From a virus (taxonomy: Duplodnaviria; Heunggongvirae; Uroviricota; Caudoviricetes): a stretch of 64,000 nucleotides of DNA. Positions 1 to 64,000 of this stretch are shown one piece after another. Under the pieces are notes generated by a model. The model was not told where the DNA came from. It was given only the letters and a program-made list of their open reading frames with translations, and made no database searches. The stretch's first letter is position 1, and the number at the start of each line of letters is the position of its first letter. The translations under genes were made by a program, and so were the position numbers. Location of the stretch: IMG/VR virus record IMGVR_UViG_3300044712_000568, positions 102,155 to 166,154 of that record; one strand, 5' to 3'.

Positions 1-2331
1 TTTAATTTGCTGATATACTTTATTTCCTAAAATTACAGTAGTGCCTCCACCAAGATCTACTGTTTCAAGACCTCCAAAATAAAAATCGCAAGTGTCGATT
101 CCAGAGACAGAAGAAACTGATTTGATAAATTCAGTAGCTTTAAATCCAAGTCCCATTTCTAATTTTTTAAAGTCAAAGAATGATGAAGCCACTGATTGAA
201 CATCTGACTTTACTTGTCCAGCAAGATATCCCGGCTTAATTCTAACGTCAATTCTAACGTCAAGGGGTCGTAACAAGCCATCAACTATTTCTAGTGATAC
301 GCCCAGGCATTTATATGCGTTTAGATACTCTCTAAGTTGTAGCTTTTCCACTAAAGAAAGAGGCTCTAACTTCTCTAATGAATTCCCGAAGCGTCTGGCT
401 AAGGTATAAATTCTGACCACAGAACCATCTGCATCTGCTTTGGAAAGAGTAGTAGCAACTTTATAATTATAGTTAAATTTCTTAACTAAAATAGTATAAT
501 CAGTTCCTGTCACCGCTCTATCTTGAGATGAGAAAAAGCGGGTAACTAGCTCTTTTGCTACAGCTGGGTCCTCGCCAGAAATAGCTGGCGAGGAATCGTA
601 GTCATTTCTAATCAATAGATCAACGCTTCCAACTGTGACCGTTTGATTGGCTTCACCGATTCTAACAATGTTACCTGTAGTTTCGGCATCACTTACTCTG
701 TAAATGATTTTAATTGCTGCACTCTTTTCTGGAATTTTTCCAAAAACACCATCTCCAAAACGGACGTTGGCAAAGAAATCACCATCCGTAGTCACTTCGT
801 AAATTTCATCTGATTCAATGTATGTATCGTAGTCAGCGGAAATACCAAAAGCAAAAGTATTAGCTGAAATTGCTTTACCAATAGCTATTTTTTCATCTGG
901 GTGTAATTTTAAATACGCAATATCTGGATATAACGTTAAATCTGCTAAATCTAATTGGGTATCTGAAATAATCTGAGGTTGATATACTGGAGTTAAAATA
1001 CCATTAATAATTCTATTTCCAATAAATGTGTTATTTAATAGATATAGAATATCTCCAGTTTCCCAGTAAACTTTAGCATTACCATTATATACATAGTTTA
1101 ATAAAGTAGACTGTGTGCCATAAATTGGTAAATTATTTGGAGAATCCCCATAGATATATGAAGGATGATATAATAAAACATCTACATAATCTTCAGTATT
1201 ATACTTTTCAGATGTTAGATTTGTGACAATACAAGTATTATATGGGACTAAAAGATCTTTGTAAGCTGTGAATGTGGCAACATCTAATGTATTATTATAA
1301 TCAATAGACATTAGAGTACCTATTTTTAATCTGTTTTGCTGTTTTAATTTTAAAGCATTGGCAGATAGTTTAAAAGATGATGCTAAATACGGAGTTTTAC
1401 CATCTAATGATGTTCCTACTCTAGTTGCTGTTCTAAATCCAGCTAAACTTAGATAGGTTAGCTCATCCCAAATTTTGTATACTGTTTTACCAGTTACCTT
1501 AGGAACAGTAAAATCTTCTACTTGCACAATAATTTTTGAGTTATTTACTGGGCCATTTCCTAAAGTAATAATTTGATTAGAAGTTCCATTGGAAATAAAA
1601 TCTTCTACTATAGTTTTACCGGTTAAACCAAAACATAGATGGAGATTCTTCTGAAGAGAATCAATTTCAGAATCAGTACTATCTGGATTATCTACATTTA
1701 CATATGGTGGGATTACAAAGTCAGCAAGTAAATCTGGAATCAATGTTCCATTACTCTCTTTAGCTGGAAAAATTTCGTAACTTTCTGTTCCAAAAGTAAA
1801 TCTTTTTCTGCCTAAAGAATTGGAAAACATAATTTCCGAATTATCCTCAACTGCTTTAACATCACTATTAAAATTTGTTGACGGTCTTCTGATTATAGCC
1901 AGAAGAATCATACCCGGTTGAGGTCTAGTGGGTTTATACCCATACATGTTCAATAGTCTGAATGTGGACCAAGAACTTTGTGATGTATCCAAAAATAACT
2001 CATTGACCATAGAATCAGCATGATAACTTATCATCTGTCCCATGTATGCTGTTAAATTTAGCATCATTCCAGCAGTATTTGCATCTGAAAAGTCTCTTGG
2101 TGAATATCCAAAAGCTTTTGAATTAGCCTTCATTAAATTAAGCAATTGAAGCTTAATTGAACTAAAATCCAAATTAGTATAATCGATCGGAGGTAAAATT
2201 GGTTTACTAGTAAGTAAATCCACATCTAGTGGAGCTACATAGGCCGGAATGGCCATATCTTCTCTGATAGATCCTTGAACTAACGGAACTGATTTAGGAT
2301 TATTTGGATCATCGTAGACTACAGTGGCCAT
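1..2331 (-). CDS. Baseplate wedge subunit, T4 gp6-like (partial, runs off left edge; not in ORF track)
   Basis: Hand translation from ATG 2331 (AAGGT upstream) is open to position 1 (777 codons). It contains IDYTNLDFSSIKLQL...RDF, LTAYMGQMISYHAD, VRFGDGVFGKIP, GEDP and QDRAVTGTDY, typical of gp6/baseplate-J-like wedge proteins. Confidence 0.85.
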   Translation of the reverse strand, partial: MATVVYDDPNNPKSVPLVQGSIREDMAIPAYVAPLDVDLLTSKPILPPIDYTNLDFSSIKLQLLNLMKANSKAFGYSPRDFSDANTAGMMLNLTAYMGQMISYHADSMVNELFLDTSQSSWSTFRLLNMYGYKPTRPQPGMILLAIIRRPSTNFNSDVKAVEDNSEIMFSNSLGRKRFTFGTESYEIFPAKESNGTLIPDLLADFVIPPYVNVDNPDSTDSEIDSLQKNLHLCFGLTGKTIVEDFISNGTSNQIITLGNGPVNNSKIIVQVEDFTVPKVTGKTVYKIWDELTYLSLAGFRTATRVGTSLDGKTPYLASSFKLSANALKLKQQNRLKIGTLMSIDYNNTLDVATFTAYKDLLVPYNTCIVTNLTSEKYNTEDYVDVLLYHPSYIYGDSPNNLPIYGTQSTLLNYVYNGNAKVYWETGDILYLLNNTFIGNRIINGILTPVYQPQIISDTQLDLADLTLYPDIAYLKLHPDEKIAIGKAISANTFAFGISADYDTYIESDEIYEVTTDGDFFANVRFGDGVFGKIPEKSAAIKIIYRVSDAETTGNIVRIGEANQTVTVGSVDLLIRNDYDSSPAISGEDPAVAKELVTRFFSSQDRAVTGTDYTILVKKFNYNYKVATTLSKADADGSVVRIYTLARRFGNSLEKLEPLSLVEKLQLREYLNAYKCLGVSLEIVDGLLRPLDVRIDVRIKPGYLAGQVKSDVQSVASSFFDFKKLEMGLGFKATEFIKSVSSVSGIDTCDFYFGGLETVDLGGGTTVILGNKVYQQIK

Positions 2332-2340
2332 TCGTTACCT

Positions 2341-2529
2341 TTATTTAGTATATCCTTGAGCATACCACCCTCCACCGTTAAAGACGATAGAAGGTGCTCC
2401 GACAATTTGTCTCTCTAATGTTTTGGATGCATTGCAATGCGGACAATCTTGTATTAATGGAGCATGAATAGATTCTAGCTTCTCTTCTTCTTGCTTGCAA
2501 TTAGCGCACTTATAATTATAGAGTGGCAC
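2341..2529 (-). CDS. FmdB-type zinc-ribbon protein
   Basis: MPLYNYKCANC...CPHC...FNGGGWY pattern; GTG start with AGGTGA upstream. Confidence 0.8.
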   Translation of the reverse strand: MPLYNYKCANCKQEEEKLESIHAPLIQDCPHCNASKTLERQIVGAPSIVFNGGGWYAQGYTK

Positions 2530-2544
2530 AACTCACCTGACTTA

Positions 2545-2769
2545 TTATGGGATTCTAGTAATAATGCCTTTTTCAATATAGGCTTCAAGTAAATCCACAT
2601 TATAAGACGGATCGTTAATATTGCTTACACGCCAAAGAGACTCGTCTACATCTTCTCCTGGCTTGAGAGACAATACTGTATCGACATCTACAAAGTTTAC
2701 CTTTGGTGTAGGTGTCTTAAACATTTGGATAGAAACTATACTAGGCGTAATGTTTTTTAATCTTGACAT
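2545..2769 (-). CDS. Hypothetical protein
   Basis: 74 aa ORF with AGAGG SD, packed in the operon. Confidence 0.6.
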   Translation of the reverse strand: MSRLKNITPSIVSIQMFKTPTPKVNFVDVDTVLSLKPGEDVDESLWRVSNINDPSYNVDLLEAYIEKGIITRIP

Positions 2770-2788
2770 TTTTATTCCTCTAACTTAA

Positions 2789-3283
2789 TTAACCAGAAAC
2801 TGTAGACTTAATAGTATCTCTCAACGCATTAATAACGCTGGATTCGTTTTTAGTCTCAGTTGCAACTTTTAATAATAAATCCATAAATTCAATATCACAA
2901 GCTCGTTCTCGTGAATATGGATTTAATGCTTGCGTACGTAAAATATATTCAAAAAGGTCATCAGGTTTTGCGGAAGACAAAGTTCCTTTGTTTCCTTTAA
3001 TACGTTTTAATTTAGCTTGTCGTTGTTCTTCTTTTAATGCGGCAACTTGATCTGATGGTAACTGACCAATAGCTATTAATTGTTGATCCAAGTCATCATA
3101 TGTTTGTTTATCTTTATAAAAACTGGCACGATCTTCTTGCGTGGCAGTACCATCTACAATTTTAGCTCTGGTTATAGCCATATTTTTTAATACTAATAAC
3201 TGTTTAGTCACAAGAGTTTTTGCTAAATCTTCTGATAATTTAGCTTCAGCTTTAATTTGTAAATCTGCTTGAGTATCTGCCAT
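2789..3283 (-). CDS. Hypothetical helical protein
   Basis: 164 aa ORF, TAATG-coupled to the upstream gene. Confidence 0.65.
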   Translation of the reverse strand: MADTQADLQIKAEAKLSEDLAKTLVTKQLLVLKNMAITRAKIVDGTATQEDRASFYKDKQTYDDLDQQLIAIGQLPSDQVAALKEEQRQAKLKRIKGNKGTLSSAKPDDLFEYILRTQALNPYSRERACDIEFMDLLLKVATETKNESSVINALRDTIKSTVSG

Positions 3284-3984
3284 TATACCGCCAATTGTTC
3301 TTTTAGTAATTGTTCAAATGACTGTAGTGCTTTTACTTCTTGAGTTAATGCTACTATTTTAGAATCTTGTTGAATACTTTGATCGGTTTGTCCTTGAGAT
3401 TTTAGTAATCTAATTCTGTCAGCAATTTGTTTAGTATCATCTGTAATATTTGCTTGAGTAGTTTTTAATGTACTATTATAAGTAAGTTCTTTTACTTTTC
3501 TAACTGCCGCTGATTTGGCTATATTAATTTTATTAACAATATCTATTTTAAGATCTGCTAAAAATTTAGCTACATTTTCTAATGCCAATACAGTAGATAG
3601 TTCTGTTAGTTCTGCTGTTTTTACTGATAGCAGAACTGGGATACGCGCTAACAATACTACAATTTCTGCTATTAATTTAAAACATTGAGCAGCTGCTACA
3701 ATTTCTTCTGCCCAAGTTTTTATCATTAACATAGATTTTGCTATACCGCTCGTTGCTTGAGATGCTACTGATGCAGCTAATGCGGCTTCAGTTACTACCA
3801 TATTATTTTGAACGGCCGCTAATTGAGCATTTACACTTTCTCTGAGTTGTGTCAAAGCATTGCAAGCTTCTGGCACAGACTTATAGGATAAAGTATCAAA
3901 TTTTTCAATTCCAGATACAATATTTTGTAATTGTGTTTTATATGCCTGTAATCGTTTTTTATAAGGTTTAAAAATGCTGGCCAT
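3283..3984 (-). CDS. Hypothetical coiled-coil protein
   Basis: 233 aa, Ala/Leu/Lys-rich heptad-like sequence. Confidence 0.65.
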   Translation of the reverse strand: MASIFKPYKKRLQAYKTQLQNIVSGIEKFDTLSYKSVPEACNALTQLRESVNAQLAAVQNNMVVTEAALAASVASQATSGIAKSMLMIKTWAEEIVAAAQCFKLIAEIVVLLARIPVLLSVKTAELTELSTVLALENVAKFLADLKIDIVNKINIAKSAAVRKVKELTYNSTLKTTQANITDDTKQIADRIRLLKSQGQTDQSIQQDSKIVALTQEVKALQSFEQLLKEQLAV

Positions 3985-3999
3985 AATATCTCAAATAAC

Positions 4000-4779
4000 T
4001 TATAATAATATATCATTAGAACGAGTATTAAATACATAACTTTGTTTCGTTGGAGGTTGCGTTAAGAAACCCTCTACTGTAATTTGTAAAGTAGCACGGA
4101 CAACTCTACGATCAGTCCCAGGAACAAAATTTGAATTGTCAGTAAATCCAGTTAAGTTCATTTTTGCATATGGCATATAAAAAGATTTTTGTGTCTCATC
4201 CACATAAGAATATAAGTCTGTTAAATAGGAATATGGATTAAAATCTAGCTGTATAGCAGATACAATCTGATAAAATACTTCACGAGTTTCTGTCCAAATA
4301 TCTACTTGAAATGAATAATTTGTAGGTCTTGGTGTTGTAGTTACCCATACCTTAGACGGATCATTTTTATCAGGCTTATAAAAGGATCTAACGCTTGGAT
4401 CTACTGCACGTTTACCATCGTATTCAATATTAGATAAATAATAAGAAATTACTGGTAGTATAATTCTATCTTTAATTGAAGCTTCTTGTGAAACGCCGTT
4501 TAATCCCTTATCGTCAGAAAAGACTAAATTGGGTGCAGCATATCTAATTGGAAATTCTACAAAAGTATTTTTAGTAACATCATAAAAAGAGTTTTTCGTT
4601 TTTAAATAATCGCCAAACTTAGATACAAAATGTCTAACATCTCCAACGTAAGAACTTGCAACTGTATTCTGATATGAATATAGTAAGCTTTCTCTATCTA
4701 CAGTCAGACGCGCATCTTGATCGCCAATAGGTGGCAATGTATTACCTTGACGATCTTCTTCTGGAATAAACTCAGTCAT
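4000..4779 (-). CDS. Tail terminator / sheath stabiliser, T4 gp15-like
   Basis: LPVISYYLSNIEYDGKRA...PRPTNYSFQVDIWT...QIVSAIQLDFNP resembles the gp15 pattern. Confidence 0.7.
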   Translation of the reverse strand: MTEFIPEEDRQGNTLPPIGDQDARLTVDRESLLYSYQNTVASSYVGDVRHFVSKFGDYLKTKNSFYDVTKNTFVEFPIRYAAPNLVFSDDKGLNGVSQEASIKDRIILPVISYYLSNIEYDGKRAVDPSVRSFYKPDKNDPSKVWVTTTPRPTNYSFQVDIWTETREVFYQIVSAIQLDFNPYSYLTDLYSYVDETQKSFYMPYAKMNLTGFTDNSNFVPGTDRRVVRATLQITVEGFLTQPPTKQSYVFNTRSNDILL

Positions 4780-4788
4780 TTAATAGCC

Positions 4789-5295
4789 TTAGAAATAGAT
4801 AGTCCATGTAATATTTAATGCGATTGATTCAGATTTAACAATGGTAGCAAATCTTTTAATAGCAAAAGCAGTCGCTGGATTTGTACTTAGCATGAGTGCC
4901 AATTCATTAATAGATTTACCATTAAGAACAGTTCCAACTTTTGGAATGTTAATAATATAAACCAATTTAGGTCTAGCATCAGATATTGCTAAGGATGAGG
5001 AATCTACTGTAAAAGTATAATCTTGTCCCAAAACTAAACTTGGAATTCCAGTAATTGTTAATTCCGTAGGTAATACTGGTTTGATTTGATTGGGATCTCC
5101 TATGGCTGTTCCATTAGAACCAAAAGAAATATCAGAGATATATGCTCCGGCACCAGACAACATGTGCTGTGCTACTTTCTTTCTCCCATTCAATACAATT
5201 AGATTTTTGTCATTGACTAGAATTTTAGTTCCAGTATCACTTATTGCAGTAATTACAACTTCACCGCGGAAATCTAAAGTCTCATTTATACGCAT
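4789..5295 (-). CDS. Putative baseplate/tail structural protein
   Basis: NLIVLNGRKKVAQHM...ISDISFGSNGT...INELAL...ITWTI pattern seen in myovirus baseplate/fibre-anchor proteins; tail-module context. Confidence 0.5.
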   Translation of the reverse strand: MRINETLDFRGEVVITAISDTGTKILVNDKNLIVLNGRKKVAQHMLSGAGAYISDISFGSNGTAIGDPNQIKPVLPTELTITGIPSLVLGQDYTFTVDSSSLAISDARPKLVYIINIPKVGTVLNGKSINELALMLSTNPATAFAIKRFATIVKSESIALNITWTIYF

Positions 5296-5323
5296 GAAAA
5301 ACCCTCTTCCAAATTAATTCGAT

Positions 5324-5354
5324 AAAAATAGGGCCCTAACAAAAATTAGGGCCC
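5324..5354 (-). terminator. Rho-independent terminator
   Basis: Minus strand GGGCCCTAA-TTTTTG-TTAGGGCCC followed by TATTTTT, just after the 5375 gene. Confidence 0.8.
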
Positions 5355-5374
5355 AATGCAAATACATTGTATTA

Positions 5375-6016
5375 TTACTTTAGCATGTTCATGCCAATAT
5401 CGTTATCTAATCCTACAACCGAATATCCTTCAATGTCATCCTCAACACCCTTGATACGATCTCCAGTTTGCATAGTTGCCGGCATAATTCCAGCGTTACT
5501 TATTTGAACAGAGGTTATCATACCCTGTCCTCTTTGCATTACAGTATTCTGTAAATCACTAGATAGATCTAATGGAGGAGCCGAGTTTAAACAATCGTAG
5601 TCTTCTATTTCTTTTTGAACTTCTACCGGAGCTGTTTCCACTGGAGCAAGAATATCGTCAACAACGGCTACTTCTTCTTTTAATGGTTTAGTAGCGTAAC
5701 TATCATCTTTGAATACTACTTGAATAGGTTTCTTAACTCCAATAACTACAGTGTCAGGCTCATTTGGAAGCTTTCCAACTGTAAGTAAAGTATCTGATAC
5801 TGGAGCTAAATTATTTGCTGCCGTTGAAGGGTCAAAGGGCAACTCTGCTGGAGCTATCCTTTTAGTCGCATCAAATTCTTTTGGTTGGTATAAACTATCT
5901 AATGCATCAAGAGCAGAAGACTCTAAAAGAGAAGAAAGAATTTTCTTTGCTTCAGCTTTTTTAGCATCTGCTGAAGGCACTTGATAAGATAGAAAATTAT
6001 TTCTTGGTTTATACAT
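5375..6016 (-). CDS. Hypothetical acidic Pro-rich protein
   Basis: 213 aa ORF, TAATG-coupled. Confidence 0.6.
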   Translation of the reverse strand: MYKPRNNFLSYQVPSADAKKAEAKKILSSLLESSALDALDSLYQPKEFDATKRIAPAELPFDPSTAANNLAPVSDTLLTVGKLPNEPDTVVIGVKKPIQVVFKDDSYATKPLKEEVAVVDDILAPVETAPVEVQKEIEDYDCLNSAPPLDLSSDLQNTVMQRGQGMITSVQISNAGIMPATMQTGDRIKGVEDDIEGYSVVGLDNDIGMNMLK

Positions 6017-6378
6017 TACTTACCCTTTTTAACCTTTGGGGCTGCCTCTACTGGAGCGGCATCTACCGGAGGAACTACAATGGGCGCAATAGGTGGATTA
6101 GAAGTGAGAATAGGCTCGTCAGCTTTAGCTGCTTCTCTTTTGGCGGTTTCAATATTTCTAGCGTCTGCAGCAGCTGCCTGCACTACACTGTGAGAAATGT
6201 CATATCCATTTTCGTCAATACGAGACAAAATATGTGGCACATAAATATCTAAATTTCCATTAGATACTTCAACTCTAGCTCCAGCACCCAAAGGAATACT
6301 AGTTACCTGAGTTTTATCATCAGATAATAGAGTTACTATCTGAGTTGTTTCTGTAATATTTTTATAAATAAAGCGCAT
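6016..6378 (-). CDS. Hypothetical protein with Ala/Pro-rich tail
   Basis: 120 aa ORF in the operon. Confidence 0.6.
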   Translation of the reverse strand: MRFIYKNITETTQIVTLLSDDKTQVTSIPLGAGARVEVSNGNLDIYVPHILSRIDENGYDISHSVVQAAAADARNIETAKREAAKADEPILTSNPPIAPIVVPPVDAAPVEAAPKVKKGK

Positions 6379-6380
6379 AA

Positions 6381-6626
6381 TTACTTTCCTTTTTTGTGAG
6401 TTTCACCGCAAAAATTACATGTCAGTTCTTTTGCGTTTGAGTTGGCATTTGACCAACCATAATGTTTAATAATATTACAACCTCGGCAAGTATTATCGGT
6501 AGCATAGCGCATAAATCCAGTCTTTTTAAGACGCTTTTGCGGCTCATCTGAAACTGGTTTAGAATAGGTTGCAACACTACTTGAGGTAGTTTCTTCTACG
6601 AGATTGAGTAATTGATCTAATTTCAT
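6381..6626 (-). CDS. Small protein with capsid-like N-terminal peptide and two CxxC motifs
   Basis: Likely start MKLDQ at 6626. It has LVEETTSSSVATY, then CRGC and CNFC. Confidence 0.65.
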   Translation of the reverse strand: MKLDQLLNLVEETTSSSVATYSKPVSDEPQKRLKKTGFMRYATDNTCRGCNIIKHYGWSNANSNAKELTCNFCGETHKKGK

Positions 6627-6627
6627 G

Positions 6628-7113
6628 TTATCTTCTCTCCAAAGCAATTTTATCAGTTAGAGGAGCGTCTACACCATAGAAGGGAGAGCCGCCTCTGTAT
6701 TGACTAGCTGGAACTCCTTCTGGCTTCAAAAATCTAGGAGGTAATTTATCTGCCGAAACCTCTAAATTCTTACTCCATAAGATTGGGTTAAATAAAACAC
6801 GATTATTTACTGCGGCCACAAAACTAGTTTTATTAGTTTTGATTAACTCTACCATAGTAGGATTATTAATACTCTCAAAATACTTTTCAATTAAATCTAA
6901 ATTATGTAAGTATTTTTGATAAGCAAAAGATAAATTAGCTTTATCTTCAGGATTAGCTAAAATCTTATATGCAGTTCCCTGCATAAAACGTAGAGTATCT
7001 AATAAAGACTGCTTGTATGCAGCAGCTTGCTCTTCTGGAGTCTTCATCGAAAAAGCTTCGACTAATGCCTCTGGGTTAATGAAGTCCTCAAGTGCTAACT
7101 TTGTAATTGCCAT
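6628..7113 (-). CDS. Hypothetical protein
   Basis: Likely start ATG 7113 (MAITK), with AAGGTG SD. Confidence 0.65.
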   Translation of the reverse strand: MAITKLALEDFINPEALVEAFSMKTPEEQAAAYKQSLLDTLRFMQGTAYKILANPEDKANLSFAYQKYLHNLDLIEKYFESINNPTMVELIKTNKTSFVAAVNNRVLFNPILWSKNLEVSADKLPPRFLKPEGVPASQYRGGSPFYGVDAPLTDKIALERR

Positions 7114-7138
7114 AAATAACACACCTTATATTTAATTA

Positions 7139-10100
7139 TTAAACTAACGCAGTATAAGAGATTGTAATTGAATCATTTGGTTGTAATGCATGTAGGAAAG
7201 ATTGCAAAAATCTAACTCTATATGAGACTGGGGTATTAGGAACTGCTGCAAAATCCCAGTAAGTTCCATAAGCTACATCTATTCCATTTTTTCTAACTGT
7301 AACATTAGGCTGAGCGAGTTCTCTATATAATTTTGGAGATGGAGCAATAGCAGTTGGCGTAGTAGACACTGATACGCTTATAAAATCTCCAGTATCTCCT
7401 CTGTACCAAGAAATTATCGGATTGTGTTCGAAAGTATGCTCATATATATTTTCTTTATCTATTACAGAGAATCCTAATGGAATTACAAAAGAATCAGTGG
7501 CTGGAGTAGTACTAAATGGTAAACCGGTAAGCGGATCTGCTGGATATGTTGGTAATTGAACACCATCCACTGTAAAATATTCAACTGAAATTGTATCATC
7601 CTGTGCTAATACTAAAGAATTAGTTAAAACTCTTGTTGGATTTGAAGCAAGTGTCCAAACACCATACATAACTTCTAAACCATTGTGTAATACTTTTACA
7701 CTGGGTCTTACTTTAGTATAATCCACTAATGGGAATAATCCAGTTCCTAACACATTACCTGTATTGACTTCTCTCCAAGAAATAAAAATATTTGTTTTTG
7801 GTAAAACAAATTCAGAATCATTTGGTGAATTTACTACAAACTGAGCATAATTTTTTTGTAAACCATCGATATTAATTTCAGCGGGGTCAGCAAAATCATC
7901 CAATAAATCTCCACTATAGGGACACATATCTATTCTAAAATTATTTGCATAAGTTCCTAGTTTTAGAATATCTCCAGTGGCATACATTTCTCTAGCGGAA
8001 AAGTCAAATGGCCCATCATATTGTGGGATATATCCAACACTAACATAGTTATCTTTAATATAAGTAGGATAGTAAATTTTTCCATTTATTAATTTTGCTT
8101 TTAGCGATACTGGAGCTTCAGTATTTGGAAGAGGCAGTACAGTAAATGGAATAGTTGGATTTCTATACATATCTGTATAATCTATTGAATTAGTACTATA
8201 TTTATAATTATCCGTATTATAGTTAGATAACAAAGAGATATGATAGTCTGGTAAATTTTCAGTTCTATTAAATAATGCGTAGTCTTGTCTAAATCCCTGA
8301 TTAGAGGCCCTAGAAGAGCCTATATAAGGTCTAGCCAATTTTTGGGCACTTCCTCTCGTCCAAAGAGAATTGCGAACGTCTGTATCCATTCTTGACGCAG
8401 CAAAGAACTGTGGATGAGTTACTGGAATGTTTTCTAAAGTAGCTAACCATCTAAATGATTGTCTATTTGACAACTGAGCAGTTCCTGAAGTATCGATAGA
8501 ATCGTATGCTGTAGTAGCAGATCCTAAGAATGGTACGTTATGATAATTTGCCCAAATAGTTTTAGCTAGACGCTCAGCTCCTCTATAGAGAGTAGCCGCA
8601 GGATCTGTATAAACAGTCCAAAACGATGTATCTCTAGCAGATAATACATTATAATTTACAGCCTTATATGAAGTTCCTGTATCTTCTAAATGTAAAGTAT
8701 TTCTAGTAAATAATCGAGGTAAATTTTCTCTAAATACTCTTGTTTTACTATAGTCTTCTATTAAAGTACCGGTAGCATCGTCATACGCAATTTCTGGTGA
8801 ATAGTGCGCAGTATCAATTTCAGTTTGAATTGCGCTATTATCCACATAAGTAATACGATTAAACTTAGTATGAATTCGCTTATCAGAAATATTAATATTT
8901 CTACTGGAGTTTGTTAAGGAGAATCCGGCAGTGGTTGGAATTAAACCCGCGTATAAGATATGAAAGTTTAAATGTGATATATCTATTAAAGAGTTAGTAA
9001 TAGCTTTGCTGTTTAAAATAATGCTGTTATTTATCGAGTCATAAGCATAGTGTACTTTTGATGTTAAAATAGTAGCAAATGCTCCAAATCCACTTTTTGC
9101 AGAAGCTATGATTAGCATGTTTTCTTTAACAAGGGCTCTAAAAAGATTTAAGACTGGGTCACCGGTAAGTAATGGAATAGTTGTATTTGAGTTAGTAGTT
9201 GGATTATACATATGATAATTCATAGTCAATCCTACTAAAGTATCTGTTAAACTAACTACACCCTTTAAAGAAATTGGAGCAATTTCAGGGCAAACTGCTG
9301 GATCATATGAAAAAGGTTTTCCAGAAATTACTATAGAATCTTTGCAAAAAGCGTTAGGATCTGTAGTAACAGAAGAAATACTTGTTGGCCATCCAAATCC
9401 ATCAAATGTTAAAGTTGAAACTGTTCCAAATAATTGACGTAAATTACAAGAATATTCAAATGGAATTGGAATTTCTAAAAATGAATATATAGGTTCTGGA
9501 AACACATCAGTATATTTTACAGTTCCTGAAGAATCCATAAGTATAGAACTTGTAGGATTTCCTGGCATATCTGGAGAAGACATTAACGAAAAGTCAGAAG
9601 TTCCCCATAGACTTAATCCTTTAGCAGTTTGATAGTTTCTAGCATATCCAGATAAAGATAAACCTAATTTAGTTAATCTAGATGTATCAATAACTTTTGT
9701 TGCTGCTGTTAAATCAAACATTAAGTGTTTAGTTTCAATATTACCTTTGAACAAAGTAGTATTACTAGAATCTAAATTGTCAGCATCACAAGAACCCAAT
9801 TGTTCTTGATTATAATAAGAAATTTTATCTTCTTCTTGTACAGTTACATAAATATCTGTGCCTTCTCTATACAAAATTGCATCACCGGACAATTCTCCAG
9901 TTCCTGCAGTTTTATCTAAAAGAGAGCCAAAAATATAATCAGATAAACTATACATTACAACTAAGTCATTTATATATACATGAAATGGTTTAAATTGTAA
10001 GAATAAATCTACTGCTTGATTTAAATTAGCATCTGTATAACGTCCAGTAGAATCTACGTGATCTAACTCTAAATCTTTTTTAAAAACTACATTGATTCTT

Positions 10101-10777
10101 GGAAGTTTAGCCAATCTCGCTAAGGAACCTTCCCCAGTTATTGGATCATATTTAGATAGAGTTGAAAATGAGGTAGATCTGGATCCAGTTTTTTTTAGTT
10201 GTCGTGGAAGCAGCAAAGAACCAAATTCGGAAATGTCTCCTGCCGTATAGTTAAATGAAGGTAATAAATCTGAAAAAGATTCATTGAAAATATCTTTAGC
10301 TATATCTGGAGTAGTTTTTCTAAACCATGGTTTTACTTTAATAGATAGTGGAAAATTATTAAATAGTTTTTCTTTTGGCACCATCATACCAGTATAATCT
10401 CTATACAGTTCTGTCATATATACAGAGTATCCGATAAGTTTTTCTGCTATAGTTATTCCTTTACGTGTGCCTTTAATTTTATATAGTAATGGGGCATGTC
10501 TAATTTGATTTCTCCAAGAAACTGGATCAGTTCCTAAGAGTTTCCAATTAACGGCTGCTGCTAAAAAGGGTAAATATTTTTCTGGGCATGTATCTGGATT
10601 AAATAATTCATCCATTGATGCAATTTTTAAATAAAAAGAATAATAGAAATGTTGCGCTAAAGTTAAAGTCAATAACTGAAGCGGTCTTCCATAATCTTGA
10701 TCGGAATTTCTCCATACCTCTGGAATTTTTAGCCAGATGGATTCATAAAATTCTTCGAAAGAAATTACATTTCTCAT
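7139..10777 (-). CDS. Large baseplate wedge protein with P2 gpI-like N-terminal domain
   Basis: FNPDTCPEKYLPFLAAAVNW...WRNQIRHAPLLYKIKGTRKGI matches the Tail_P2_I-type motif; beta-rich remainder. Confidence 0.7.
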   Translation of the reverse strand: MRNVISFEEFYESIWLKIPEVWRNSDQDYGRPLQLLTLTLAQHFYYSFYLKIASMDELFNPDTCPEKYLPFLAAAVNWKLLGTDPVSWRNQIRHAPLLYKIKGTRKGITIAEKLIGYSVYMTELYRDYTGMMVPKEKLFNNFPLSIKVKPWFRKTTPDIAKDIFNESFSDLLPSFNYTAGDISEFGSLLLPRQLKKTGSRSTSFSTLSKYDPITGEGSLARLAKLPRINVVFKKDLELDHVDSTGRYTDANLNQAVDLFLQFKPFHVYINDLVVMYSLSDYIFGSLLDKTAGTGELSGDAILYREGTDIYVTVQEEDKISYYNQEQLGSCDADNLDSSNTTLFKGNIETKHLMFDLTAATKVIDTSRLTKLGLSLSGYARNYQTAKGLSLWGTSDFSLMSSPDMPGNPTSSILMDSSGTVKYTDVFPEPIYSFLEIPIPFEYSCNLRQLFGTVSTLTFDGFGWPTSISSVTTDPNAFCKDSIVISGKPFSYDPAVCPEIAPISLKGVVSLTDTLVGLTMNYHMYNPTTNSNTTIPLLTGDPVLNLFRALVKENMLIIASAKSGFGAFATILTSKVHYAYDSINNSIILNSKAITNSLIDISHLNFHILYAGLIPTTAGFSLTNSSRNINISDKRIHTKFNRITYVDNSAIQTEIDTAHYSPEIAYDDATGTLIEDYSKTRVFRENLPRLFTRNTLHLEDTGTSYKAVNYNVLSARDTSFWTVYTDPAATLYRGAERLAKTIWANYHNVPFLGSATTAYDSIDTSGTAQLSNRQSFRWLATLENIPVTHPQFFAASRMDTDVRNSLWTRGSAQKLARPYIGSSRASNQGFRQDYALFNRTENLPDYHISLLSNYNTDNYKYSTNSIDYTDMYRNPTIPFTVLPLPNTEAPVSLKAKLINGKIYYPTYIKDNYVSVGYIPQYDGPFDFSAREMYATGDILKLGTYANNFRIDMCPYSGDLLDDFADPAEINIDGLQKNYAQFVVNSPNDSEFVLPKTNIFISWREVNTGNVLGTGLFPLVDYTKVRPSVKVLHNGLEVMYGVWTLASNPTRVLTNSLVLAQDDTISVEYFTVDGVQLPTYPADPLTGLPFSTTPATDSFVIPLGFSVIDKENIYEHTFEHNPIISWYRGDTGDFISVSVSTTPTAIAPSPKLYRELAQPNVTVRKNGIDVAYGTYWDFAAVPNTPVSYRVRFLQSFLHALQPNDSITISYTALV

Positions 10778-10789
10778 TAAACTCTCAAA

Positions 10790-11302
10790 TTAGAATAGTC
10801 TTACTGTACCACAAAAGAAAATACTATTAGTTCCAGTTACTTTACCAACAGTTACTGTACCACTGCCATTAGTTACTCCAACTAATGGAACTGTGTTATC
10901 TACTTTTAAAATATCTCCAGGGGCCCAACCTACTGGAAAAACTTCTGGCGGATAAATGAAATTTGGACAAAATGTACAAATAATGTAAAAACCATCGACA
11001 TCTTTTTCTGTAACAACAATTCCAAAACGATCGTTGCTTCCAAAGCTAGAAGTATTTACAATAGATTCTCCGTCTAGAATCTTCACTACATTATACAGAT
11101 TAAAGATTTCTGCCGAATTTGCAGCTCTTACTTTACTTACAAAGCCACCATAGCTTAAAATATTATTTAGTCTATCTGCATAGTCATACGCATTTTTGGG
11201 AGCTCTATTTAAATTGTTATAATAGGGACTCTCATTTTTAAGTAAAGGAGATAACTCAACTGGAGTTACCATTTGAGATGGGTTATTATGTCTAAGCGCC
11301 AT
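10790..11302 (-). CDS. Putative tail/baseplate structural protein
   Basis: 170 aa; PYYNNLNRAP N-terminal motif related to neighbouring genes. Confidence 0.55.
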   Translation of the reverse strand: MALRHNNPSQMVTPVELSPLLKNESPYYNNLNRAPKNAYDYADRLNNILSYGGFVSKVRAANSAEIFNLYNVVKILDGESIVNTSSFGSNDRFGIVVTEKDVDGFYIICTFCPNFIYPPEVFPVGWAPGDILKVDNTVPLVGVTNGSGTVTVGKVTGTNSIFFCGTVRLF

Positions 11303-13761
11303 TATCTAATCCTTGCAAGAGATGCAGAAACATTGTCAGCTTGTTCTGAGGCAATATACAATATGTCATTTTGATTTAATACAACAATAGCTGAACAACT
11401 TGAACCAACTAATGAATTTATACTAGATCCATCAGTATCATCCTGATGAATGTTTCTAGCTATAACTTGGAAAGTTCCACCGCTATTTGTAGCAATTACT
11501 GTTTGAGTTCTGTAAATGCCTCCTGGGAAGGATGGTCCGACTCCAGCAATACGAGCATCTGATACATTAACAGTGAAGATTCCGGGCGTAGTTAGCTTGT
11601 ACTGCAAAGCTCCACCCTCAACTATGTCAAAAGTAAGTAAGAAGTTTGCAGATGCTTGGTCTGGTGTTATACCTCTTGTAGCGTGTCCCCAACCATTTAA
11701 TGCAGATACAGTGCTAATAGTGGTAGTTCTATTACCAGAATGCCATACTCCGTAAATAGCCTCACCAACTTTACCGCTAGCAATTGCATCTACAGTATCT
11801 AACATATATTTCTTTGTTACTAAAGTAGTATCAGAGTCTGTGGATTCTGTTGCTGAGGATTCTAATTTTACTTTAGCTCCTCCAATAGCTGGAGAAAATG
11901 CTATAATATTTGCAGTAGAAGATACATTAATAGAATCCAACCCAGTTGGTGCATTTAATATCAACGGTGTGGCACCGCTGGTAATAATTTGAGCGGTATC
12001 TGAAAATGTTTTTGACGCTACAATAGTATCTGGAGCAGTTCTTGAAACAAAGTTTGTTCCAATTGCAGAACCGATGGCGGCATCAATTTTATTTTGAACA
12101 AACAAACGGTTTGTTAAATCGGTGTTTTCTCCAGTAGATGGAGTTGCTGCTCTGAGAACTTGGAAATCAGAAGTGGCTAAAGTCTTTAACTCAACTGGAT
12201 ATGCTGATTTAACTGTAGCAGTTACTAAAGTATTAAACTGAGCAACAGTTGAAGGATCTTCATTACTTGTTAAATCCCAATAAAGACTTCCAGTAATTGC
12301 ATTATCTGAATTATTTCCAACTAAAGGAATACGAGAGTTAGCACTATTAGCAGCAGCTGTAACCATTTTATCAACATAAAATTTATTGGTTAATGATGCT
12401 GGATTACTACCAGGAGAAATGCAGTATACTCCTACAGTAGAATCTAAAATTATTGGTCCGTTACTTAATAACGCTAATGCAGTATTTCCAGTAGAAGTTG
12501 CCTGACTTGATAGAACTGTAACAGATCCATTTTGCAGACTTGCCATCGGGAATTGGGCATCTGTATCATTGTATACAACGTCAGCCGGTGAATTGTTTGT
12601 TAGATGGTATAAAAATCCGCCAATACCTTCTGATTTTAATGGTCCAAATACTGCACCAGAAGCAGAGGTTGCGGCTGTTCTTAAAATATTGGAGAAAGTA
12701 GTTGCTACAGTTCCAAAATCAACTAAAGATGAATCGAAGGATGTTACAATACCTGTATTAACAGAAGAATCAAAATGTAACGATGTAGATATTTCTTGTG
12801 AAATTTCAGATAAATTTGAAGATAGTGCCTTAGAATGTAATAGAAAAGACTGAGAAAATCCTAATAAACTTCCTACATTAACACCAGTTGTTTTATATTT
12901 TTGATCTAACTGAGTTGCTGCAGAAATAGAAGGAGAAGAGAAGTGAACTTCATTTAATACAGAATCCAAAAAGGCCGTATTAAAGACTCCGTCAGTATTT
13001 GTTAATGGAAGACTAGTAAAATATACTGGAGTTCTTCCAGGTGTCCCACCAATTGGTGCAGATACCTGATTAACAAACTCTGAAAATGGATAAGATGACT
13101 GAGCAGTATTTGTTAATATGCTTTTAAATATGGTGCTATTTACGTCATTTTGAATAATTTTTGTAATAGTACCAGTAGATATATCATCTCTGTTTTTAGC
13201 CAAGAATCTATTATCGCCTAATACAGATACTTGATTTCCGCCAAATGCGATTGTAGTTGGAGTTAATACTTTACCTACAGTAAGTTGCTGATAATTATAG
13301 TCTGAGTAATAAAGATCGAAATAAATTTCATCAACTAAAGATCCGCCGGGACCTACTTTAATAGCTTTTCCAATAGAATCTGGTAAAAACTTATTAAATA
13401 ATCCAGGAATTGAAAAGGCTGCAGCAAAAGCTAAACATTTATAGGTAGAGTTTCCAAGTGCTTCTATTACTAAATATATTGGAAATTTAGTATAATCAAT
13501 AGAAGTAGCTGGTTGTGAAATATCAATTGGAAAGAGTAAACCATTTTGTCCGTAAAGAACGCAACTCAGCGCGGAAAATCCTCCGGCAGGTTCTGTTTCC
13601 GGATTAGCTATTACTTCCTGATAGAAGCCTAGATTAGCTATTGCCGTATTGATCAGATCTACGTTTCCAGAAATATCATAAAGAGGTCTATTGTCTACCT
13701 CAAAACTGTAGATGTCGGCTGGATCGTAATACTTGACTGTATTTAAAGTAACTTTTGACAT
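11302..13761 (-). CDS. Putative tail fibre / receptor-binding protein
   Basis: Likely start MSKVTLN at 13761. It has repeated K(F)YVD-type fibre motifs (KFYVDK, LFVQNKID, TKKYMLD) and a C-terminal beta-rich C1q/TNF-like segment. Confidence 0.6.
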   Translation of the reverse strand: MSKVTLNTVKYYDPADIYSFEVDNRPLYDISGNVDLINTAIANLGFYQEVIANPETEPAGGFSALSCVLYGQNGLLFPIDISQPATSIDYTKFPIYLVIEALGNSTYKCLAFAAAFSIPGLFNKFLPDSIGKAIKVGPGGSLVDEIYFDLYYSDYNYQQLTVGKVLTPTTIAFGGNQVSVLGDNRFLAKNRDDISTGTITKIIQNDVNSTIFKSILTNTAQSSYPFSEFVNQVSAPIGGTPGRTPVYFTSLPLTNTDGVFNTAFLDSVLNEVHFSSPSISAATQLDQKYKTTGVNVGSLLGFSQSFLLHSKALSSNLSEISQEISTSLHFDSSVNTGIVTSFDSSLVDFGTVATTFSNILRTAATSASGAVFGPLKSEGIGGFLYHLTNNSPADVVYNDTDAQFPMASLQNGSVTVLSSQATSTGNTALALLSNGPIILDSTVGVYCISPGSNPASLTNKFYVDKMVTAAANSANSRIPLVGNNSDNAITGSLYWDLTSNEDPSTVAQFNTLVTATVKSAYPVELKTLATSDFQVLRAATPSTGENTDLTNRLFVQNKIDAAIGSAIGTNFVSRTAPDTIVASKTFSDTAQIITSGATPLILNAPTGLDSINVSSTANIIAFSPAIGGAKVKLESSATESTDSDTTLVTKKYMLDTVDAIASGKVGEAIYGVWHSGNRTTTISTVSALNGWGHATRGITPDQASANFLLTFDIVEGGALQYKLTTPGIFTVNVSDARIAGVGPSFPGGIYRTQTVIATNSGGTFQVIARNIHQDDTDGSSINSLVGSSCSAIVVLNQNDILYIASEQADNVSASLARIR

Positions 13762-13793
13762 TCGTATACCCGTCTCATATTTAATTACCCTAT

Positions 13794-13826
13794 AAAACAA
13801 AAAGCTCCTTGTAAGGATTAGGAGCT
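13794..13826 (-). terminator. Rho-independent terminator
   Basis: AGCTCCT-N10-AGGAGCT followed by TTTTGTTTT, overlapping the TAG of the 13825 ORF. Confidence 0.75.
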
Positions 13827-14115
13827 AATTGCGTATGTCTTTTTCTTTGTTTTTCTTTTCTTCTTCGATCTCTTCAGCTCGTTGGAATAAATGCAAAATT
13901 TCTAAGGGCGTTATAAAATCTGTATAGGAATATTCAAATTTTAATTGGAATCGTAAAAGAATTTGAAGATCTAAAAGATATTTGGAAGTTAAGAAGTTAG
14001 TAAAAAAGTAATACTGAACTGCATCATATCCATCTAAAGTATCTGAGTTAATTGGCGTATCACCGCTCAAAAACTTATAGAAAAAATACGTCAGTAAAAG
14101 GAACATCATACTCAT
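13825..14115 (-). CDS. Baseplate hub assembly protein, gp51-like (start uncertain, possibly frameshift-fused to gp26-like)
   Basis: YFFTNFL...FEYSYTDFITPLEILHLFQRAEEIEEEKK resembles gp51-like small proteins. It overlaps the upstream gene and has no clear SD. Confidence 0.5.
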   Translation of the reverse strand: MSMMFLLLTYFFYKFLSGDTPINSDTLDGYDAVQYYFFTNFLTSKYLLDLQILLRFQLKFEYSYTDFITPLEILHLFQRAEEIEEEKKNKEKDIRN

Positions 14116-14866
14116 TCTGCTTATGACAGAATGGGCATTCAGTCTTTACTGACCCCTTTACACCAAATACAACATTATCAAATGCTGTAGTAATAATTTC
14201 CGCATCCTCTGTAGAAAAGATATCTAATACCTGATCTTTTGGAATAGGAACTGGGAACCCAGTGATGGAAACGATATAGGTTTTCAAATATTCCAACAAT
14301 GGGAATACGCTACCCTTAGTTCCATCTTTAGCAGCAAGTTCTGTCTGCTGTCTAAGGGTATCTTCAATAGCTAGAATATCTTTACGTAAAAGGCGTTTTA
14401 CTTCTACTTGAATGTTAAGACCATGCTCTTCTTGGAATCGAGGTAATGTAACAGTCTTTGTTTTTTCGATAGGAGCTTCAGCATAATCAACTGTAGCACA
14501 TTCTGAAATATCGTAATCAAATTTAAATTGGTTACGGCAATTGGCATTATCGCAAACTTTAACTGTAGATACCTTACTACCGTTACTATACAGTCTAATC
14601 ATATAAACAATATAATTATAATCTTCTACTGTAAGACTAGATAAGTTAATAGGTTCTTTAATACAAGCAGCTAAAGTTCTATCAAAAACTTTACGATCAA
14701 ATTTACCATTTGCCGTAATATGTTTCAATTCTTTAACTGTTAAAGCACGAACATTAATAACTTCTGGAACAGAGGCATCGAATTGTCCAGCAGAAGGTAA
14801 TTTGATCTCATGAAAAGGCGGTAATAATGATGCTAATGAGAATGTAGGAATTGCAGCTTCAGACAT
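14075..14866 (-). CDS. Baseplate hub / tail assembly chaperone, T4 gp26-like
   Basis: PFHEIKLPSAG...INVRALTVKE...LTVEDYNYIVYMIRLYSNG, two Cys pairs, ends in DVFFL. Confidence 0.7.
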   Translation of the reverse strand: MSEAAIPTFSLASLLPPFHEIKLPSAGQFDASVPEVINVRALTVKELKHITANGKFDRKVFDRTLAACIKEPINLSSLTVEDYNYIVYMIRLYSNGSKVSTVKVCDNANCRNQFKFDYDISECATVDYAEAPIEKTKTVTLPRFQEEHGLNIQVEVKRLLRKDILAIEDTLRQQTELAAKDGTKGSVFPLLEYLKTYIVSITGFPVPIPKDQVLDIFSTEDAEIITTAFDNVVFGVKGSVKTECPFCHKQNEYDVPFTDVFFL

Positions 14867-14886
14867 ATGAAAAACTACTTAAAAAG

Positions 14887-16098
14887 TTAAGCTTTAATAA
14901 TAGATGGGAAAATTGTTGTATCACTATATAGTGTATCGGCAGCAGTTCCCGTAACTATAATTCTATTTCTAGAAGCTTCACGACCGCTCAAAGAATAAGT
15001 CATAAAGTCACAAATAATAACCTTACCCTGCTCTCCACCCTTTTGAAGTCCTTTCGGATCTAATACAGTAACTGTTGCAGTTACTTTACCATAAATTGGA
15101 TCAGATAATGAAGTAGCTCTAGCATACTGATAATACTTAGTAATATAGAAATCTTTATATGTAGCTAACTGAGCAGTATAATCAATACCAGAAGGTCCAA
15201 TTGGCTGCAACTCATAGTTGGGTAATCCGCCTTCTAATAAAGTTGGAAAACTAACTGCTGGCCAAGAACTTGTAAAAGTAGATACCTTAACTGCATCAGT
15301 TAAATCTGAATTTAAAAACTGGGTAAAGGTTTCTCTAAGTACCCAACCATTACTATCAGATCCATACACAGCCCCTGGAACAGAATCATTGGCTGTAATA
15401 GAACCAGTGGCAGAATTATACTTAATCGATAGTGGGTTATAAGTTGTTCCCAAATCATCTTGGTAAGTAATAGTTTTAGTAAACTGTAATGGAGTTGCCC
15501 CTACAGAAGAAAGTAAGTCTAAGTTACGCTTTCTAGTCACTCCAAAATTAGTATAATAATTCTTTTGTGAAGCAGTATCAGCAACTACAGTATTTTGTCC
15601 ATCTTTTCCAATACTTATGCAAGTAGTATTTTTAACTCTACCTAGAATCAAATCTGAATCAGAAATAGAAGATACTAACAATAAATTTCCAGTAATGTTA
15701 GTATCTACTTTAATGTATTGTCCAGCCGTACTAGAAACAAGAATTCCAGCCAATCCTAAAACATCTAAGTCTAGTAACTGAGATCCCCAAATAACTTTAG
15801 TTAACCCAGCTCCAGCGGATCCTATAGCCAATCCGAGAATAGCAGTGCTTGGATTAGTTGAGGAATCTGGGTATCTGATTGATCCATTTGGAAGAAGTTC
15901 TACACCCTTCCCGGGTGTTAAAACATCTCCGCTTACTGAACCATGCTCACCATAACCAATACCAACTAAAGACGCAGCTAACGCTCGGATATTAGTATCT
16001 AGTTGATAAATTGGACGATTATCGGTTAGATAATTATATCCGTCAGTTGGAGTATAAAATAATATGTCCGATAAAGTTGCAAAAGGTGAATACATCAA
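14887..16098 (-). CDS. Putative tail/baseplate structural protein
   Basis: 403 aa; N-terminal YTPTDGYNYLTDNRPIY shared with the 11302 gene. Confidence 0.55.
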   Translation of the reverse strand: MMYSPFATLSDILFYTPTDGYNYLTDNRPIYQLDTNIRALAASLVGIGYGEHGSVSGDVLTPGKGVELLPNGSIRYPDSSTNPSTAILGLAIGSAGAGLTKVIWGSQLLDLDVLGLAGILVSSTAGQYIKVDTNITGNLLLVSSISDSDLILGRVKNTTCISIGKDGQNTVVADTASQKNYYTNFGVTRKRNLDLLSSVGATPLQFTKTITYQDDLGTTYNPLSIKYNSATGSITANDSVPGAVYGSDSNGWVLRETFTQFLNSDLTDAVKVSTFTSSWPAVSFPTLLEGGLPNYELQPIGPSGIDYTAQLATYKDFYITKYYQYARATSLSDPIYGKVTATVTVLDPKGLQKGGEQGKVIICDFMTYSLSGREASRNRIIVTGTAADTLYSDTTIFPSIIKA

Positions 16099-16107
16099 TA
16101 ATCCTTA

Positions 16108-16611
16108 TTAAATTCCAATAATTGTTAATGAACCAGTTCCTGAAACATACATTTCTCTAGATGGATTCATAGTCATATTCAAAGTAAATAAATCATCTGG
16201 AGTGGCAGAACTTGTTGGAATTGGAATTTGGAAATCTGCTGGAGGAGCTGTTTGACCAATAGCAGTATTCCATCCTGAAAAAGATATTAGACATGTTGTA
16301 GATGTAGTATTAAATTGAAATTGAGTACAATATTTACCCAATACTACCAACGTCCAAACACCGGCTCCAGGTAATGTAACAGTTTTTGCAACTGGAGCAT
16401 CATCATCAAATGCCGTTCCTATTACTTGAATAATATCAGGATATGTCATAAGTAAAATATCTTTTGCTGTATCTGACACAGATACAGTTTCTTGTGGTCC
16501 AATTGGAAAACAATTACCCTGGGCAGAGCCTTCTACCCAAATAGTTTTAGATCCAGTATATGAGCCATCGTGTGCTGGCAGTGGAGTTATATTTTTTACC
16601 AAATATTGCAT
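16108..16611 (-). CDS. Hypothetical beta-rich structural protein
   Basis: 167 aa ORF with AAGGA SD in the tail module. Confidence 0.6.
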   Translation of the reverse strand: MQYLVKNITPLPAHDGSYTGSKTIWVEGSAQGNCFPIGPQETVSVSDTAKDILLMTYPDIIQVIGTAFDDDAPVAKTVTLPGAGVWTLVVLGKYCTQFQFNTTSTTCLISFSGWNTAIGQTAPPADFQIPIPTSSATPDDLFTLNMTMNPSREMYVSGTGSLTIIGI

Positions 16612-16634
16612 GTATCAGTCCGTCCTTTACTTAA

Positions 16635-18917
16635 TTATTTATATCCGCCATAATATGTGGCAGCTCTTTGAGCCACTGAACTTTTTGGTGGTGGTGGGGC
16701 AGTTTGTTGTTGCTGAGTATCTGGAAATTTTAATCTAAACTTAGTATCTTGTATAACTGATACTAATCCTTTTAGAGCTTCTGTGTTATCTTCTGTTACA
16801 GAAGTTAATCTAGTTTGGGCTTCTAGTAACTTTTCTTCTTCTGTTTGTAATTCTAACTTTTCAAGACCAGCTAAAGAAAATTGACCGTTTTTTCCAATTA
16901 CAATGTCAGTATCTTTTAAACCTTCGTAACGAGCTTGTTCTTTTTTATTTTGACTAATAAATTTAGATAGATGCTTTAGATTTGTATTAGCCCAATCACT
17001 TAAAATTTTATTTTTAGCATCTTCTCTTTTTGCAGTTTCATCGCTTGAAAAATAATCAACAATCGCTCCAATTCCCCCTAATACAGCAGCTCCCCAAGGA
17101 CCTGCAATCATAAAGCCCAAAAAAGCACCTTTGACCCAAGCTGGAATAGCACTAGAAATTGCAGCAAATACTACTTTGACTACAGAAGTTAGTACATCTC
17201 CTAGCATTTTTTTCATGCCTTCTACGAAACCATCTTCAGAGAAAGATACTAACACTTCATCAATCCATCTCATTAATTTATCGATCCATGGCTCTAATTT
17301 ATCTAACCACTCTGATAATCCGTCAAATAATTTGGTAACAAATCCTTTTAATTTATCAACTAACTTACCAAATCCAGAATTTGGATTTCCAATTTCTGAA
17401 ACCCATCGATTCATCATAGCTCCAGCTTTTGATAAGAAATTCTGAAGCCCAGAATTCCCTGCAAAGGTAGTATGGAAAACATTAATTAAAATATTTTTAA
17501 AACGTTCCCAAGAATTAGATAAAGTATCTGTTACACTCTTAAAAGATTTGTCTAGAGCAGAAGATTGCATCTTTTCTGCATCATCTCTGGCTTGTTGTAA
17601 TGCAGCTTTCTGTTCTCTACTCATGGTGGCAAGTTTAATAGCTACATCTTTAGATAGTCCGAACGTTTGTTCTGCTACTTGACCCAAAATATTTAAATTT
17701 CCGCCAAATTGCTTATTTAACATAGCTAATCTATCAGAAACTTTTAACATGGCTTCAGTCTTATTAAACTGATTGCTAAGCATATTTTGAATATTAGCGC
17801 CACCAGAAATTGCTAAAATTGCTCTAAACCCAGATTCCTGTGAGCTAATAAGATTTCCAGCTTCTTCAAATTTACTATTTAACTCCGAAACTGAAATATT
17901 TAATGCTTTTGATAATCCAGTTAAAGCTACTAAGTCATTCATCATTCTATTAGTAGCAGTTTTACTTTTATTGGAAGCAATTAATAATGCAGTTCCAACG
18001 GAATTGATTGCTTCTTTAACATCACCGAATGATATATTTCCAAGAATCCCAGAAGCTTCTACACTCTGATTAAATGCCGCAAAGTTTCCGCCAAGTACTT
18101 TTAAGCTATCTCCACCTATTTTAGATCCGCGTAAGATACTAGAGAAGAAAGAAGCCAATTCTGTATTAGATTCTCCAGTTACTTCATGCAATTTCATAGT
18201 AGTTTCAATTAAACTCTTATTCATTGCTACAGCAGGATTTAATCCAGATACCATGAATGCTTTTACAGTATTAGTAATCTCACTTAAAGCAAAACCATAT
18301 TGTCCCAAACTAGTAATAGTTTGATTCAAGCCTTCATTAAATTTCATTAGGCGTTCTCTTGTAACGCCTCCCATTACTTTATTAAAATCATTTAATTGAT
18401 TCTGCCAGTCTATACCGGCCATAATTAGATTTTTAAATCCCTGTAATAATGCAATACCTAGAGCAATAAGTGCGGCAATTCCTAATGTAGCCATAGAAGC
18501 ACCTGCTGCTACCATGCGACCCATTACAGTGGCACCTTCTCCAGTTTCAAAGAAGATAGAAGTTAAATTAGTAAGACCCTTACCAAAAAATCCTAAATTA
18601 TTATTATAAAATTCCATACCATCAGCACCAGCTTTAGAAGCATTGCCAATAGCCATCATATTTTGTAAAAATCTAACATTATCTGGAAGCAATGCCTGTA
18701 AGGATTTTTTAATTCCTGGCAATTTTCCAAAAAATGTATTTTTAAAATCAGTAGTTTTATTAAAATCCAAAATATACTTTTGGATGGGATCCATATTTTT
18801 CTTAATTTGTTGGGTAGTTTGTGGATCCCACGAAATGCCTATTTTGGCCAAATATTTTCCAAAGACCTGCTCTGAACCAGATCCTTGTCCTGATGGTGGT
18901 GTAGGAGTATCAGCCAT
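16635..18917 (-). CDS. Tape measure protein
   Basis: 760 aa, Ala/Gly/Met-rich helical sequence with two hydrophobic segments; downstream of sheath and hub genes. Confidence 0.75.
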   Translation of the reverse strand: MADTPTPPSGQGSGSEQVFGKYLAKIGISWDPQTTQQIKKNMDPIQKYILDFNKTTDFKNTFFGKLPGIKKSLQALLPDNVRFLQNMMAIGNASKAGADGMEFYNNNLGFFGKGLTNLTSIFFETGEGATVMGRMVAAGASMATLGIAALIALGIALLQGFKNLIMAGIDWQNQLNDFNKVMGGVTRERLMKFNEGLNQTITSLGQYGFALSEITNTVKAFMVSGLNPAVAMNKSLIETTMKLHEVTGESNTELASFFSSILRGSKIGGDSLKVLGGNFAAFNQSVEASGILGNISFGDVKEAINSVGTALLIASNKSKTATNRMMNDLVALTGLSKALNISVSELNSKFEEAGNLISSQESGFRAILAISGGANIQNMLSNQFNKTEAMLKVSDRLAMLNKQFGGNLNILGQVAEQTFGLSKDVAIKLATMSREQKAALQQARDDAEKMQSSALDKSFKSVTDTLSNSWERFKNILINVFHTTFAGNSGLQNFLSKAGAMMNRWVSEIGNPNSGFGKLVDKLKGFVTKLFDGLSEWLDKLEPWIDKLMRWIDEVLVSFSEDGFVEGMKKMLGDVLTSVVKVVFAAISSAIPAWVKGAFLGFMIAGPWGAAVLGGIGAIVDYFSSDETAKREDAKNKILSDWANTNLKHLSKFISQNKKEQARYEGLKDTDIVIGKNGQFSLAGLEKLELQTEEEKLLEAQTRLTSVTEDNTEALKGLVSVIQDTKFRLKFPDTQQQQTAPPPPKSSVAQRAATYYGGYK

Positions 18918-18942
18918 TAATTACCTGTTCTTATAGTTAATT

Positions 18943-21849
18943 CTACTGCTTCTTGGCTTGTTGATCAAGAGCACTTCTTATATCTTCGTATCTAGAAGTT
19001 TTAAGTTTACTATATAAAGCATCTAAACTATTAGCAGTACTTGTAGTAACAGTTTTAGTATTTGTATCAAAGTTTGCTCCACCAATTGCCCATTGAAGTG
19101 CACTTAAACTTTGAGCTGAACTTAATGCATTATTGTGTAATCCTTTAACCTTAGCTTGTAATGCTAGTTTTTCTGCTTGAGACAATGTATCATCTTCAGC
19201 AATAAATTCAGTTAATATTTTTACCTGTAATTCAGTTTTTGCCATACTCTTAGCGGTTTGAAAATCTTTAGTTTTATATTTTGTAATATATTTTTGCTGT
19301 TCTGCTTCAGAAATGGCTGTTGTCTTATAATCAAAAATTTGAGACTCTTGATTATATTTAGTTAATTGAGCATCGGTTAATTTATACACGCTCAATCCAC
19401 TCTGAGCTGTTCCCGCAAGAGTATCTAAATTAACATCTAATAATGCTTTTTCATATAATACATTAGTAGCTATATCATCTACTTGTCCTTGAGTATATGC
19501 CACATCTTTTTCTGCAATTTTAATAACAGATCTAATTCTACCTTGAGCAGAATCTGCTGAAGTATCTGGAACTCTAACTGCCTGAATTTCAGTTGTATAT
19601 TCACCAAGACTAATATTATGTGAAATTTTTTGTGGTAAATATAAACCACTTAACATTGCATTATATTTAAAAGTAGTTCCATCCAAAGATGGATAGTAAT
19701 TTATTACTTCAAATCCACCAATACCTTGTCTAATAAGATATGGATCTCCTAAGATAGACATTCCAATAGAAAAAGGATAATTTAAAAATGTAGCAATTCT
19801 GTGTCTTAGTATATTTCCAGCAACTGTTTTGGCCGGGCTATTTTTTGCTGTATTAGAATACTCAACACTATTTACTAAATATCGAGGAGCAATAGATTGT
19901 TTAAATCTTCCACGAATCGCTTTAAACTTAGGTAAATTTTTAGATTCCCAATCTTTTAAAAATTCACTTGGATCTTTACCATTAGTTTTAGCTTTTAATT
20001 CAGCTTGTAGCTTTTCTTTTAACTTAACATTAGCTAATCTTTTTTGTTCCTTGCTTTCCTTAACGGTTTGATGAATACCTAAAAATTTACCGGTTTCTCT
20101 GTAAGTCATTTCTTCAGTATAACGATCCTTCATTAAAGCAATGAGATTACTAAAATTAGCAGTTAAATCTAAAATTTCTCCGACACGATTTGAAAAATGT
20201 TTTGGAGAACCTAGTAAGGTATCACTTACTCTAGCAAAAACATTCTGAGCTCCTCCATAAAAATATGGTAAGGAAGATCCACCAGGGCCATAAATTAATG
20301 GGAGATTCACTGCATTTAAACTATAATCAGTTGTAATTTTTGGAAGTAATAAAAAAGCGCCTTCTTCTTGTGCAATATCCGCACCAAATAGCATATTAGA
20401 TGACGTATATAATCCAGCAGGAAAATGTGGAATATATATTAAAATACAAGTAGAAGCTACTTTTTCTTTTTCTTCTGCAAATTTAGCTAATTCTTCCGTG
20501 GATAATTGTCCGTCAGAATCAAATTTAGCTTTTAGTCCTCTAATTTCCTCTTCTGCTTTAGAAGCTTCTGTAACTTCTTTATCTAAATTCTTATTATCTA
20601 CCGGATACCAGCGACATACAATTTTATTTAATAAACTATTAATAGTATTTTCAAAAGTATTACTATTAACACGTAATGCTGGAGTTGGATTAGTAACAAA
20701 GAAAGTCTTATCTGAAATCAATGCTTTAGTAATAGCATCTTTATCAGATGCTCCTGCTTCTTTTTGACTGTCAAATGCTTTTAGAAAACCTGTTTGTAAA
20801 TCTAAAGCCTCAGCATTTGTAAGAATAACAGAACCATCGGGACGTGTTTGATTAGTTAGTTTAGAAATTTCATTTAATACTTGATCTTTTGATGTATAAT
20901 TAGAAGTAAGAGAGCTTAAATTAAAATTACGTTTATTTTCTTCATTTTCACCAAGTAATAATAAATCATCCAATGTAAATAAACGAAGTCCTAAAAATTT
21001 TTCTAAGATGAGACGTAGTTGTACTTGTGGCCAATTTTCTTGAAGGCCAACATCAGCAGATGAATTTTGTAATACCGCAGATCCAGCATCCTGTAAAGTT
21101 AGAGTAAACTCGGATCCCATTGTTTTTCCTGGATCAGACATACCCACATTCATAATTAAAAAGGTCATGTAGGGAGTTAAAAGTTTTTCTGCTTTACCGT
21201 CAGTTCTTGCTACATTCCAGCCAAATCGTATACGGCATTGAGATAACCCAGCAGTATCTTCACTATCATTGGTGGAAAGAAACGTGAGAAATTCAATGGG
21301 AGTTCTACTATATAAAGTAAGGGTACCACTGATAGTAGAACTAACACCGCCCATAGGCATATCTAGTTTTAAAGCATCAAAATTTACATCTAATCCAGAA
21401 TGTCCAGTTTGTCCAATTATATCAAAATTTGTAAATTCTTCAGTTCCAGGTCTAATGTTATTAGCAGATGCTGTTATTTGTGCTCCAGTACTTGTAGTAC
21501 TAACTGTAGCAGAATTACCAAGAAATGCCGAATCATCTATATTAGTATTTGGAATAATTAAAATACCATTAATCCAAATTTCCATATAAGGTGATCGTGT
21601 ATTATATGAAGGCAATGCTGGAAATAAAGAATCTTTATCACCATAATTAGAATTCTCGTTGCGAGTACTTAATAAGTTTTTAACCTTTTCACGCTCTTCC
21701 GAAGAAGTCATTAAGTTATCTAATAGAGCATTTAAAGCATTTACATTATTTGTACGCTTTTGCTGTTTTGATAAAGCAAAAGCAGTATTATTTTTTTGAA
21801 AATTAGCATAAAAATTAGCTAATGCTGTTTTATATGAAGTATCTGCCAT
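18943..21849 (-). CDS. Baseplate hub protein (gp27-like fold, putative)
   Basis: SILGDPY...LSGLYLPQKISHNISLGEYTTEIQAVR is a typical hub C-terminal motif. Confidence 0.55.
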   Translation of the reverse strand: MADTSYKTALANFYANFQKNNTAFALSKQQKRTNNVNALNALLDNLMTSSEEREKVKNLLSTRNENSNYGDKDSLFPALPSYNTRSPYMEIWINGILIIPNTNIDDSAFLGNSATVSTTSTGAQITASANNIRPGTEEFTNFDIIGQTGHSGLDVNFDALKLDMPMGGVSSTISGTLTLYSRTPIEFLTFLSTNDSEDTAGLSQCRIRFGWNVARTDGKAEKLLTPYMTFLIMNVGMSDPGKTMGSEFTLTLQDAGSAVLQNSSADVGLQENWPQVQLRLILEKFLGLRLFTLDDLLLLGENEENKRNFNLSSLTSNYTSKDQVLNEISKLTNQTRPDGSVILTNAEALDLQTGFLKAFDSQKEAGASDKDAITKALISDKTFFVTNPTPALRVNSNTFENTINSLLNKIVCRWYPVDNKNLDKEVTEASKAEEEIRGLKAKFDSDGQLSTEELAKFAEEKEKVASTCILIYIPHFPAGLYTSSNMLFGADIAQEEGAFLLLPKITTDYSLNAVNLPLIYGPGGSSLPYFYGGAQNVFARVSDTLLGSPKHFSNRVGEILDLTANFSNLIALMKDRYTEEMTYRETGKFLGIHQTVKESKEQKRLANVKLKEKLQAELKAKTNGKDPSEFLKDWESKNLPKFKAIRGRFKQSIAPRYLVNSVEYSNTAKNSPAKTVAGNILRHRIATFLNYPFSIGMSILGDPYLIRQGIGGFEVINYYPSLDGTTFKYNAMLSGLYLPQKISHNISLGEYTTEIQAVRVPDTSADSAQGRIRSVIKIAEKDVAYTQGQVDDIATNVLYEKALLDVNLDTLAGTAQSGLSVYKLTDAQLTKYNQESQIFDYKTTAISEAEQQKYITKYKTKDFQTAKSMAKTELQVKILTEFIAEDDTLSQAEKLALQAKVKGLHNNALSSAQSLSALQWAIGGANFDTNTKTVTTSTANSLDALYSKLKTSRYEDIRSALDQQAKKQ

Positions 21850-23121
21850 TTATTTACCAAAAATCTTTGTTATTTGTGTTCCATAGTTTCTAGTAATAGC
21901 AGTCTGTACTGTTGCAGTAAGACCGGAGGATATCTGTGCTAAAGCTGCAGTTTTTGAAGAACCATTCGCATCAGTTGGTAATCCTAAACTCTTTAAATAT
22001 GCTGTAGTATTTCCAAAATTTGCTGTCTTTTCATTTCCAACTAGGGTGCCTTCTTGACCAGCATTTCCTGAAATAGTATAAATAATACTTGTATTATTGT
22101 CACCACTTTTAATACCCGATCCCAAAACACCAGTATTTTTATACTTATTATCATTTATGGTATGAATATCTAATAGATCTGGAGGTAATTCTCCAGCAGA
22201 AATATATCCACCATTATGTCCAACATCTACAATATCTTCAGCATACTGCATAGTATTTGCTTCTGAAACAACAGTAAAATTAAATGTTACTTCATACATA
22301 TAAGGTGAATGAGATGGTAATGAAGTTCCCTTTCCATCTGTACTATTTATGGGAGTAGAAGCAGTACGCCAAGGGCCTGAAGAATCTATTGTAACACTTG
22401 TAACAATACATCTGAGGCGTTTCCACTCCCCAATACGAACTTCCACTGGAGACGGCATGAAATGATTTTTGGATGGCGTTACAAATGCAAATAGTCTATT
22501 TTCTAAATCTATTTTATCTCTATGGTCTTTTTCACTGTCTGAAAAAAACATGCCGGTTAATGAAAAAGTAATAGCACTTGACGATGCGAAAATCTGAATT
22601 GGCTCTGAACGTCCGTAGAAGTCTTTTTGATTCCATGTAGCACTTTTTGAAAAACTAATTTTATCTGGAGTAGAATCAAAAATAACATAAAAGTTATCTC
22701 TACCAGTTCCACCATTTTGTGCTAGTTTAAATTCAGACTTTAGTACAACAGGAATAAATTTTGTGGTATGACTAAATCTAGGAACATTAAGTTTATTATC
22801 TCCTGATTTATCAGAGCGCATGAAATCTATTACGCCATCTACAATAGACGCTGTATCTCCGGATACAACTCCCTTACGTCTTAAAAAAGTACCCAAACGA
22901 AAATCTGATAATACTTGAATATCTGTTTTAAAACTTTCTGGTAAAGCTCTTCCTGCTGCATCTATTAAAGAGCTACTAACAGTTCCCATAAAACTTTGGC
23001 TTGTGCTAGTATTAAATTTAGAATAATAACCATTAGTTCCTGAATTTTGATTAATATCTATTACATTATAGGACTGGTTTACAATGTCAGATGCATTATT
23101 TGATGGAGTTTGGTCGGTCAT
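21850..23121 (-). CDS. Tail tube initiator / baseplate protein (CIS tube-like domain)
   Basis: FDSTPDKISFSKSATW...GRSEPIQIFASSSAITFSLTGMF...PSPVEVRIG...RCIVTSVTI. Confidence 0.6.
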   Translation of the reverse strand: MTDQTPSNNASDIVNQSYNVIDINQNSGTNGYYSKFNTSTSQSFMGTVSSSLIDAAGRALPESFKTDIQVLSDFRLGTFLRRKGVVSGDTASIVDGVIDFMRSDKSGDNKLNVPRFSHTTKFIPVVLKSEFKLAQNGGTGRDNFYVIFDSTPDKISFSKSATWNQKDFYGRSEPIQIFASSSAITFSLTGMFFSDSEKDHRDKIDLENRLFAFVTPSKNHFMPSPVEVRIGEWKRLRCIVTSVTIDSSGPWRTASTPINSTDGKGTSLPSHSPYMYEVTFNFTVVSEANTMQYAEDIVDVGHNGGYISAGELPPDLLDIHTINDNKYKNTGVLGSGIKSGDNNTSIIYTISGNAGQEGTLVGNEKTANFGNTTAYLKSLGLPTDANGSSKTAALAQISSGLTATVQTAITRNYGTQITKIFGK

Positions 23122-23146
23122 TGTTAATCCTTACACATTTAATTCC

Positions 23147-23180
23147 AAAAAGAGAAAAGGCCCTTTCGGGCCCTTCTCTT
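23147..23180 (-). terminator. Rho-independent terminator after sheath
   Basis: AAGGGCCC-GAAA-GGGCCTTT followed by TCTCTTTTT (GNRA loop). Confidence 0.85.
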
Positions 23181-23194
23181 GGGAAGCTTAGTAG

Positions 23195-25903
23195 TTAAGC
23201 TAACATGATTCCGCCACCCTGAGGAAGAATGGAGAAAATCTCAACAATACGTTCTGCTGTTTTAGTAGGAATCAAAGAGATTTCCATTCTAAGTTCATTG
23301 TTCTCACGAACAAGTGCAGTATTTACATTAGGACCTACATCTACTGTGTAACTCTGGATTGCACCCTTACGAAGATGATCTTCGAGGATTGTTTCAGCAA
23401 CCTGCTTAAGTCTATAAGCAGTAGTGCTATCTCCAGGTTCAAACTCGAATGCCTTGGACGCAGTAGCAACTACTTTACGAAGCTTAAGTAAGAGTCTGCG
23501 AACATTTACACGATCAAGAGCAGTTGTAGTAGACTGTAAGGTCTGCTGGCCCTTGATATAAATACCATATCCAGCTTCAGTATGAATTGGGTTGATCTGA
23601 GACATTGCGAGAATATCTCTATCACCCTGAGTTAAAATACGCTCAGTCGAGAGAGCTTCGGAAAGAGTTCCACGAGTTCTTCCTGCAGGTGCATAGTAAA
23701 CGTCTGCAACCTGATCATTGTAAGCGTACTGACCAACTACCTGACCACTAGGAGGAACATAGATATCTTTCTTATTTACTGTATCAGTAATCTTAACCCA
23801 TGGATAATACATAGCGGAATAAGAGCTATTAATATTAGAAAGAGACTTTCTATAATTTACAACATTTTGAACTGTGAGTCCAAAAGGAGTATCGAGAACT
23901 GCGATAGCATCGCCTCTTCCCTCACAAATAGCAGTCATTGCTTTTCCTACAGATGGATCAGAAGACCAACCTGGAGCAATTAATACGTTAATATCAATTA
24001 CTTCTGGATTAGAGAAAGCATATACTCCAGTAGAACTGGCAGCATCACCAATAATTTCATTCTTAGTAATTGGAGAACCGATTGATCCGCCAAGTAAGAA
24101 AATGCTAAAGGACTTATCATATCCAGTAGTATTTGCATTATATGTGAGGCCTTCAACTACTCCAGAACCTAAGTCAGAAGCAATGAGAACTGGTGAGAAT
24201 GTGAGTCCATCAGTTGTTGTTGGATTCAAAGTAACAATACCAGATGTCATATTAATAACATCTGTAGTAGTATAATCAATCTTTAATGAAATGCGTCTGG
24301 ATGCAGAAGCCACATTAGACTGAATACCTTCAATTGTTCCGTCGAACTGTTCTACTAAGGAGAAATCAGAGATACGCGTTGAGGACCCTAATACGGCCTC
24401 GGAAACAACTCTCTCATATACACGTAAAGTGTAGTTTTGAACTTTAGTAGCAGTTTTATTAGCAGAGTCGATTGTTAAGGTAACCGCTGTATTACTAGAA
24501 TCAGCTTCGCCAATACTAGAAATTTTAACAATTGTTGGAACATATGCTGTACCAGCAGCTTCCATAACCCATTTAGGTCTACTTAATCCAGAAGTAAATG
24601 AACCAGAAATTACCTGATCTTTAACAACTAAAGGAGCAACTGGAACTGGAGTTAATGTAGAATACTTGAAAGTACCAAGTACACCCATTACTAAAGATTC
24701 AAGACGAATTTCTACGATAGCTCCGGTACTATCTAAGGAAGTAGTAACTGCTTTAAATCCTCTAGAATTACCTAAAGCATCAATAGATCCTAAACCAACA
24801 AGTCCTGTTGCAACAGTTACACTTAAGTCTGTCTTAAGAATATCTAACTTAACTTTGCCAATGGCACCAGTCTTATTGAAACCGTATAAAATTCCAGATA
24901 ATACTAGTTTGATCAAAGAAAGATTCTTAGCATTATTTCCTGCTACAGAAGGATCGTAGAGGGGAATACCAATTTCATACTTAGAACCAGTTGTAGCTAA
25001 TACCAAAGTCTCAAGAGCTGTAAATAAGGCAGCATCATCAGCAGGAGCTGTTAAAATGGCTAACAGTGCATCTTTCTTGGCATCACTATCGTAAGTTGTT
25101 CCAGCCTGGAAATAAGTTAAATTAACTGGAGTGTTGTTAGTAAGAGCTGAAGATGTAGCTATTGACATTAATGGAGTGCTCTCAGCTGGAGCTACCCAAG
25201 TTCCTGGAACAGCTAATGCAATAGATCCTACAGCATAAGCCGAAGCTGGAGAATTTGTAGTTGGGAACGCAGTAACTGGAACTTTAATCTTAGGAGCAGA
25301 AGAGGTTCCTAAAACGTCCTTAATTGTTGCATTTACTCCCTTACCGGCACCTAATGTAATATTTACATAATTACCGACAGCAAACGACTTATTTGCTACG
25401 AAGCTACCAAAGTCAGCACCAATAAGACCGTCAGCTGCAACAGCCTGAGTAGAATCGATTGGATTAAATCCTGGAAGAACTGTTCCGGCAGTTAGCGCAA
25501 TAGTTTTATTTACTCCAGTTGCAGTTGCTGAGTCAGATAAATCAAAAGTTAAGTCAGAAGCGCTCTGTCCACTTAAAACCCAATCTCCAGCATATGGGGT
25601 ATATTCTGCTGGAAGAATAAAAGCAGATAAAGCCTTTTTAGAATCTGTCGCACTAACTCTATTTACCCAAAGAAGATTTCCTTTCTTTAGGTAGGACATA
25701 GCAGCATATCCTAAGTAATGCTTAGGAGATACCTGTCCAAAGATATCAACAAATTCTTTTTGTGAAGTAATGAGAACAGGGGCATTAGTTGGTCCCTTAT
25801 CTGCAGTACCCACGATACCTACGATAGTTGAGGAGAGATCTGTAACATAGGCACTAAGATCTCTTTCTACTGTATAAACACCTGCAGATACAAACTGTGT
25901 CAT
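23195..25903 (-). CDS. Tail sheath protein (gp18-like) with large insertion
   Basis: N-terminal FVSAGVYTVERDLS; C-terminal YYPWVKI, PPSG, APAGRTRG, KGQQTLQ, ALDRVNVRRLL. Confidence 0.95.
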   Translation of the reverse strand: MTQFVSAGVYTVERDLSAYVTDLSSTIVGIVGTADKGPTNAPVLITSQKEFVDIFGQVSPKHYLGYAAMSYLKKGNLLWVNRVSATDSKKALSAFILPAEYTPYAGDWVLSGQSASDLTFDLSDSATATGVNKTIALTAGTVLPGFNPIDSTQAVAADGLIGADFGSFVANKSFAVGNYVNITLGAGKGVNATIKDVLGTSSAPKIKVPVTAFPTTNSPASAYAVGSIALAVPGTWVAPAESTPLMSIATSSALTNNTPVNLTYFQAGTTYDSDAKKDALLAILTAPADDAALFTALETLVLATTGSKYEIGIPLYDPSVAGNNAKNLSLIKLVLSGILYGFNKTGAIGKVKLDILKTDLSVTVATGLVGLGSIDALGNSRGFKAVTTSLDSTGAIVEIRLESLVMGVLGTFKYSTLTPVPVAPLVVKDQVISGSFTSGLSRPKWVMEAAGTAYVPTIVKISSIGEADSSNTAVTLTIDSANKTATKVQNYTLRVYERVVSEAVLGSSTRISDFSLVEQFDGTIEGIQSNVASASRRISLKIDYTTTDVINMTSGIVTLNPTTTDGLTFSPVLIASDLGSGVVEGLTYNANTTGYDKSFSIFLLGGSIGSPITKNEIIGDAASSTGVYAFSNPEVIDINVLIAPGWSSDPSVGKAMTAICEGRGDAIAVLDTPFGLTVQNVVNYRKSLSNINSSYSAMYYPWVKITDTVNKKDIYVPPSGQVVGQYAYNDQVADVYYAPAGRTRGTLSEALSTERILTQGDRDILAMSQINPIHTEAGYGIYIKGQQTLQSTTTALDRVNVRRLLLKLRKVVATASKAFEFEPGDSTTAYRLKQVAETILEDHLRKGAIQSYTVDVGPNVNTALVRENNELRMEISLIPTKTAERIVEIFSILPQGGGIMLA

Positions 25904-25941
25904 TCTAAAATCCTTTTATAAAAACGAGACCGCAAACTCTA

Positions 25942-26439
25942 TTAAACGCCAGATGAAAGAATAAGCTTAGCTTCATCTACGGCCATAGTTAAAGTAACTT
26001 CCTGAGCCTCATTTGAATCCCACGCCAAATCTTTACGTGAAATATTCTTTGGCCATGCTCCAACAAGAAGCCAAGATTCAACAACAGAGTGATCTGGGCC
26101 ATACATAAGGAGCGTAATATTTTTCTTATACTGTGCAGGGAAGCCCATGAGCGAGGTATTAATATTATATACCTGTTTGTGCCAATCATCGAGTTTTCTG
26201 CCAGCCTTATTATCTACGAAGTCATAGAATGTTAGTGTAATGTCATCGTAAGTAACTTTGGAACCAGCTACTTTATATAGGTTATGCATTCTGTGAACTT
26301 CTACCTGATCTACATTGATCTTAGGTAGAGTTGCAGATTTGCAAGTGAGTCTAAGCTCATCATCTAAAAGTAACTCATAGCGGTTTAGGCGCTTTGGTTC
26401 CTGTGTATTGCTGACCCAACCCATAAGTCTTTCTGCCAT
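25942..26439 (-). CDS. Tail tube protein (gp19-like)
   Basis: Likely start MAERL at 26439 (AAGGAA SD). Contains EPKRLNRYEL, KVAGSKVTYDDITLTFYD, WLLVGAWPK, LAW. Confidence 0.9.
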   Translation of the reverse strand: MAERLMGWVSNTQEPKRLNRYELLLDDELRLTCKSATLPKINVDQVEVHRMHNLYKVAGSKVTYDDITLTFYDFVDNKAGRKLDDWHKQVYNINTSLMGFPAQYKKNITLLMYGPDHSVVESWLLVGAWPKNISRKDLAWDSNEAQEVTLTMAVDEAKLILSSGV

Positions 26440-26539
26440 TTGGAATTCCTTTCGTTGTTCGTTAAGATACTTCTGATAGTACAATCTAGTTAACGTCTAT
26501 ATTTAATTACGTGCATCTGTTAGGTACTGAGCAATAAAC

Positions 26540-26713
26540 TCATTCACCACCGCCGCCAGTAAAATCAAATGAGTTGTCAAATTGAATGACAACTCGTAAC
26601 TTTTTATTTTGCTCTTTCTTTTTCTTATTTGGAACTACTTTTGTAGCATGGCTAGGACTTTTTCTGTCCTTCATGCTCTTATACATATCTAGCAAATCTT
26701 TTTTCTTAGTCAT
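26540..26713 (-). CDS. Small Lys-rich protein (57 aa to TGA; 68 aa if TGA is read through to TAA 26507); not in ORF track
   Basis: AGGA SD plus ATG; MTKKKDLLDMYKSMKDRKSPSHATKVVPNKKKKEQNKKLRVVIQFDNSFDFTGGGGE. Confidence 0.6.
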   Translation of the reverse strand: MTKKKDLLDMYKSMKDRKSPSHATKVVPNKKKKEQNKKLRVVIQFDNSFDFTGGGGE

Positions 26714-26733
26714 ATAAATCCTATAAGTTAATT

Positions 26734-26767
26734 AAAAAATTAAAGCCACCGTATGAGGGTGGCTTTA
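26734..26767 (-). terminator. Rho-independent terminator
   Basis: TAAAGCCACC-N7-GGTGGCTTTA followed by ATTTTTT. Confidence 0.85.
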
Positions 26768-26784
26768 ACAAAATCACAGGCTAG

Positions 26785-27072
26785 TTATCGTATCCAAGGT
26801 TTGAATACAGATCTGATAAATAATTTATTAAAGTCTTCTAAAGCACTGTTAAAATCATCAGTTGACCATTCAGTAGCATATAGAGAATTAAAATCTGCGT
26901 CAGAAAGAATTTCTACGGAAAGCTTGCCGTTCTTGGAAGAGAGGACAAGCCAATCTCCAGCTTTTCCTTCATACTTATTACCCTCTATTGTATAAACAGC
27001 ATCAAACTTTAGCTGCTCTGCTTGGACTTTTTCTGTCTGAATGGGCTGTGGGCGTTTCTGATATTGGTGCAT
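26785..27072 (-). CDS. PGDYG-like family protein
   Basis: Likely start MHQYQKRP at 27072 (AAGGAG SD); YQKRPQPI...TIEG...GDWLV...DFNSLY pattern. Confidence 0.55.
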   Translation of the reverse strand: MHQYQKRPQPIQTEKVQAEQLKFDAVYTIEGNKYEGKAGDWLVLSSKNGKLSVEILSDADFNSLYATEWSTDDFNSALEDFNKLFIRSVFKPWIR

Positions 27073-27085
27073 GATGCACTCCTTT

Positions 27086-27628
27086 CTAGGAACAATTGGG
27101 AATAAACTTCCCAGTTCCATTTATATCGGAAAGGACATTTAAAAGTTTAGTATAAAATTCATCTAACGTTCCATTGTTTTCAATGACATAATCATACTCT
27201 GTGTATTCGTCCATGTCTACTTCTGACGCATGAGGACGTGTATCTGCCCCACGGTCTATTCTAACAGAAGTGTCAGATTCAATTTTAATTAGAATAAATC
27301 CATTATTCTTGCAAGCAATGAATTCATTTTTAAATCTAGCATCTGTAATAATAATATTATCTTTAGAAGATAAGTCTAAAGTATTAAATAATTTGTCAAG
27401 CCAAATGTCAGGATTTTTATTACGACCCCACTCAGTTCCTAATAACTGTAATAAAAGTCTATCTTTTGTTCTAGGTAGTCCAGTAAAATCCTGAATCATA
27501 TACATTAAATCATATAAAGGATCTGCAAATTTTCTAATTTGCCCCTTATAAGAACGCAAAATAAACTCAGCTGCACAATCTTTTCCAGACCTTTGCTTTG
27601 CAGCAAAAGCAATACGTAATGGTTTCAT
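27086..27628 (-). CDS. Deoxynucleoside monophosphate kinase (T4 gp1-like)
   Basis: AAKQRSGKD P-loop variant, FADPL, LLQLLGTEWGR, IITDARFKNE, HASE. Confidence 0.85.
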   Translation of the reverse strand: MKPLRIAFAAKQRSGKDCAAEFILRSYKGQIRKFADPLYDLMYMIQDFTGLPRTKDRLLLQLLGTEWGRNKNPDIWLDKLFNTLDLSSKDNIIITDARFKNEFIACKNNGFILIKIESDTSVRIDRGADTRPHASEVDMDEYTEYDYVIENNGTLDEFYTKLLNVLSDINGTGKFIPNCS

Positions 27629-28197
27629 TACTCACCAAAAAAGGGATTAGCTTTTTCCATAACAGAAGATATTAAACTATCTGGTGTAGGCATTTTCTGT
27701 TCATGGTCAAACACTATTTTTAATAAATTAGAAGCTAAAGGCAAGTTAATACAATTAGTATTACCAGAATGTGCATCATATAAATGACAATTCTCACATA
27801 AAGTAATCAAATTACAGGGCTCTAACAGAAATGAACGATATTTTGATTTTCTTAATATGTGGTGAACATGTAATTTTTTCTTTGTGTTGCAAAGAACGCA
27901 TTTATTTCCGTCTCTTAATTTTACCTGATCATGAAGTGGTTTAACTACAATATAATAAAAGAGACGATGCTTATTAGTTTTAAACATACTATCCGCACCC
28001 TCTCTAGCTTTTCTTATTAGTTCTCTATTATAGTGACCGCAGGATACCGTTGTAGTTCCTAACTTGTCTCCTCTTACTGATTTAATCACTCCACAAGAAC
28101 ATCTACATGTCCAATATACACGATCTAATCGTTTTCTGTCTCGTCTTAAAACTGTAAGTAGGCCGAAGGTCTTGCCTTTTTTGGACTTCAACTTCAT
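27628..28197 (-). CDS. Free-standing HNH (homing) endonuclease
   Basis: N-terminal GKTFGLLTVL...WTCRCSCG module; C-terminal CVLC...LHVHHI...NLITLCENCH. Confidence 0.85.
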   Translation of the reverse strand: MKLKSKKGKTFGLLTVLRRDRKRLDRVYWTCRCSCGVIKSVRGDKLGTTTVSCGHYNRELIRKAREGADSMFKTNKHRLFYYIVVKPLHDQVKLRDGNKCVLCNTKKKLHVHHILRKSKYRSFLLEPCNLITLCENCHLYDAHSGNTNCINLPLASNLLKIVFDHEQKMPTPDSLISSVMEKANPFFGE

Positions 28198-28222
28198 AGT
28201 ATGAGTATCGGCGTTAGTCTAT

Positions 28223-28254
28223 AAAAAACTGAGGCCCTTTTTCAAGGGCCCCAG
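28223..28254 (-). terminator. Rho-independent terminator after major capsid gene
   Basis: CTGGGGCCCTT-GAAA-AAGGGCCTCAG followed by TTTTTT. Confidence 0.9.
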
Positions 28255-28274
28255 CGGTATTGCTAGTGTTAGGA

Positions 28275-29864
28275 TTAACCTAATCCACCATTTCCAGCCT
28301 GATAGAGGTTAGATACCTGGAGAACTCCAAGACCCTTGTCACCATCTAATAGGAGCTGGTGATCATATCTCTGCTGCAGACCAACTACGGTACTGAAGAT
28401 GTCGCCACCAAGTACGTCGATAGAAGGAGGAGTGAGGTAGGTAACGAATGGGAAGTACGCATAAGGAGCCTTTGCAAGATCCTTGGATGTGAAGCCCATG
28501 AGAACCTTATCGGACTGAGGGAACTGAGGAGCCTTAGCTACTGTGAAGTTTCCAACTGTACCGAACTTCTCTCCACCAACTTCGAAATTACCCTGAGCCT
28601 TGTGGTCGTTGTCAACCATACGGAACTCATTGGTGTTCTGTAAGAGAGTGAAAATGTGTGGGTGAGTGATAGCGAACATTCCTTCACCACGGAGGAAGTC
28701 AATGCTCATGTCATTGGCAAGGTAATTCATCTTGTGAATGAGTTCCTGGTTCTTCTGGAACATAGTTCCACGGAAAGTATTTGCAGCATAATTTGCATCA
28801 TACGCAGTTACCTTACCAGCCTTGCTCATCATGCTCATCATGATTTCGAGGTCGATTTCAAGAGCCATAGACTCTGTCATTCCGCCAACGAGTTCCTTAA
28901 GAGCATCAAGCTTGCCTTCGGTGTAAGCCTCGAGATCCTGAATTGCTTCAGCTGAGATCTGAGCGAAGTTCTTACGGCTCTTAGCTACAGCATTAATTGT
29001 AGACTGCTTGAAGCTAATTTCAGCAAGATTCTTATTACGTTCTAAGTTGTACTGATATTCAACCTTATAGGTAGCGGTTCCAGTTACAGTTAACACAGGA
29101 GCAGCAGCAGCCGCAGCGGCAGCAGTCTGAGCAATGCTGTAAGTGAAGACTCCAGAAGGAGAGGTATAAGTTCCACCGGTTCCACCGTTAACACCAGTGA
29201 GGACTCCAGCGCCGTTGTCGGTAGCTACAATCTTCTGGTTACGTGGATCGTTGGTGTCAAATACATAAATAACAGCTGTACCGGCAATGAAAGGAGCGTA
29301 GGTTACAGTTGCAGCGGATGGAGCAATAGTTCCACCAGTTTCAAATACCTTCTGTGAAGAGTAGTAAGGATCGATAACTTTGCTGCTGTCCTGCCAAGTC
29401 TTCTGGGTTAAAGAAGAATCGTAGCGCTTGTAGTTTGCTGGATCCATGAACTCGTCACCAGATGTAGTCTGACCCTTCGTAGTATTACGAGAAAGTCTGA
29501 AGGTCTGGATGAGCTGTGTAGGAACGTCAAGCTGACGGGTTGCGATAAACTTTGTAGCAACAATCTGAGGGAATACACGAGTGATGATTGTTGGTAACAT
29601 TGCTTTGTTGTATGTAGCAACTGAGGAAGAAGTTGTGGCTTCTGATAATGGCTGGTTCTTTGTTGCATACTGAAGGGACTTTACAGCGTGGAGGAATACG
29701 GTGTTACGGTAATCGGCATCCTTAATTACGCCTTCTAAGTTTTCGTTGAAAGTCTTCCAGAAGGAAGTTTTGCCAGCTTTACGAGCAGCAGACTCATCCT
29801 TCTCGAGGATGGCTCTTACTCTTTCTTCGCATAGTGCTTCGAGATTTACGGGGTTCTTAAACAT
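28275..29864 (-). CDS. Major capsid protein (T4 gp23-like)
   Basis: IITRVFPQIVATKFIATRQL; AKSRKNFAQISAEAIQDL...SMALEIDLEI. CAGGAG SD, strong high-expression codon bias, follows protease and scaffold. Confidence 0.92.
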   Translation of the reverse strand: MFKNPVNLEALCEERVRAILEKDESAARKAGKTSFWKTFNENLEGVIKDADYRNTVFLHAVKSLQYATKNQPLSEATTSSSVATYNKAMLPTIITRVFPQIVATKFIATRQLDVPTQLIQTFRLSRNTTKGQTTSGDEFMDPANYKRYDSSLTQKTWQDSSKVIDPYYSSQKVFETGGTIAPSAATVTYAPFIAGTAVIYVFDTNDPRNQKIVATDNGAGVLTGVNGGTGGTYTSPSGVFTYSIAQTAAAAAAAAPVLTVTGTATYKVEYQYNLERNKNLAEISFKQSTINAVAKSRKNFAQISAEAIQDLEAYTEGKLDALKELVGGMTESMALEIDLEIMMSMMSKAGKVTAYDANYAANTFRGTMFQKNQELIHKMNYLANDMSIDFLRGEGMFAITHPHIFTLLQNTNEFRMVDNDHKAQGNFEVGGEKFGTVGNFTVAKAPQFPQSDKVLMGFTSKDLAKAPYAYFPFVTYLTPPSIDVLGGDIFSTVVGLQQRYDHQLLLDGDKGLGVLQVSNLYQAGNGGLG

Positions 29865-29915
29865 TCAGTGTCTCCTGATAAAATTAATTATACTTTTGTT
29901 GCAGTTAGGTTGATA

Positions 29916-30770
29916 TTAACCTAAGAAAACTTCATAGTCGAGAGCGGAATTTGACTTAGTTAATTCAGTGGAAGTCTCAGCTTCAACAGCTGCAGTCTTT
30001 TGAGACTTAATTCCTTCTGCGATTACCTTAAGCTTAGCTCTATCCTTCTGTTCTGGCTTTACTTCAATTTTCTTACTTTCAGCAAGCTGCTTTTCAGCGG
30101 CTACTTCAATTTCTTTTTCTTTTAATGCTGCTTTTGCTGCTTCTAATGCCTCGCGTCCTTCAGTTAATGACTTAGGAGCCATCTTCAAGACTGTTTCATA
30201 TAAAAGAGCTACCTTGTCAATTGGATAACCAGCACACTCGGATACTACTAAAGTATGAAGGTCGCCAGACAATGCCTTAACTTCCAAAGATTTAATCTGC
30301 TTTGTTGCAGCGTTGAGTTTGTCAGAAAGCTCCTGGATTTTACTCTGGTTAGCTTCAGCAAGCTCATTAATATTCATGTAAGGAGCCATAACACGTACGG
30401 CCTGAGCAAATGCTTCCTGCATTTTAACCGCAGAATTAGAAGACTTAGCTTCTTCTTCAATAGTTTTTGTTAAGTTCTTAACGGCTTCGTTAACAAATTC
30501 ATAAACTTCTTTGCCGAGCTTTTTCTTAGCATCATTGAACTTTGTTTCGTAATATTCTTTTAGCTTTGTCTCATAAAGAGTAGACTTAGCTAATACTGTC
30601 TTACGGAGAAGAAATGCTTCCTTCTCGGCAACTTTCTTTGCTTCAGCTAAGGCAGCCTTTTCGGCATCAAGCTCAGCCTGCTTATCTACGATAGCTTTCT
30701 GAATTTGCTCCTCAACCACCTGACGTACATCAGGATTGGCTAACATTTCTTTGATCTGCTTGATATCCAT
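29916..30770 (-). CDS. Prohead scaffold/core protein (gp22-like)
   Basis: Highly charged coiled coil between protease and MCP. Confidence 0.7.
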   Translation of the reverse strand: MDIKQIKEMLANPDVRQVVEEQIQKAIVDKQAELDAEKAALAEAKKVAEKEAFLLRKTVLAKSTLYETKLKEYYETKFNDAKKKLGKEVYEFVNEAVKNLTKTIEEEAKSSNSAVKMQEAFAQAVRVMAPYMNINELAEANQSKIQELSDKLNAATKQIKSLEVKALSGDLHTLVVSECAGYPIDKVALLYETVLKMAPKSLTEGREALEAAKAALKEKEIEVAAEKQLAESKKIEVKPEQKDRAKLKVIAEGIKSQKTAAVEAETSTELTKSNSALDYEVFLG

Positions 30771-30794
30771 ATTGAATCACCTGTATAAAAATAA

Positions 30795-31433
30795 TTACTG
30801 CTTATTTAGTAGCATGGTACTAAAGTCTGTGCGTAAATCTTTAATAAATTTCTCGCGCTCTAGTGCAGCCTTTAATTGTCTCTGGTAATCGATTCCTTCA
30901 TTAACAGGCTGAACGAATGCTTTATGAGTAGATGGATCGTGAACACAGTCAAATGTTACCAACTTATATTCTTCTACTACAGTTCCTTCGTATCCATTAG
31001 CTACTGAACCATAACCGCGACTAGAAATACCAACTGTGCAGTTATTTCTGATTAAAGCTCCAAGCAAACGGCCAGCTGGTGTTCCTGCTGGTCCTGGATC
31101 ATCAAAAACAACAGCTTCTCCAATAACATCTTTGCCAGAGAACTTAAGATTTGTTACTACATGACTTACATTTTTTAATGACACTGTAGGTGATTGATCG
31201 GCGGGATGGTCAAGTTCACCAAACATATTTCGAGATAAAAGGCTTTCACTGCATTCCTGGATAGCTCTATCTAAAACACCAAATGGATAAATTCTTCCAT
31301 TTTGATTCTTAGAATCAGCTCTTTGGAAAACTCCACGAATCTTAAGACTCTTCCAACTACTATTAGGATTGACCTTCTCTTCGAGAATTTCAAATCCACT
31401 AGTAGATGAGGTAAGTTCGTTTAATAGATCCAT
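30795..31433 (-). CDS. Prohead protease (gp21-like)
   Basis: GVFQRADSKNQNGRIYP, GELDHP, VSH, GISSRGYGS, FDCVHDPS. Confidence 0.95.
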   Translation of the reverse strand: MDLLNELTSSTSGFEILEEKVNPNSSWKSLKIRGVFQRADSKNQNGRIYPFGVLDRAIQECSESLLSRNMFGELDHPADQSPTVSLKNVSHVVTNLKFSGKDVIGEAVVFDDPGPAGTPAGRLLGALIRNNCTVGISSRGYGSVANGYEGTVVEEYKLVTFDCVHDPSTHKAFVQPVNEGIDYQRQLKAALEREKFIKDLRTDFSTMLLNKQ

Positions 31434-31442
31434 TATAAATCC

Positions 31443-32714
31443 TTATTTCTTCTCAAAAGGGTTTTCTTCTTCTTCGCCTGGAAGAGCAACTCCAGCTGGA
31501 GCTGGCTCTGCACCTAGATCTTCACCCACTGGCTCTTCTGTAGGTTGAACGTCTTCTACAGGCTCGCCTTCATCTTCACTAGACTTAACTTCGAACTCTT
31601 CTTCGCCTAATTCCTGTTCTGGAGTATATAAATCAGAATCTAAGAAGTAGGAAATAATTGGTTGCCATCTTGCTTCAATTTGAGAGAGTGTTTCATCTGA
31701 AAGACTCATATCAGATAGAGCATCTAGATCTCCCTTTAGAGTAGAGTCCATATCACCGGCCATTTCAGAGTTTGATGGATTGTTAGCTTCTCTTGTTACG
31801 AATTCTTCCATTCCACTTAAAATAGACTTTAGTACACTCTTATGAAGTTCTTTTACTTCTTCGTCACTTAACTTAGAAGGATCAAATTCATTAAACTCAG
31901 CTGGACCCTCTTCTTCAACTGGGAAGTCAGATTCAACTTCTTCAGGAGCAGTGAAATCTTCTGAGGCTACTTCATCAGGATCTTCATTTTCAAATGATCC
32001 TCTTTCGAGATCATACTTATTATCTAATGCTTCCTGTAAATCAACATTAGATTCATTAAGAGTAGAAGCAACTAAGAACAACTTGTCCGTAATAGCCTCT
32101 GCTAAACTCTCATTGCCTAATACTGTATCTAATACAATAGACTTAACTGTAGGTTTACCTAAAAATAATACACTACCAGAATTTTCAATTAAGGAAGTGT
32201 ACTCAGCTACTTCTAGTGTTTTACTTTCTTTTAATGTTAAGAGAGCGAAAAGATCTGACTTAAAGTTAGGAATGGATTTAAATCCAGTCTTACGAAGTTT
32301 AAATCCTGGTGCTTTCTTAGCAAGATTCTCTGTAAACATACTAGGGAATTTTGACTTGATTATATAGTATTGGAAATACTGTTCGCAGAAGGACTTTAGC
32401 TCATCCTCCGCGCCAATATAGTTGTCCTCAACTAAATGGTCTACTAAAGAAACTAAAGACTCTCTTAGAGTTTTCTCTGTTCCTTTAGCTGAAATAGAAA
32501 TGACTTCGTTGTCAACGACAGAATCCGAGGTCATTTTGGCTTCAGACAAATTGTGCTTAAATTTAGCCAATACTAGAAAATTATTTTTCTGAAAAAGTAC
32601 CGAATCGTCGGTATATTCCAAAATTTGGCAATCTTCTGTTAGCAAATTCTGCAGTTTTTGTCCCAAAGCTACGTTTCCGCTTTTGAGAAGATTTGTTAAG
32701 TTCTTTAGATTCAT
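31443..32714 (-). CDS. Acidic prohead core protein (putative)
   Basis: Between portal and protease; many L-x-E sites; very acidic C-terminal half. Confidence 0.55.
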   Translation of the reverse strand: MNLKNLTNLLKSGNVALGQKLQNLLTEDCQILEYTDDSVLFQKNNFLVLAKFKHNLSEAKMTSDSVVDNEVISISAKGTEKTLRESLVSLVDHLVEDNYIGAEDELKSFCEQYFQYYIIKSKFPSMFTENLAKKAPGFKLRKTGFKSIPNFKSDLFALLTLKESKTLEVAEYTSLIENSGSVLFLGKPTVKSIVLDTVLGNESLAEAITDKLFLVASTLNESNVDLQEALDNKYDLERGSFENEDPDEVASEDFTAPEEVESDFPVEEEGPAEFNEFDPSKLSDEEVKELHKSVLKSILSGMEEFVTREANNPSNSEMAGDMDSTLKGDLDALSDMSLSDETLSQIEARWQPIISYFLDSDLYTPEQELGEEEFEVKSSEDEGEPVEDVQPTEEPVGEDLGAEPAPAGVALPGEEEENPFEKK

Positions 32715-32755
32715 GAGTGTAAACCTATAGGTAAAAGTTACAATTCAAAATTTAA

Positions 32756-34726
32756 TTACGTAGATTTTTCATCGTCAAAAATTTCTTCGGGTTCTGTTAG
32801 TTGAGTTTTCTTTTCTTCCGTGAGGGAAGTAACATTTCTAGCTTCAGACTCTTGAGATTCGAACCCATTTGCTTCTACAAGAGTTTTAATTTCTTTTAAT
32901 GCTACTGTATAATGCTTCACTGGTTTAATTACTTCAGCAGTTTCAATAAGCAAACCACCTAAGTAACGTCTTCCAGCTGTTAATGGCATTCCGCCAAGAT
33001 CTGGCGCTGGACCACCCTCAACTCCTGGCATAGGAGCAGTCGGAGCTGCACCAGGAGTTGGAGGCATTCCTGGTTGAGCTGGAGGAACTTGACCTTCTGC
33101 ACCAGGCATAGGAGCCATACCAGCTTCTAATCCAAGATCTCCACCAATCGGCATTCCTCCACCAACTCCTGGAGCACCTTGTTGTGCGAGAGGATCTGGT
33201 TTAAACATTTCTTTTACTTCTGTATCAGTTCTTCTTAAAATATTTTTAGCAATCCACATAGTATTGACGCCAAAGCCTTTATAAGAATCTGCTAGTTGTA
33301 AAAGGGATGAATCTACTTCAAGACGAGCTTTTTCTTCTACATAAGAAGGACGAGTCATGATTAGATCAAAAGATTTTAATTGCTTAAGATCTGAAATGCC
33401 TCTAATAGCTAAATGGATTAAGCACATATCTTTAATAGCTTCAAGAAAATCTTCTTGAATATTCTGAATGGCTTTACTAAAAGTAACATTTTGTTGAGAT
33501 AACATACCCTTAGAAGATACATCACCTTCATAACCTAAGAAGGACTTGGGTACTTTAAGGGCAGAAAATAGTCTGTTATTAAGGAAAGATACGTCCTCAA
33601 TAGTACCAACATCAGATACACCAGCTAATTGTTCTACTTTAGAGGAAGAACCTTTCTGCATAGGAATAAATAGATTGGCATTCATATCCAATAATTGATA
33701 ACGTTCATTTAATTTACCACTGGCGTTAAAATACTCCTTCTTAGTAAGAGCATTGATTTGTTTTCTAATAACCTGTTCAGCATCTGCTCCCTGATTATTA
33801 CCAACATCTACATAGAATACTAAACGCGTAGGAGCTCTATTTAAACGATAAATAATAAGAGAATCGAATAAAAGATCAAGTTTCTTCCAAACATCTACCG
33901 AAGACTCTAATACAGAAGCACCATAGGGTAGGAAGGCTCCCTTACCACGCAATCTAAAATGAATCAATTCGTACTTTAAGAATGTAATAAGAGAATTTTC
34001 ATCTTCTCTGTTTACATTATCACCAGTTAGATATGGTAATGATAGCGTATTAAGATTTATATATGGATTCATAGTGGCAGAAGTAATACTAGCATTCTGT
34101 ACTGCACTCTTTAGCACATCTAAATCTTGAACATATCCTAAAAGTTCACCGTCTTTTTCTTCTAAACGGTAAACTGAAATTGCATTAAGATCTTTTAATC
34201 CAACAATTCCTCTAACAGAATCTAGTTTAAGAGATGCAAAATGATCTCCATACTTACACATATTTCTAATAATAGACCAACTTCTATAGTTATTGATACC
34301 AGTATCTTCTAACATAGATCGAAGTTCATCTTGAATATATTTAGAGGAAGAAAACACCCCTACTACATGACCTTCTTGATTTTTTTGTGTTGCTTCATTA
34401 GCATATACATCAATAGCTGACGCTATTAAATCTGTATCCATTCTATCATACATTACATATCTAGAATGGCGTAATGTTTCTCTTTCTAAATATTTGTGAT
34501 AGTTATGTCCTAATCCTTCTTCCGAAAAGATAGAACCTATCTGGACACCCTTTTTAGAAATGACTGTGGGTTCCGCTACTGGTTTAGTTGCAGTTTCTCT
34601 TTTGGTAGCAGCTAAAGCAGTTTCTATAGCAGCTCTAGCCGTAAATTCACCCGGCTTAGAGTTACTAAACATTCTGCCTATAGCAGTACCAATATTTCGC
34701 ATATTGAACGGTAAACGATCAGCCAT
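32756..34726 (-). CDS. Portal protein (gp20-like)
   Basis: IYRLNRAPTRLVFYVDVGN; FNNRLFSALKVPKSFL; directly after terminase; Pro/Gly-rich C-tail. Confidence 0.95.
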   Translation of the reverse strand: MADRLPFNMRNIGTAIGRMFSNSKPGEFTARAAIETALAATKRETATKPVAEPTVISKKGVQIGSIFSEEGLGHNYHKYLERETLRHSRYVMYDRMDTDLIASAIDVYANEATQKNQEGHVVGVFSSSKYIQDELRSMLEDTGINNYRSWSIIRNMCKYGDHFASLKLDSVRGIVGLKDLNAISVYRLEEKDGELLGYVQDLDVLKSAVQNASITSATMNPYINLNTLSLPYLTGDNVNREDENSLITFLKYELIHFRLRGKGAFLPYGASVLESSVDVWKKLDLLFDSLIIYRLNRAPTRLVFYVDVGNNQGADAEQVIRKQINALTKKEYFNASGKLNERYQLLDMNANLFIPMQKGSSSKVEQLAGVSDVGTIEDVSFLNNRLFSALKVPKSFLGYEGDVSSKGMLSQQNVTFSKAIQNIQEDFLEAIKDMCLIHLAIRGISDLKQLKSFDLIMTRPSYVEEKARLEVDSSLLQLADSYKGFGVNTMWIAKNILRRTDTEVKEMFKPDPLAQQGAPGVGGGMPIGGDLGLEAGMAPMPGAEGQVPPAQPGMPPTPGAAPTAPMPGVEGGPAPDLGGMPLTAGRRYLGGLLIETAEVIKPVKHYTVALKEIKTLVEANGFESQESEARNVTSLTEEKKTQLTEPEEIFDDEKST

Positions 34727-34749
34727 ATTCTACAAATCCTACAAATTAA

Positions 34750-36711
34750 TTAAAAATTTCTATTCCATAGGAAGTTTCTATGCATTTCGGCAACAGTCTG
34801 AAACTCTTCTGAAAAAATATCATCTAATGAAAACTTACGATCTTTGGGAATTAACGATAAACTTTCGATTGCTCTATAGTTATCGGAAATAATAGTCGAC
34901 ATCGAACCAACAAATTCATTTTCTGATAATTGTCTTTCGAATTCTTCTACTGGATGCTGTAATGTAATATCTTCTAAACCTGATCCATCATATACACCAG
35001 ATTTAATACGATGATACATTTTTAATCGATTTGCTAACATTTCTTTGGAAATTCCCATTCTATTAGAATGATAATCTAAATATTCGTCAGAATACTCGCC
35101 ACTAGAGTCCATTAACTTAGTATCAACAGCAATACCAAAATCTACAATAGGACGATGTATATGTTCTTTTGGAACCATTGTTACTACAGCTAATGCAAGA
35201 GCAATAACTAAATCGTCATTACCTTTAGCAGCTTCAAACTTTTTAGATCCATCAGCATACACAGAGTTTGCCGCAAAATTTTCCATTTGTAATTTTAAAC
35301 GTCCGCTTTTTAATTTTGCACTGCTTGCGGGACGATTATAAAATAGTAACAATTTTTCAATTAACAAAGAACGTGTAGCTCTATTAGTCTGGAATCCTGG
35401 AGTATTTTTCATAGGATCATACCAGATATTCTGGTATCCTCTATTCTCTAATAGATAAAATACCATTTCAGAATATGAGTTTGCTTCAATAACCATAGTA
35501 GCATTATTGTAATGTCTACCTGCCTTGATTAGAATATCCACAAAAACTTCAGTCGGAAGTTTACCCATATACTCAGCTACTTGTTCTTGGGTATCTTCAT
35601 CAATAACTTGAAACGTTGTATAATCCTTGGCTGTAGCTTTATTTGAAGCGCAGTCAACACCTATTCGATAATTTTTAGCTGGATCCGCTGTTTCCCAAAT
35701 ATAAAAAGTATCCTCATAAGTTACACCGCCAAAGTTTTTATTTAAAATAAGAGCATTTGGTTTAAATGCATCTAGAGTTTCTCTAGAAAATAAACCATGT
35801 AAGTTAACATCGAAACAACATTCATACTCTTGTCTAAACTTATCTACATTTCCGTTATCCAGTCTAATTTGGTCTTGTCTAAAATTAGGATTTCTAGAAA
35901 ATATAGAAGATACTTGCCAAGAAAATTCAAAATGCTTCCAATTATTTTGTCCAGCCTTTGCTGTAGAAAAAGTTCTATAAAACCAATTAGAGTCACTATT
36001 ACCATTAGGTGTAGAAATGGCGATTAGTGAGCCTCCAGAGGCTGCTACAGTCGGTGTAATTGCTTTGACTACCTCATCTGCATCCTTAATGAATGCCGCT
36101 TCGTCAATTAAGAAGACTGTGGCAGAGAATGAACGCGCAGCGTTGGGGTTAGAAGTCATAGCCTTAACTACTGACTTTGTGTCAAATTCTACTGTATTTT
36201 TACTATAAAGAGTGCATGAAGGTTTAAGCCATTCTGGCAGAAACTCATACGCTGTTTTTAATTTAGTTACAAACTCTTCGGCTGATTCTTTTCTATGTGC
36301 TACTACGAGACAACGCTTACCAGTTGAGAAAATAGAAAACCAAAGAGCATAAAATACCAATGAGGTAGATACGCCTAACTGACGAGCTTTATTTACAATA
36401 ATATATTTTTCTAATTGAAAGGAAGCAAGCAAAGATCGTTGATAATTTTCGAGCTTAAAAGGAATAATACCAGCACCACCAGGGCCAGTAATAAATCCAT
36501 ACCTTTCAGCAAAATAGGTAATGTCTTCAATACATTTTCTACGCTCGTCTTCAATATATGCGATAAGTCTAGTTTTAAGTTCCTCATCATTAGCTCCTTC
36601 TTGCTGCCATTGCTTTAGTAAACGCTCTGGTTCATAATAAGCATGATCTTTGAATTCAGGCTTATTAACATATTTTTTAGCGTGTGTTTTCTTTCCTATA
36701 CGAATTGCCAT
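34750..36711 (-). CDS. terL: Terminase large subunit
   Basis: NKARQLGVST, Walker B FLIDEAAF, ISTPNG, GVDCAS nuclease Asp, NDDLVIAL. Confidence 0.95.
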   Translation of the reverse strand: MAIRIGKKTHAKKYVNKPEFKDHAYYEPERLLKQWQQEGANDEELKTRLIAYIEDERRKCIEDITYFAERYGFITGPGGAGIIPFKLENYQRSLLASFQLEKYIIVNKARQLGVSTSLVFYALWFSIFSTGKRCLVVAHRKESAEEFVTKLKTAYEFLPEWLKPSCTLYSKNTVEFDTKSVVKAMTSNPNAARSFSATVFLIDEAAFIKDADEVVKAITPTVAASGGSLIAISTPNGNSDSNWFYRTFSTAKAGQNNWKHFEFSWQVSSIFSRNPNFRQDQIRLDNGNVDKFRQEYECCFDVNLHGLFSRETLDAFKPNALILNKNFGGVTYEDTFYIWETADPAKNYRIGVDCASNKATAKDYTTFQVIDEDTQEQVAEYMGKLPTEVFVDILIKAGRHYNNATMVIEANSYSEMVFYLLENRGYQNIWYDPMKNTPGFQTNRATRSLLIEKLLLFYNRPASSAKLKSGRLKLQMENFAANSVYADGSKKFEAAKGNDDLVIALALAVVTMVPKEHIHRPIVDFGIAVDTKLMDSSGEYSDEYLDYHSNRMGISKEMLANRLKMYHRIKSGVYDGSGLEDITLQHPVEEFERQLSENEFVGSMSTIISDNYRAIESLSLIPKDRKFSLDDIFSEEFQTVAEMHRNFLWNRNF

Positions 36712-37217
36712 TAATCACCTTTGAGTAAGTCAGAGACTGATTTACCCGGATCTCCGATATGTTCTGTTTCTACAATGAATTCTTCATTACTAACATCAAC
36801 AGTTTCAGCGTCATCATATTGACGAGTATTTGAATTCATTGATAAATTATTTCCTACCCTAGCCCCAAGAGCAGCTCCAAGAGCAGCTCCCGATAAGATA
36901 GATTCTAAATCAGTAAGAGGAGCTTTCTTTTTAGAAGCAGCCTCAATTCCTTTATCATTTACTAGAGTTTTAACAATATCAATTTTCTTTTTGATAGTGT
37001 CCATGCGTAGTTCACCAAGTCTAGCTAAAGCAATCGGGTAACTTGCTTCAGTAGATTGAACCATACGATCTTTTAAAATTTCCATGAGAGAATCTAAATC
37101 AGATGCTACTATATCTAAATCCTTAAGGATTTTATGAATTTCGTCATCTACTTGAGTATTGATTTTATCAATACGAGTTGGAGCTGCGTCTCTGGTACGG
37201 GGAGTCATATCTGTCAT
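36711..37217 (-). CDS. Putative terminase small subunit
   Basis: Helical 168 aa protein, TAATG-coupled immediately upstream of terL; assignment is by position only. Confidence 0.45.
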   Translation of the reverse strand: MTDMTPRTRDAAPTRIDKINTQVDDEIHKILKDLDIVASDLDSLMEILKDRMVQSTEASYPIALARLGELRMDTIKKKIDIVKTLVNDKGIEAASKKKAPLTDLESILSGAALGAALGARVGNNLSMNSNTRQYDDAETVDVSNEEFIVETEHIGDPGKSVSDLLKGD

Positions 37218-37218
37218 A

Positions 37219-38175
37219 TTAGTAAGCTTCTGGATCCGGCTCTGATATATTAGCTAATTCACTAAATATTACAAGTGGGCCAAATACGCTCTTAATAAGT
37301 TCAAGAGTATCAGTCACATCCTTTACTTTTACTCCGCACTCATTCTTTAAGGAAAATACCAAATTATTAACTAATTTCGATAAACTTTCTGGAGTATTTA
37401 ACATGCGTCTGAGCCCTATAATTACCTTTTTATTAGTCTCAGTAATTAATTCATCATTTGTCTCAGAAAGCGTATCTAGCAATAATAAAAACTCTTGAAA
37501 AATGATAGAAGCATCTGTTACCGCATATGACTCATTACCAAAAAGCCTAGAGAAATTCTCTAGGCTAACATTAGTAATTTTTTCAGCTCCGTGTGCCATT
37601 GTGATAGTTGTGATACCATAATTTAATACCATTGTAAAATAGGTATATACTCTGGCATAAATGGGGTTTCCATTATCATCGTGGCCGACAACACGGCCCG
37701 GATCAAATTTTCCCATGGCATGAATAATTTTTAGAATGGCACTTTGAAAAATTTCTTCGTAGGGTAATCCGTGTTTATGTCTTTGATATTTAAAAATTAC
37801 ACCATCAATTAAAGGATAACAATAAGTAAGAAAATCGTTTTGAGCGTCAGATGAACCGGTAGTCTTCCATTGGAGCCATAACCATTTTCCAACATCTTCA
37901 ATGAAATAGTTATTAGATTTTTTTCCTCTTTTTTTCTTATTTGCTAACTCTGGGAATTTTTCTGGAAATAAAAAGAAAGACTTCATCAAAAAGGTATCAC
38001 TATAAGGTCCCTTTGGATTAAGCTCTAACATTTTGGCAATAGTTCTCTTTTCTAGATATTCTACATCTAGTTTACTATACATGATTACACGATAGTCGTG
38101 TCTATCACGCGGCCCTATTGATTCTTGATCTATATCTAGTTCGTGAAAGATATTAATATTATCATCATCGGTCAT
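37219..38175 (-). CDS. Sigma-factor-like protein (gp55-like late sigma, putative)
   Basis: YPLIDGVIFKY...EEIFQSAILKIIHAMGKFDP...RVYTYFTMVLNYGI resembles sigma region 2. Confidence 0.6.
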   Translation of the reverse strand: MTDDDNINIFHELDIDQESIGPRDRHDYRVIMYSKLDVEYLEKRTIAKMLELNPKGPYSDTFLMKSFFLFPEKFPELANKKKRGKKSNNYFIEDVGKWLWLQWKTTGSSDAQNDFLTYCYPLIDGVIFKYQRHKHGLPYEEIFQSAILKIIHAMGKFDPGRVVGHDDNGNPIYARVYTYFTMVLNYGITTITMAHGAEKITNVSLENFSRLFGNESYAVTDASIIFQEFLLLLDTLSETNDELITETNKKVIIGLRRMLNTPESLSKLVNNLVFSLKNECGVKVKDVTDTLELIKSVFGPLVIFSELANISEPDPEAY

Positions 38176-38233
38176 GGAGTTGTCTATTCTTAAGAAGTAC
38201 TAATGTTATCGTAATATTAAGCGTAAACATTAC

Positions 38234-38264
38234 AAAAAATAAAAGGCCCCATTAAAGGAGCCTT
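38234..38264 (-). terminator. Rho-independent terminator after recombinase
   Basis: AAGGCTCC-TTTAAT-GGGGCCTT followed by TTATTTTTT. Confidence 0.8.
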
Positions 38265-38291
38265 AAATTTTAGATTATGTACTTTTTAAAA

Positions 38292-39422
38292 TTATTCAGT
38301 ATCATCTGAAGAAAGAGTTGGCATTGAATTATCAACACTTCCAGCAAATCCTAAATTCTTATTGTAACAATCTTTCATCATTGCTAAGAAATGATTTCTG
38401 TTTTCCTCAGATGAATTAAAGAGTTCAATAAAAGTATCTACACTATTAAATTTCTTTTCGGTTCCGTCCGGTAACGCAACGGTTTTCCAAGCACCTGCTC
38501 CCATATAGCCAGCGTCATTTAAAAGGTCATAAACGATGTGATCGTTAGAATAACCCCTCTTGTCATAATAGAAACGCATCGGTAATGTGCGCCCAAGTGA
38601 TGCAGAAGTCTTACACTTGATTACCTTAGCTTTTACTATATGTCCTTCAGGCTGTTTGGAGTCTCCGATAAACTTACCACGATCAAGAAGTAAACGAGTA
38701 ATAGCCTGGAATTTTAAGGTATCTCCACCTGGGGAAGTCAATTCAGGACCAGTATATGGATTAACCATACCGCCCATTTTAACACGAGTCTGATTGATAA
38801 ACAGTACAGCAAGATTAGTTTCCTTACACATAAGTTTACAGCGTTGAATACCCTTTTTGATCATACGAGCAGTTGACGGGAATCCACCAGAGTCATAGTC
38901 AGCTTCAAGTTCAGAACGCGTAGTTAACCCAGCCACAGAATCTAATACTAGTAGAGAAGGAGCATCGATCTGCTTTTTCTGAATATAATTAGCTACTCTC
39001 TCAATCTGCATGAAGGCTTTTTCAGCTAAGTCTTCTACAGTAATAATACACTTTTTGGTGTCAACCCCAAAGTTTTCAAATCTAAAACGGTCACCTGCAC
39101 CATTTTCAGTATCAATAAGTACGCCAAGTCCCTGATGTTTCTGAATTTGGCCCAACATATAAATACCAAAAGAACTCTTTCCGCAACCTTCTTTGCCTAC
39201 AATCTCAGTTATCTTGCCTTGTGGAATTCCGCCGCCAAGTAAATAGTCAAGTGGATCAATACCGGTTGGAATAAAGGAAGTAATAAAATCATCGTCATCG
39301 AGTGCTGCAGACTCTCCAAATTCCTTTTTAAGTTCTTTTCTAAAATCATCTAGATCGGTAGCATCAATACTACCTTTAGTTGTTAGATCACGATCTAACT
39401 TATTGCTTTTCTTTGCAGCCAT
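38292..39422 (-). CDS. uvsX: RecA/UvsX-like recombinase
   Basis: PTGIDPLDYLLGGGIPQGKITEIVGKEGCGKS; LLVLDSVAGL; FINQTR; SPGGDTLKF. Confidence 0.95.
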   Translation of the reverse strand: MAAKKSNKLDRDLTTKGSIDATDLDDFRKELKKEFGESAALDDDDFITSFIPTGIDPLDYLLGGGIPQGKITEIVGKEGCGKSSFGIYMLGQIQKHQGLGVLIDTENGAGDRFRFENFGVDTKKCIITVEDLAEKAFMQIERVANYIQKKQIDAPSLLVLDSVAGLTTRSELEADYDSGGFPSTARMIKKGIQRCKLMCKETNLAVLFINQTRVKMGGMVNPYTGPELTSPGGDTLKFQAITRLLLDRGKFIGDSKQPEGHIVKAKVIKCKTSASLGRTLPMRFYYDKRGYSNDHIVYDLLNDAGYMGAGAWKTVALPDGTEKKFNSVDTFIELFNSSEENRNHFLAMMKDCYNKNLGFAGSVDNSMPTLSSDDTE

Positions 39423-39463
39423 GCAAACCTCATTGGTTGTGTATAGATAATATCGTCAAACAT

Positions 39464-39502
39464 AAAATAAAAGAAAGGCCGCTTTTTACGGCGGCCATTC
39501 TT
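39464..39502 (-). terminator. Rho-independent terminator after SSB
   Basis: GGCCGC-N8-GCGGCC followed by TTTCTTTTATTTT. Confidence 0.8.
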
Positions 39503-39516
39503 CTTATTGCTATAAC

Positions 39517-40386
39517 TTAGTCTTCAAGAGCTTTTCTCATGTCTTCGACATCGAAAGGAAGCTCCTCAGTGTCAGCCTTAGGTGTAGACTTAACTACTGA
39601 AGTCTTCTGGAACTTCTGAGCAGGAACTAATGCTTCGCGCTCAGCTTCATCATCGTCACTTGAAGCTACTGGAGTAGACATAAACTCAGTGAATTTCTTC
39701 TGAATTTCTTCTGAACCCATTGGCTTAACGATAGGAGAAAGATCAGGAGACTTGTCAAGAATCTCGTCAAATACCTTACGAGCGTTCTTACCCTCTAAAG
39801 CAACTTCAGGATCACCGAAGTCCCAAGTAATGTTAGTAATTGCATCCTTACCAGAACCCTTAGTCTTAATGAGTTCAACAGAACGACCAGTCTGGAAGTC
39901 TACGAAATCAACTTCCTTCTGAAGCTTAGCTTCGATAAGATCCATGTTGGCCTTAGAACTAGCGCGAACGATCTTAATGTCTTCATTCTTGATGTCATTA
40001 ACATCAATTTCAGAAGGCTCAAAACCTACTAAGAGATAATGTGTCTTAACGAAGAGTTTCTTAGCCGCTTCCTTATACTCAAGGTTCTCGGTCTTGGTAT
40101 ACTTACGATAAAGCTGTGAAGCTTGATCACAGAACGGGCAAGGACCGTCTTCAGTTTTCTTAGGGCAAGCAATGCTCTCGAAATGACCATCGGGGAAGGT
40201 CAAGGCATGGTGATGATACACAGCAATAGGAAGCTCTAAGTTTTCTGACTTAAGAGGAAGGAATCGGAGAGTATAACGCTTTCCGGCGTCTAGCTTCATC
40301 CAGTTGAACTGTGAAGTGGAATTTGACTTCTTTGCCTTAGCCTGTTCCATCTTCTGGCGGAATTTTTCAAAATTTGTAGTACCCAT
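39517..40386 (-). CDS. Single-stranded DNA-binding protein (gp32-like)
   Basis: WMKLDAGKRYTLRFLP, H/CPK...CPFC Zn site, acidic C-terminus, GGAG SD, high-expression codons. Confidence 0.85.
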   Translation of the reverse strand: MGTTNFEKFRQKMEQAKAKKSNSTSQFNWMKLDAGKRYTLRFLPLKSENLELPIAVYHHHALTFPDGHFESIACPKKTEDGPCPFCDQASQLYRKYTKTENLEYKEAAKKLFVKTHYLLVGFEPSEIDVNDIKNEDIKIVRASSKANMDLIEAKLQKEVDFVDFQTGRSVELIKTKGSGKDAITNITWDFGDPEVALEGKNARKVFDEILDKSPDLSPIVKPMGSEEIQKKFTEFMSTPVASSDDDEAEREALVPAQKFQKTSVVKSTPKADTEELPFDVEDMRKALED

Positions 40387-40895
40387 GTGGGCTCCATAAC
40401 GGCAGTTGCCGCAAAAAGGATAGCACTTAAGCTATCTAGGTTAGTAATATACTTAATTCTGTCGTTTGCTTCGTGGATCACACGCGCTCACCCCTTATAT
40501 ATCGGTGTCAGGGGTAGGATCTTGAGAGGAAATTCGGCCCAATATTCCAACTTCTGATGGGCTTGGACTTGGGTTCAATGGCAGAATATCTGTAACCGAT
40601 TTTTTACCTGCTGTAAGGCAAAATAAAGTAATGTAGCCCCACAAAAAATTATTTCCCATCGGTAACCCCAAGATAGCAGCTAAAACTAATTCAAGCCAAA
40701 ATCATGCCTAATCTTTACTCTGAATTAAACGATAAGGAGAGGAAGTAGGGGGGGTTTGGGGGGTCGTAGGTGAGGTCGAGTCAACCAGCAAACGGAAGCT
40801 AGGCTGGTGAGGGAGCGAAGGTCACTGAGCCCGAACCAGCCGGTTAAATAAGTATATAGATAATATATTAATATAAGCCCTTTCTTTGTCCTCAT
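40387..40895. promoter_or_regulatory. Divergent intergenic control region (GC-rich; function unknown)
   Basis: Coding strand switches here. No convincing long ORF; several hairpins and G-runs. Confidence 0.55.
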
Positions 40896-42095
40896 ATGCC
40901 CCTTCAATTTAGATCATCTTTTTCAGTTAGAACTAGACTAGGCTCTAGAAGAAAATACCTGAATAAAAGAACAGCAACTAAACAAGAACAAAATACACCG
41001 CCTGTTTTGGTAATAGATTTAGACTATATATATACTTTACTTTGTTCTAGACAAAAAAGCAAAGTTTCTAAGTATTATAATAGTACTAATTTATTACCTC
41101 TATTTTATATTTGGTTAACTAGTATATTTAAACTAATCACACCATCTGGCATTCTTTTTATTGCTAAACAGGAAAATGAATTTACAAAACAATTCGCATA
41201 TTCTGTAGTATATACAGATATAAAAAACTATATTTACACTATTAAAGCACACAATCTTCTGTCAGATCCTTTAGTTATTGTTTCAAATAACTTAGAGTTA
41301 TGGTCAATTTCTTCTAATTCTGCAAACTTATCTTTCATTGCTATAGATACTAATAATAGATTACTACACTATAATAATAAAACAGGATTAGAAATTGTTT
41401 CTAAATTTATAGGAACTTATAAAATTATTAATAAATTAGGATTAGCTAATTTAAAATATCTTAATTTACAATATCTTTTTATTTTACTTTTTTATTTAAG
41501 TATTACAAATAAATCAGAAAACGATTTTTATTTTGATGGTACTTATTTTAGAAATCTTGAAAAACATACTAGACCATTTCTAAAATCAAATGGTCTAGGT
41601 TTATCATTAGTCTCAGATGCACATAAATTTTTAAGTTATGCTTTTCTTACAAAACCTGAATTTTTAGACTTCTTTCTTATGGGAAATGCCGATCATTATG
41701 AACTACAATTAACAAGATTGGCTAAATTATTACCGATCGATATTCAAATTTTAAATAAACTTAAACAACAGTATGATAAAACCTATTTTCCAGTGATAGT
41801 ATCCTCTCCAATTATACCCAAGTTAACTCCAACTTTGCCTGGAGAATTAGCTAAATATTCTGATATTTGGAATAAACGCAATCGTGCTATAACTTATGCA
41901 AAACAAAAAGAAATGGCAAAACTGTTACGTAAGTATCAAACATTCAATACTTATGATATTACTGATTTAATTGATACCTTACCAAATGACCTCAAAAAAG
42001 ATTTGCTGGCATCTCAGCTCACACCTACTAAGGAAAAGGTCGATACTTCAGATATCGAGGATTATGTATCTAACCTCATTGCTGGAGTATTCTAA
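40896..42095 (+). CDS. Very AT-rich protein, possibly a degenerate 5'-3' exonuclease (FEN-like) fold
   Basis: VLVIDLDYI and LVIVSNNLELW echo LLVDGNNL and VILSNDSDFLQ of the next gene. Confidence 0.45.
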   Translation: MPLQFRSSFSVRTRLGSRRKYLNKRTATKQEQNTPPVLVIDLDYIYTLLCSRQKSKVSKYYNSTNLLPLFYIWLTSIFKLITPSGILFIAKQENEFTKQFAYSVVYTDIKNYIYTIKAHNLLSDPLVIVSNNLELWSISSNSANLSFIAIDTNNRLLHYNNKTGLEIVSKFIGTYKIINKLGLANLKYLNLQYLFILLFYLSITNKSENDFYFDGTYFRNLEKHTRPFLKSNGLGLSLVSDAHKFLSYAFLTKPEFLDFFLMGNADHYELQLTRLAKLLPIDIQILNKLKQQYDKTYFPVIVSSPIIPKLTPTLPGELAKYSDIWNKRNRAITYAKQKEMAKLLRKYQTFNTYDITDLIDTLPNDLKKDLLASQLTPTKEKVDTSDIEDYVSNLIAGVF

Positions 42096-43145
42096 ATGGT
42101 AACGCCTAAATTTATGGACACTAAGAGTGTTCTTTTAGTAGATGGTAACAATCTACTTCTTCGTATTTTGTTCTCTAAAAACAAGGGAGCTACTCTTTTA
42201 TCACAGCCAGAAATAATTCAAGACTGTGCTATGATATTCATTCATCAGATTGTTACTCAGGTTCGAAAATATTCTTGTGATAGAGTTTATGTAGCATTTG
42301 ACCGTGGCGGATCATTGCGTAAAAAGGCAATATTTGAAGAGTATAAAAAGAACAGAGAGAATCAAGCAACTACGGGATATTCTGCTGCATTTGGTGATCC
42401 AGATACCTCTTTGTTTGTTGAACTAAAAACAAAAACAATTCAGCTTTGTGGACTATTCAATTTGCCTGTTTTCCACGAATATGGAATTGAAGCTGATGAT
42501 ATGATTGGAGTTGCCACAGAAGAACTAGCAAAACTTGGTAAAACTGTGGTCATTTTGAGCAATGATTCTGATTTTCTTCAGATGGTAAATTATGGTAATG
42601 TAGTTTGCGCCATTCCTTATAAAAAGGCTGATGTTACTAAAGATAACTTTACTGAATATTTTGCCGATTGTTCTAAATCTAAAGGGGTAATGCTCAGTGC
42701 TTCTGAGTACATTTTCTATAAAACTATAGTGGGCGATACTAGTGATAATATAGATGGTATTCGTGGATTAGGTTATAAACGCTTGTATAAACTAATGGAA
42801 GAGCAACTAAAATTAGAATCACAAGAAACTAGAGATCTTTATATGAGAGATACTTTAGCATATGTGCAACATTTAGCAAAAAATAATACAACAGCCTTAG
42901 AAAAATTAGTTGCTACAAATTTAGACCTTATTATTCGTAATTATAAGCTAATTGAGTTATCTAGTAAGTATGCTTCACCAAGTACAGTTGGACTAACCCT
43001 TAAAAAGTTATTGGAAGTTCCTCAGGCTCCTTCTAAAAAAGAAGTGATAAAAGATTTTCATCAAATTTTTCCAGGTACTCCACACATTGAGTTTATTCTC
43101 AACACCGTGTTCTCATTTAGAAATTTGTATAAAGCTGCTGAGTGA
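42096..43145 (+). CDS. 5'-3' exonuclease / T4 RNase H-like flap nuclease
   Basis: LLVDGNN, VAFD, EYKKNR, EADDMIG, SNDSDFLQ, GDTSDNIDGIRGLG. Confidence 0.92.
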   Translation: MVTPKFMDTKSVLLVDGNNLLLRILFSKNKGATLLSQPEIIQDCAMIFIHQIVTQVRKYSCDRVYVAFDRGGSLRKKAIFEEYKKNRENQATTGYSAAFGDPDTSLFVELKTKTIQLCGLFNLPVFHEYGIEADDMIGVATEELAKLGKTVVILSNDSDFLQMVNYGNVVCAIPYKKADVTKDNFTEYFADCSKSKGVMLSASEYIFYKTIVGDTSDNIDGIRGLGYKRLYKLMEEQLKLESQETRDLYMRDTLAYVQHLAKNNTTALEKLVATNLDLIIRNYKLIELSSKYASPSTVGLTLKKLLEVPQAPSKKEVIKDFHQIFPGTPHIEFILNTVFSFRNLYKAAE

Positions 43146-43174
43146 ACCGTCGATACTCCCCATGAGGAGTATAT

Positions 43175-43762
43175 ATGTATCAATTGCCCAATGATGAGGC
43201 CGTAGCATTTATTGATACAGTAGCTGGACTTACCTTTGTGACTAGGTTTCATGGCCATTCGGTAATTTCGCAGCAATCTGTAGCAGACCATTCAGGTCGA
43301 GTAGGCATGTTGGCCTACATGTTAGCGTTAGAGTATTATAAAAATGAGCGCGATGCTTATCGTGTAGCAACCTTTGCGCTATTCCATGACTTTAGTGAAG
43401 GTATTCTAAAGAATGATGTCAATTCCAGCATCAAACAAAAATACGGTATTAGAGATATTCTTAGAAAACTCGAACAAGATGTAGTGAATGACATGTTTCC
43501 GTCAGACACTTCAGCTTCTAATTCATTGAGAGATTTAGTTCTTGAACAATGTAATCAAACGGATTACAAACTTCTTAAAATGGCTGATACTCTTGACTTT
43601 GGGTTATATGTTTGGCATGAGGTAAATTTAGGTAATAATCACTTAAAGCCTTTAATTGAGGCTTTTAGAACAGAATTTAATAAATATGACCAAGATATGA
43701 GAGCGCTCAATCTTGCATGGCGTACTGCCGATAAAATTCTTAATGGATATGTCAATGTCTGA
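43175..43762 (+). CDS. HD-domain phosphohydrolase, YfbR-like 5'-deoxynucleotidase
   Basis: QSVADHSGRV...ALFHDFSEG...D...K...KMADTLD...EVNLGN; GAGGAG SD. Confidence 0.85.
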   Translation: MYQLPNDEAVAFIDTVAGLTFVTRFHGHSVISQQSVADHSGRVGMLAYMLALEYYKNERDAYRVATFALFHDFSEGILKNDVNSSIKQKYGIRDILRKLEQDVVNDMFPSDTSASNSLRDLVLEQCNQTDYKLLKMADTLDFGLYVWHEVNLGNNHLKPLIEAFRTEFNKYDQDMRALNLAWRTADKILNGYVNV

Positions 43763-44648
43763 AGTAATTCTATCTTGTCCACACTGCCCAGCAGGAAAGA
43801 CACCTAAACTCTACGTTAATGTGGAAATGGGTGTCTTTAATTGCTATCGTTGTGGGTTTAAGGGTAGAGTAAAACATCTATATAAATATCCAGAAGTCAT
43901 TTCTAAGCTAGAAGAACAAATGACTTTAGCAGAATATTCAAAACTGCGCACATTTAAGCCGCTAGAAACTAAAAATGTAGATGTTTTAGAAGAAATGAAT
44001 CCTGTTCGTGAGGTCTTTTTTGAGGATCCTCAGTATGACTACCTTCTTTCTAGAGGATGGACATCGGATTTAATAGATCTTTATCGTCCTTTAGTATCTT
44101 TAAACGCTAAATTTAAGGACCGTGTTATTCTTCCTGTAGTAGATAATGACACTATTATCTATTATACGGCCAGATCCATGGATCCAAATGCCGTATTAAA
44201 GTATAAAAATCCATCAATTAGTAGAAAATCTGTTATTTTTAAGTCGATTATACCAGAATCTGTGCTATTTCCTAAAGATGTAGTAATAGGAGAAGGTATT
44301 TTTGATATGTATAAAGTACCCAATGGTCTGGGACTTCTAGGAAAAACAGTATCTGAAGAGAATGAGTCCCAATTATTAGACATTTTAGCAGGCAAAGATA
44401 ATATTTATGTCTGTTTAGATTTTGGTGCTGAAACTAATATTGATAAAATATGCTCTAAAATTTATTCTTGGTTTCCTCATAAACGTATCTTATATATTGA
44501 TACAACAAAATATGGAGATAAAGATTTAGGAGATTTATCAAAAGAGTTAACTTCTATTGAAATGTTGAATTGGATCAAGGCAAATTCTAAAGTATATAAA
44601 CCGATTAGTCTGCTTGATTCCTTACGCTCTAAAATTCTTGTGATGTGA
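43755..44648 (+). CDS. DNA primase (zinc finger + Toprim)
   Basis: Likely start MSEVIL at 43755, overlapping the upstream TGA. CPHC...CYRC, RVILP, YYTARS, GEGIFD, KDLGD. Confidence 0.85.
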   Translation: MSEVILSCPHCPAGKTPKLYVNVEMGVFNCYRCGFKGRVKHLYKYPEVISKLEEQMTLAEYSKLRTFKPLETKNVDVLEEMNPVREVFFEDPQYDYLLSRGWTSDLIDLYRPLVSLNAKFKDRVILPVVDNDTIIYYTARSMDPNAVLKYKNPSISRKSVIFKSIIPESVLFPKDVVIGEGIFDMYKVPNGLGLLGKTVSEENESQLLDILAGKDNIYVCLDFGAETNIDKICSKIYSWFPHKRILYIDTTKYGDKDLGDLSKELTSIEMLNWIKANSKVYKPISLLDSLRSKILVM

Positions 44649-44663
44649 GGTAATTAAGTATGT

Positions 44664-45842
44664 ATGAGTATACCCAAATTTACCCTCGTAGAAAATTTTA
44701 GCTGGCTTATCCAACAGTTATCATCATTTGATGATCCTAATGTTACATATGCCAAGCAAGGTCTGCCCCACATTAGAGGTGGGGCTAGACGTATTTATAG
44801 ATATGGCGCTCACTATCAACAGTATTATCAAGGTGCTACTGTTAAAAAAACTCCTCCTGAAGTAAATGTAAATTTTGGTTCCTCTCAAATAGAATGTGAT
44901 CAATGGGATGTATCGCATCCTGGATTTGAAGATAAAGCCATGAAAGAGAAGTTTCCTAAGCCTGGCACTGTTCTCAAAGGAGCTGGGAACCATTACACGG
45001 TATTAATTACAAGTAAGAAATCTATCGCTAATAAAACAGCCTCTAGATATTATGTGTCTTGTAATTGTCCAGATTTCGATACTACATTTAAAGAAGAGTT
45101 AATAAGATATGGTTACACAAATGGTACAGTTCCTCCTGGGAAAGGAATAAAGAAACTGGCACCCGCTATTTGTAAGCATATTTATGCTACCTTATTACGT
45201 GAATACAAGGATATTATTGCAGAAGAGCCAGGACCCGAAGAATCCGCAGAAATGCGTATTGTTACTGAACCCGAAGAAGCTGATTATTACTATTCAACAC
45301 AGCCAGAACCAGAAGAAGCAGAACTTCCAGAACAGCCTCAACAGCCCGCTTTAAAAAAGCAGAGAGGACGTATTCCTAAAACAGATGCACAGAAGAAACA
45401 GGAATATGAAATTGCAATCAAAAAATCTTTGAAATTCTTTAGTAATATGATGCCAAACGGTATTGAAGTTTATAAAAATTCAAGACAGTCTGATAATAGC
45501 TATAAAAAATATAAGTTTATGGTTAAAAAATATTTTCAAGGTTGGGTTATTGTTTTTACAAATCCTTTACTAAATCCTATGCGAGATAAGGTACGAGAGA
45601 AAGAAATTGTACCGGTGATGGCAAGAACTCAAAAAGGAATGTTGCCAACTGCAGATGCTTTAATAGTGTATACTAAGTATTTTACCAAAGATGAATTAAT
45701 GAATATGATTCGTTCAGAATCTAAACCTATTCAGCAAAATCAAATTGATCGTTTGACTAAAACTGTCAAAAAATATACATTAACTGAAGTTTTAGAAGTA
45801 GGCGATACCAATTTACGTAATATTTTACTGGAGATCTGTTAA
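44664..45842 (+). CDS. SWIM-type zinc-finger protein
   Basis: YVSCNCPDF...ICKHI (CxC-n-CxH); Pro/Glu-rich linker. Confidence 0.65.
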   Translation: MSIPKFTLVENFSWLIQQLSSFDDPNVTYAKQGLPHIRGGARRIYRYGAHYQQYYQGATVKKTPPEVNVNFGSSQIECDQWDVSHPGFEDKAMKEKFPKPGTVLKGAGNHYTVLITSKKSIANKTASRYYVSCNCPDFDTTFKEELIRYGYTNGTVPPGKGIKKLAPAICKHIYATLLREYKDIIAEEPGPEESAEMRIVTEPEEADYYYSTQPEPEEAELPEQPQQPALKKQRGRIPKTDAQKKQEYEIAIKKSLKFFSNMMPNGIEVYKNSRQSDNSYKKYKFMVKKYFQGWVIVFTNPLLNPMRDKVREKEIVPVMARTQKGMLPTADALIVYTKYFTKDELMNMIRSESKPIQQNQIDRLTKTVKKYTLTEVLEVGDTNLRNILLEIC

Positions 45843-46213
45843 TGGCAACAGCAGTTTTTAATAAATACATCACTGTTAAATACGATACAACCAATTATCC
45901 GGCTGATACACGTAATGTGTTATCTAGAACATTTAATGATTCTGTAGTAGATTCTACTAATGTTCCAGATCCAACACAGATTTTTGTATCATATAACGGA
46001 CAACGTATAAATAGACGAATTGCAGAACCCACTACTACGTTTTCTCGTTTTTACTATGAGATAACTTCTCATACTACTAGTTCTTTTACCGTTAATATCT
46101 ATGCAAACAGTTCTTACACTCTTTCTGGATATGTTGGTGGTTCTACATTAGCTCTTCAAATTGAAGATAATGATTTATTTTTCATTGACTATACTCATAC
46201 AGTAACATTATAA
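45842..46213 (+). CDS. Hypothetical beta-rich protein
   Basis: 123 aa, TAATG-coupled. Confidence 0.6.
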   Translation: MATAVFNKYITVKYDTTNYPADTRNVLSRTFNDSVVDSTNVPDPTQIFVSYNGQRINRRIAEPTTTFSRFYYEITSHTTSSFTVNIYANSSYTLSGYVGGSTLALQIEDNDLFFIDYTHTVTL

Positions 46214-46214
46214 T

Positions 46215-46697
46215 ATGGCTACTAAAACACAAGAACAATTCCTAAATGATGTTAAAACACAAATTATGCAATTTGTGTATAGAAGTTCTGAGTCACCATT
46301 TACAGAAGTAGCTAAATTTTTACAAGAAGCTTCCGGAAATAACAATTTAAATTGGCACTTACTACAAAATAAAGAAAAATTTGCTTCTATTTTTACTAAA
46401 ATGGCTGAAGAAGTTAATAACTATTCATTAGCCGATGGTGATTTTAGAACATATTTGTTAATGAAATACATTAACATTATTTATGATACTTATGAGGTAG
46501 AATTGGTTTCTCAATTCTTGAATCAGGGGTATAATGTAGTACCAGAGTCTGTTGTTGGATCTGTATCAGAAGCATATTCTACACAACCTCCACAAAATAC
46601 AAATTTCCCTGGTACTAATAATACAGCAAATAAATATGTTCCTGTAGCTCCAACTGAGCGATTAGTACCTTCCTCTTTGTATTCTACCAGTGACTAA
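46215..46697 (+). CDS. Hypothetical protein
   Basis: 160 aa ORF in the operon. Confidence 0.6.
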   Translation: MATKTQEQFLNDVKTQIMQFVYRSSESPFTEVAKFLQEASGNNNLNWHLLQNKEKFASIFTKMAEEVNNYSLADGDFRTYLLMKYINIIYDTYEVELVSQFLNQGYNVVPESVVGSVSEAYSTQPPQNTNFPGTNNTANKYVPVAPTERLVPSSLYSTSD

Positions 46698-47079
46698 AAA
46701 ATTAAATTTATCAGAATTTTTAGCTGGGTATGAGAATACTCAACAAAAGCCTCCTCAAATAAAAAAAGAGGAGTCTGACCCATTAAGTTATCCATTAAAT
46801 GAGTTCTGCACAGATATGTCTACATATGATGGCGTATTCTGTATCAATGATAGACTGTATGGTAGTATAATTCCAACTACCAACAGTCTATATTTTTTTA
46901 ATGAAGATAATTCAGATGAATATATGCTTATATTTGATCCAATTATCGATATCAAAAAACGTGACAATATGTATAATATTTTTTATTATCCAGATCATGT
47001 TATCAATATTTCCTTAAAGGAATCATATGTCAAAGAAGAATCGATCTCCGAGATCACCAAGAAAGACACTGAAGGCTAA
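46690..47079 (+). CDS. Hypothetical protein
   Basis: 129 aa, overlapping neighbours; start uncertain. Confidence 0.55.
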   Translation: MTKKLNLSEFLAGYENTQQKPPQIKKEESDPLSYPLNEFCTDMSTYDGVFCINDRLYGSIIPTTNSLYFFNEDNSDEYMLIFDPIIDIKKRDNMYNIFYYPDHVINISLKESYVKEESISEITKKDTEG

Positions 47080-47443
47080 TATCTATGAAAATGACTATGA
47101 AGAACTTATATATTCAACCTCACCAAATACTAAAGTAAAACATGTAGATAAACCAGTAAAATCTAAAGACAAACCAAAAGTAACTATAAAAACTAAAAAA
47201 GAAACTGAAGCGGATAGAAACGATATTTTCGGTGATTCTATTTCTACAAAACCAATTCATTGTAAGTGTAATAAATGTGGAGGTTCTGTAGTTGCAACTT
47301 TAGTAAGTATGATTTATACTGCTGTATCAGATTTGACTACTCCATTTGTATCGTATCATTGTGAACATTGTAAACATAGTGGCCATAGATCAGTCAAAGA
47401 AAAAGCACTCCCTTCAGCAGAGTTTGAAAAATATTATTTTTAA
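47027..47443 (+). CDS. Zinc-ribbon protein
   Basis: CKCNKC...CEHC motifs after a basic N-terminus. Confidence 0.6.
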   Translation: MSKKNRSPRSPRKTLKANIYENDYEELIYSTSPNTKVKHVDKPVKSKDKPKVTIKTKKETEADRNDIFGDSISTKPIHCKCNKCGGSVVATLVSMIYTAVSDLTTPFVSYHCEHCKHSGHRSVKEKALPSAEFEKYYF

Positions 47444-47489
47444 CAATTAGTACTATAAACCGATATTAATACTATCTTACGGAGATACT

Positions 47490-47744
47490 ATGCCTGCTTA
47501 TAATATGTTATGTCCAGAATGCGGCCTGGATAAAGATGAGTTTGTACCTTATACGACTTTTTGTGAACATAATACTAGAGAAACTGCTATTGTTTGTCCA
47601 AAATGTGGCAAAGAAACTGCATTTTATAGTTTAACTCATTTAAAAGAAAACTTACGCTTACAAGAAAGTGACGTTTTAAACTTTTACAGCCCTGGTGAAC
47701 AAGAGAAATGGTTTAGAAATCTTGAAGGTTTGGGTAAACGCTAA
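47490..47744 (+). CDS. FmdB-like zinc-ribbon protein
   Basis: MPAYNMLCPECG...CPKCG; GGAG SD. Confidence 0.7.
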   Translation: MPAYNMLCPECGLDKDEFVPYTTFCEHNTRETAIVCPKCGKETAFYSLTHLKENLRLQESDVLNFYSPGEQEKWFRNLEGLGKR

Positions 47745-47787
47745 GTAAGTAATTAAATGTAGTTGAATTCAAACATGAGGAAAACGA

Positions 47788-50700
47788 ATGCTTAAGTCTT
47801 CTCTTTTTACCAAGCTTTACGAAGGTGGCGGATCAAATAAGCCAAACCGTAACGAAATTAACGCGATTAAACAACTTGACAAGGAAAAGGCTGAAGGTGG
47901 GCCTAGAAAAGAACCTAAGCCTGTTAAGGTAAAGCAAGGGCGTATGGTAAAGGATTTAGACAAGGCCTACATTGACCAAAAAGCAGTGTATGGTAACTTA
48001 TACTCATTGGATAAGTCTGCTTTAGACACAATGATGGAAGAGCTCTCTGGAAGACCTTTCACATTTGGTGGTCCAGCTGTCTCAAATTTGCTTATTCACT
48101 TAAAGCCAATTTTATTTAATGCAGCTAATCCTCAAGTTATTGATGCAATTACAACCCAAAAAAATCCAGCTTTAAGTGAATTGGGTAGTATTTTAGAATT
48201 TAATGGTCCTATTACATTGGATACAGCAACTGATATTGCTGCACAACTTCAAAATGTTCCAAAATATACCATATCTTCTACATTACCTGAAGTAGATCCA
48301 AATGCATATGCTGCTATTGTAGGTTTAGTTTTTCCATTCGTAGATGCCGCTGTTCTAAATAGAGCTTTAGATGAATTTGAAAGCATCTCTACAACCTTAC
48401 AAAAATATTCGGACGCTTACACTGGATCTCTTGTTAAGTCTATTAATTGGACTTCAGGAGAGACTCCTGACTTTAGCACATTTGGACATATTGCTGATCC
48501 GAATGTAGCAGCCTTTTTGCTTGCCATTAAGACCAATTTAAGACCTACAGATCCAGAAGCAGCTTTACCAGTACCTACTCGTTTGGTAAAGAGATTGATC
48601 GCTTCTGTGCGAGATGTTTCTGTAGCATTTTCAAAGAGTGTTACAGCTAATGTCGCTTCCCAAAAGCATATCAATAATATCACAACTAATATTTATTACT
48701 CTTTATTAACAAGAGCTTTACCATTCAATGCTGACTTGTTTGAAGTAGATCCCACAGAATTAAAGAAATTTTTTGATAATCCACAGGCTACAAGTCCAAC
48801 TAATATTTTAACAGAAAAAGCTGATACACTTATAGCTGCACGTAAAGAATCTATTCAAAGAAATCCTTTCTTATACAAGGGATTAATAGGACTTAATAAT
48901 AGAAATAAACTAGCTTTTGATTATGCTAAGCAGGTATCTTTCAAAAAAGCAAAAGACAAAGCTATTGTGGATAAAACTACAGACAAAGTTGCTACATTAT
49001 TCCCTGATATTTTAAAAAATGTTCCTGGAATGTCTGCACACTTTGATAAGCTTACTGCAATTTTAGATGCCTACTTCCACCCTCCTGAAATCGAATCTAT
49101 GGTTCCAGAAGGTGACACAGAGGTCCCAGTAGAGGTACCAAATACTGTTTCTGAGGCCGTGGAACCAACTGAAGTACCAACCCAGCCAAATAGTGCAGCT
49201 AAGCTCAAACAGGAGCTGGATGCATTTGCTGACGAAGGTATGACAATTCTAGAATCTGAGCTTTCTCCGGAAAATTTATTAGTTATATATAATAAAATCA
49301 ATGTAAATCATCCTGAGATTAAAGAAAAAGACCCAAAACAAATTGTAAATATTTATCTTCAGCCTTTTAGACAGACTATTATAGCAAATCTAGCTATTAT
49401 TAAATCTATTACTCAGCAAGATATCGAAGCAATTTTTAATATCGGTCACTCATTAACTGACTTCCTTTCTGATGCTATTACAAAAAAGAAGGCAAAAGAA
49501 TATCTACAAACCTTTGAATCTTATGATAAGACTAGAGCAGCATCTGGAGATGATGAAGGATATAAATTCCTTCGTCTAACCTCTGATGTTCAGACTATTA
49601 TTTTAGAAGCTAAAAAGAAAATTAAAAAGACTAAAAATACCCCAGAGGAAGAAGAGCCAAAGAAAAAAATCAACCGTTCTGCAGCTCAGTATAAGGGTAT
49701 TAGAGAAGCGCGTAAGAAAATTCTTGCTACTAAGAATTTATTAGAAACTTTACCAGTTAAAGTAAGAAAAATGTTAGTTGATATTAAGAATGCTCTTAAT
49801 AACTCTTTACATGCGTCTTCTTTGGTAGGGTTAGTTTCAGGTTCTGCTAATGAACAAGAACAAGAAGAAATTAATCTATTTATCAATAATTTAGTATATA
49901 AGCTATATACTACCTATTTTACAGGAAATGAAAACAATTTTGGATTATTGGCACTAGATGATTTAGATGCTGATACAATTCAAGAATATGTTATCACTGA
50001 CTTAACAGATAAGGCGTCAAAGGGATACCTAATTGCTAATGGCTCATTAAAGAGCTATGTTGATTATTATGAGGGACTCTCACAAGATCTCATTGATTTT
50101 ATCAATCTAGCAGCATCTTTAAAGATGTCAGAAGATACGCAACCAGTTGAAGTTGATGATAAGGGTAATGTTACTTTCAATTATGATTTAGAAGCGATTT
50201 CTCCAAATGATTCTTTCTTTACTAAACTCTTTTTTGGAGAACTAACCGCAGCCGTATCTGCCGAACCTGTTGTCAGTTTAGCTGCACAACGACTAATTTT
50301 ATCTCGTTTACAAGAACCTCTAACTAAAGTATTTAGTAATATGAGTTTAGAGCAGTTTTTGACTAAAGAAATTGTTAAAGAACAGCCACAATTAGCTCAA
50401 AAACTTGGGCAATACTTAACCAGTCTTCAAACTACAGCATCTTCCGGACTCTCTTCCGCCATTCAAGCAATTGACCAAGATATCTTAGATATTAAGGGCG
50501 GTCAGATTGTTCCTATTCGCAGTAAAGGCCAAATGCTGTCTGTAGCATTACCTGATAAATTGGGAGATGAGTTCGTTAGCAATGTAAACTTTATTGGTAA
50601 AAACGCATTGGATCTTCTGTGGTCAGCATCAACTAGTTCTAAAGTTGATGATGGTAAGCACCATAACTTAAAACTTAATACTACTCAGGATTTCTTCCGC

Positions 50701-52890
50701 CAGTTAATCATTGTTGATAATGCTGGTACAATTTTCCTAGAAGAAATTTTTGATCATGCTTTAAGTATTATTAGCACCGCTATCAATGTGGATATTGCTA
50801 GACAGACTTTCTATGGAGATGCTACCCAAATCTCTGCTGTAATGGGTATGATTAGAAAATATCAGCGTGAAAATAACGTTGAAATGGTCAATTCTATTGA
50901 AGCAGCTAAAGCAAAAGCAGATCAGATAACTTCAGCATTTAAATTTGCTACAGCAAAGAAAATTAAAGGTGCTGACGGTACTCTAATTGCAAAACCAGGA
51001 TCTGGCGCTCAGGGAACTTCTGTTCTTAGCGGCAAAGATAATCATATCGATAATCAATTACTCATTCGAGTATTGCATAAGTTTAATGAGATTATTACAA
51101 CAGACTCTTGGGCAGCAATGGCAATGAAATATGCCGAAAGTGAGTCAAAAGCTAGAGCTGAGGGAACTTATTCCATCTCTGACTATAATGTAATCGTTAA
51201 AAAGCTTGGTATTGCTTTTACCAGAATTGGTGAAGCCGTAACTCTACAAGGTCCAGCAGAAGCTGTTGCCACCCCAGTAACAGAAGCAAATGATCCCAAA
51301 GCCACTGGAGATGCAGCAGCAGACAAGATGGAACAGCTGCTTGCAGCCCAGGCATCAGGAACTGCTCCAATTCAAGCTGGTACTAGAGGAGCAAGTGCTA
51401 ACACTCGAGTACTAAAAGCAATTGTTAAAGACATGGAAAAGCGTATTTATGGCTTTGAAACAACTAACCTTAATAAAGGTCAGCGTCATGGCCAGCAAGT
51501 TAAGCTTGTTACATCTTATCGTGATATGTTTGCAAAGAGTAAAAGATCCATGGATCGAGCTACCGATATTTTGGGAGCCTTCTTTACAAGCACAAATAAT
51601 AAAGCCGGTGCAATTGAATTGGTAAAAACTGTCGAGACAGTTGAAGTTAACTTTGCGATTTTAGAAGAGTTTTTCTCTATTATCTCAGGAAAGCATGTCC
51701 ATCAAGAAAAAGAAACTTTAGAAAAAGATGTATTAGCTAGTGATGTATCTGGAAATTATATTGCGAATGTTCCAGTACAGAAACGTTTAATGGAAACTTT
51801 ACAGAAACTTCAGCCTGTTGTTTTATCTCAGACATTTGAAGATGTTTTCATTAACACTCCAAGTCCTAATACTCCTCAATTTGCTAATAAATTAACAGCA
51901 GCTTTCTCAAGAACTCCTGGATTATCAGCATTCTATGAGTTACTAAAGTCCGGTCAGAATTTTGATCAAATTAAGCAGGGTGTTGCAGAACTTCTTATGG
52001 CTATTGCAACAGCAGATCCAGCAACTAAGGCTGAGCTGCTTAGTTTTGCTGATTTGAGAGATTTAGATCCAGCAGAAGAGTATTCTAAGTTAGAAAAACC
52101 AAAGAAAGCTGAACAAGCAGCAAATAAAACTTCTACTTTCTTATCATATATTACAACTAAACCATTATCTGCCCATGAAATTGGTAGTGGAGAATATCTT
52201 TCTAGACTTGCTACATTATTAGATCCTGCAACTTATATTGTTGCAACTCCAGAAGAAGCTAAAAAATTAAAATTAGAAGCTCAGAAATTAGTAGCAGCTA
52301 ATAAAAATCCAGAATTATTTACTTATCTACAGGCTCAACTCGCTAGGGGTATTGTGAATAAAATTTCCGGTGCTCCAATTAAGTCTTTAATGGATGTCAA
52401 ATCCTTATATGAATCTAAATTAGCCTTAGCTTTGGCTCTATTAGAAGCAGATGAGGCATTACCAAGTAAACTAAGACCAGAAGAAACTCCAGAAGAACTC
52501 GCTGCTAAGGCAAGAACTTCAGAAAATGCTAAAGCTTTAACAGAAGAGCCCTATAAGGTGATTGCAGCTGTATTAGCTAAGCGTGGTATTACAGTAAATG
52601 AACAGGGTCAATTGGTATTTGCTAACACGAATAAGCCTTATTTGTGGGAAGATTGGAATCCTGCTTATTGGATTCTATTCAAAGCCGATTCAGAATTAGC
52701 TGCACATGCTTCAGTAGCCCATAGAATTTTTGAAAACCACGATACTATGGAATTCTTCTTAGGAAATGGCCGTTACGAACATGCTGAAATGATTAAATTC
52801 AGCGAAATCAAGCAATTAGTAGACACTTACTACCACCCTGAAGAATTAAATACAGAGTCTACTAATGAATCAGAGTCGCCAAACGCCTAA
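47788..52890 (+). CDS. Giant hypothetical protein (1700 aa), possible internal head protein
   Basis: GAGG SD, upstream TAATTAAATGT, helical and charged, no catalytic motif recognised. Confidence 0.6.
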   Translation: MLKSSLFTKLYEGGGSNKPNRNEINAIKQLDKEKAEGGPRKEPKPVKVKQGRMVKDLDKAYIDQKAVYGNLYSLDKSALDTMMEELSGRPFTFGGPAVSNLLIHLKPILFNAANPQVIDAITTQKNPALSELGSILEFNGPITLDTATDIAAQLQNVPKYTISSTLPEVDPNAYAAIVGLVFPFVDAAVLNRALDEFESISTTLQKYSDAYTGSLVKSINWTSGETPDFSTFGHIADPNVAAFLLAIKTNLRPTDPEAALPVPTRLVKRLIASVRDVSVAFSKSVTANVASQKHINNITTNIYYSLLTRALPFNADLFEVDPTELKKFFDNPQATSPTNILTEKADTLIAARKESIQRNPFLYKGLIGLNNRNKLAFDYAKQVSFKKAKDKAIVDKTTDKVATLFPDILKNVPGMSAHFDKLTAILDAYFHPPEIESMVPEGDTEVPVEVPNTVSEAVEPTEVPTQPNSAAKLKQELDAFADEGMTILESELSPENLLVIYNKINVNHPEIKEKDPKQIVNIYLQPFRQTIIANLAIIKSITQQDIEAIFNIGHSLTDFLSDAITKKKAKEYLQTFESYDKTRAASGDDEGYKFLRLTSDVQTIILEAKKKIKKTKNTPEEEEPKKKINRSAAQYKGIREARKKILATKNLLETLPVKVRKMLVDIKNALNNSLHASSLVGLVSGSANEQEQEEINLFINNLVYKLYTTYFTGNENNFGLLALDDLDADTIQEYVITDLTDKASKGYLIANGSLKSYVDYYEGLSQDLIDFINLAASLKMSEDTQPVEVDDKGNVTFNYDLEAISPNDSFFTKLFFGELTAAVSAEPVVSLAAQRLILSRLQEPLTKVFSNMSLEQFLTKEIVKEQPQLAQKLGQYLTSLQTTASSGLSSAIQAIDQDILDIKGGQIVPIRSKGQMLSVALPDKLGDEFVSNVNFIGKNALDLLWSASTSSKVDDGKHHNLKLNTTQDFFRQLIIVDNAGTIFLEEIFDHALSIISTAINVDIARQTFYGDATQISAVMGMIRKYQRENNVEMVNSIEAAKAKADQITSAFKFATAKKIKGADGTLIAKPGSGAQGTSVLSGKDNHIDNQLLIRVLHKFNEIITTDSWAAMAMKYAESESKARAEGTYSISDYNVIVKKLGIAFTRIGEAVTLQGPAEAVATPVTEANDPKATGDAAADKMEQLLAAQASGTAPIQAGTRGASANTRVLKAIVKDMEKRIYGFETTNLNKGQRHGQQVKLVTSYRDMFAKSKRSMDRATDILGAFFTSTNNKAGAIELVKTVETVEVNFAILEEFFSIISGKHVHQEKETLEKDVLASDVSGNYIANVPVQKRLMETLQKLQPVVLSQTFEDVFINTPSPNTPQFANKLTAAFSRTPGLSAFYELLKSGQNFDQIKQGVAELLMAIATADPATKAELLSFADLRDLDPAEEYSKLEKPKKAEQAANKTSTFLSYITTKPLSAHEIGSGEYLSRLATLLDPATYIVATPEEAKKLKLEAQKLVAANKNPELFTYLQAQLARGIVNKISGAPIKSLMDVKSLYESKLALALALLEADEALPSKLRPEETPEELAAKARTSENAKALTEEPYKVIAAVLAKRGITVNEQGQLVFANTNKPYLWEDWNPAYWILFKADSELAAHASVAHRIFENHDTMEFFLGNGRYEHAEMIKFSEIKQLVDTYYHPEELNTESTNESESPNA

Positions 52891-54856
52891 AAAAATTGAT
52901 ATGGAAGCCTTGATAGCTCGATTGGAAAATATCGAGCTATCTGAGACTTTTAAGGATGAGTATTTTCAAAATACTACATTGCCTATTTTAAAAGATACTA
53001 GTATCATGAAAAAGTTTGGTCAGCTTTCACAAGCTGAGCAAGATAGAATGGTTCAAGATGCTTTTAATTCTGGAGATGTTAATAATCCAGCAAAGTGGGC
53101 TCAATTATTATATGGGTCTATTTTAAGTAATAGAGTTAGATTAAGCACATTTCTATCAAAAGCCGGTGGAGATATTCAAGCACAAGAAGCATTTTATTCT
53201 AACTATAAGATTATGAAACCTCTTTTAGAAGCTCAAATTGATGTCACAGTTGGTGATAGAAGCGATCAATTTTTGTTTTTAAAAGATCCTACCGAAATGC
53301 GAGCTTATGTAAAGACGGATGTTGATAGAAATATGTATATTTCTGGAACAGAGTCTGGACAATATAAAGATTATCTACAGAGCTCAAGTAATCCGAAGTC
53401 AATGGAAGGCAAAAAAGCTAAATCTTTTGCCACATCTATAGTGAATCAAGTAAAAGCAGCTGCCATTTCAGACATGGAAAAGGTGTTTAAAGGCAAAGCT
53501 GAATTAGATGCTTTAGCTGCATTTAAAGCACACCCAGGAATTTATGCGGTCTTATTAGATTCTATTACCTTGGCTTTGATTGATCTTCTTAATCAAGGAA
53601 CTTATTCAGCAAATTACGGAACAACTACTTTTAAAGCTGCTCAAGCTTTATTAGGAAATAATCTATTAGCAGATCAACCAATTGGATATAAATCTCTTAC
53701 CAACATGAATCCAGAAGCTGCTGCTGATATTGAAGCTAAATTAACAGCCGCAATGGGTCAAATAAATCCATATATGGTAGATGTTCGTAAAATGCATACC
53801 GCATTTGTTAAGGCTAGAAGTTCTCAGAATCTTTATACAACTGCTATTAATACTATGGTATCATCATTTTCTAACCTAGTATCAGCTGTAGGTAAGACAT
53901 TAGGAACAACTAAATTCGACTTTGACGATTTATTAATAAGTCCAGTTGAAGAAAAACCAGAACAGTTACTTACTCTTACTAAATTACATGAAATTTATGG
54001 CGCTGCAACTATGGGATCCGATTATTTAATCAATCCTTTTATGCGAATTGTAACGAAGGAAATGAGATTATCTAACTCTGTTGGCTTTGCTATTATTACC
54101 GATTCGGCTAGGGGAGTGTCGTTTGAAAAAGATGCTTCATCTGGTGGTAAACTTACAGCAAAACCTATTCTAAAAGATTCTAAGGGTGCATTTATAGCAG
54201 AAGATGCTCATAGACATATTTTAAACGAAGTTTTAAAACAATATGGAACTATTTCTCCAGCTTTATATACCAGAGTATTAAGTAGTATTGAAACAAAAGC
54301 TGACTCTCAGGCAAATACTTTCCAGGGAGGAAGTAAAACCACAAAAGATCAATTATTAAATGTTCTTGAAAGTCTATTCAATCCATCTACACACCAATTA
54401 GAGACGGGTAAAGTATTATTCGCCCTTGTTCCTAAAGTATTATTAGAAGGTGCATTAATCGGATTAAAAACTACAGACGAACTTGTCACCATTCCAGGTG
54501 CTGTATTAGAACCAACTAGACAAACAGATAGTAATTCCGCCGAAATTTATAGTAAACTTCGTCCAATGATGGATATTTACTTAGAGTATATGAATTTACT
54601 TTTAAATTTTAATACTGATAAAGCGGTATTATTAAATTTACCTACAAAATTTGCATATTTGGTTCAGAATCTTTACCAAGGAGTATGGACTCACGACAGT
54701 TTAACAGACGGTGGCTTTGGTATTGCTTCAGTAATAGCTAACAATGTACGCGGAGAAATTTCACTCAACTCTGAAGTATTAATTAGCTCAGATGACATGA
54801 ATTCTATTAGAAGAGAAGGCATGACTAGATTCCAGAATAAAGAAAGAGTATTATAA
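52865..54856 (+). CDS. Hypothetical protein (663 aa)
   Basis: Long ORF with native codon usage; start could be 52901. Confidence 0.6.
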   Translation: MNQSRQTPKKIDMEALIARLENIELSETFKDEYFQNTTLPILKDTSIMKKFGQLSQAEQDRMVQDAFNSGDVNNPAKWAQLLYGSILSNRVRLSTFLSKAGGDIQAQEAFYSNYKIMKPLLEAQIDVTVGDRSDQFLFLKDPTEMRAYVKTDVDRNMYISGTESGQYKDYLQSSSNPKSMEGKKAKSFATSIVNQVKAAAISDMEKVFKGKAELDALAAFKAHPGIYAVLLDSITLALIDLLNQGTYSANYGTTTFKAAQALLGNNLLADQPIGYKSLTNMNPEAAADIEAKLTAAMGQINPYMVDVRKMHTAFVKARSSQNLYTTAINTMVSSFSNLVSAVGKTLGTTKFDFDDLLISPVEEKPEQLLTLTKLHEIYGAATMGSDYLINPFMRIVTKEMRLSNSVGFAIITDSARGVSFEKDASSGGKLTAKPILKDSKGAFIAEDAHRHILNEVLKQYGTISPALYTRVLSSIETKADSQANTFQGGSKTTKDQLLNVLESLFNPSTHQLETGKVLFALVPKVLLEGALIGLKTTDELVTIPGAVLEPTRQTDSNSAEIYSKLRPMMDIYLEYMNLLLNFNTDKAVLLNLPTKFAYLVQNLYQGVWTHDSLTDGGFGIASVIANNVRGEISLNSEVLISSDDMNSIRREGMTRFQNKERVL

Positions 54857-55278
54857 TGCCTTTACCAAGTGATCCAATAGTTCCTACAACATCGGCTCCA
54901 GCGGTAGCTCCACCTGTTCCGACTTCTACAGAAGTTCAAACACAGCCACAAGAACCAGTTCAGACGCAACCCGAACAAGAACACTCCGATTTCTCTCCGT
55001 CTCCTGTCGATCTAATGTATATGATGGCATGTTATTGCTATATCAATGCATCTAAGATTGGATATCAGGCATTAAAAGAGCTAAATCCAAGTTTTGTAGT
55101 AGTAAACAGCTTAAAAAATCCAGAAATTTTAAGCGCAGTAAATGCTGGAAGTGAAGAAATCGCTAAAATTGATAGCGGCGAACAAGCTATTGAGGCAGGC
55201 ATAGGTACTGCCGATACTCCTAATGATGCCTCAACGGCACCGGGAGTACCTAGTGATAACACAAGACTCAATCCATAA
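54856..55278 (+). CDS. Hypothetical Pro/Thr-rich protein
   Basis: 140 aa, TAATG-coupled. Confidence 0.55.
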   Translation: MPLPSDPIVPTTSAPAVAPPVPTSTEVQTQPQEPVQTQPEQEHSDFSPSPVDLMYMMACYCYINASKIGYQALKELNPSFVVVNSLKNPEILSAVNAGSEEIAKIDSGEQAIEAGIGTADTPNDASTAPGVPSDNTRLNP

Positions 55279-56656
55279 TATTGAATCGTCTTTGAAATAT
55301 TCCATAAAGGAATATTTTCCTTTAAAAGATAAGATTCTTTTATATGATGCATTAGTATTTTGCTCTTTAGTGTCTCAGACAAAGATGTTTTGTCTAGATT
55401 CGGATATTATTGCATTTAAAACATTACGCGATAATTGCCTAAAACTAGAAATTCCATTGGAATCTTATCTAAGTTGTGCATATAATTATATTTCTAAATA
55501 TTGTAAACCTGGACATAGGCTAGGCTTAGGTTATTTTTTAAACGATGCTGTAGTTGAGTATTGTGCTACTAAAATGGATGACTCTAACGGAGGTTCTCTC
55601 TTAGTAGAAATTATTAAAGATGACCTTTTAACTACAGAAAAACTTATTAGAACTACCATGACTGAGTATGAGATTACTTATGAAATGGCTTTTGCTAACC
55701 TTTTAAAAAAGAAAAGGCTCAGTTCTTATTTTTTAGCGTATAAAAAGTTTTGTGGTTCTTCTTTGGTAAGTTGGTATAATTCTTCATATATCAACAACTT
55801 AATAGAGGTATTAGAACCATTCTTTACCTATATTCTGGCCAAAAATCATATTTATACTCCATATAAAGTATCAAATTGGAATAATTCTAAAATAGAAGAT
55901 TTTTCTTTCTGTCCAATTTACTTTAAAGATCGTTATATTACTAATGAACTAGTAGAAAATGGTCTGGGAAATGAGGCTACGCAGCAAGGAACTGCTGTGC
56001 ATTTAGTGTTTGAAGAAATTATTGGTCGTTATAAAACTAATAAAAAGAAAGATTTAAAAGCTATTGCTGAACGTTATTTTAAATCCAAGGCTTTCAAAGA
56101 GGTCGAAGAATTTATTTCTGAGCATGTTCCGTCAATCAAAGAAATGTTTTTAAATGAAAACTCTTTTATTCACTTAGTATTAACTCCAGATACTGAAATT
56201 TTGCTAGAACATACTATGTTTGCTAAAATTGATGGTGTTTCTTTTACCGGAACGGCTGATTTGATTCTAGTGAATGGCACTAAAGCTCATATCTTAGATT
56301 ATAAAACTTCAAAGCTAGACCCAAAATATTTACCAAAAAATAATAAGAAATATGCTAAACAGCTTAGTTTATATGCTAAATTATTTCAAACTACTAGACC
56401 AGAAATAACTGAATTAGAAGCCACAGTAATTTATACCAGAGGCTTAATTGCTCCTCTTGATATTAATCCTAATATTCATGTAGAACGTGCTAGAGATATC
56501 GACCATATCAAGAAAAGTCTTCGTTCTGGGGTATTAATTGCAAATGAGCAAAGTTGTTTCTTATGTCGACACCCAAACTGTAAATTTAGAAAGCGCGAAA
56601 GCATTTGGGCTGAAGATGGTACGCGGAAAAATAAGGAATTAAATAAAGAGGTATGA
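55223..56656 (+). CDS. PD-(D/E)XK nuclease, Cas4/RecB-like, with N-terminal extension
   Basis: FCP...GTAVHLVFE...LLEH...GTADLI...ILDYKTS...QLSLYA...CFLCRHPNC (Fe-S-type Cys set). Confidence 0.85.
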   Translation: MMPQRHREYLVITQDSIHNIESSLKYSIKEYFPLKDKILLYDALVFCSLVSQTKMFCLDSDIIAFKTLRDNCLKLEIPLESYLSCAYNYISKYCKPGHRLGLGYFLNDAVVEYCATKMDDSNGGSLLVEIIKDDLLTTEKLIRTTMTEYEITYEMAFANLLKKKRLSSYFLAYKKFCGSSLVSWYNSSYINNLIEVLEPFFTYILAKNHIYTPYKVSNWNNSKIEDFSFCPIYFKDRYITNELVENGLGNEATQQGTAVHLVFEEIIGRYKTNKKKDLKAIAERYFKSKAFKEVEEFISEHVPSIKEMFLNENSFIHLVLTPDTEILLEHTMFAKIDGVSFTGTADLILVNGTKAHILDYKTSKLDPKYLPKNNKKYAKQLSLYAKLFQTTRPEITELEATVIYTRGLIAPLDINPNIHVERARDIDHIKKSLRSGVLIANEQSCFLCRHPNCKFRKRESIWAEDGTRKNKELNKEV

Positions 56657-56659
56657 TAC

Positions 56660-57271
56660 ATGTTATCAATTAGACAACTTTTAACCGAAGCACCTGAGGA
56701 AGTTACGCTTGCAAAACAGCCAGTATCCGCTGCTCCTACCGCACCTGAAGGCGCTAAAATGAGTCCAACAGATTTTGCAGCTCCTGCTCCAACCGCTGGT
56801 GGCAGTGCTGGATTAGCTCCGCTCCCAGGCATTAATGCGGGACAGGCAGGACCTTCCACTTTGAACAAAGAAATTTTAAACAAGCAATTGCTGCTTTCAA
56901 ATTTGATTGTACTTAAAAATATTGTTGCAACTTTTGAGAAGCAATTTGAAGGCGAAGATTTTAGTATTGATGATGCTAAAGTATATATCCATAGTTTCTT
57001 ACAGAATTTAGCCACTCAAGCAGACAATATTGCCGGAATTATTGGCGAAGAAATGGGAGAAGGTGGCCCAGCCATGGAAGCTCCAGTAGAGATGCCAGCG
57101 GCTGAAACTATCCCAGAACCTCCTGCTCCAGTCGAAGCTCCAGTAGAAACTGGAGAAATTGATTTGACCGGTGGAAGTGAGCCTCCAATTGGAGGAGCTC
57201 CTACTGGAGAATTGAGTGAGCCTGTTCCATTCGAGCCATCACCATTTACTAATCCAACTGAGGCAATTTAA
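56660..57271 (+). CDS. Acidic Pro/Ala-rich hypothetical protein
   Basis: AGAGGT SD; begins MLSIRQLLTEA. Confidence 0.6.
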   Translation: MLSIRQLLTEAPEEVTLAKQPVSAAPTAPEGAKMSPTDFAAPAPTAGGSAGLAPLPGINAGQAGPSTLNKEILNKQLLLSNLIVLKNIVATFEKQFEGEDFSIDDAKVYIHSFLQNLATQADNIAGIIGEEMGEGGPAMEAPVEMPAAETIPEPPAPVEAPVETGEIDLTGGSEPPIGGAPTGELSEPVPFEPSPFTNPTEAI

Positions 57272-57546
57272 TGTCTAATTATGTCACTAAATTCAGTTTA
57301 AATGATACTGCATATATAGTAGATAAAGATACTGTAAATGTTATTCCAGCTGTTATAATTGCAATTAATGTAGCTGAAAATTTAATGGCACCCGCTAAAA
57401 TTTCATATCAAGTTAGATATGTTTCAGACTATGCTGGAAGATCTCAGTATGCTGAATCTGATCTTTACTTTGTAGCAGAAGCAAAGGCTGCAGTTATTCA
57501 GTTACTCTCTGAAAGATCTGCAGAAATAGCTAACTTAGGAAATTAA
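57271..57546 (+). CDS. Small beta-barrel-like protein, paralogue 1
   Basis: VTKFSLNDTAY...PAVI...YQV...AKA. Confidence 0.6.
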   Translation: MSNYVTKFSLNDTAYIVDKDTVNVIPAVIIAINVAENLMAPAKISYQVRYVSDYAGRSQYAESDLYFVAEAKAAVIQLLSERSAEIANLGN

Positions 57547-57547
57547 T

Positions 57548-57808
57548 ATGAATATTGTTACAAAATTTTCAGTTGGCGATAAAGCTTACTTTTCTTTATT
57601 TGCTACAGCTATGATATATCCAGTACAAATTAAACGAGTTTATCTAAGAAATAATGAAGTTATTTATGATGTTATTCGTACAGATAAAAGTTTCGTTATT
57701 ACTGGAGTAAAAGAGACTGAGATTGGAAGTTTTGTAGAAGCTAAAGCTATATTAGTAGCTTATTTAACAGCTAAATTGAATGAAATTACAAATTTGGTGG
57801 CTCCATAA
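57548..57808 (+). CDS. Small beta-barrel-like protein, paralogue 2
   Basis: VTKFSVGDKAY...PVQI...YDV...AKA. Confidence 0.6.
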   Translation: MNIVTKFSVGDKAYFSLFATAMIYPVQIKRVYLRNNEVIYDVIRTDKSFVITGVKETEIGSFVEAKAILVAYLTAKLNEITNLVAP

Positions 57809-58386
57809 TGACTTTATATAGTAAGCTTTTTACATTTTCATTGCGCGAAGAGGCGGAAAAGCCTGCTTCAGAACAGCCACAAATGCCAGCTGCACCAGCA
57901 GGTCCAGAACCAGATGCTGATGGTCTTATCTCTCCATATACTCTACCAAGAAAAGATATTACAGCATTAGCTATTGATGAATTAGAATCCCAAAGTAGAA
58001 TGCTAGGATTTAATATTTCTACTGTATATGCAAAATGCGCTCCAAGTATTGACTTAGTTAAGCGTATTGACACAGCGGGATATACTGAATTCAAAAGTCG
58101 TATTATCGATACCATGGATCTTAATAATATTTTATCAGATAATGAAACAATTAAAGATCATTTGGCTGATATTTTTACATGGGCTTATGCCAAATGCGAG
58201 GGCCCCGATCTATTTTTAGTATATTCAAATAAAAAAACCGTAGAACAAACAGCAAGAGCTATCTTTAGTGTTTCTACCAAAGCTGGATTAAGAATTCCAG
58301 CTGGAAAAATAAAAGATTTATTGATCAACGTATTAGAAAAAGTATTACAAAAGCCAGAAAAGAGCAGTTCAAATGGATCTGACTAA
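57808..58386 (+). CDS. Hypothetical protein
   Basis: 192 aa, TAATG-coupled. Confidence 0.6.
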   Translation: MTLYSKLFTFSLREEAEKPASEQPQMPAAPAGPEPDADGLISPYTLPRKDITALAIDELESQSRMLGFNISTVYAKCAPSIDLVKRIDTAGYTEFKSRIIDTMDLNNILSDNETIKDHLADIFTWAYAKCEGPDLFLVYSNKKTVEQTARAIFSVSTKAGLRIPAGKIKDLLINVLEKVLQKPEKSSSNGSD

Positions 58387-59029
58387 ACTTATATCATTAC
58401 TTCCGTCCAAATATTATAAATATGTTGCTGGAACTATTGCTTTATGTATCTTATTACCCTTAGGATATTATAGTGTTCAGGGATATTTTGCTAAACGAAT
58501 ATTAGACCGTCAAACTGAACAAATTAAGGTGCTGACTAATGAAATTAGTACGCTTAAGGGAGAAAAAGCAGTCAAAGCGAAAGAAGCTGAAAAAGCTGTT
58601 GACGCGTTTTACAATCAAAAAGATCGTGCCGATAAAGCCGAAGCAAAACTAGCTCAGTTAAAACCAGTAGTACTGCCTTCTGTAAACGGCTCTTCTGACT
58701 CCACAACAACCAATGTTTCAGTTACTCCAGATTGTATGGAACAAATTAAATTAGTTCAAGAACAGTATGTAGCACGAGAAGAAGTATTTCAAGAAGTCAT
58801 AACAGAACAAAAAACAACTATAACGAATGCTACTGCAGCGATTGAAAAACTACAAGATGAAGTTATTACAGACAATAAAATTATTGCTAAATTTGATGAA
58901 AAAGATAAAGTAAAAGATGCCCAATTAGCTGCTTCTGAAAAACGAGCAAATAGTGAAGAATCGAAAAAGAAAATATATAGAACTACTACTGGAGTATTGG
59001 GTGTAATAGTTTTAATCTTAGTATTATAA
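58373..59029 (+). CDS. Membrane-anchored coiled-coil protein, spanin/holin-like candidate
   Basis: N-terminal and C-terminal hydrophobic segments flank a coiled coil; directly upstream of the endolysin. Confidence 0.5.
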   Translation: MDLTKLISLLPSKYYKYVAGTIALCILLPLGYYSVQGYFAKRILDRQTEQIKVLTNEISTLKGEKAVKAKEAEKAVDAFYNQKDRADKAEAKLAQLKPVVLPSVNGSSDSTTTNVSVTPDCMEQIKLVQEQYVAREEVFQEVITEQKTTITNATAAIEKLQDEVITDNKIIAKFDEKDKVKDAQLAASEKRANSEESKKKIYRTTTGVLGVIVLILVL

Positions 59030-59047
59030 AAATAATAGATTTAAAAT

Positions 59048-59077
59048 AGCCTCCTAATTAAGTTTAGGAGGCTTTTT
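59048..59077 (+). promoter_or_regulatory. Terminator-like hairpin sequestering the endolysin Shine-Dalgarno
   Basis: AGCCTCCTAA-TTAAGT-TTAGGAGGCT followed by TTTT; AGGAGG at 59066-59071 lies in the 3' arm, ATG at 59079. Confidence 0.85.
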
Positions 59078-59078
59078 C

Positions 59079-59741
59079 ATGGCGGATTTTAAGTTAGCAA
59101 TAGAAAAAACATTAGCCTATGAAGGTGGTTATACTAATAATATCAATGATCCAGGTGGCGCAACTAATTGGGGAATTACATTAGGTGTACTTCAAGAACA
59201 AGGTACTATTGGAGATTACGATCATGACGGCGATGTAGATAAAACTGATGTGCAAATCATGTCTAGAGAAGCCGCAGAAGAAATTTATAAACGTCTTTAT
59301 TGGAATGGTGATAATATTCAATCACAAGCTATAGCAGAAAAGAATTTCGATATGGGTGTTAACATGGGAACTGCAGTTGCTGCTAAATTATTACAGCAAG
59401 CTCTTGTAGCCTGTGGATTTTCTGTAATTGCCGATGGAAAATTGGGACCAAAAACAGTTAATGCTATTAATGCTTCCCCAGAATCCGGCCTTATGACAGC
59501 TTTATGCAATCTACAAGAAACTCGTTATTGGGATATTGTACAACACGATTTGGAAAAAAATGCCGCCGCTAGAAATTGGCCCGAATCTTTAGCGTATGAT
59601 GCTATTACTGCATGTAAAGCAAAAAATTTACCTATTGCTTTATCTTGTTTGCAAAGAGCCAGACAACTAAGACTAAGAGAAGGTAAGTTAGTTTTTCTTA
59701 ATGGCTGGCTAAAACGTGGTGGAGATAGATTTGGGGTATAA
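59079..59741 (+). CDS. Endolysin, glycoside hydrolase family 108 with PG-binding_3-type C-terminus
   Basis: YEGGYTNNINDPGGATNWGIT; FDMGVNMG; FLNGWLKR. Confidence 0.92.
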   Translation: MADFKLAIEKTLAYEGGYTNNINDPGGATNWGITLGVLQEQGTIGDYDHDGDVDKTDVQIMSREAAEEIYKRLYWNGDNIQSQAIAEKNFDMGVNMGTAVAAKLLQQALVACGFSVIADGKLGPKTVNAINASPESGLMTALCNLQETRYWDIVQHDLEKNAAARNWPESLAYDAITACKAKNLPIALSCLQRARQLRLREGKLVFLNGWLKRGGDRFGV

Positions 59742-59793
59742 TGTTTTTCTTTAAATATACGATACTCTCAATATCCAACAGGAGAAAGTCGTA

Positions 59794-60039
59794 ATGGCTG
59801 AAGAAAAGAAGAATACCCTTGAGTTTTCAGATAATGAGTTAAACATTCTTAATGATATTATCCGTCAGCATAAGGTACAATTAACAAATGAAGAGCTAGT
59901 TCTCTTGGCAATGGGTAAGAGAAGTACTCCTTTAATTGATATTACAGTAAAGATTGGTTCCGCTTGGGAACGCAGAGCTGCCGAATTACAGGCACCAGCC
60001 GCTGAAGTTCCTGCAGCTCCAACAGATTCACAGAATTAA
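59794..60039 (+). CDS. Hypothetical protein
   Basis: CAGGAG SD; 81 aa. Confidence 0.65.
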   Translation: MAEEKKNTLEFSDNELNILNDIIRQHKVQLTNEELVLLAMGKRSTPLIDITVKIGSAWERRAAELQAPAAEVPAAPTDSQN

Positions 60040-60063
60040 TTGTAGTTCTCTCGAGAGGTGACT

Positions 60064-60198
60064 ATGAAAAACGGAAGCGAAAAGCACGACAAGGGTTCAA
60101 TTAAGAAAGGCCCAGTCGAAAAGCATAAGAAAGAGCAGCATGTAGTGCCTGCCAAAAAGGGCAATAAGCCAGATCCCTTTGCTAAGGGCGGCAAGTAA
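60064..60198 (+). CDS. Small very basic protein (44 aa); not in ORF track
   Basis: GAGGTG SD; MKNGSEKHDKGSIKKGPVEKHKKEQHVVPAKKGNKPDPFAKGGK; capsid-like codon usage; followed by a terminator. Confidence 0.75.
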   Translation: MKNGSEKHDKGSIKKGPVEKHKKEQHVVPAKKGNKPDPFAKGGK

Positions 60199-60220
60199 TA
60201 ACCAGCAGCTGTATGAATGA

Positions 60221-60249
60221 AATGAGGTCCTTCGGGGCCTCATTTTTTT
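60221..60249 (+). terminator. Rho-independent terminator with C(UUCG)G loop
   Basis: AATGAGGTCC-TTCG-GGGCCTCATT followed by TTTTT. Confidence 0.9.
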
Positions 60250-60335
60250 GTCAAAATATGCCGATACTAAATTGACAGAAAAGTGCATTTTTGGCAGGTG
60301 GCCATTTTGCAATTAAATGTACGGGAGAAGAAATA

Positions 60336-62927
60336 ATGAGTCGTGAAGTACAGGATTTAGTTGCTAAGTTCTTAGAGGATAAGCAACTTACGAAAGAATC
60401 AGCAACTCCGCAGCAATTGTCTGATGCGCAAGCTTTTGAAAGTTGCTATAACTGGTATAGAACTAAGATGAATGTTCTACCAGAAAATGCAGAACTCGCT
60501 GCTAAGGTATGGTTACAAAAATATGCTTTACATGATAAGTCTGGAATGTGTCTAGAAAAGACTCCAGAAGATATGTGGGATAGAGTAGCAAATTCACTTA
60601 CAGATGAAGAGATTCTTACTAATCCTACTGCGTTAAATAGAGATGAAGTATTTGCAGAATTTCGTTCTATTCTTGACGGATTTAAATATACTCCTCAAGG
60701 ATCTGGATTATTCGCATTAGGTAATCCATATGTGAAATCTTCTGCATCAAATTGTTTTGTATTGCCTTCTCCAGAAGATAGTTTAGATAGTATTTTTGAG
60801 ACCGCTAAACTAATGGCAAAGATTTATGCCTTTCGTGGTGGAATCGGAATTGACATTTCAAATCTACGGCCTTACGGTGCTTCCACAAATAACGCCGCAC
60901 GAAGCTCCACGGGTGCTGCAAGCTTCATGGATTTCTATTCCTATGTAACTGGCATGATCGGACAGCAAGGCCGTAGAGGCGCTCTTATGCTCACCATGCG
61001 AGTGGATCACCCTGACATTTTTCGCTTTATTGAAATGAAGCGTGACTTGGATAAGCAGCCCTTTTTCGATGAGCTAGCAGAGGCTGGTATTAACATCAAC
61101 GATTACAAACATTCTGCAATTGCAGATCGGTTGAAGTCTGCATCACATTCTAATGTCTCTGTTCGTTTGACCAAGGCTTTTATGGAAGCTGTGAAAAATG
61201 ATACTGAGTTTGAACTTTATTTTGATTATGACCCAGCTTCTGGAAAACCTCGTCATTCTGAATTTGTAAAAGCTAAGTCTATTTGGGACAAATTAATGCA
61301 CTCTGCATGGGAATCAGCAGAGCCTGGAATTCTTAATTGGGATCATATTCTTGAAGAAAGTCCAGCGGATCAGTATCTTAATTTAACGGATATTGATTAT
61401 ACAGATCCCGCCACTGGGGAAAAGAAAACTGTATCTTATTCTTTCCGAACTCTTTCTACAAATCCCTGTGGAGAGGTTCCACTTTCAGGAGGAGATTCTT
61501 GCTGCTTAGGAACCTTCTTTTTGCCAGCTTTCGTAAAGAATCCTTGGACAAAAGATGCTTATTTTGACTTTGCAATGTATGAACAGCATATCAAAGTAGG
61601 AGTTAAAGCGCAAGATAACATTAAGAATTGGGATTCTAGAATTCTTCCATTAGAAATTAATAGAATTTCTGCCATTCTTGGTCGGCGTATTTCTTTAGGA
61701 AATCATGGCTTAGCTGATTGTTTGGCTAGTCTTGGACTTAAATATGATTCAGAGGAAGCAAGACTTCAGACCGATAAAATTTATGAGTGTTTAAAAAATA
61801 CTGCATATGAACAGTCTTCCGATCTCGCTGAGTTGAAGGGTACCTTCCAAGTATTTGACTACGAAAAGCATAGCAAATCTCCTTTCTTCAAGCGTTTACG
61901 AGATTCTGTAAAAAAGAAGATTAAGAAAAATGGTTTACGTAATATTGCCCTGTTAACAAATGCTCCTACTGGATCTATGTCAGTTCTTTCTCGTAATTGT
62001 TCTTCTGGAATTGAACCAGTCTTTATGAAGTCTTATAATAGAAATGTAAAAGTTCCAGGAACTAACGATTTTGAAACTTTTGTTGTTTATCATCAAGCAT
62101 TAGAAGATTGCTTACAAGCTGGCGGAAATACTGACGTATTTATTGAAGCTGGAAATATTGACCCAGAAAAGCGAGTAGAACTTCAGGCCACTATTCAGAA
62201 GCATATTGACCATGCTATCAGTGTTACTACTAATCTAAAATCTGATGCTACTGTAGAGACAGTAGAACTTCTATATAAAACAGCGTTTGAGAAGGGCTGT
62301 AAGGGATTTACTATTTACCGAGATGGTAGTAGAACTGGTGTTCTTAACGCAATTAAGAGCCCCGAAAAGACTCACAAAGTCATGGAACGCCCTAAAACTA
62401 CTAGTATTGATATTCATAAGGTTAAATATCGTGACAAGCAGTGGGCGGTTCTCGTTGGTAGAGTTGATAATGGTCCGATTGAAGTATTTGCTGGTATTGA
62501 GGAAGATACGCCTCTACCAAATAAATATCATCGTGCAGAATTGACTAAGAAATCAAGAGGGCATTACTCTCTGACTGTGTATCTTTCTGAGGATGAAGAT
62601 GATGTAATCAAGATCAATAATATTGGCGCAAGATTCCCACTTCCTGAAGGAATGACTCTTACTCGTTTTATCTCATTGGCCTTAAAGAATGGAGTTCCTG
62701 TTTCAGCTATTTGTGAACAGCTTACAAAATCTTCTAGCTCAATGTTTGATTATCCTGCCGTATTAAATCGAGTGTTAAAGAGTTATATTACTGCTGAAGA
62801 ATATAGCGCAAATGTTGGGGATAAACCTTGTCCCGAATGTGGTAAGTCATTAAAATTTAGAAAGCAAGATGGCTGTATGGTAGAATACTGCGAAAGTTGT
62901 AGCTACTTAAACAGTAAATGCGGTTAA
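60336..62927 (+). CDS. nrdJ: Class II (adenosylcobalamin-dependent) ribonucleotide reductase
   Basis: Likely start MSREV at 60336 (GGGAG SD). SNCFV, LRPYG, TNPCGEV, NAPTGS, C-terminal extra domain and CPEC...CESC...C. No small subunit adjacent. Confidence 0.9.
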   Translation: MSREVQDLVAKFLEDKQLTKESATPQQLSDAQAFESCYNWYRTKMNVLPENAELAAKVWLQKYALHDKSGMCLEKTPEDMWDRVANSLTDEEILTNPTALNRDEVFAEFRSILDGFKYTPQGSGLFALGNPYVKSSASNCFVLPSPEDSLDSIFETAKLMAKIYAFRGGIGIDISNLRPYGASTNNAARSSTGAASFMDFYSYVTGMIGQQGRRGALMLTMRVDHPDIFRFIEMKRDLDKQPFFDELAEAGININDYKHSAIADRLKSASHSNVSVRLTKAFMEAVKNDTEFELYFDYDPASGKPRHSEFVKAKSIWDKLMHSAWESAEPGILNWDHILEESPADQYLNLTDIDYTDPATGEKKTVSYSFRTLSTNPCGEVPLSGGDSCCLGTFFLPAFVKNPWTKDAYFDFAMYEQHIKVGVKAQDNIKNWDSRILPLEINRISAILGRRISLGNHGLADCLASLGLKYDSEEARLQTDKIYECLKNTAYEQSSDLAELKGTFQVFDYEKHSKSPFFKRLRDSVKKKIKKNGLRNIALLTNAPTGSMSVLSRNCSSGIEPVFMKSYNRNVKVPGTNDFETFVVYHQALEDCLQAGGNTDVFIEAGNIDPEKRVELQATIQKHIDHAISVTTNLKSDATVETVELLYKTAFEKGCKGFTIYRDGSRTGVLNAIKSPEKTHKVMERPKTTSIDIHKVKYRDKQWAVLVGRVDNGPIEVFAGIEEDTPLPNKYHRAELTKKSRGHYSLTVYLSEDEDDVIKINNIGARFPLPEGMTLTRFISLALKNGVPVSAICEQLTKSSSSMFDYPAVLNRVLKSYITAEEYSANVGDKPCPECGKSLKFRKQDGCMVEYCESCSYLNSKCG

Positions 62928-62935
62928 GGAGCATT

Positions 62936-63322
62936 ATGAATAAAATTGAACCTGGAAGTATTGTAATATTAAAAACTGGCGGTCCAAGAATGACTGTTAT
63001 AAATGTAAATAGAAAAGGAAAGTGCTCATGTGCTTTCTTTGTTGGAGATGGTTTACATCGAATTAAGCTTCCTATGGATAGTTTAGAGAACGTAACAGAA
63101 ATATCTTATGATGAAGCAACAGTTTTACCAGAAAAGAAACCATTTGATGAAATTATTCAACATAGAGATGACTCTGATGCTACTAATTTAGTAGATGATT
63201 CTACTATGGTTGTATTAACTAAGTATATTAAAGAAGATCAGCCGATGGTTCTAGCAAGAATTGACAATGAAATTATCTTTTCTGCTGCCATAGAGGAAGC
63301 AGATACTGTGAAAGAGGTGTAA
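62936..63322 (+). CDS. DUF2158/YodC-like protein
   Basis: Start MNKIEPG (AAGGAG SD); GSIVILKTGGPRMTV motif. Confidence 0.7.
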   Translation: MNKIEPGSIVILKTGGPRMTVINVNRKGKCSCAFFVGDGLHRIKLPMDSLENVTEISYDEATVLPEKKPFDEIIQHRDDSDATNLVDDSTMVVLTKYIKEDQPMVLARIDNEIIFSAAIEEADTVKEV

Positions 63323-63323
63323 T

Positions 63324-63740
63324 ATGAGTAGACGCAGATTGACTCATTATTGACTATTTAATATTACAGAATGTAAATATATAGAAATATTAAATATTCC
63401 GTTATATTTATCCGCTAAACAAGTACAGAACTTCCTGTCTCTTTTATCCACTCCCAATTGGTGGAAGCTAAGAGGCAGGGAGTCTCTTTATTTATGGTCA
63501 CCGCCAGTTAGTAATTTTAAGAATCCTCGTATAGTTACACTAGACCAATGCGGATTGGAAGAACGCGTATATGAACCATTAGAATTTGTTATAGAGCAAG
63601 TTTATAACGCATATCCAAAATTTCCACTTAAATGGTGGTATAACGAAACAAAAGCTTGGTTATTAGAGGGAAGTAAGCATAAATCATTAATAAAAACCAA
63701 TATAAAACCAATAAAACAGAAAAAGGTGCAACATGGGTAA
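63324..63740 (+). CDS. Hypothetical protein with in-frame TGA at codon 10 (paralogue A)
   Basis: AGAGGTG SD plus ATG 63324; a single TGA at 63351-63353, then open to TAA 63740. The track ORF 63555-63740 is only its 3' part. Confidence 0.7.
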
Positions 63741-64000
63741 AAGATTAACTCACTATTGAATTTATATTATTACAGAAGGAATGATGTTTAATTATAAGGG
63801 AGAACCCTTATATTTTACAAAATCGCAAGCTAATAAAATACTGCATTCTCTAATTAATGATGAATGGTGGACATACAATTGGCAGGGTAAAGAGACACCC
63901 GCTTTACCGCACCGTAAATTTCAATTAGAAGAATTTTTTATTGAACAAGTACATAATGTAGCAGGAAAAGTAGTTAAAAAGTACTCTACTAAATATTTAC
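63733..64000 (+). CDS. Hypothetical protein with in-frame TGA at codon 9 (paralogue B, partial)
   Basis: AAGGTG SD plus ATG 63733; TGA at 63757-63759, then open to the window end; aligns with paralogue A. Confidence 0.7.

Follow-up and report, generated by a model that had tools for sequence, protein, structure and literature searches.

A long-maintained in-frame UGA near the start of a small gene family in soil and rhizosphere jumbo phages: a probable case of gene-specific readthrough

Two adjacent phage genes, here called A and B, begin with a conserved ribosome-binding site, start codon and short peptide, reach an in-frame TGA, and continue in the same frame for the rest of a recognisable protein. 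Comparative sequence analysis indicates that these genes are probably subject to selectively maintained, gene-specific readthrough of UGA, performed probably by tRNA-Trp and acting as a strong down-gate on expression. Both flanks of the stop evolve as one protein, so that deliberate readthrough of the stop is the most likely explanation, and not a broken gene; the readthrough event itself, its efficiency, the residue inserted and its regulatory purpose we infer from the pattern of conservation set out below. An initial annotation of this DNA had proposed that the UGA is maintained in these particular genes and has to be decoded, and this core of the proposal is now better supported, by six loci with the TGA, five outgroups with a sense codon and protein-type selection around the site, although several of the side arguments offered with it fail.

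The DNA analysed, hereafter the window, is a stretch of 64,000 nucleotides corresponding to bases 102155-166154 of a single 230,154-bp IMG/VR virus record, which has 36.6% G+C and is estimated to be 93% complete. Near-identical DNA is present in rhizosphere and soil metagenomes from several studies. Genes A and B close a plus-strand class II ribonucleotide reductase (RNR) operon, in which the order is reductase, DUF2158 gene, A and B, and the TAA stop of the DUF2158-type gene lies 1 nt before the ATG of gene A. A strong terminator is found 3' of gene B, just past the window end (L001 2301-2325), and downstream of it is a convergent minus-strand block whose first gene is AAA_33 kinase-like. The order class II RNR, DUF2158, A/B family is syntenic in the relatives L002, L003 and L005, and the relatives' loci in general, whether they carry the TGA or a sense codon, occupy the same neighbourhood 3' of a reductase or DUF2158-type gene where the contig reaches that far, with the AAA_33 block downstream in most. 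The A/B family is a small family of soil and rhizosphere jumbo phages, situated at the end of the class II RNR operon. The features concerned are as follows.

60291-62927, plus strand: class II ribonucleotide reductase gene
62936..63322, plus strand: DUF2158-type small-protein gene (Pfam PF09926, E 2.2e-6)
63314..63319, plus strand: Shine-Dalgarno (SD) sequence of gene A, GAGGTG, read in the sequence, 4 nt 5' of the ATG
63324..63350, plus strand: first 9 codons of gene A, MSRRRLTHY, from a start homologous to the real start of uninterrupted family members
63351..63353, plus strand: in-frame TGA of gene A, next base C, identical in the independent contigs X3 and X4
63354..63740, plus strand: gene A after the TGA, 128 open codons and a TAA (63738-40), with the family motifs ITE, PLY, WW and EFVIEQV
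63723..63728, plus strand: SD sequence of gene B, AAGGTG, read in the sequence, 4 nt 5' of the ATG
63733..63756, plus strand: first 8 codons of gene B, MGKRLTHY, the ATG overlapping the end of gene A (CATGGGTAA)
63757..63759, plus strand: in-frame TGA of gene B, next base A, the same bases standing in X3 and two variant contigs of X4
63760..64000 and past the window end, plus strand: gene B after the TGA, beginning IYIITEGMMFNYKGEPLYFTK, with a TAG at window-equivalent 64159-61 (L001 2314-2316)

Direct reading of the sequence bears out the original description of both genes, in which an SD and ATG are followed by RLTHY and TGA and the frame then continues, and the synonymous differences named between them (TTG/TTA and CAT/CAC) are present. 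Gene A had been said to have no in-frame ATG that could rescue it, and the sequence goes further, since neither ATG, GTG nor TTG occurs for 67 codons past the TGA; the first canonical in-frame start is the TTG at 63555, codon +68. Its 128-codon open frame was matched in only 2 of 100,000 shuffles. Gene B has 133 codons after the TGA and ends at window-equivalent 64161. The two proteins share only 26-32% identity, and gene callers cut A to a 61-aa fragment and strip B and its relatives of their most conserved N-terminal motif. We reject assembly error as the source of the TGA codons on the agreement of independent assembled contigs (as distinct from raw reads) at both sites: contigs from two other studies (X3 and X4) cover the TGA of gene A and three contigs (X3 and two from X4, the X4 strain being approximately 88-90% identical) cover that of gene B, all with the same bases. 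In the variant strain, 4 of the 7 listed differences in A fall at third codon positions, and these four were judged synonymous by hand from the window sequence.

Protein searches combined with contig DNA place a TGA in identical register at six loci, namely A, B, L002, L003, L043 and L044, where L003 is identical at L004-L006 and is counted as one locus. The N-termini of the four relatives read as follows.

L002: MSRRLTHY, TGA, IYIITENIMFNYKGDPLYFTK
L003 (= L004-L006): as L002 (MSRRLTHY, TGA, IYIITENIMFNYKGDPLYFTK), with four synonymous differences
L043: MGRRLTHY, TGA, LLIMSEGYYFSYNGKPILFTK
L044: MRLSHY, TGA, ITIITEGICLSFKGTPLLFTK

The TGA stands 6-9 codons after the start across these loci, and in all six 15 codons separate it from a conserved P[LIV][YL]. 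SD-like purine runs of varied strength (GGAGA, AGAGGA, AAGAGA and GAGTGA) lie 5' of the homologous ATG at the other TGA loci, and L047 has GGAGG 5' of a likely TTG start. Overall protein identity of the TGA loci to B is only 32-66%, and the six represent at least five diverged lineages; the sample is nevertheless small, L002 and L003 are close relatives, and since conservation of register is inherited the loci are not independent observations. Searches for more relatives returned nothing or one chance match in a collection of viral contigs (a protein profile and two DNA patterns), no match to the profile and 36 matches to a DNA pattern, all chance-like on reading, in metagenome contigs, and no match in a phage DNA collection.

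Five further homologues (P0010-P0014) have a sense codon, CAA (Gln) or AAA (Lys), in place of the TGA, and an open reading frame unbroken from the homologous start, their N-termini following the pattern M[RH]Nxx[RQ]Y[KQ][LI]YI[IL]TEGICLNYKGxP[IL]LF. At all 10 loci whose DNA was read, the alignment is gapless and codon for codon, beginning five codons ahead of the site and reaching codon +18; the Tyr directly before the site is invariant in 11 of 11 proteins, and the first 33 residues contain four of the family's six invariant columns. Because the sense homologues are unbroken and aligned from the homologous start, the ATG before the TGA is the family's true start. Inspection of the residue at the TGA position, which the initial annotation had proposed as a check, thus gave Lys or Gln in the five sense homologues and Cys in none. 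A single branch with 100/99 support parts the TGA loci from the sense loci in the tree, and there are long branches inside the TGA group; this one well-supported split, taken with the long branches, indicates that the TGA is old and has been kept for a long time. The branch to gene A is very long, at 3.9 changes per column.

Substitution around the site has the character of selection on a protein. Across the 12 flanking codons, variable sites at codon positions 1, 2 and 3 number 7, 3 and 11 respectively (Fisher p = 0.003 for position 3 versus position 2). Over the five codons before the stop, pN within the TGA clade is 0-0.17 against a pS of 0.6-1.3, while between the clades pN rises to 0.63-0.68; low pN within the clade and high pN between clades imply that RL[TS]HY is specific to the TGA clade and fixed there. 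For codons +1 to +7, comparison of the TGA clade (B and L044) with the sense clade gives a pN of 0.09-0.12 and a pS of 0.5-0.6. The codons themselves are varied in the TGA clade, with Arg written AGA, CGT or AGG and Leu written TTG, TTA or CTT, and the Thr at +5 is encoded by ACA, ACC and ACT, with Ser TCA in one locus. The stretch right after the TGA, IYIITEG, is the most conserved of the family and lies upstream of any canonical start in most loci; codons +1 to +7 precede any such in-frame start in A, B, L002, L003 and L044. All three bases of the TGA are invariant, whereas 11 of the 12 neighbouring codons vary at the third position, and the one-step change from TGA to TGG was not seen in any lineage. 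Invariance of the TGA and absence of this change argue that the stop itself is selected.

These data bear on the view that the TGA abolishes function and has simply been passed down within a clade of genes in decay, for which the protein is possibly dispensable and spontaneous leakage irrelevant. Gene A lends this view some substance, being fast-evolving, poorly modelled at its C-terminus and lost altogether in relatives. We consider decay highly improbable, however, for a TGA that has been kept across lineages only 32-66% identical, with no second stop or frameshift at any of the six loci, with motifs in common with the sense clade, and with a one-step reversion to TGG that never appears. The initial annotation had named a lack of purifying selection after the TGA as evidence that both genes are copies of one pseudogene; the reverse was found, pN being far below pS on both flanks.

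A DNA-level role for the conserved 5' stretch was also considered. A promoter or repeated DNA element was rejected: the stretch is found at only two places in the 230-kb genome, a sigma-70 scan gave nothing above shuffles, and the Arg, Leu and Thr codons vary as they would for a peptide.

The main alternative is that the first 6-9 codons constitute a leader mini-ORF, terminated at the UGA, after which ribosomes restart at a nearby downstream start and produce an N-terminally truncated protein, the leader setting or regulating the rate of restart. Bacteria and phages provide familiar examples of ribosomes restarting near a stop codon. An SD of its own precedes the mini-ORF, its peptide is under selection, and an in-frame ATG is available at +8 or +9 in B, L002 and L003 and at +4 in L043, which gene callers use; a truncated product by internal initiation or reinitiation is therefore possible for these four loci. 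We regard the leader explanation as a whole as rather unlikely, because the downstream starts are at non-homologous and unconserved positions, gene A offers no canonical start within the first 67 codons after the TGA, and the +10 TTG that is called as the start of L044 encodes the conserved Leu of EGICL. What resembles an SD in B and L044, GAAGG, likewise represents a conserved Glu-Gly codon pair that the sense clade also has. A leader mechanism would be expected to show a conserved restart codon and a spacer free of protein-type selection; instead, restart positions differ between loci, and the codons between the TGA and the restart are under protein-type selection and encode IYIITEG, which is translated by the uninterrupted homologues. 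An effect of the lambda bar minigene type, in which peptidyl-tRNA drops off very short ORFs, was also considered; it leaves the coding conservation after the stop unexplained.

Structure prediction adds to the case against a truncated product. The AF2 model of B, built from the small family alignment, has a pLDDT of 82.3 and a pTM of 0.77, and its first beta strand comprises residues 6-12, with the TGA position at residue 9; in the model of A the N-terminal half is confident, a strand at residues 8-13 spans the TGA position, and the last 42 residues are poor. A protein initiated downstream would be missing the first beta strand, within which the TGA site is predicted to lie. Given its very long branch and the poorly modelled C-terminal 42 residues, gene A may be under relaxed constraint. 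The family has no Pfam or PHROG match. Foldseek searches of the model against PDB and AFDB gave nothing at E < 0.1, the best match by VIA being Tic22 with a Z of 3.0, and an ESM Atlas feature search gave no usable match. By eye, YRIYHIPTG of the genome's HIPTG/KEEFxII small-protein family resembles Y-stop-IYIITEG, but an hhalign probability of 1.3% led us to reject kinship, which is not claimed.

The rest of the genome uses UGA as an ordinary stop. Of 320 long ORFs, 60 end in TGA, and code 11 gives a coding density of 90%, which agrees with the earlier claim that there is no genome-wide reassignment. When the genome was scanned for further frames that a TGA interrupts after a short upstream ORF, A and B were the only convincing cases, and the RLTHY-stop motif occurs nowhere else in the 230-kb genome. 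The initial annotation had suggested an opal suppressor tRNA, and this suggestion is not supported: among 30-36 ARAGORN tRNA predictions none has the anticodon UCA, whether or not introns are allowed, and no release-factor gene was found in the phage. With TGA ending so many ORFs, no tRNA-UCA and no other convincing interrupted gene, we also rejected reassignment of the stop genome-wide or in late genes. Nor were tandem back-up stops, a possible sign of general UGA leakiness, enriched after ordinary TGA stops.

Dedicated decoding of this one UGA could take the form of selenocysteine insertion, by host SelB and a SECIS element, or of an opal suppressor tRNA supplied by the host or present in the phage in unrecognised form. 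UGA is the selenocysteine codon and the site is deeply conserved, and a host suppressor is conceivable. Yet a suppressor working efficiently would not spare the 60 ordinary TGA stops, no phage tRNA prediction has the UCA anticodon, and the homologues have Lys or Gln at the site and never Cys, so that dedicated decoding appears very unlikely. For selenocysteine in particular, which the initial annotation had listed as an option, the prospects are poor, as the UGA lacks a conserved hairpin downstream: RNAalifold gives a consensus of -0.18 kcal/mol and places no stem close to the UGA, individual folds do not outperform shuffles (z-scores of -0.3 to -1.7), and there was no Rfam match and no SECIS. 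The 11-bp AT inverted repeat previously reported in A (63355-65 / 63386-96) does exist, but it does not form in the minimum-energy fold (z -0.54), and neither B nor any homologue has it.

The nucleotide context of the stop is similarly uninformative. Each of the six TGA loci has either A or C as the +4 base, and the initial annotation had pointed to the contexts UGA-C, likened to the weak prfB stop, and UGA-A in the two genes; this is not distinctive, as TGA-A is the commonest context of ordinary TGA stops in the genome (31 of 60), and with TGA-A so usual context alone explains nothing. The +4 base is in any case largely dictated by the following Ile or Leu codon.

A further mechanism that would spare the stop any decoding is a short hop, in which peptidyl-tRNA-Tyr leaves the UAY before the UGA and re-pairs with a downstream UAY. 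Short stop-hopping has been described in E. coli, and on a larger scale in T4 gene 60. The arrangement UAY-UGA-AUN-UAY is found in B, L002 and L003, with identical codons for take-off and landing (TAT at both places in B and L002, TAC at both in L003). At the other three loci (A, L043 and L044), however, codon +2 is a Phe, Leu or Thr codon, and no in-frame Tyr codon that would match lies close by; the take-off site lacks a conserved stem-loop; and the nascent peptide has just 6-9 residues, whereas the nascent-peptide signal of gene 60 is far longer. Hopping therefore seems extremely unlikely.

With no hairpin, no signs of selenocysteine, no conserved landing codon and an uninformative context, near-cognate decoding is what is left. 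In the readthrough scheme that we favour, ribosomes would initiate at the conserved SD-ATG and make the peptide M-x-(R/K)-R-L-(T/S)-H-Y; at the UGA, RF2 would release most of them, and a minority would insert an amino acid and proceed to a full-length protein of approximately 140 aa. The likeliest decoder would be near-cognate tRNA-Trp(CCA), and the phage's own tRNA set includes a tRNA-Trp(CCA). Near-cognate decoding of stops by tRNA-Trp is established (PMC7026636). Readthrough of gene B would yield the spanning peptide LTHY-x-IYIITEGMMFNYK, or LTHY-W-IYIITEGMMFNYK with Trp inserted. The UGA would then be a built-in strong attenuator, whose output should depend on the balance between RF2 and Trp-tRNA. 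The candidate for a 5' recoding signal is, most plausibly, the RL(T/S)HY peptide together with its CAY-UAY codons, both of which are exclusive to the TGA clade and nearly invariant there.

The phage tRNA-Trp(CCA) offers one lead. It has C at position 9 and a U12-A23 pair, and an A9C variant of E. coli tRNA-Trp is cited as enabling UGA readthrough (PMC13092985). As C9 occurs in 3 of 30 phage tRNAs, its presence in tRNA-Trp may mean nothing and is a lead only. A Hirsh-type tRNA-Trp (position 24) or one with a 4-bp anticodon stem was rejected, since the phage tRNA-Trp has G11-C24 and a 5-bp stem and only C9 stands out. It is a speculative extension of the readthrough hypothesis, and one that we hold to be doubtful, that RL(T/S)HY with CAY-UAY-UGA forms a new compact 5' recoding signal, which would render one UGA leaky among 60 normal ones and serve as a sensor-gate on the RF2 : Trp-tRNA balance, its timing maybe set by the C9 tRNA-Trp.

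Programmed readthrough is documented for very few genes in bacteria and phages, where classically it adds a C-terminal extension to a minority of products, and its mechanism has been termed 'remarkably unclear' (PMC7026636). If our interpretation is true, a long-kept stop 6-9 codons into a gene is an expression gate and not a device for making two isoforms, and the signal is an upstream peptide of a few residues and not a downstream RNA structure. The region involved is only about 60 nt and comes with natural controls, in the form of the sense homologues and two paralogues in a single genome, and so would be a convenient system for asking how one UGA among many can be leaky. There is also a practical consequence, in that gene callers truncate or miss such genes.

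Several known systems invite comparison with the A/B family. As in the Lak and crAss-like phages, the phage is large, its tRNA genes are numerous and a genuine gene is interrupted by an in-frame stop; in those phages, however, a stop is recoded in many, mostly late, genes and a matching suppressor tRNA is present, whereas here the interruption is confined to one family, 60 of 320 ORFs terminate in TGA and a tRNA-UCA is lacking. T4 gene 60 and the short stop-hops share with the A/B family a stop placed straight after a codon that could serve for take-off, and three of our loci have its match downstream, but the A/B landing codon is unconserved across the clade, and neither a conserved stem-loop nor a long nascent-peptide signal is present. 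Bacterial selenoprotein genes such as fdhF resemble A and B in having a conserved in-frame UGA within the coding region of a standard-code genome, and differ in the points already given, A/B homologues having Lys or Gln in place of Cys and no conserved hairpin. The gene prfB, encoding RF2, is similar in its early and deeply conserved in-frame UGA, its upstream sequence conserved as part of the signal and a synthesis tied, as it would be for A and B, to poor termination by RF2; prfB depends on an internal SD and a +1 frameshift at CUU UGA C and its product is a release factor, while in the A/B family the downstream ORF is in frame 0 at six of six loci, a slippery codon is missing and a protein of another kind is encoded. 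In the coat/A1 gene of the Allolevivirus Q-beta, as would be the case here, an in-frame UGA of a phage gene is left to a normal tRNA at low efficiency with no dedicated suppressor. Q-beta coat/A1 has a Tyr codon before the stop and an A after it, as does the A/B family in most loci. The UGA of Q-beta, an ssRNA phage, closes a protein that is complete and abundant, a minority of copies gaining a C-terminal domain by readthrough; in A and B, which belong to a dsDNA jumbo phage, the stop lies 6-9 codons in, inside the predicted first strand, so that termination would yield only a short peptide and readthrough would be the sole route to the protein.

Upstream of its single family gene, the contig of one relative whose copy keeps the in-frame TGA (L002) carries a 96-nt spacer, at the start of which (region L002:1388-1436) stands ATGAGCCGACGAAGA (MSRRR...), resembling the opening codons of window gene A, ATGAGTAGACGCAGA; the 3' end of the spacer is a TGA overlapping the following ATG (ATGA). 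The spacer may be the leftover of a lost A-type copy, and, if it is, the duplication that gave rise to A and B would be older than the split of these phages. The DUF2158 gene 5' of the family gene ends in relatives in tandem stops, a TGA followed immediately by an in-frame TAG or TAA (L002:1385-1390; L003:2208-2213), and in the window in one stop only, TAA. The ribonucleotide reductase of a further relative (L048:1759-5562) has 1267 aa and includes an intein bearing a LAGLIDADG endonuclease domain; that of the window has 878 aa and is without an intein.

An expanded family of HIPTG/KEEFxII small proteins lies outside the window (G000:C1:184110-197025, on the same phage record), and its N-termini, for example MVYRIYHIPTG, look by eye like the motif Y*IYIITEG that spans the TGA in the A/B family. 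Tic22 is the weak best structural match for both families. Their profile comparison (hhalign) was not significant, with a probability of 1.3%.

Elsewhere in the window, the following region was annotated:

58373-59741, endolysin region, GH108 domain with PG_binding_3 (Pfam E 2.7e-20)

The 218-aa protein encoded 5' of the endolysin appears, on inspection of its sequence by eye, to have hydrophobic termini separated by a long charged stretch. A GH108/PG_binding_3 endolysin after such a protein is a layout typical for phages of Gram-negative hosts.

Flagellin (Flagellin_N/C), FlaG and FliD-like genes were found in relatives, placed between the AAA_33 block and Mre11/Rad50-like genes; flagellin has no match in the window phage's own genome:

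L044:5194-6705
L048:8931-10638
L049:3167-4874

Among the tRNA genes of the phage record are a tRNA-Lys with an intron (215181-215297) and two odd tRNA-like genes outside the window:

G000:C1:6045-6117
G000:C1:7750-7838

One of these has an anticodon loop of 6 nt (ARAGORN: 'ga'), and the other has two readings, a 4-base anticodon 'ctaa' or a tRNA-Val with a 12-nt intron. The phage tRNA-Trp(CCA) also lies outside the window (G000:C1:23486-23559) and has C at position 9, a base shared by the phage tRNA-Tyr and tRNA-Glu. In the tRNA-Trp, C9 is combined with a U12-A23 pair, the same configuration as in the A9C variant of E. coli tRNA-Trp, for which misreading of UGA is described (PMC13092985).
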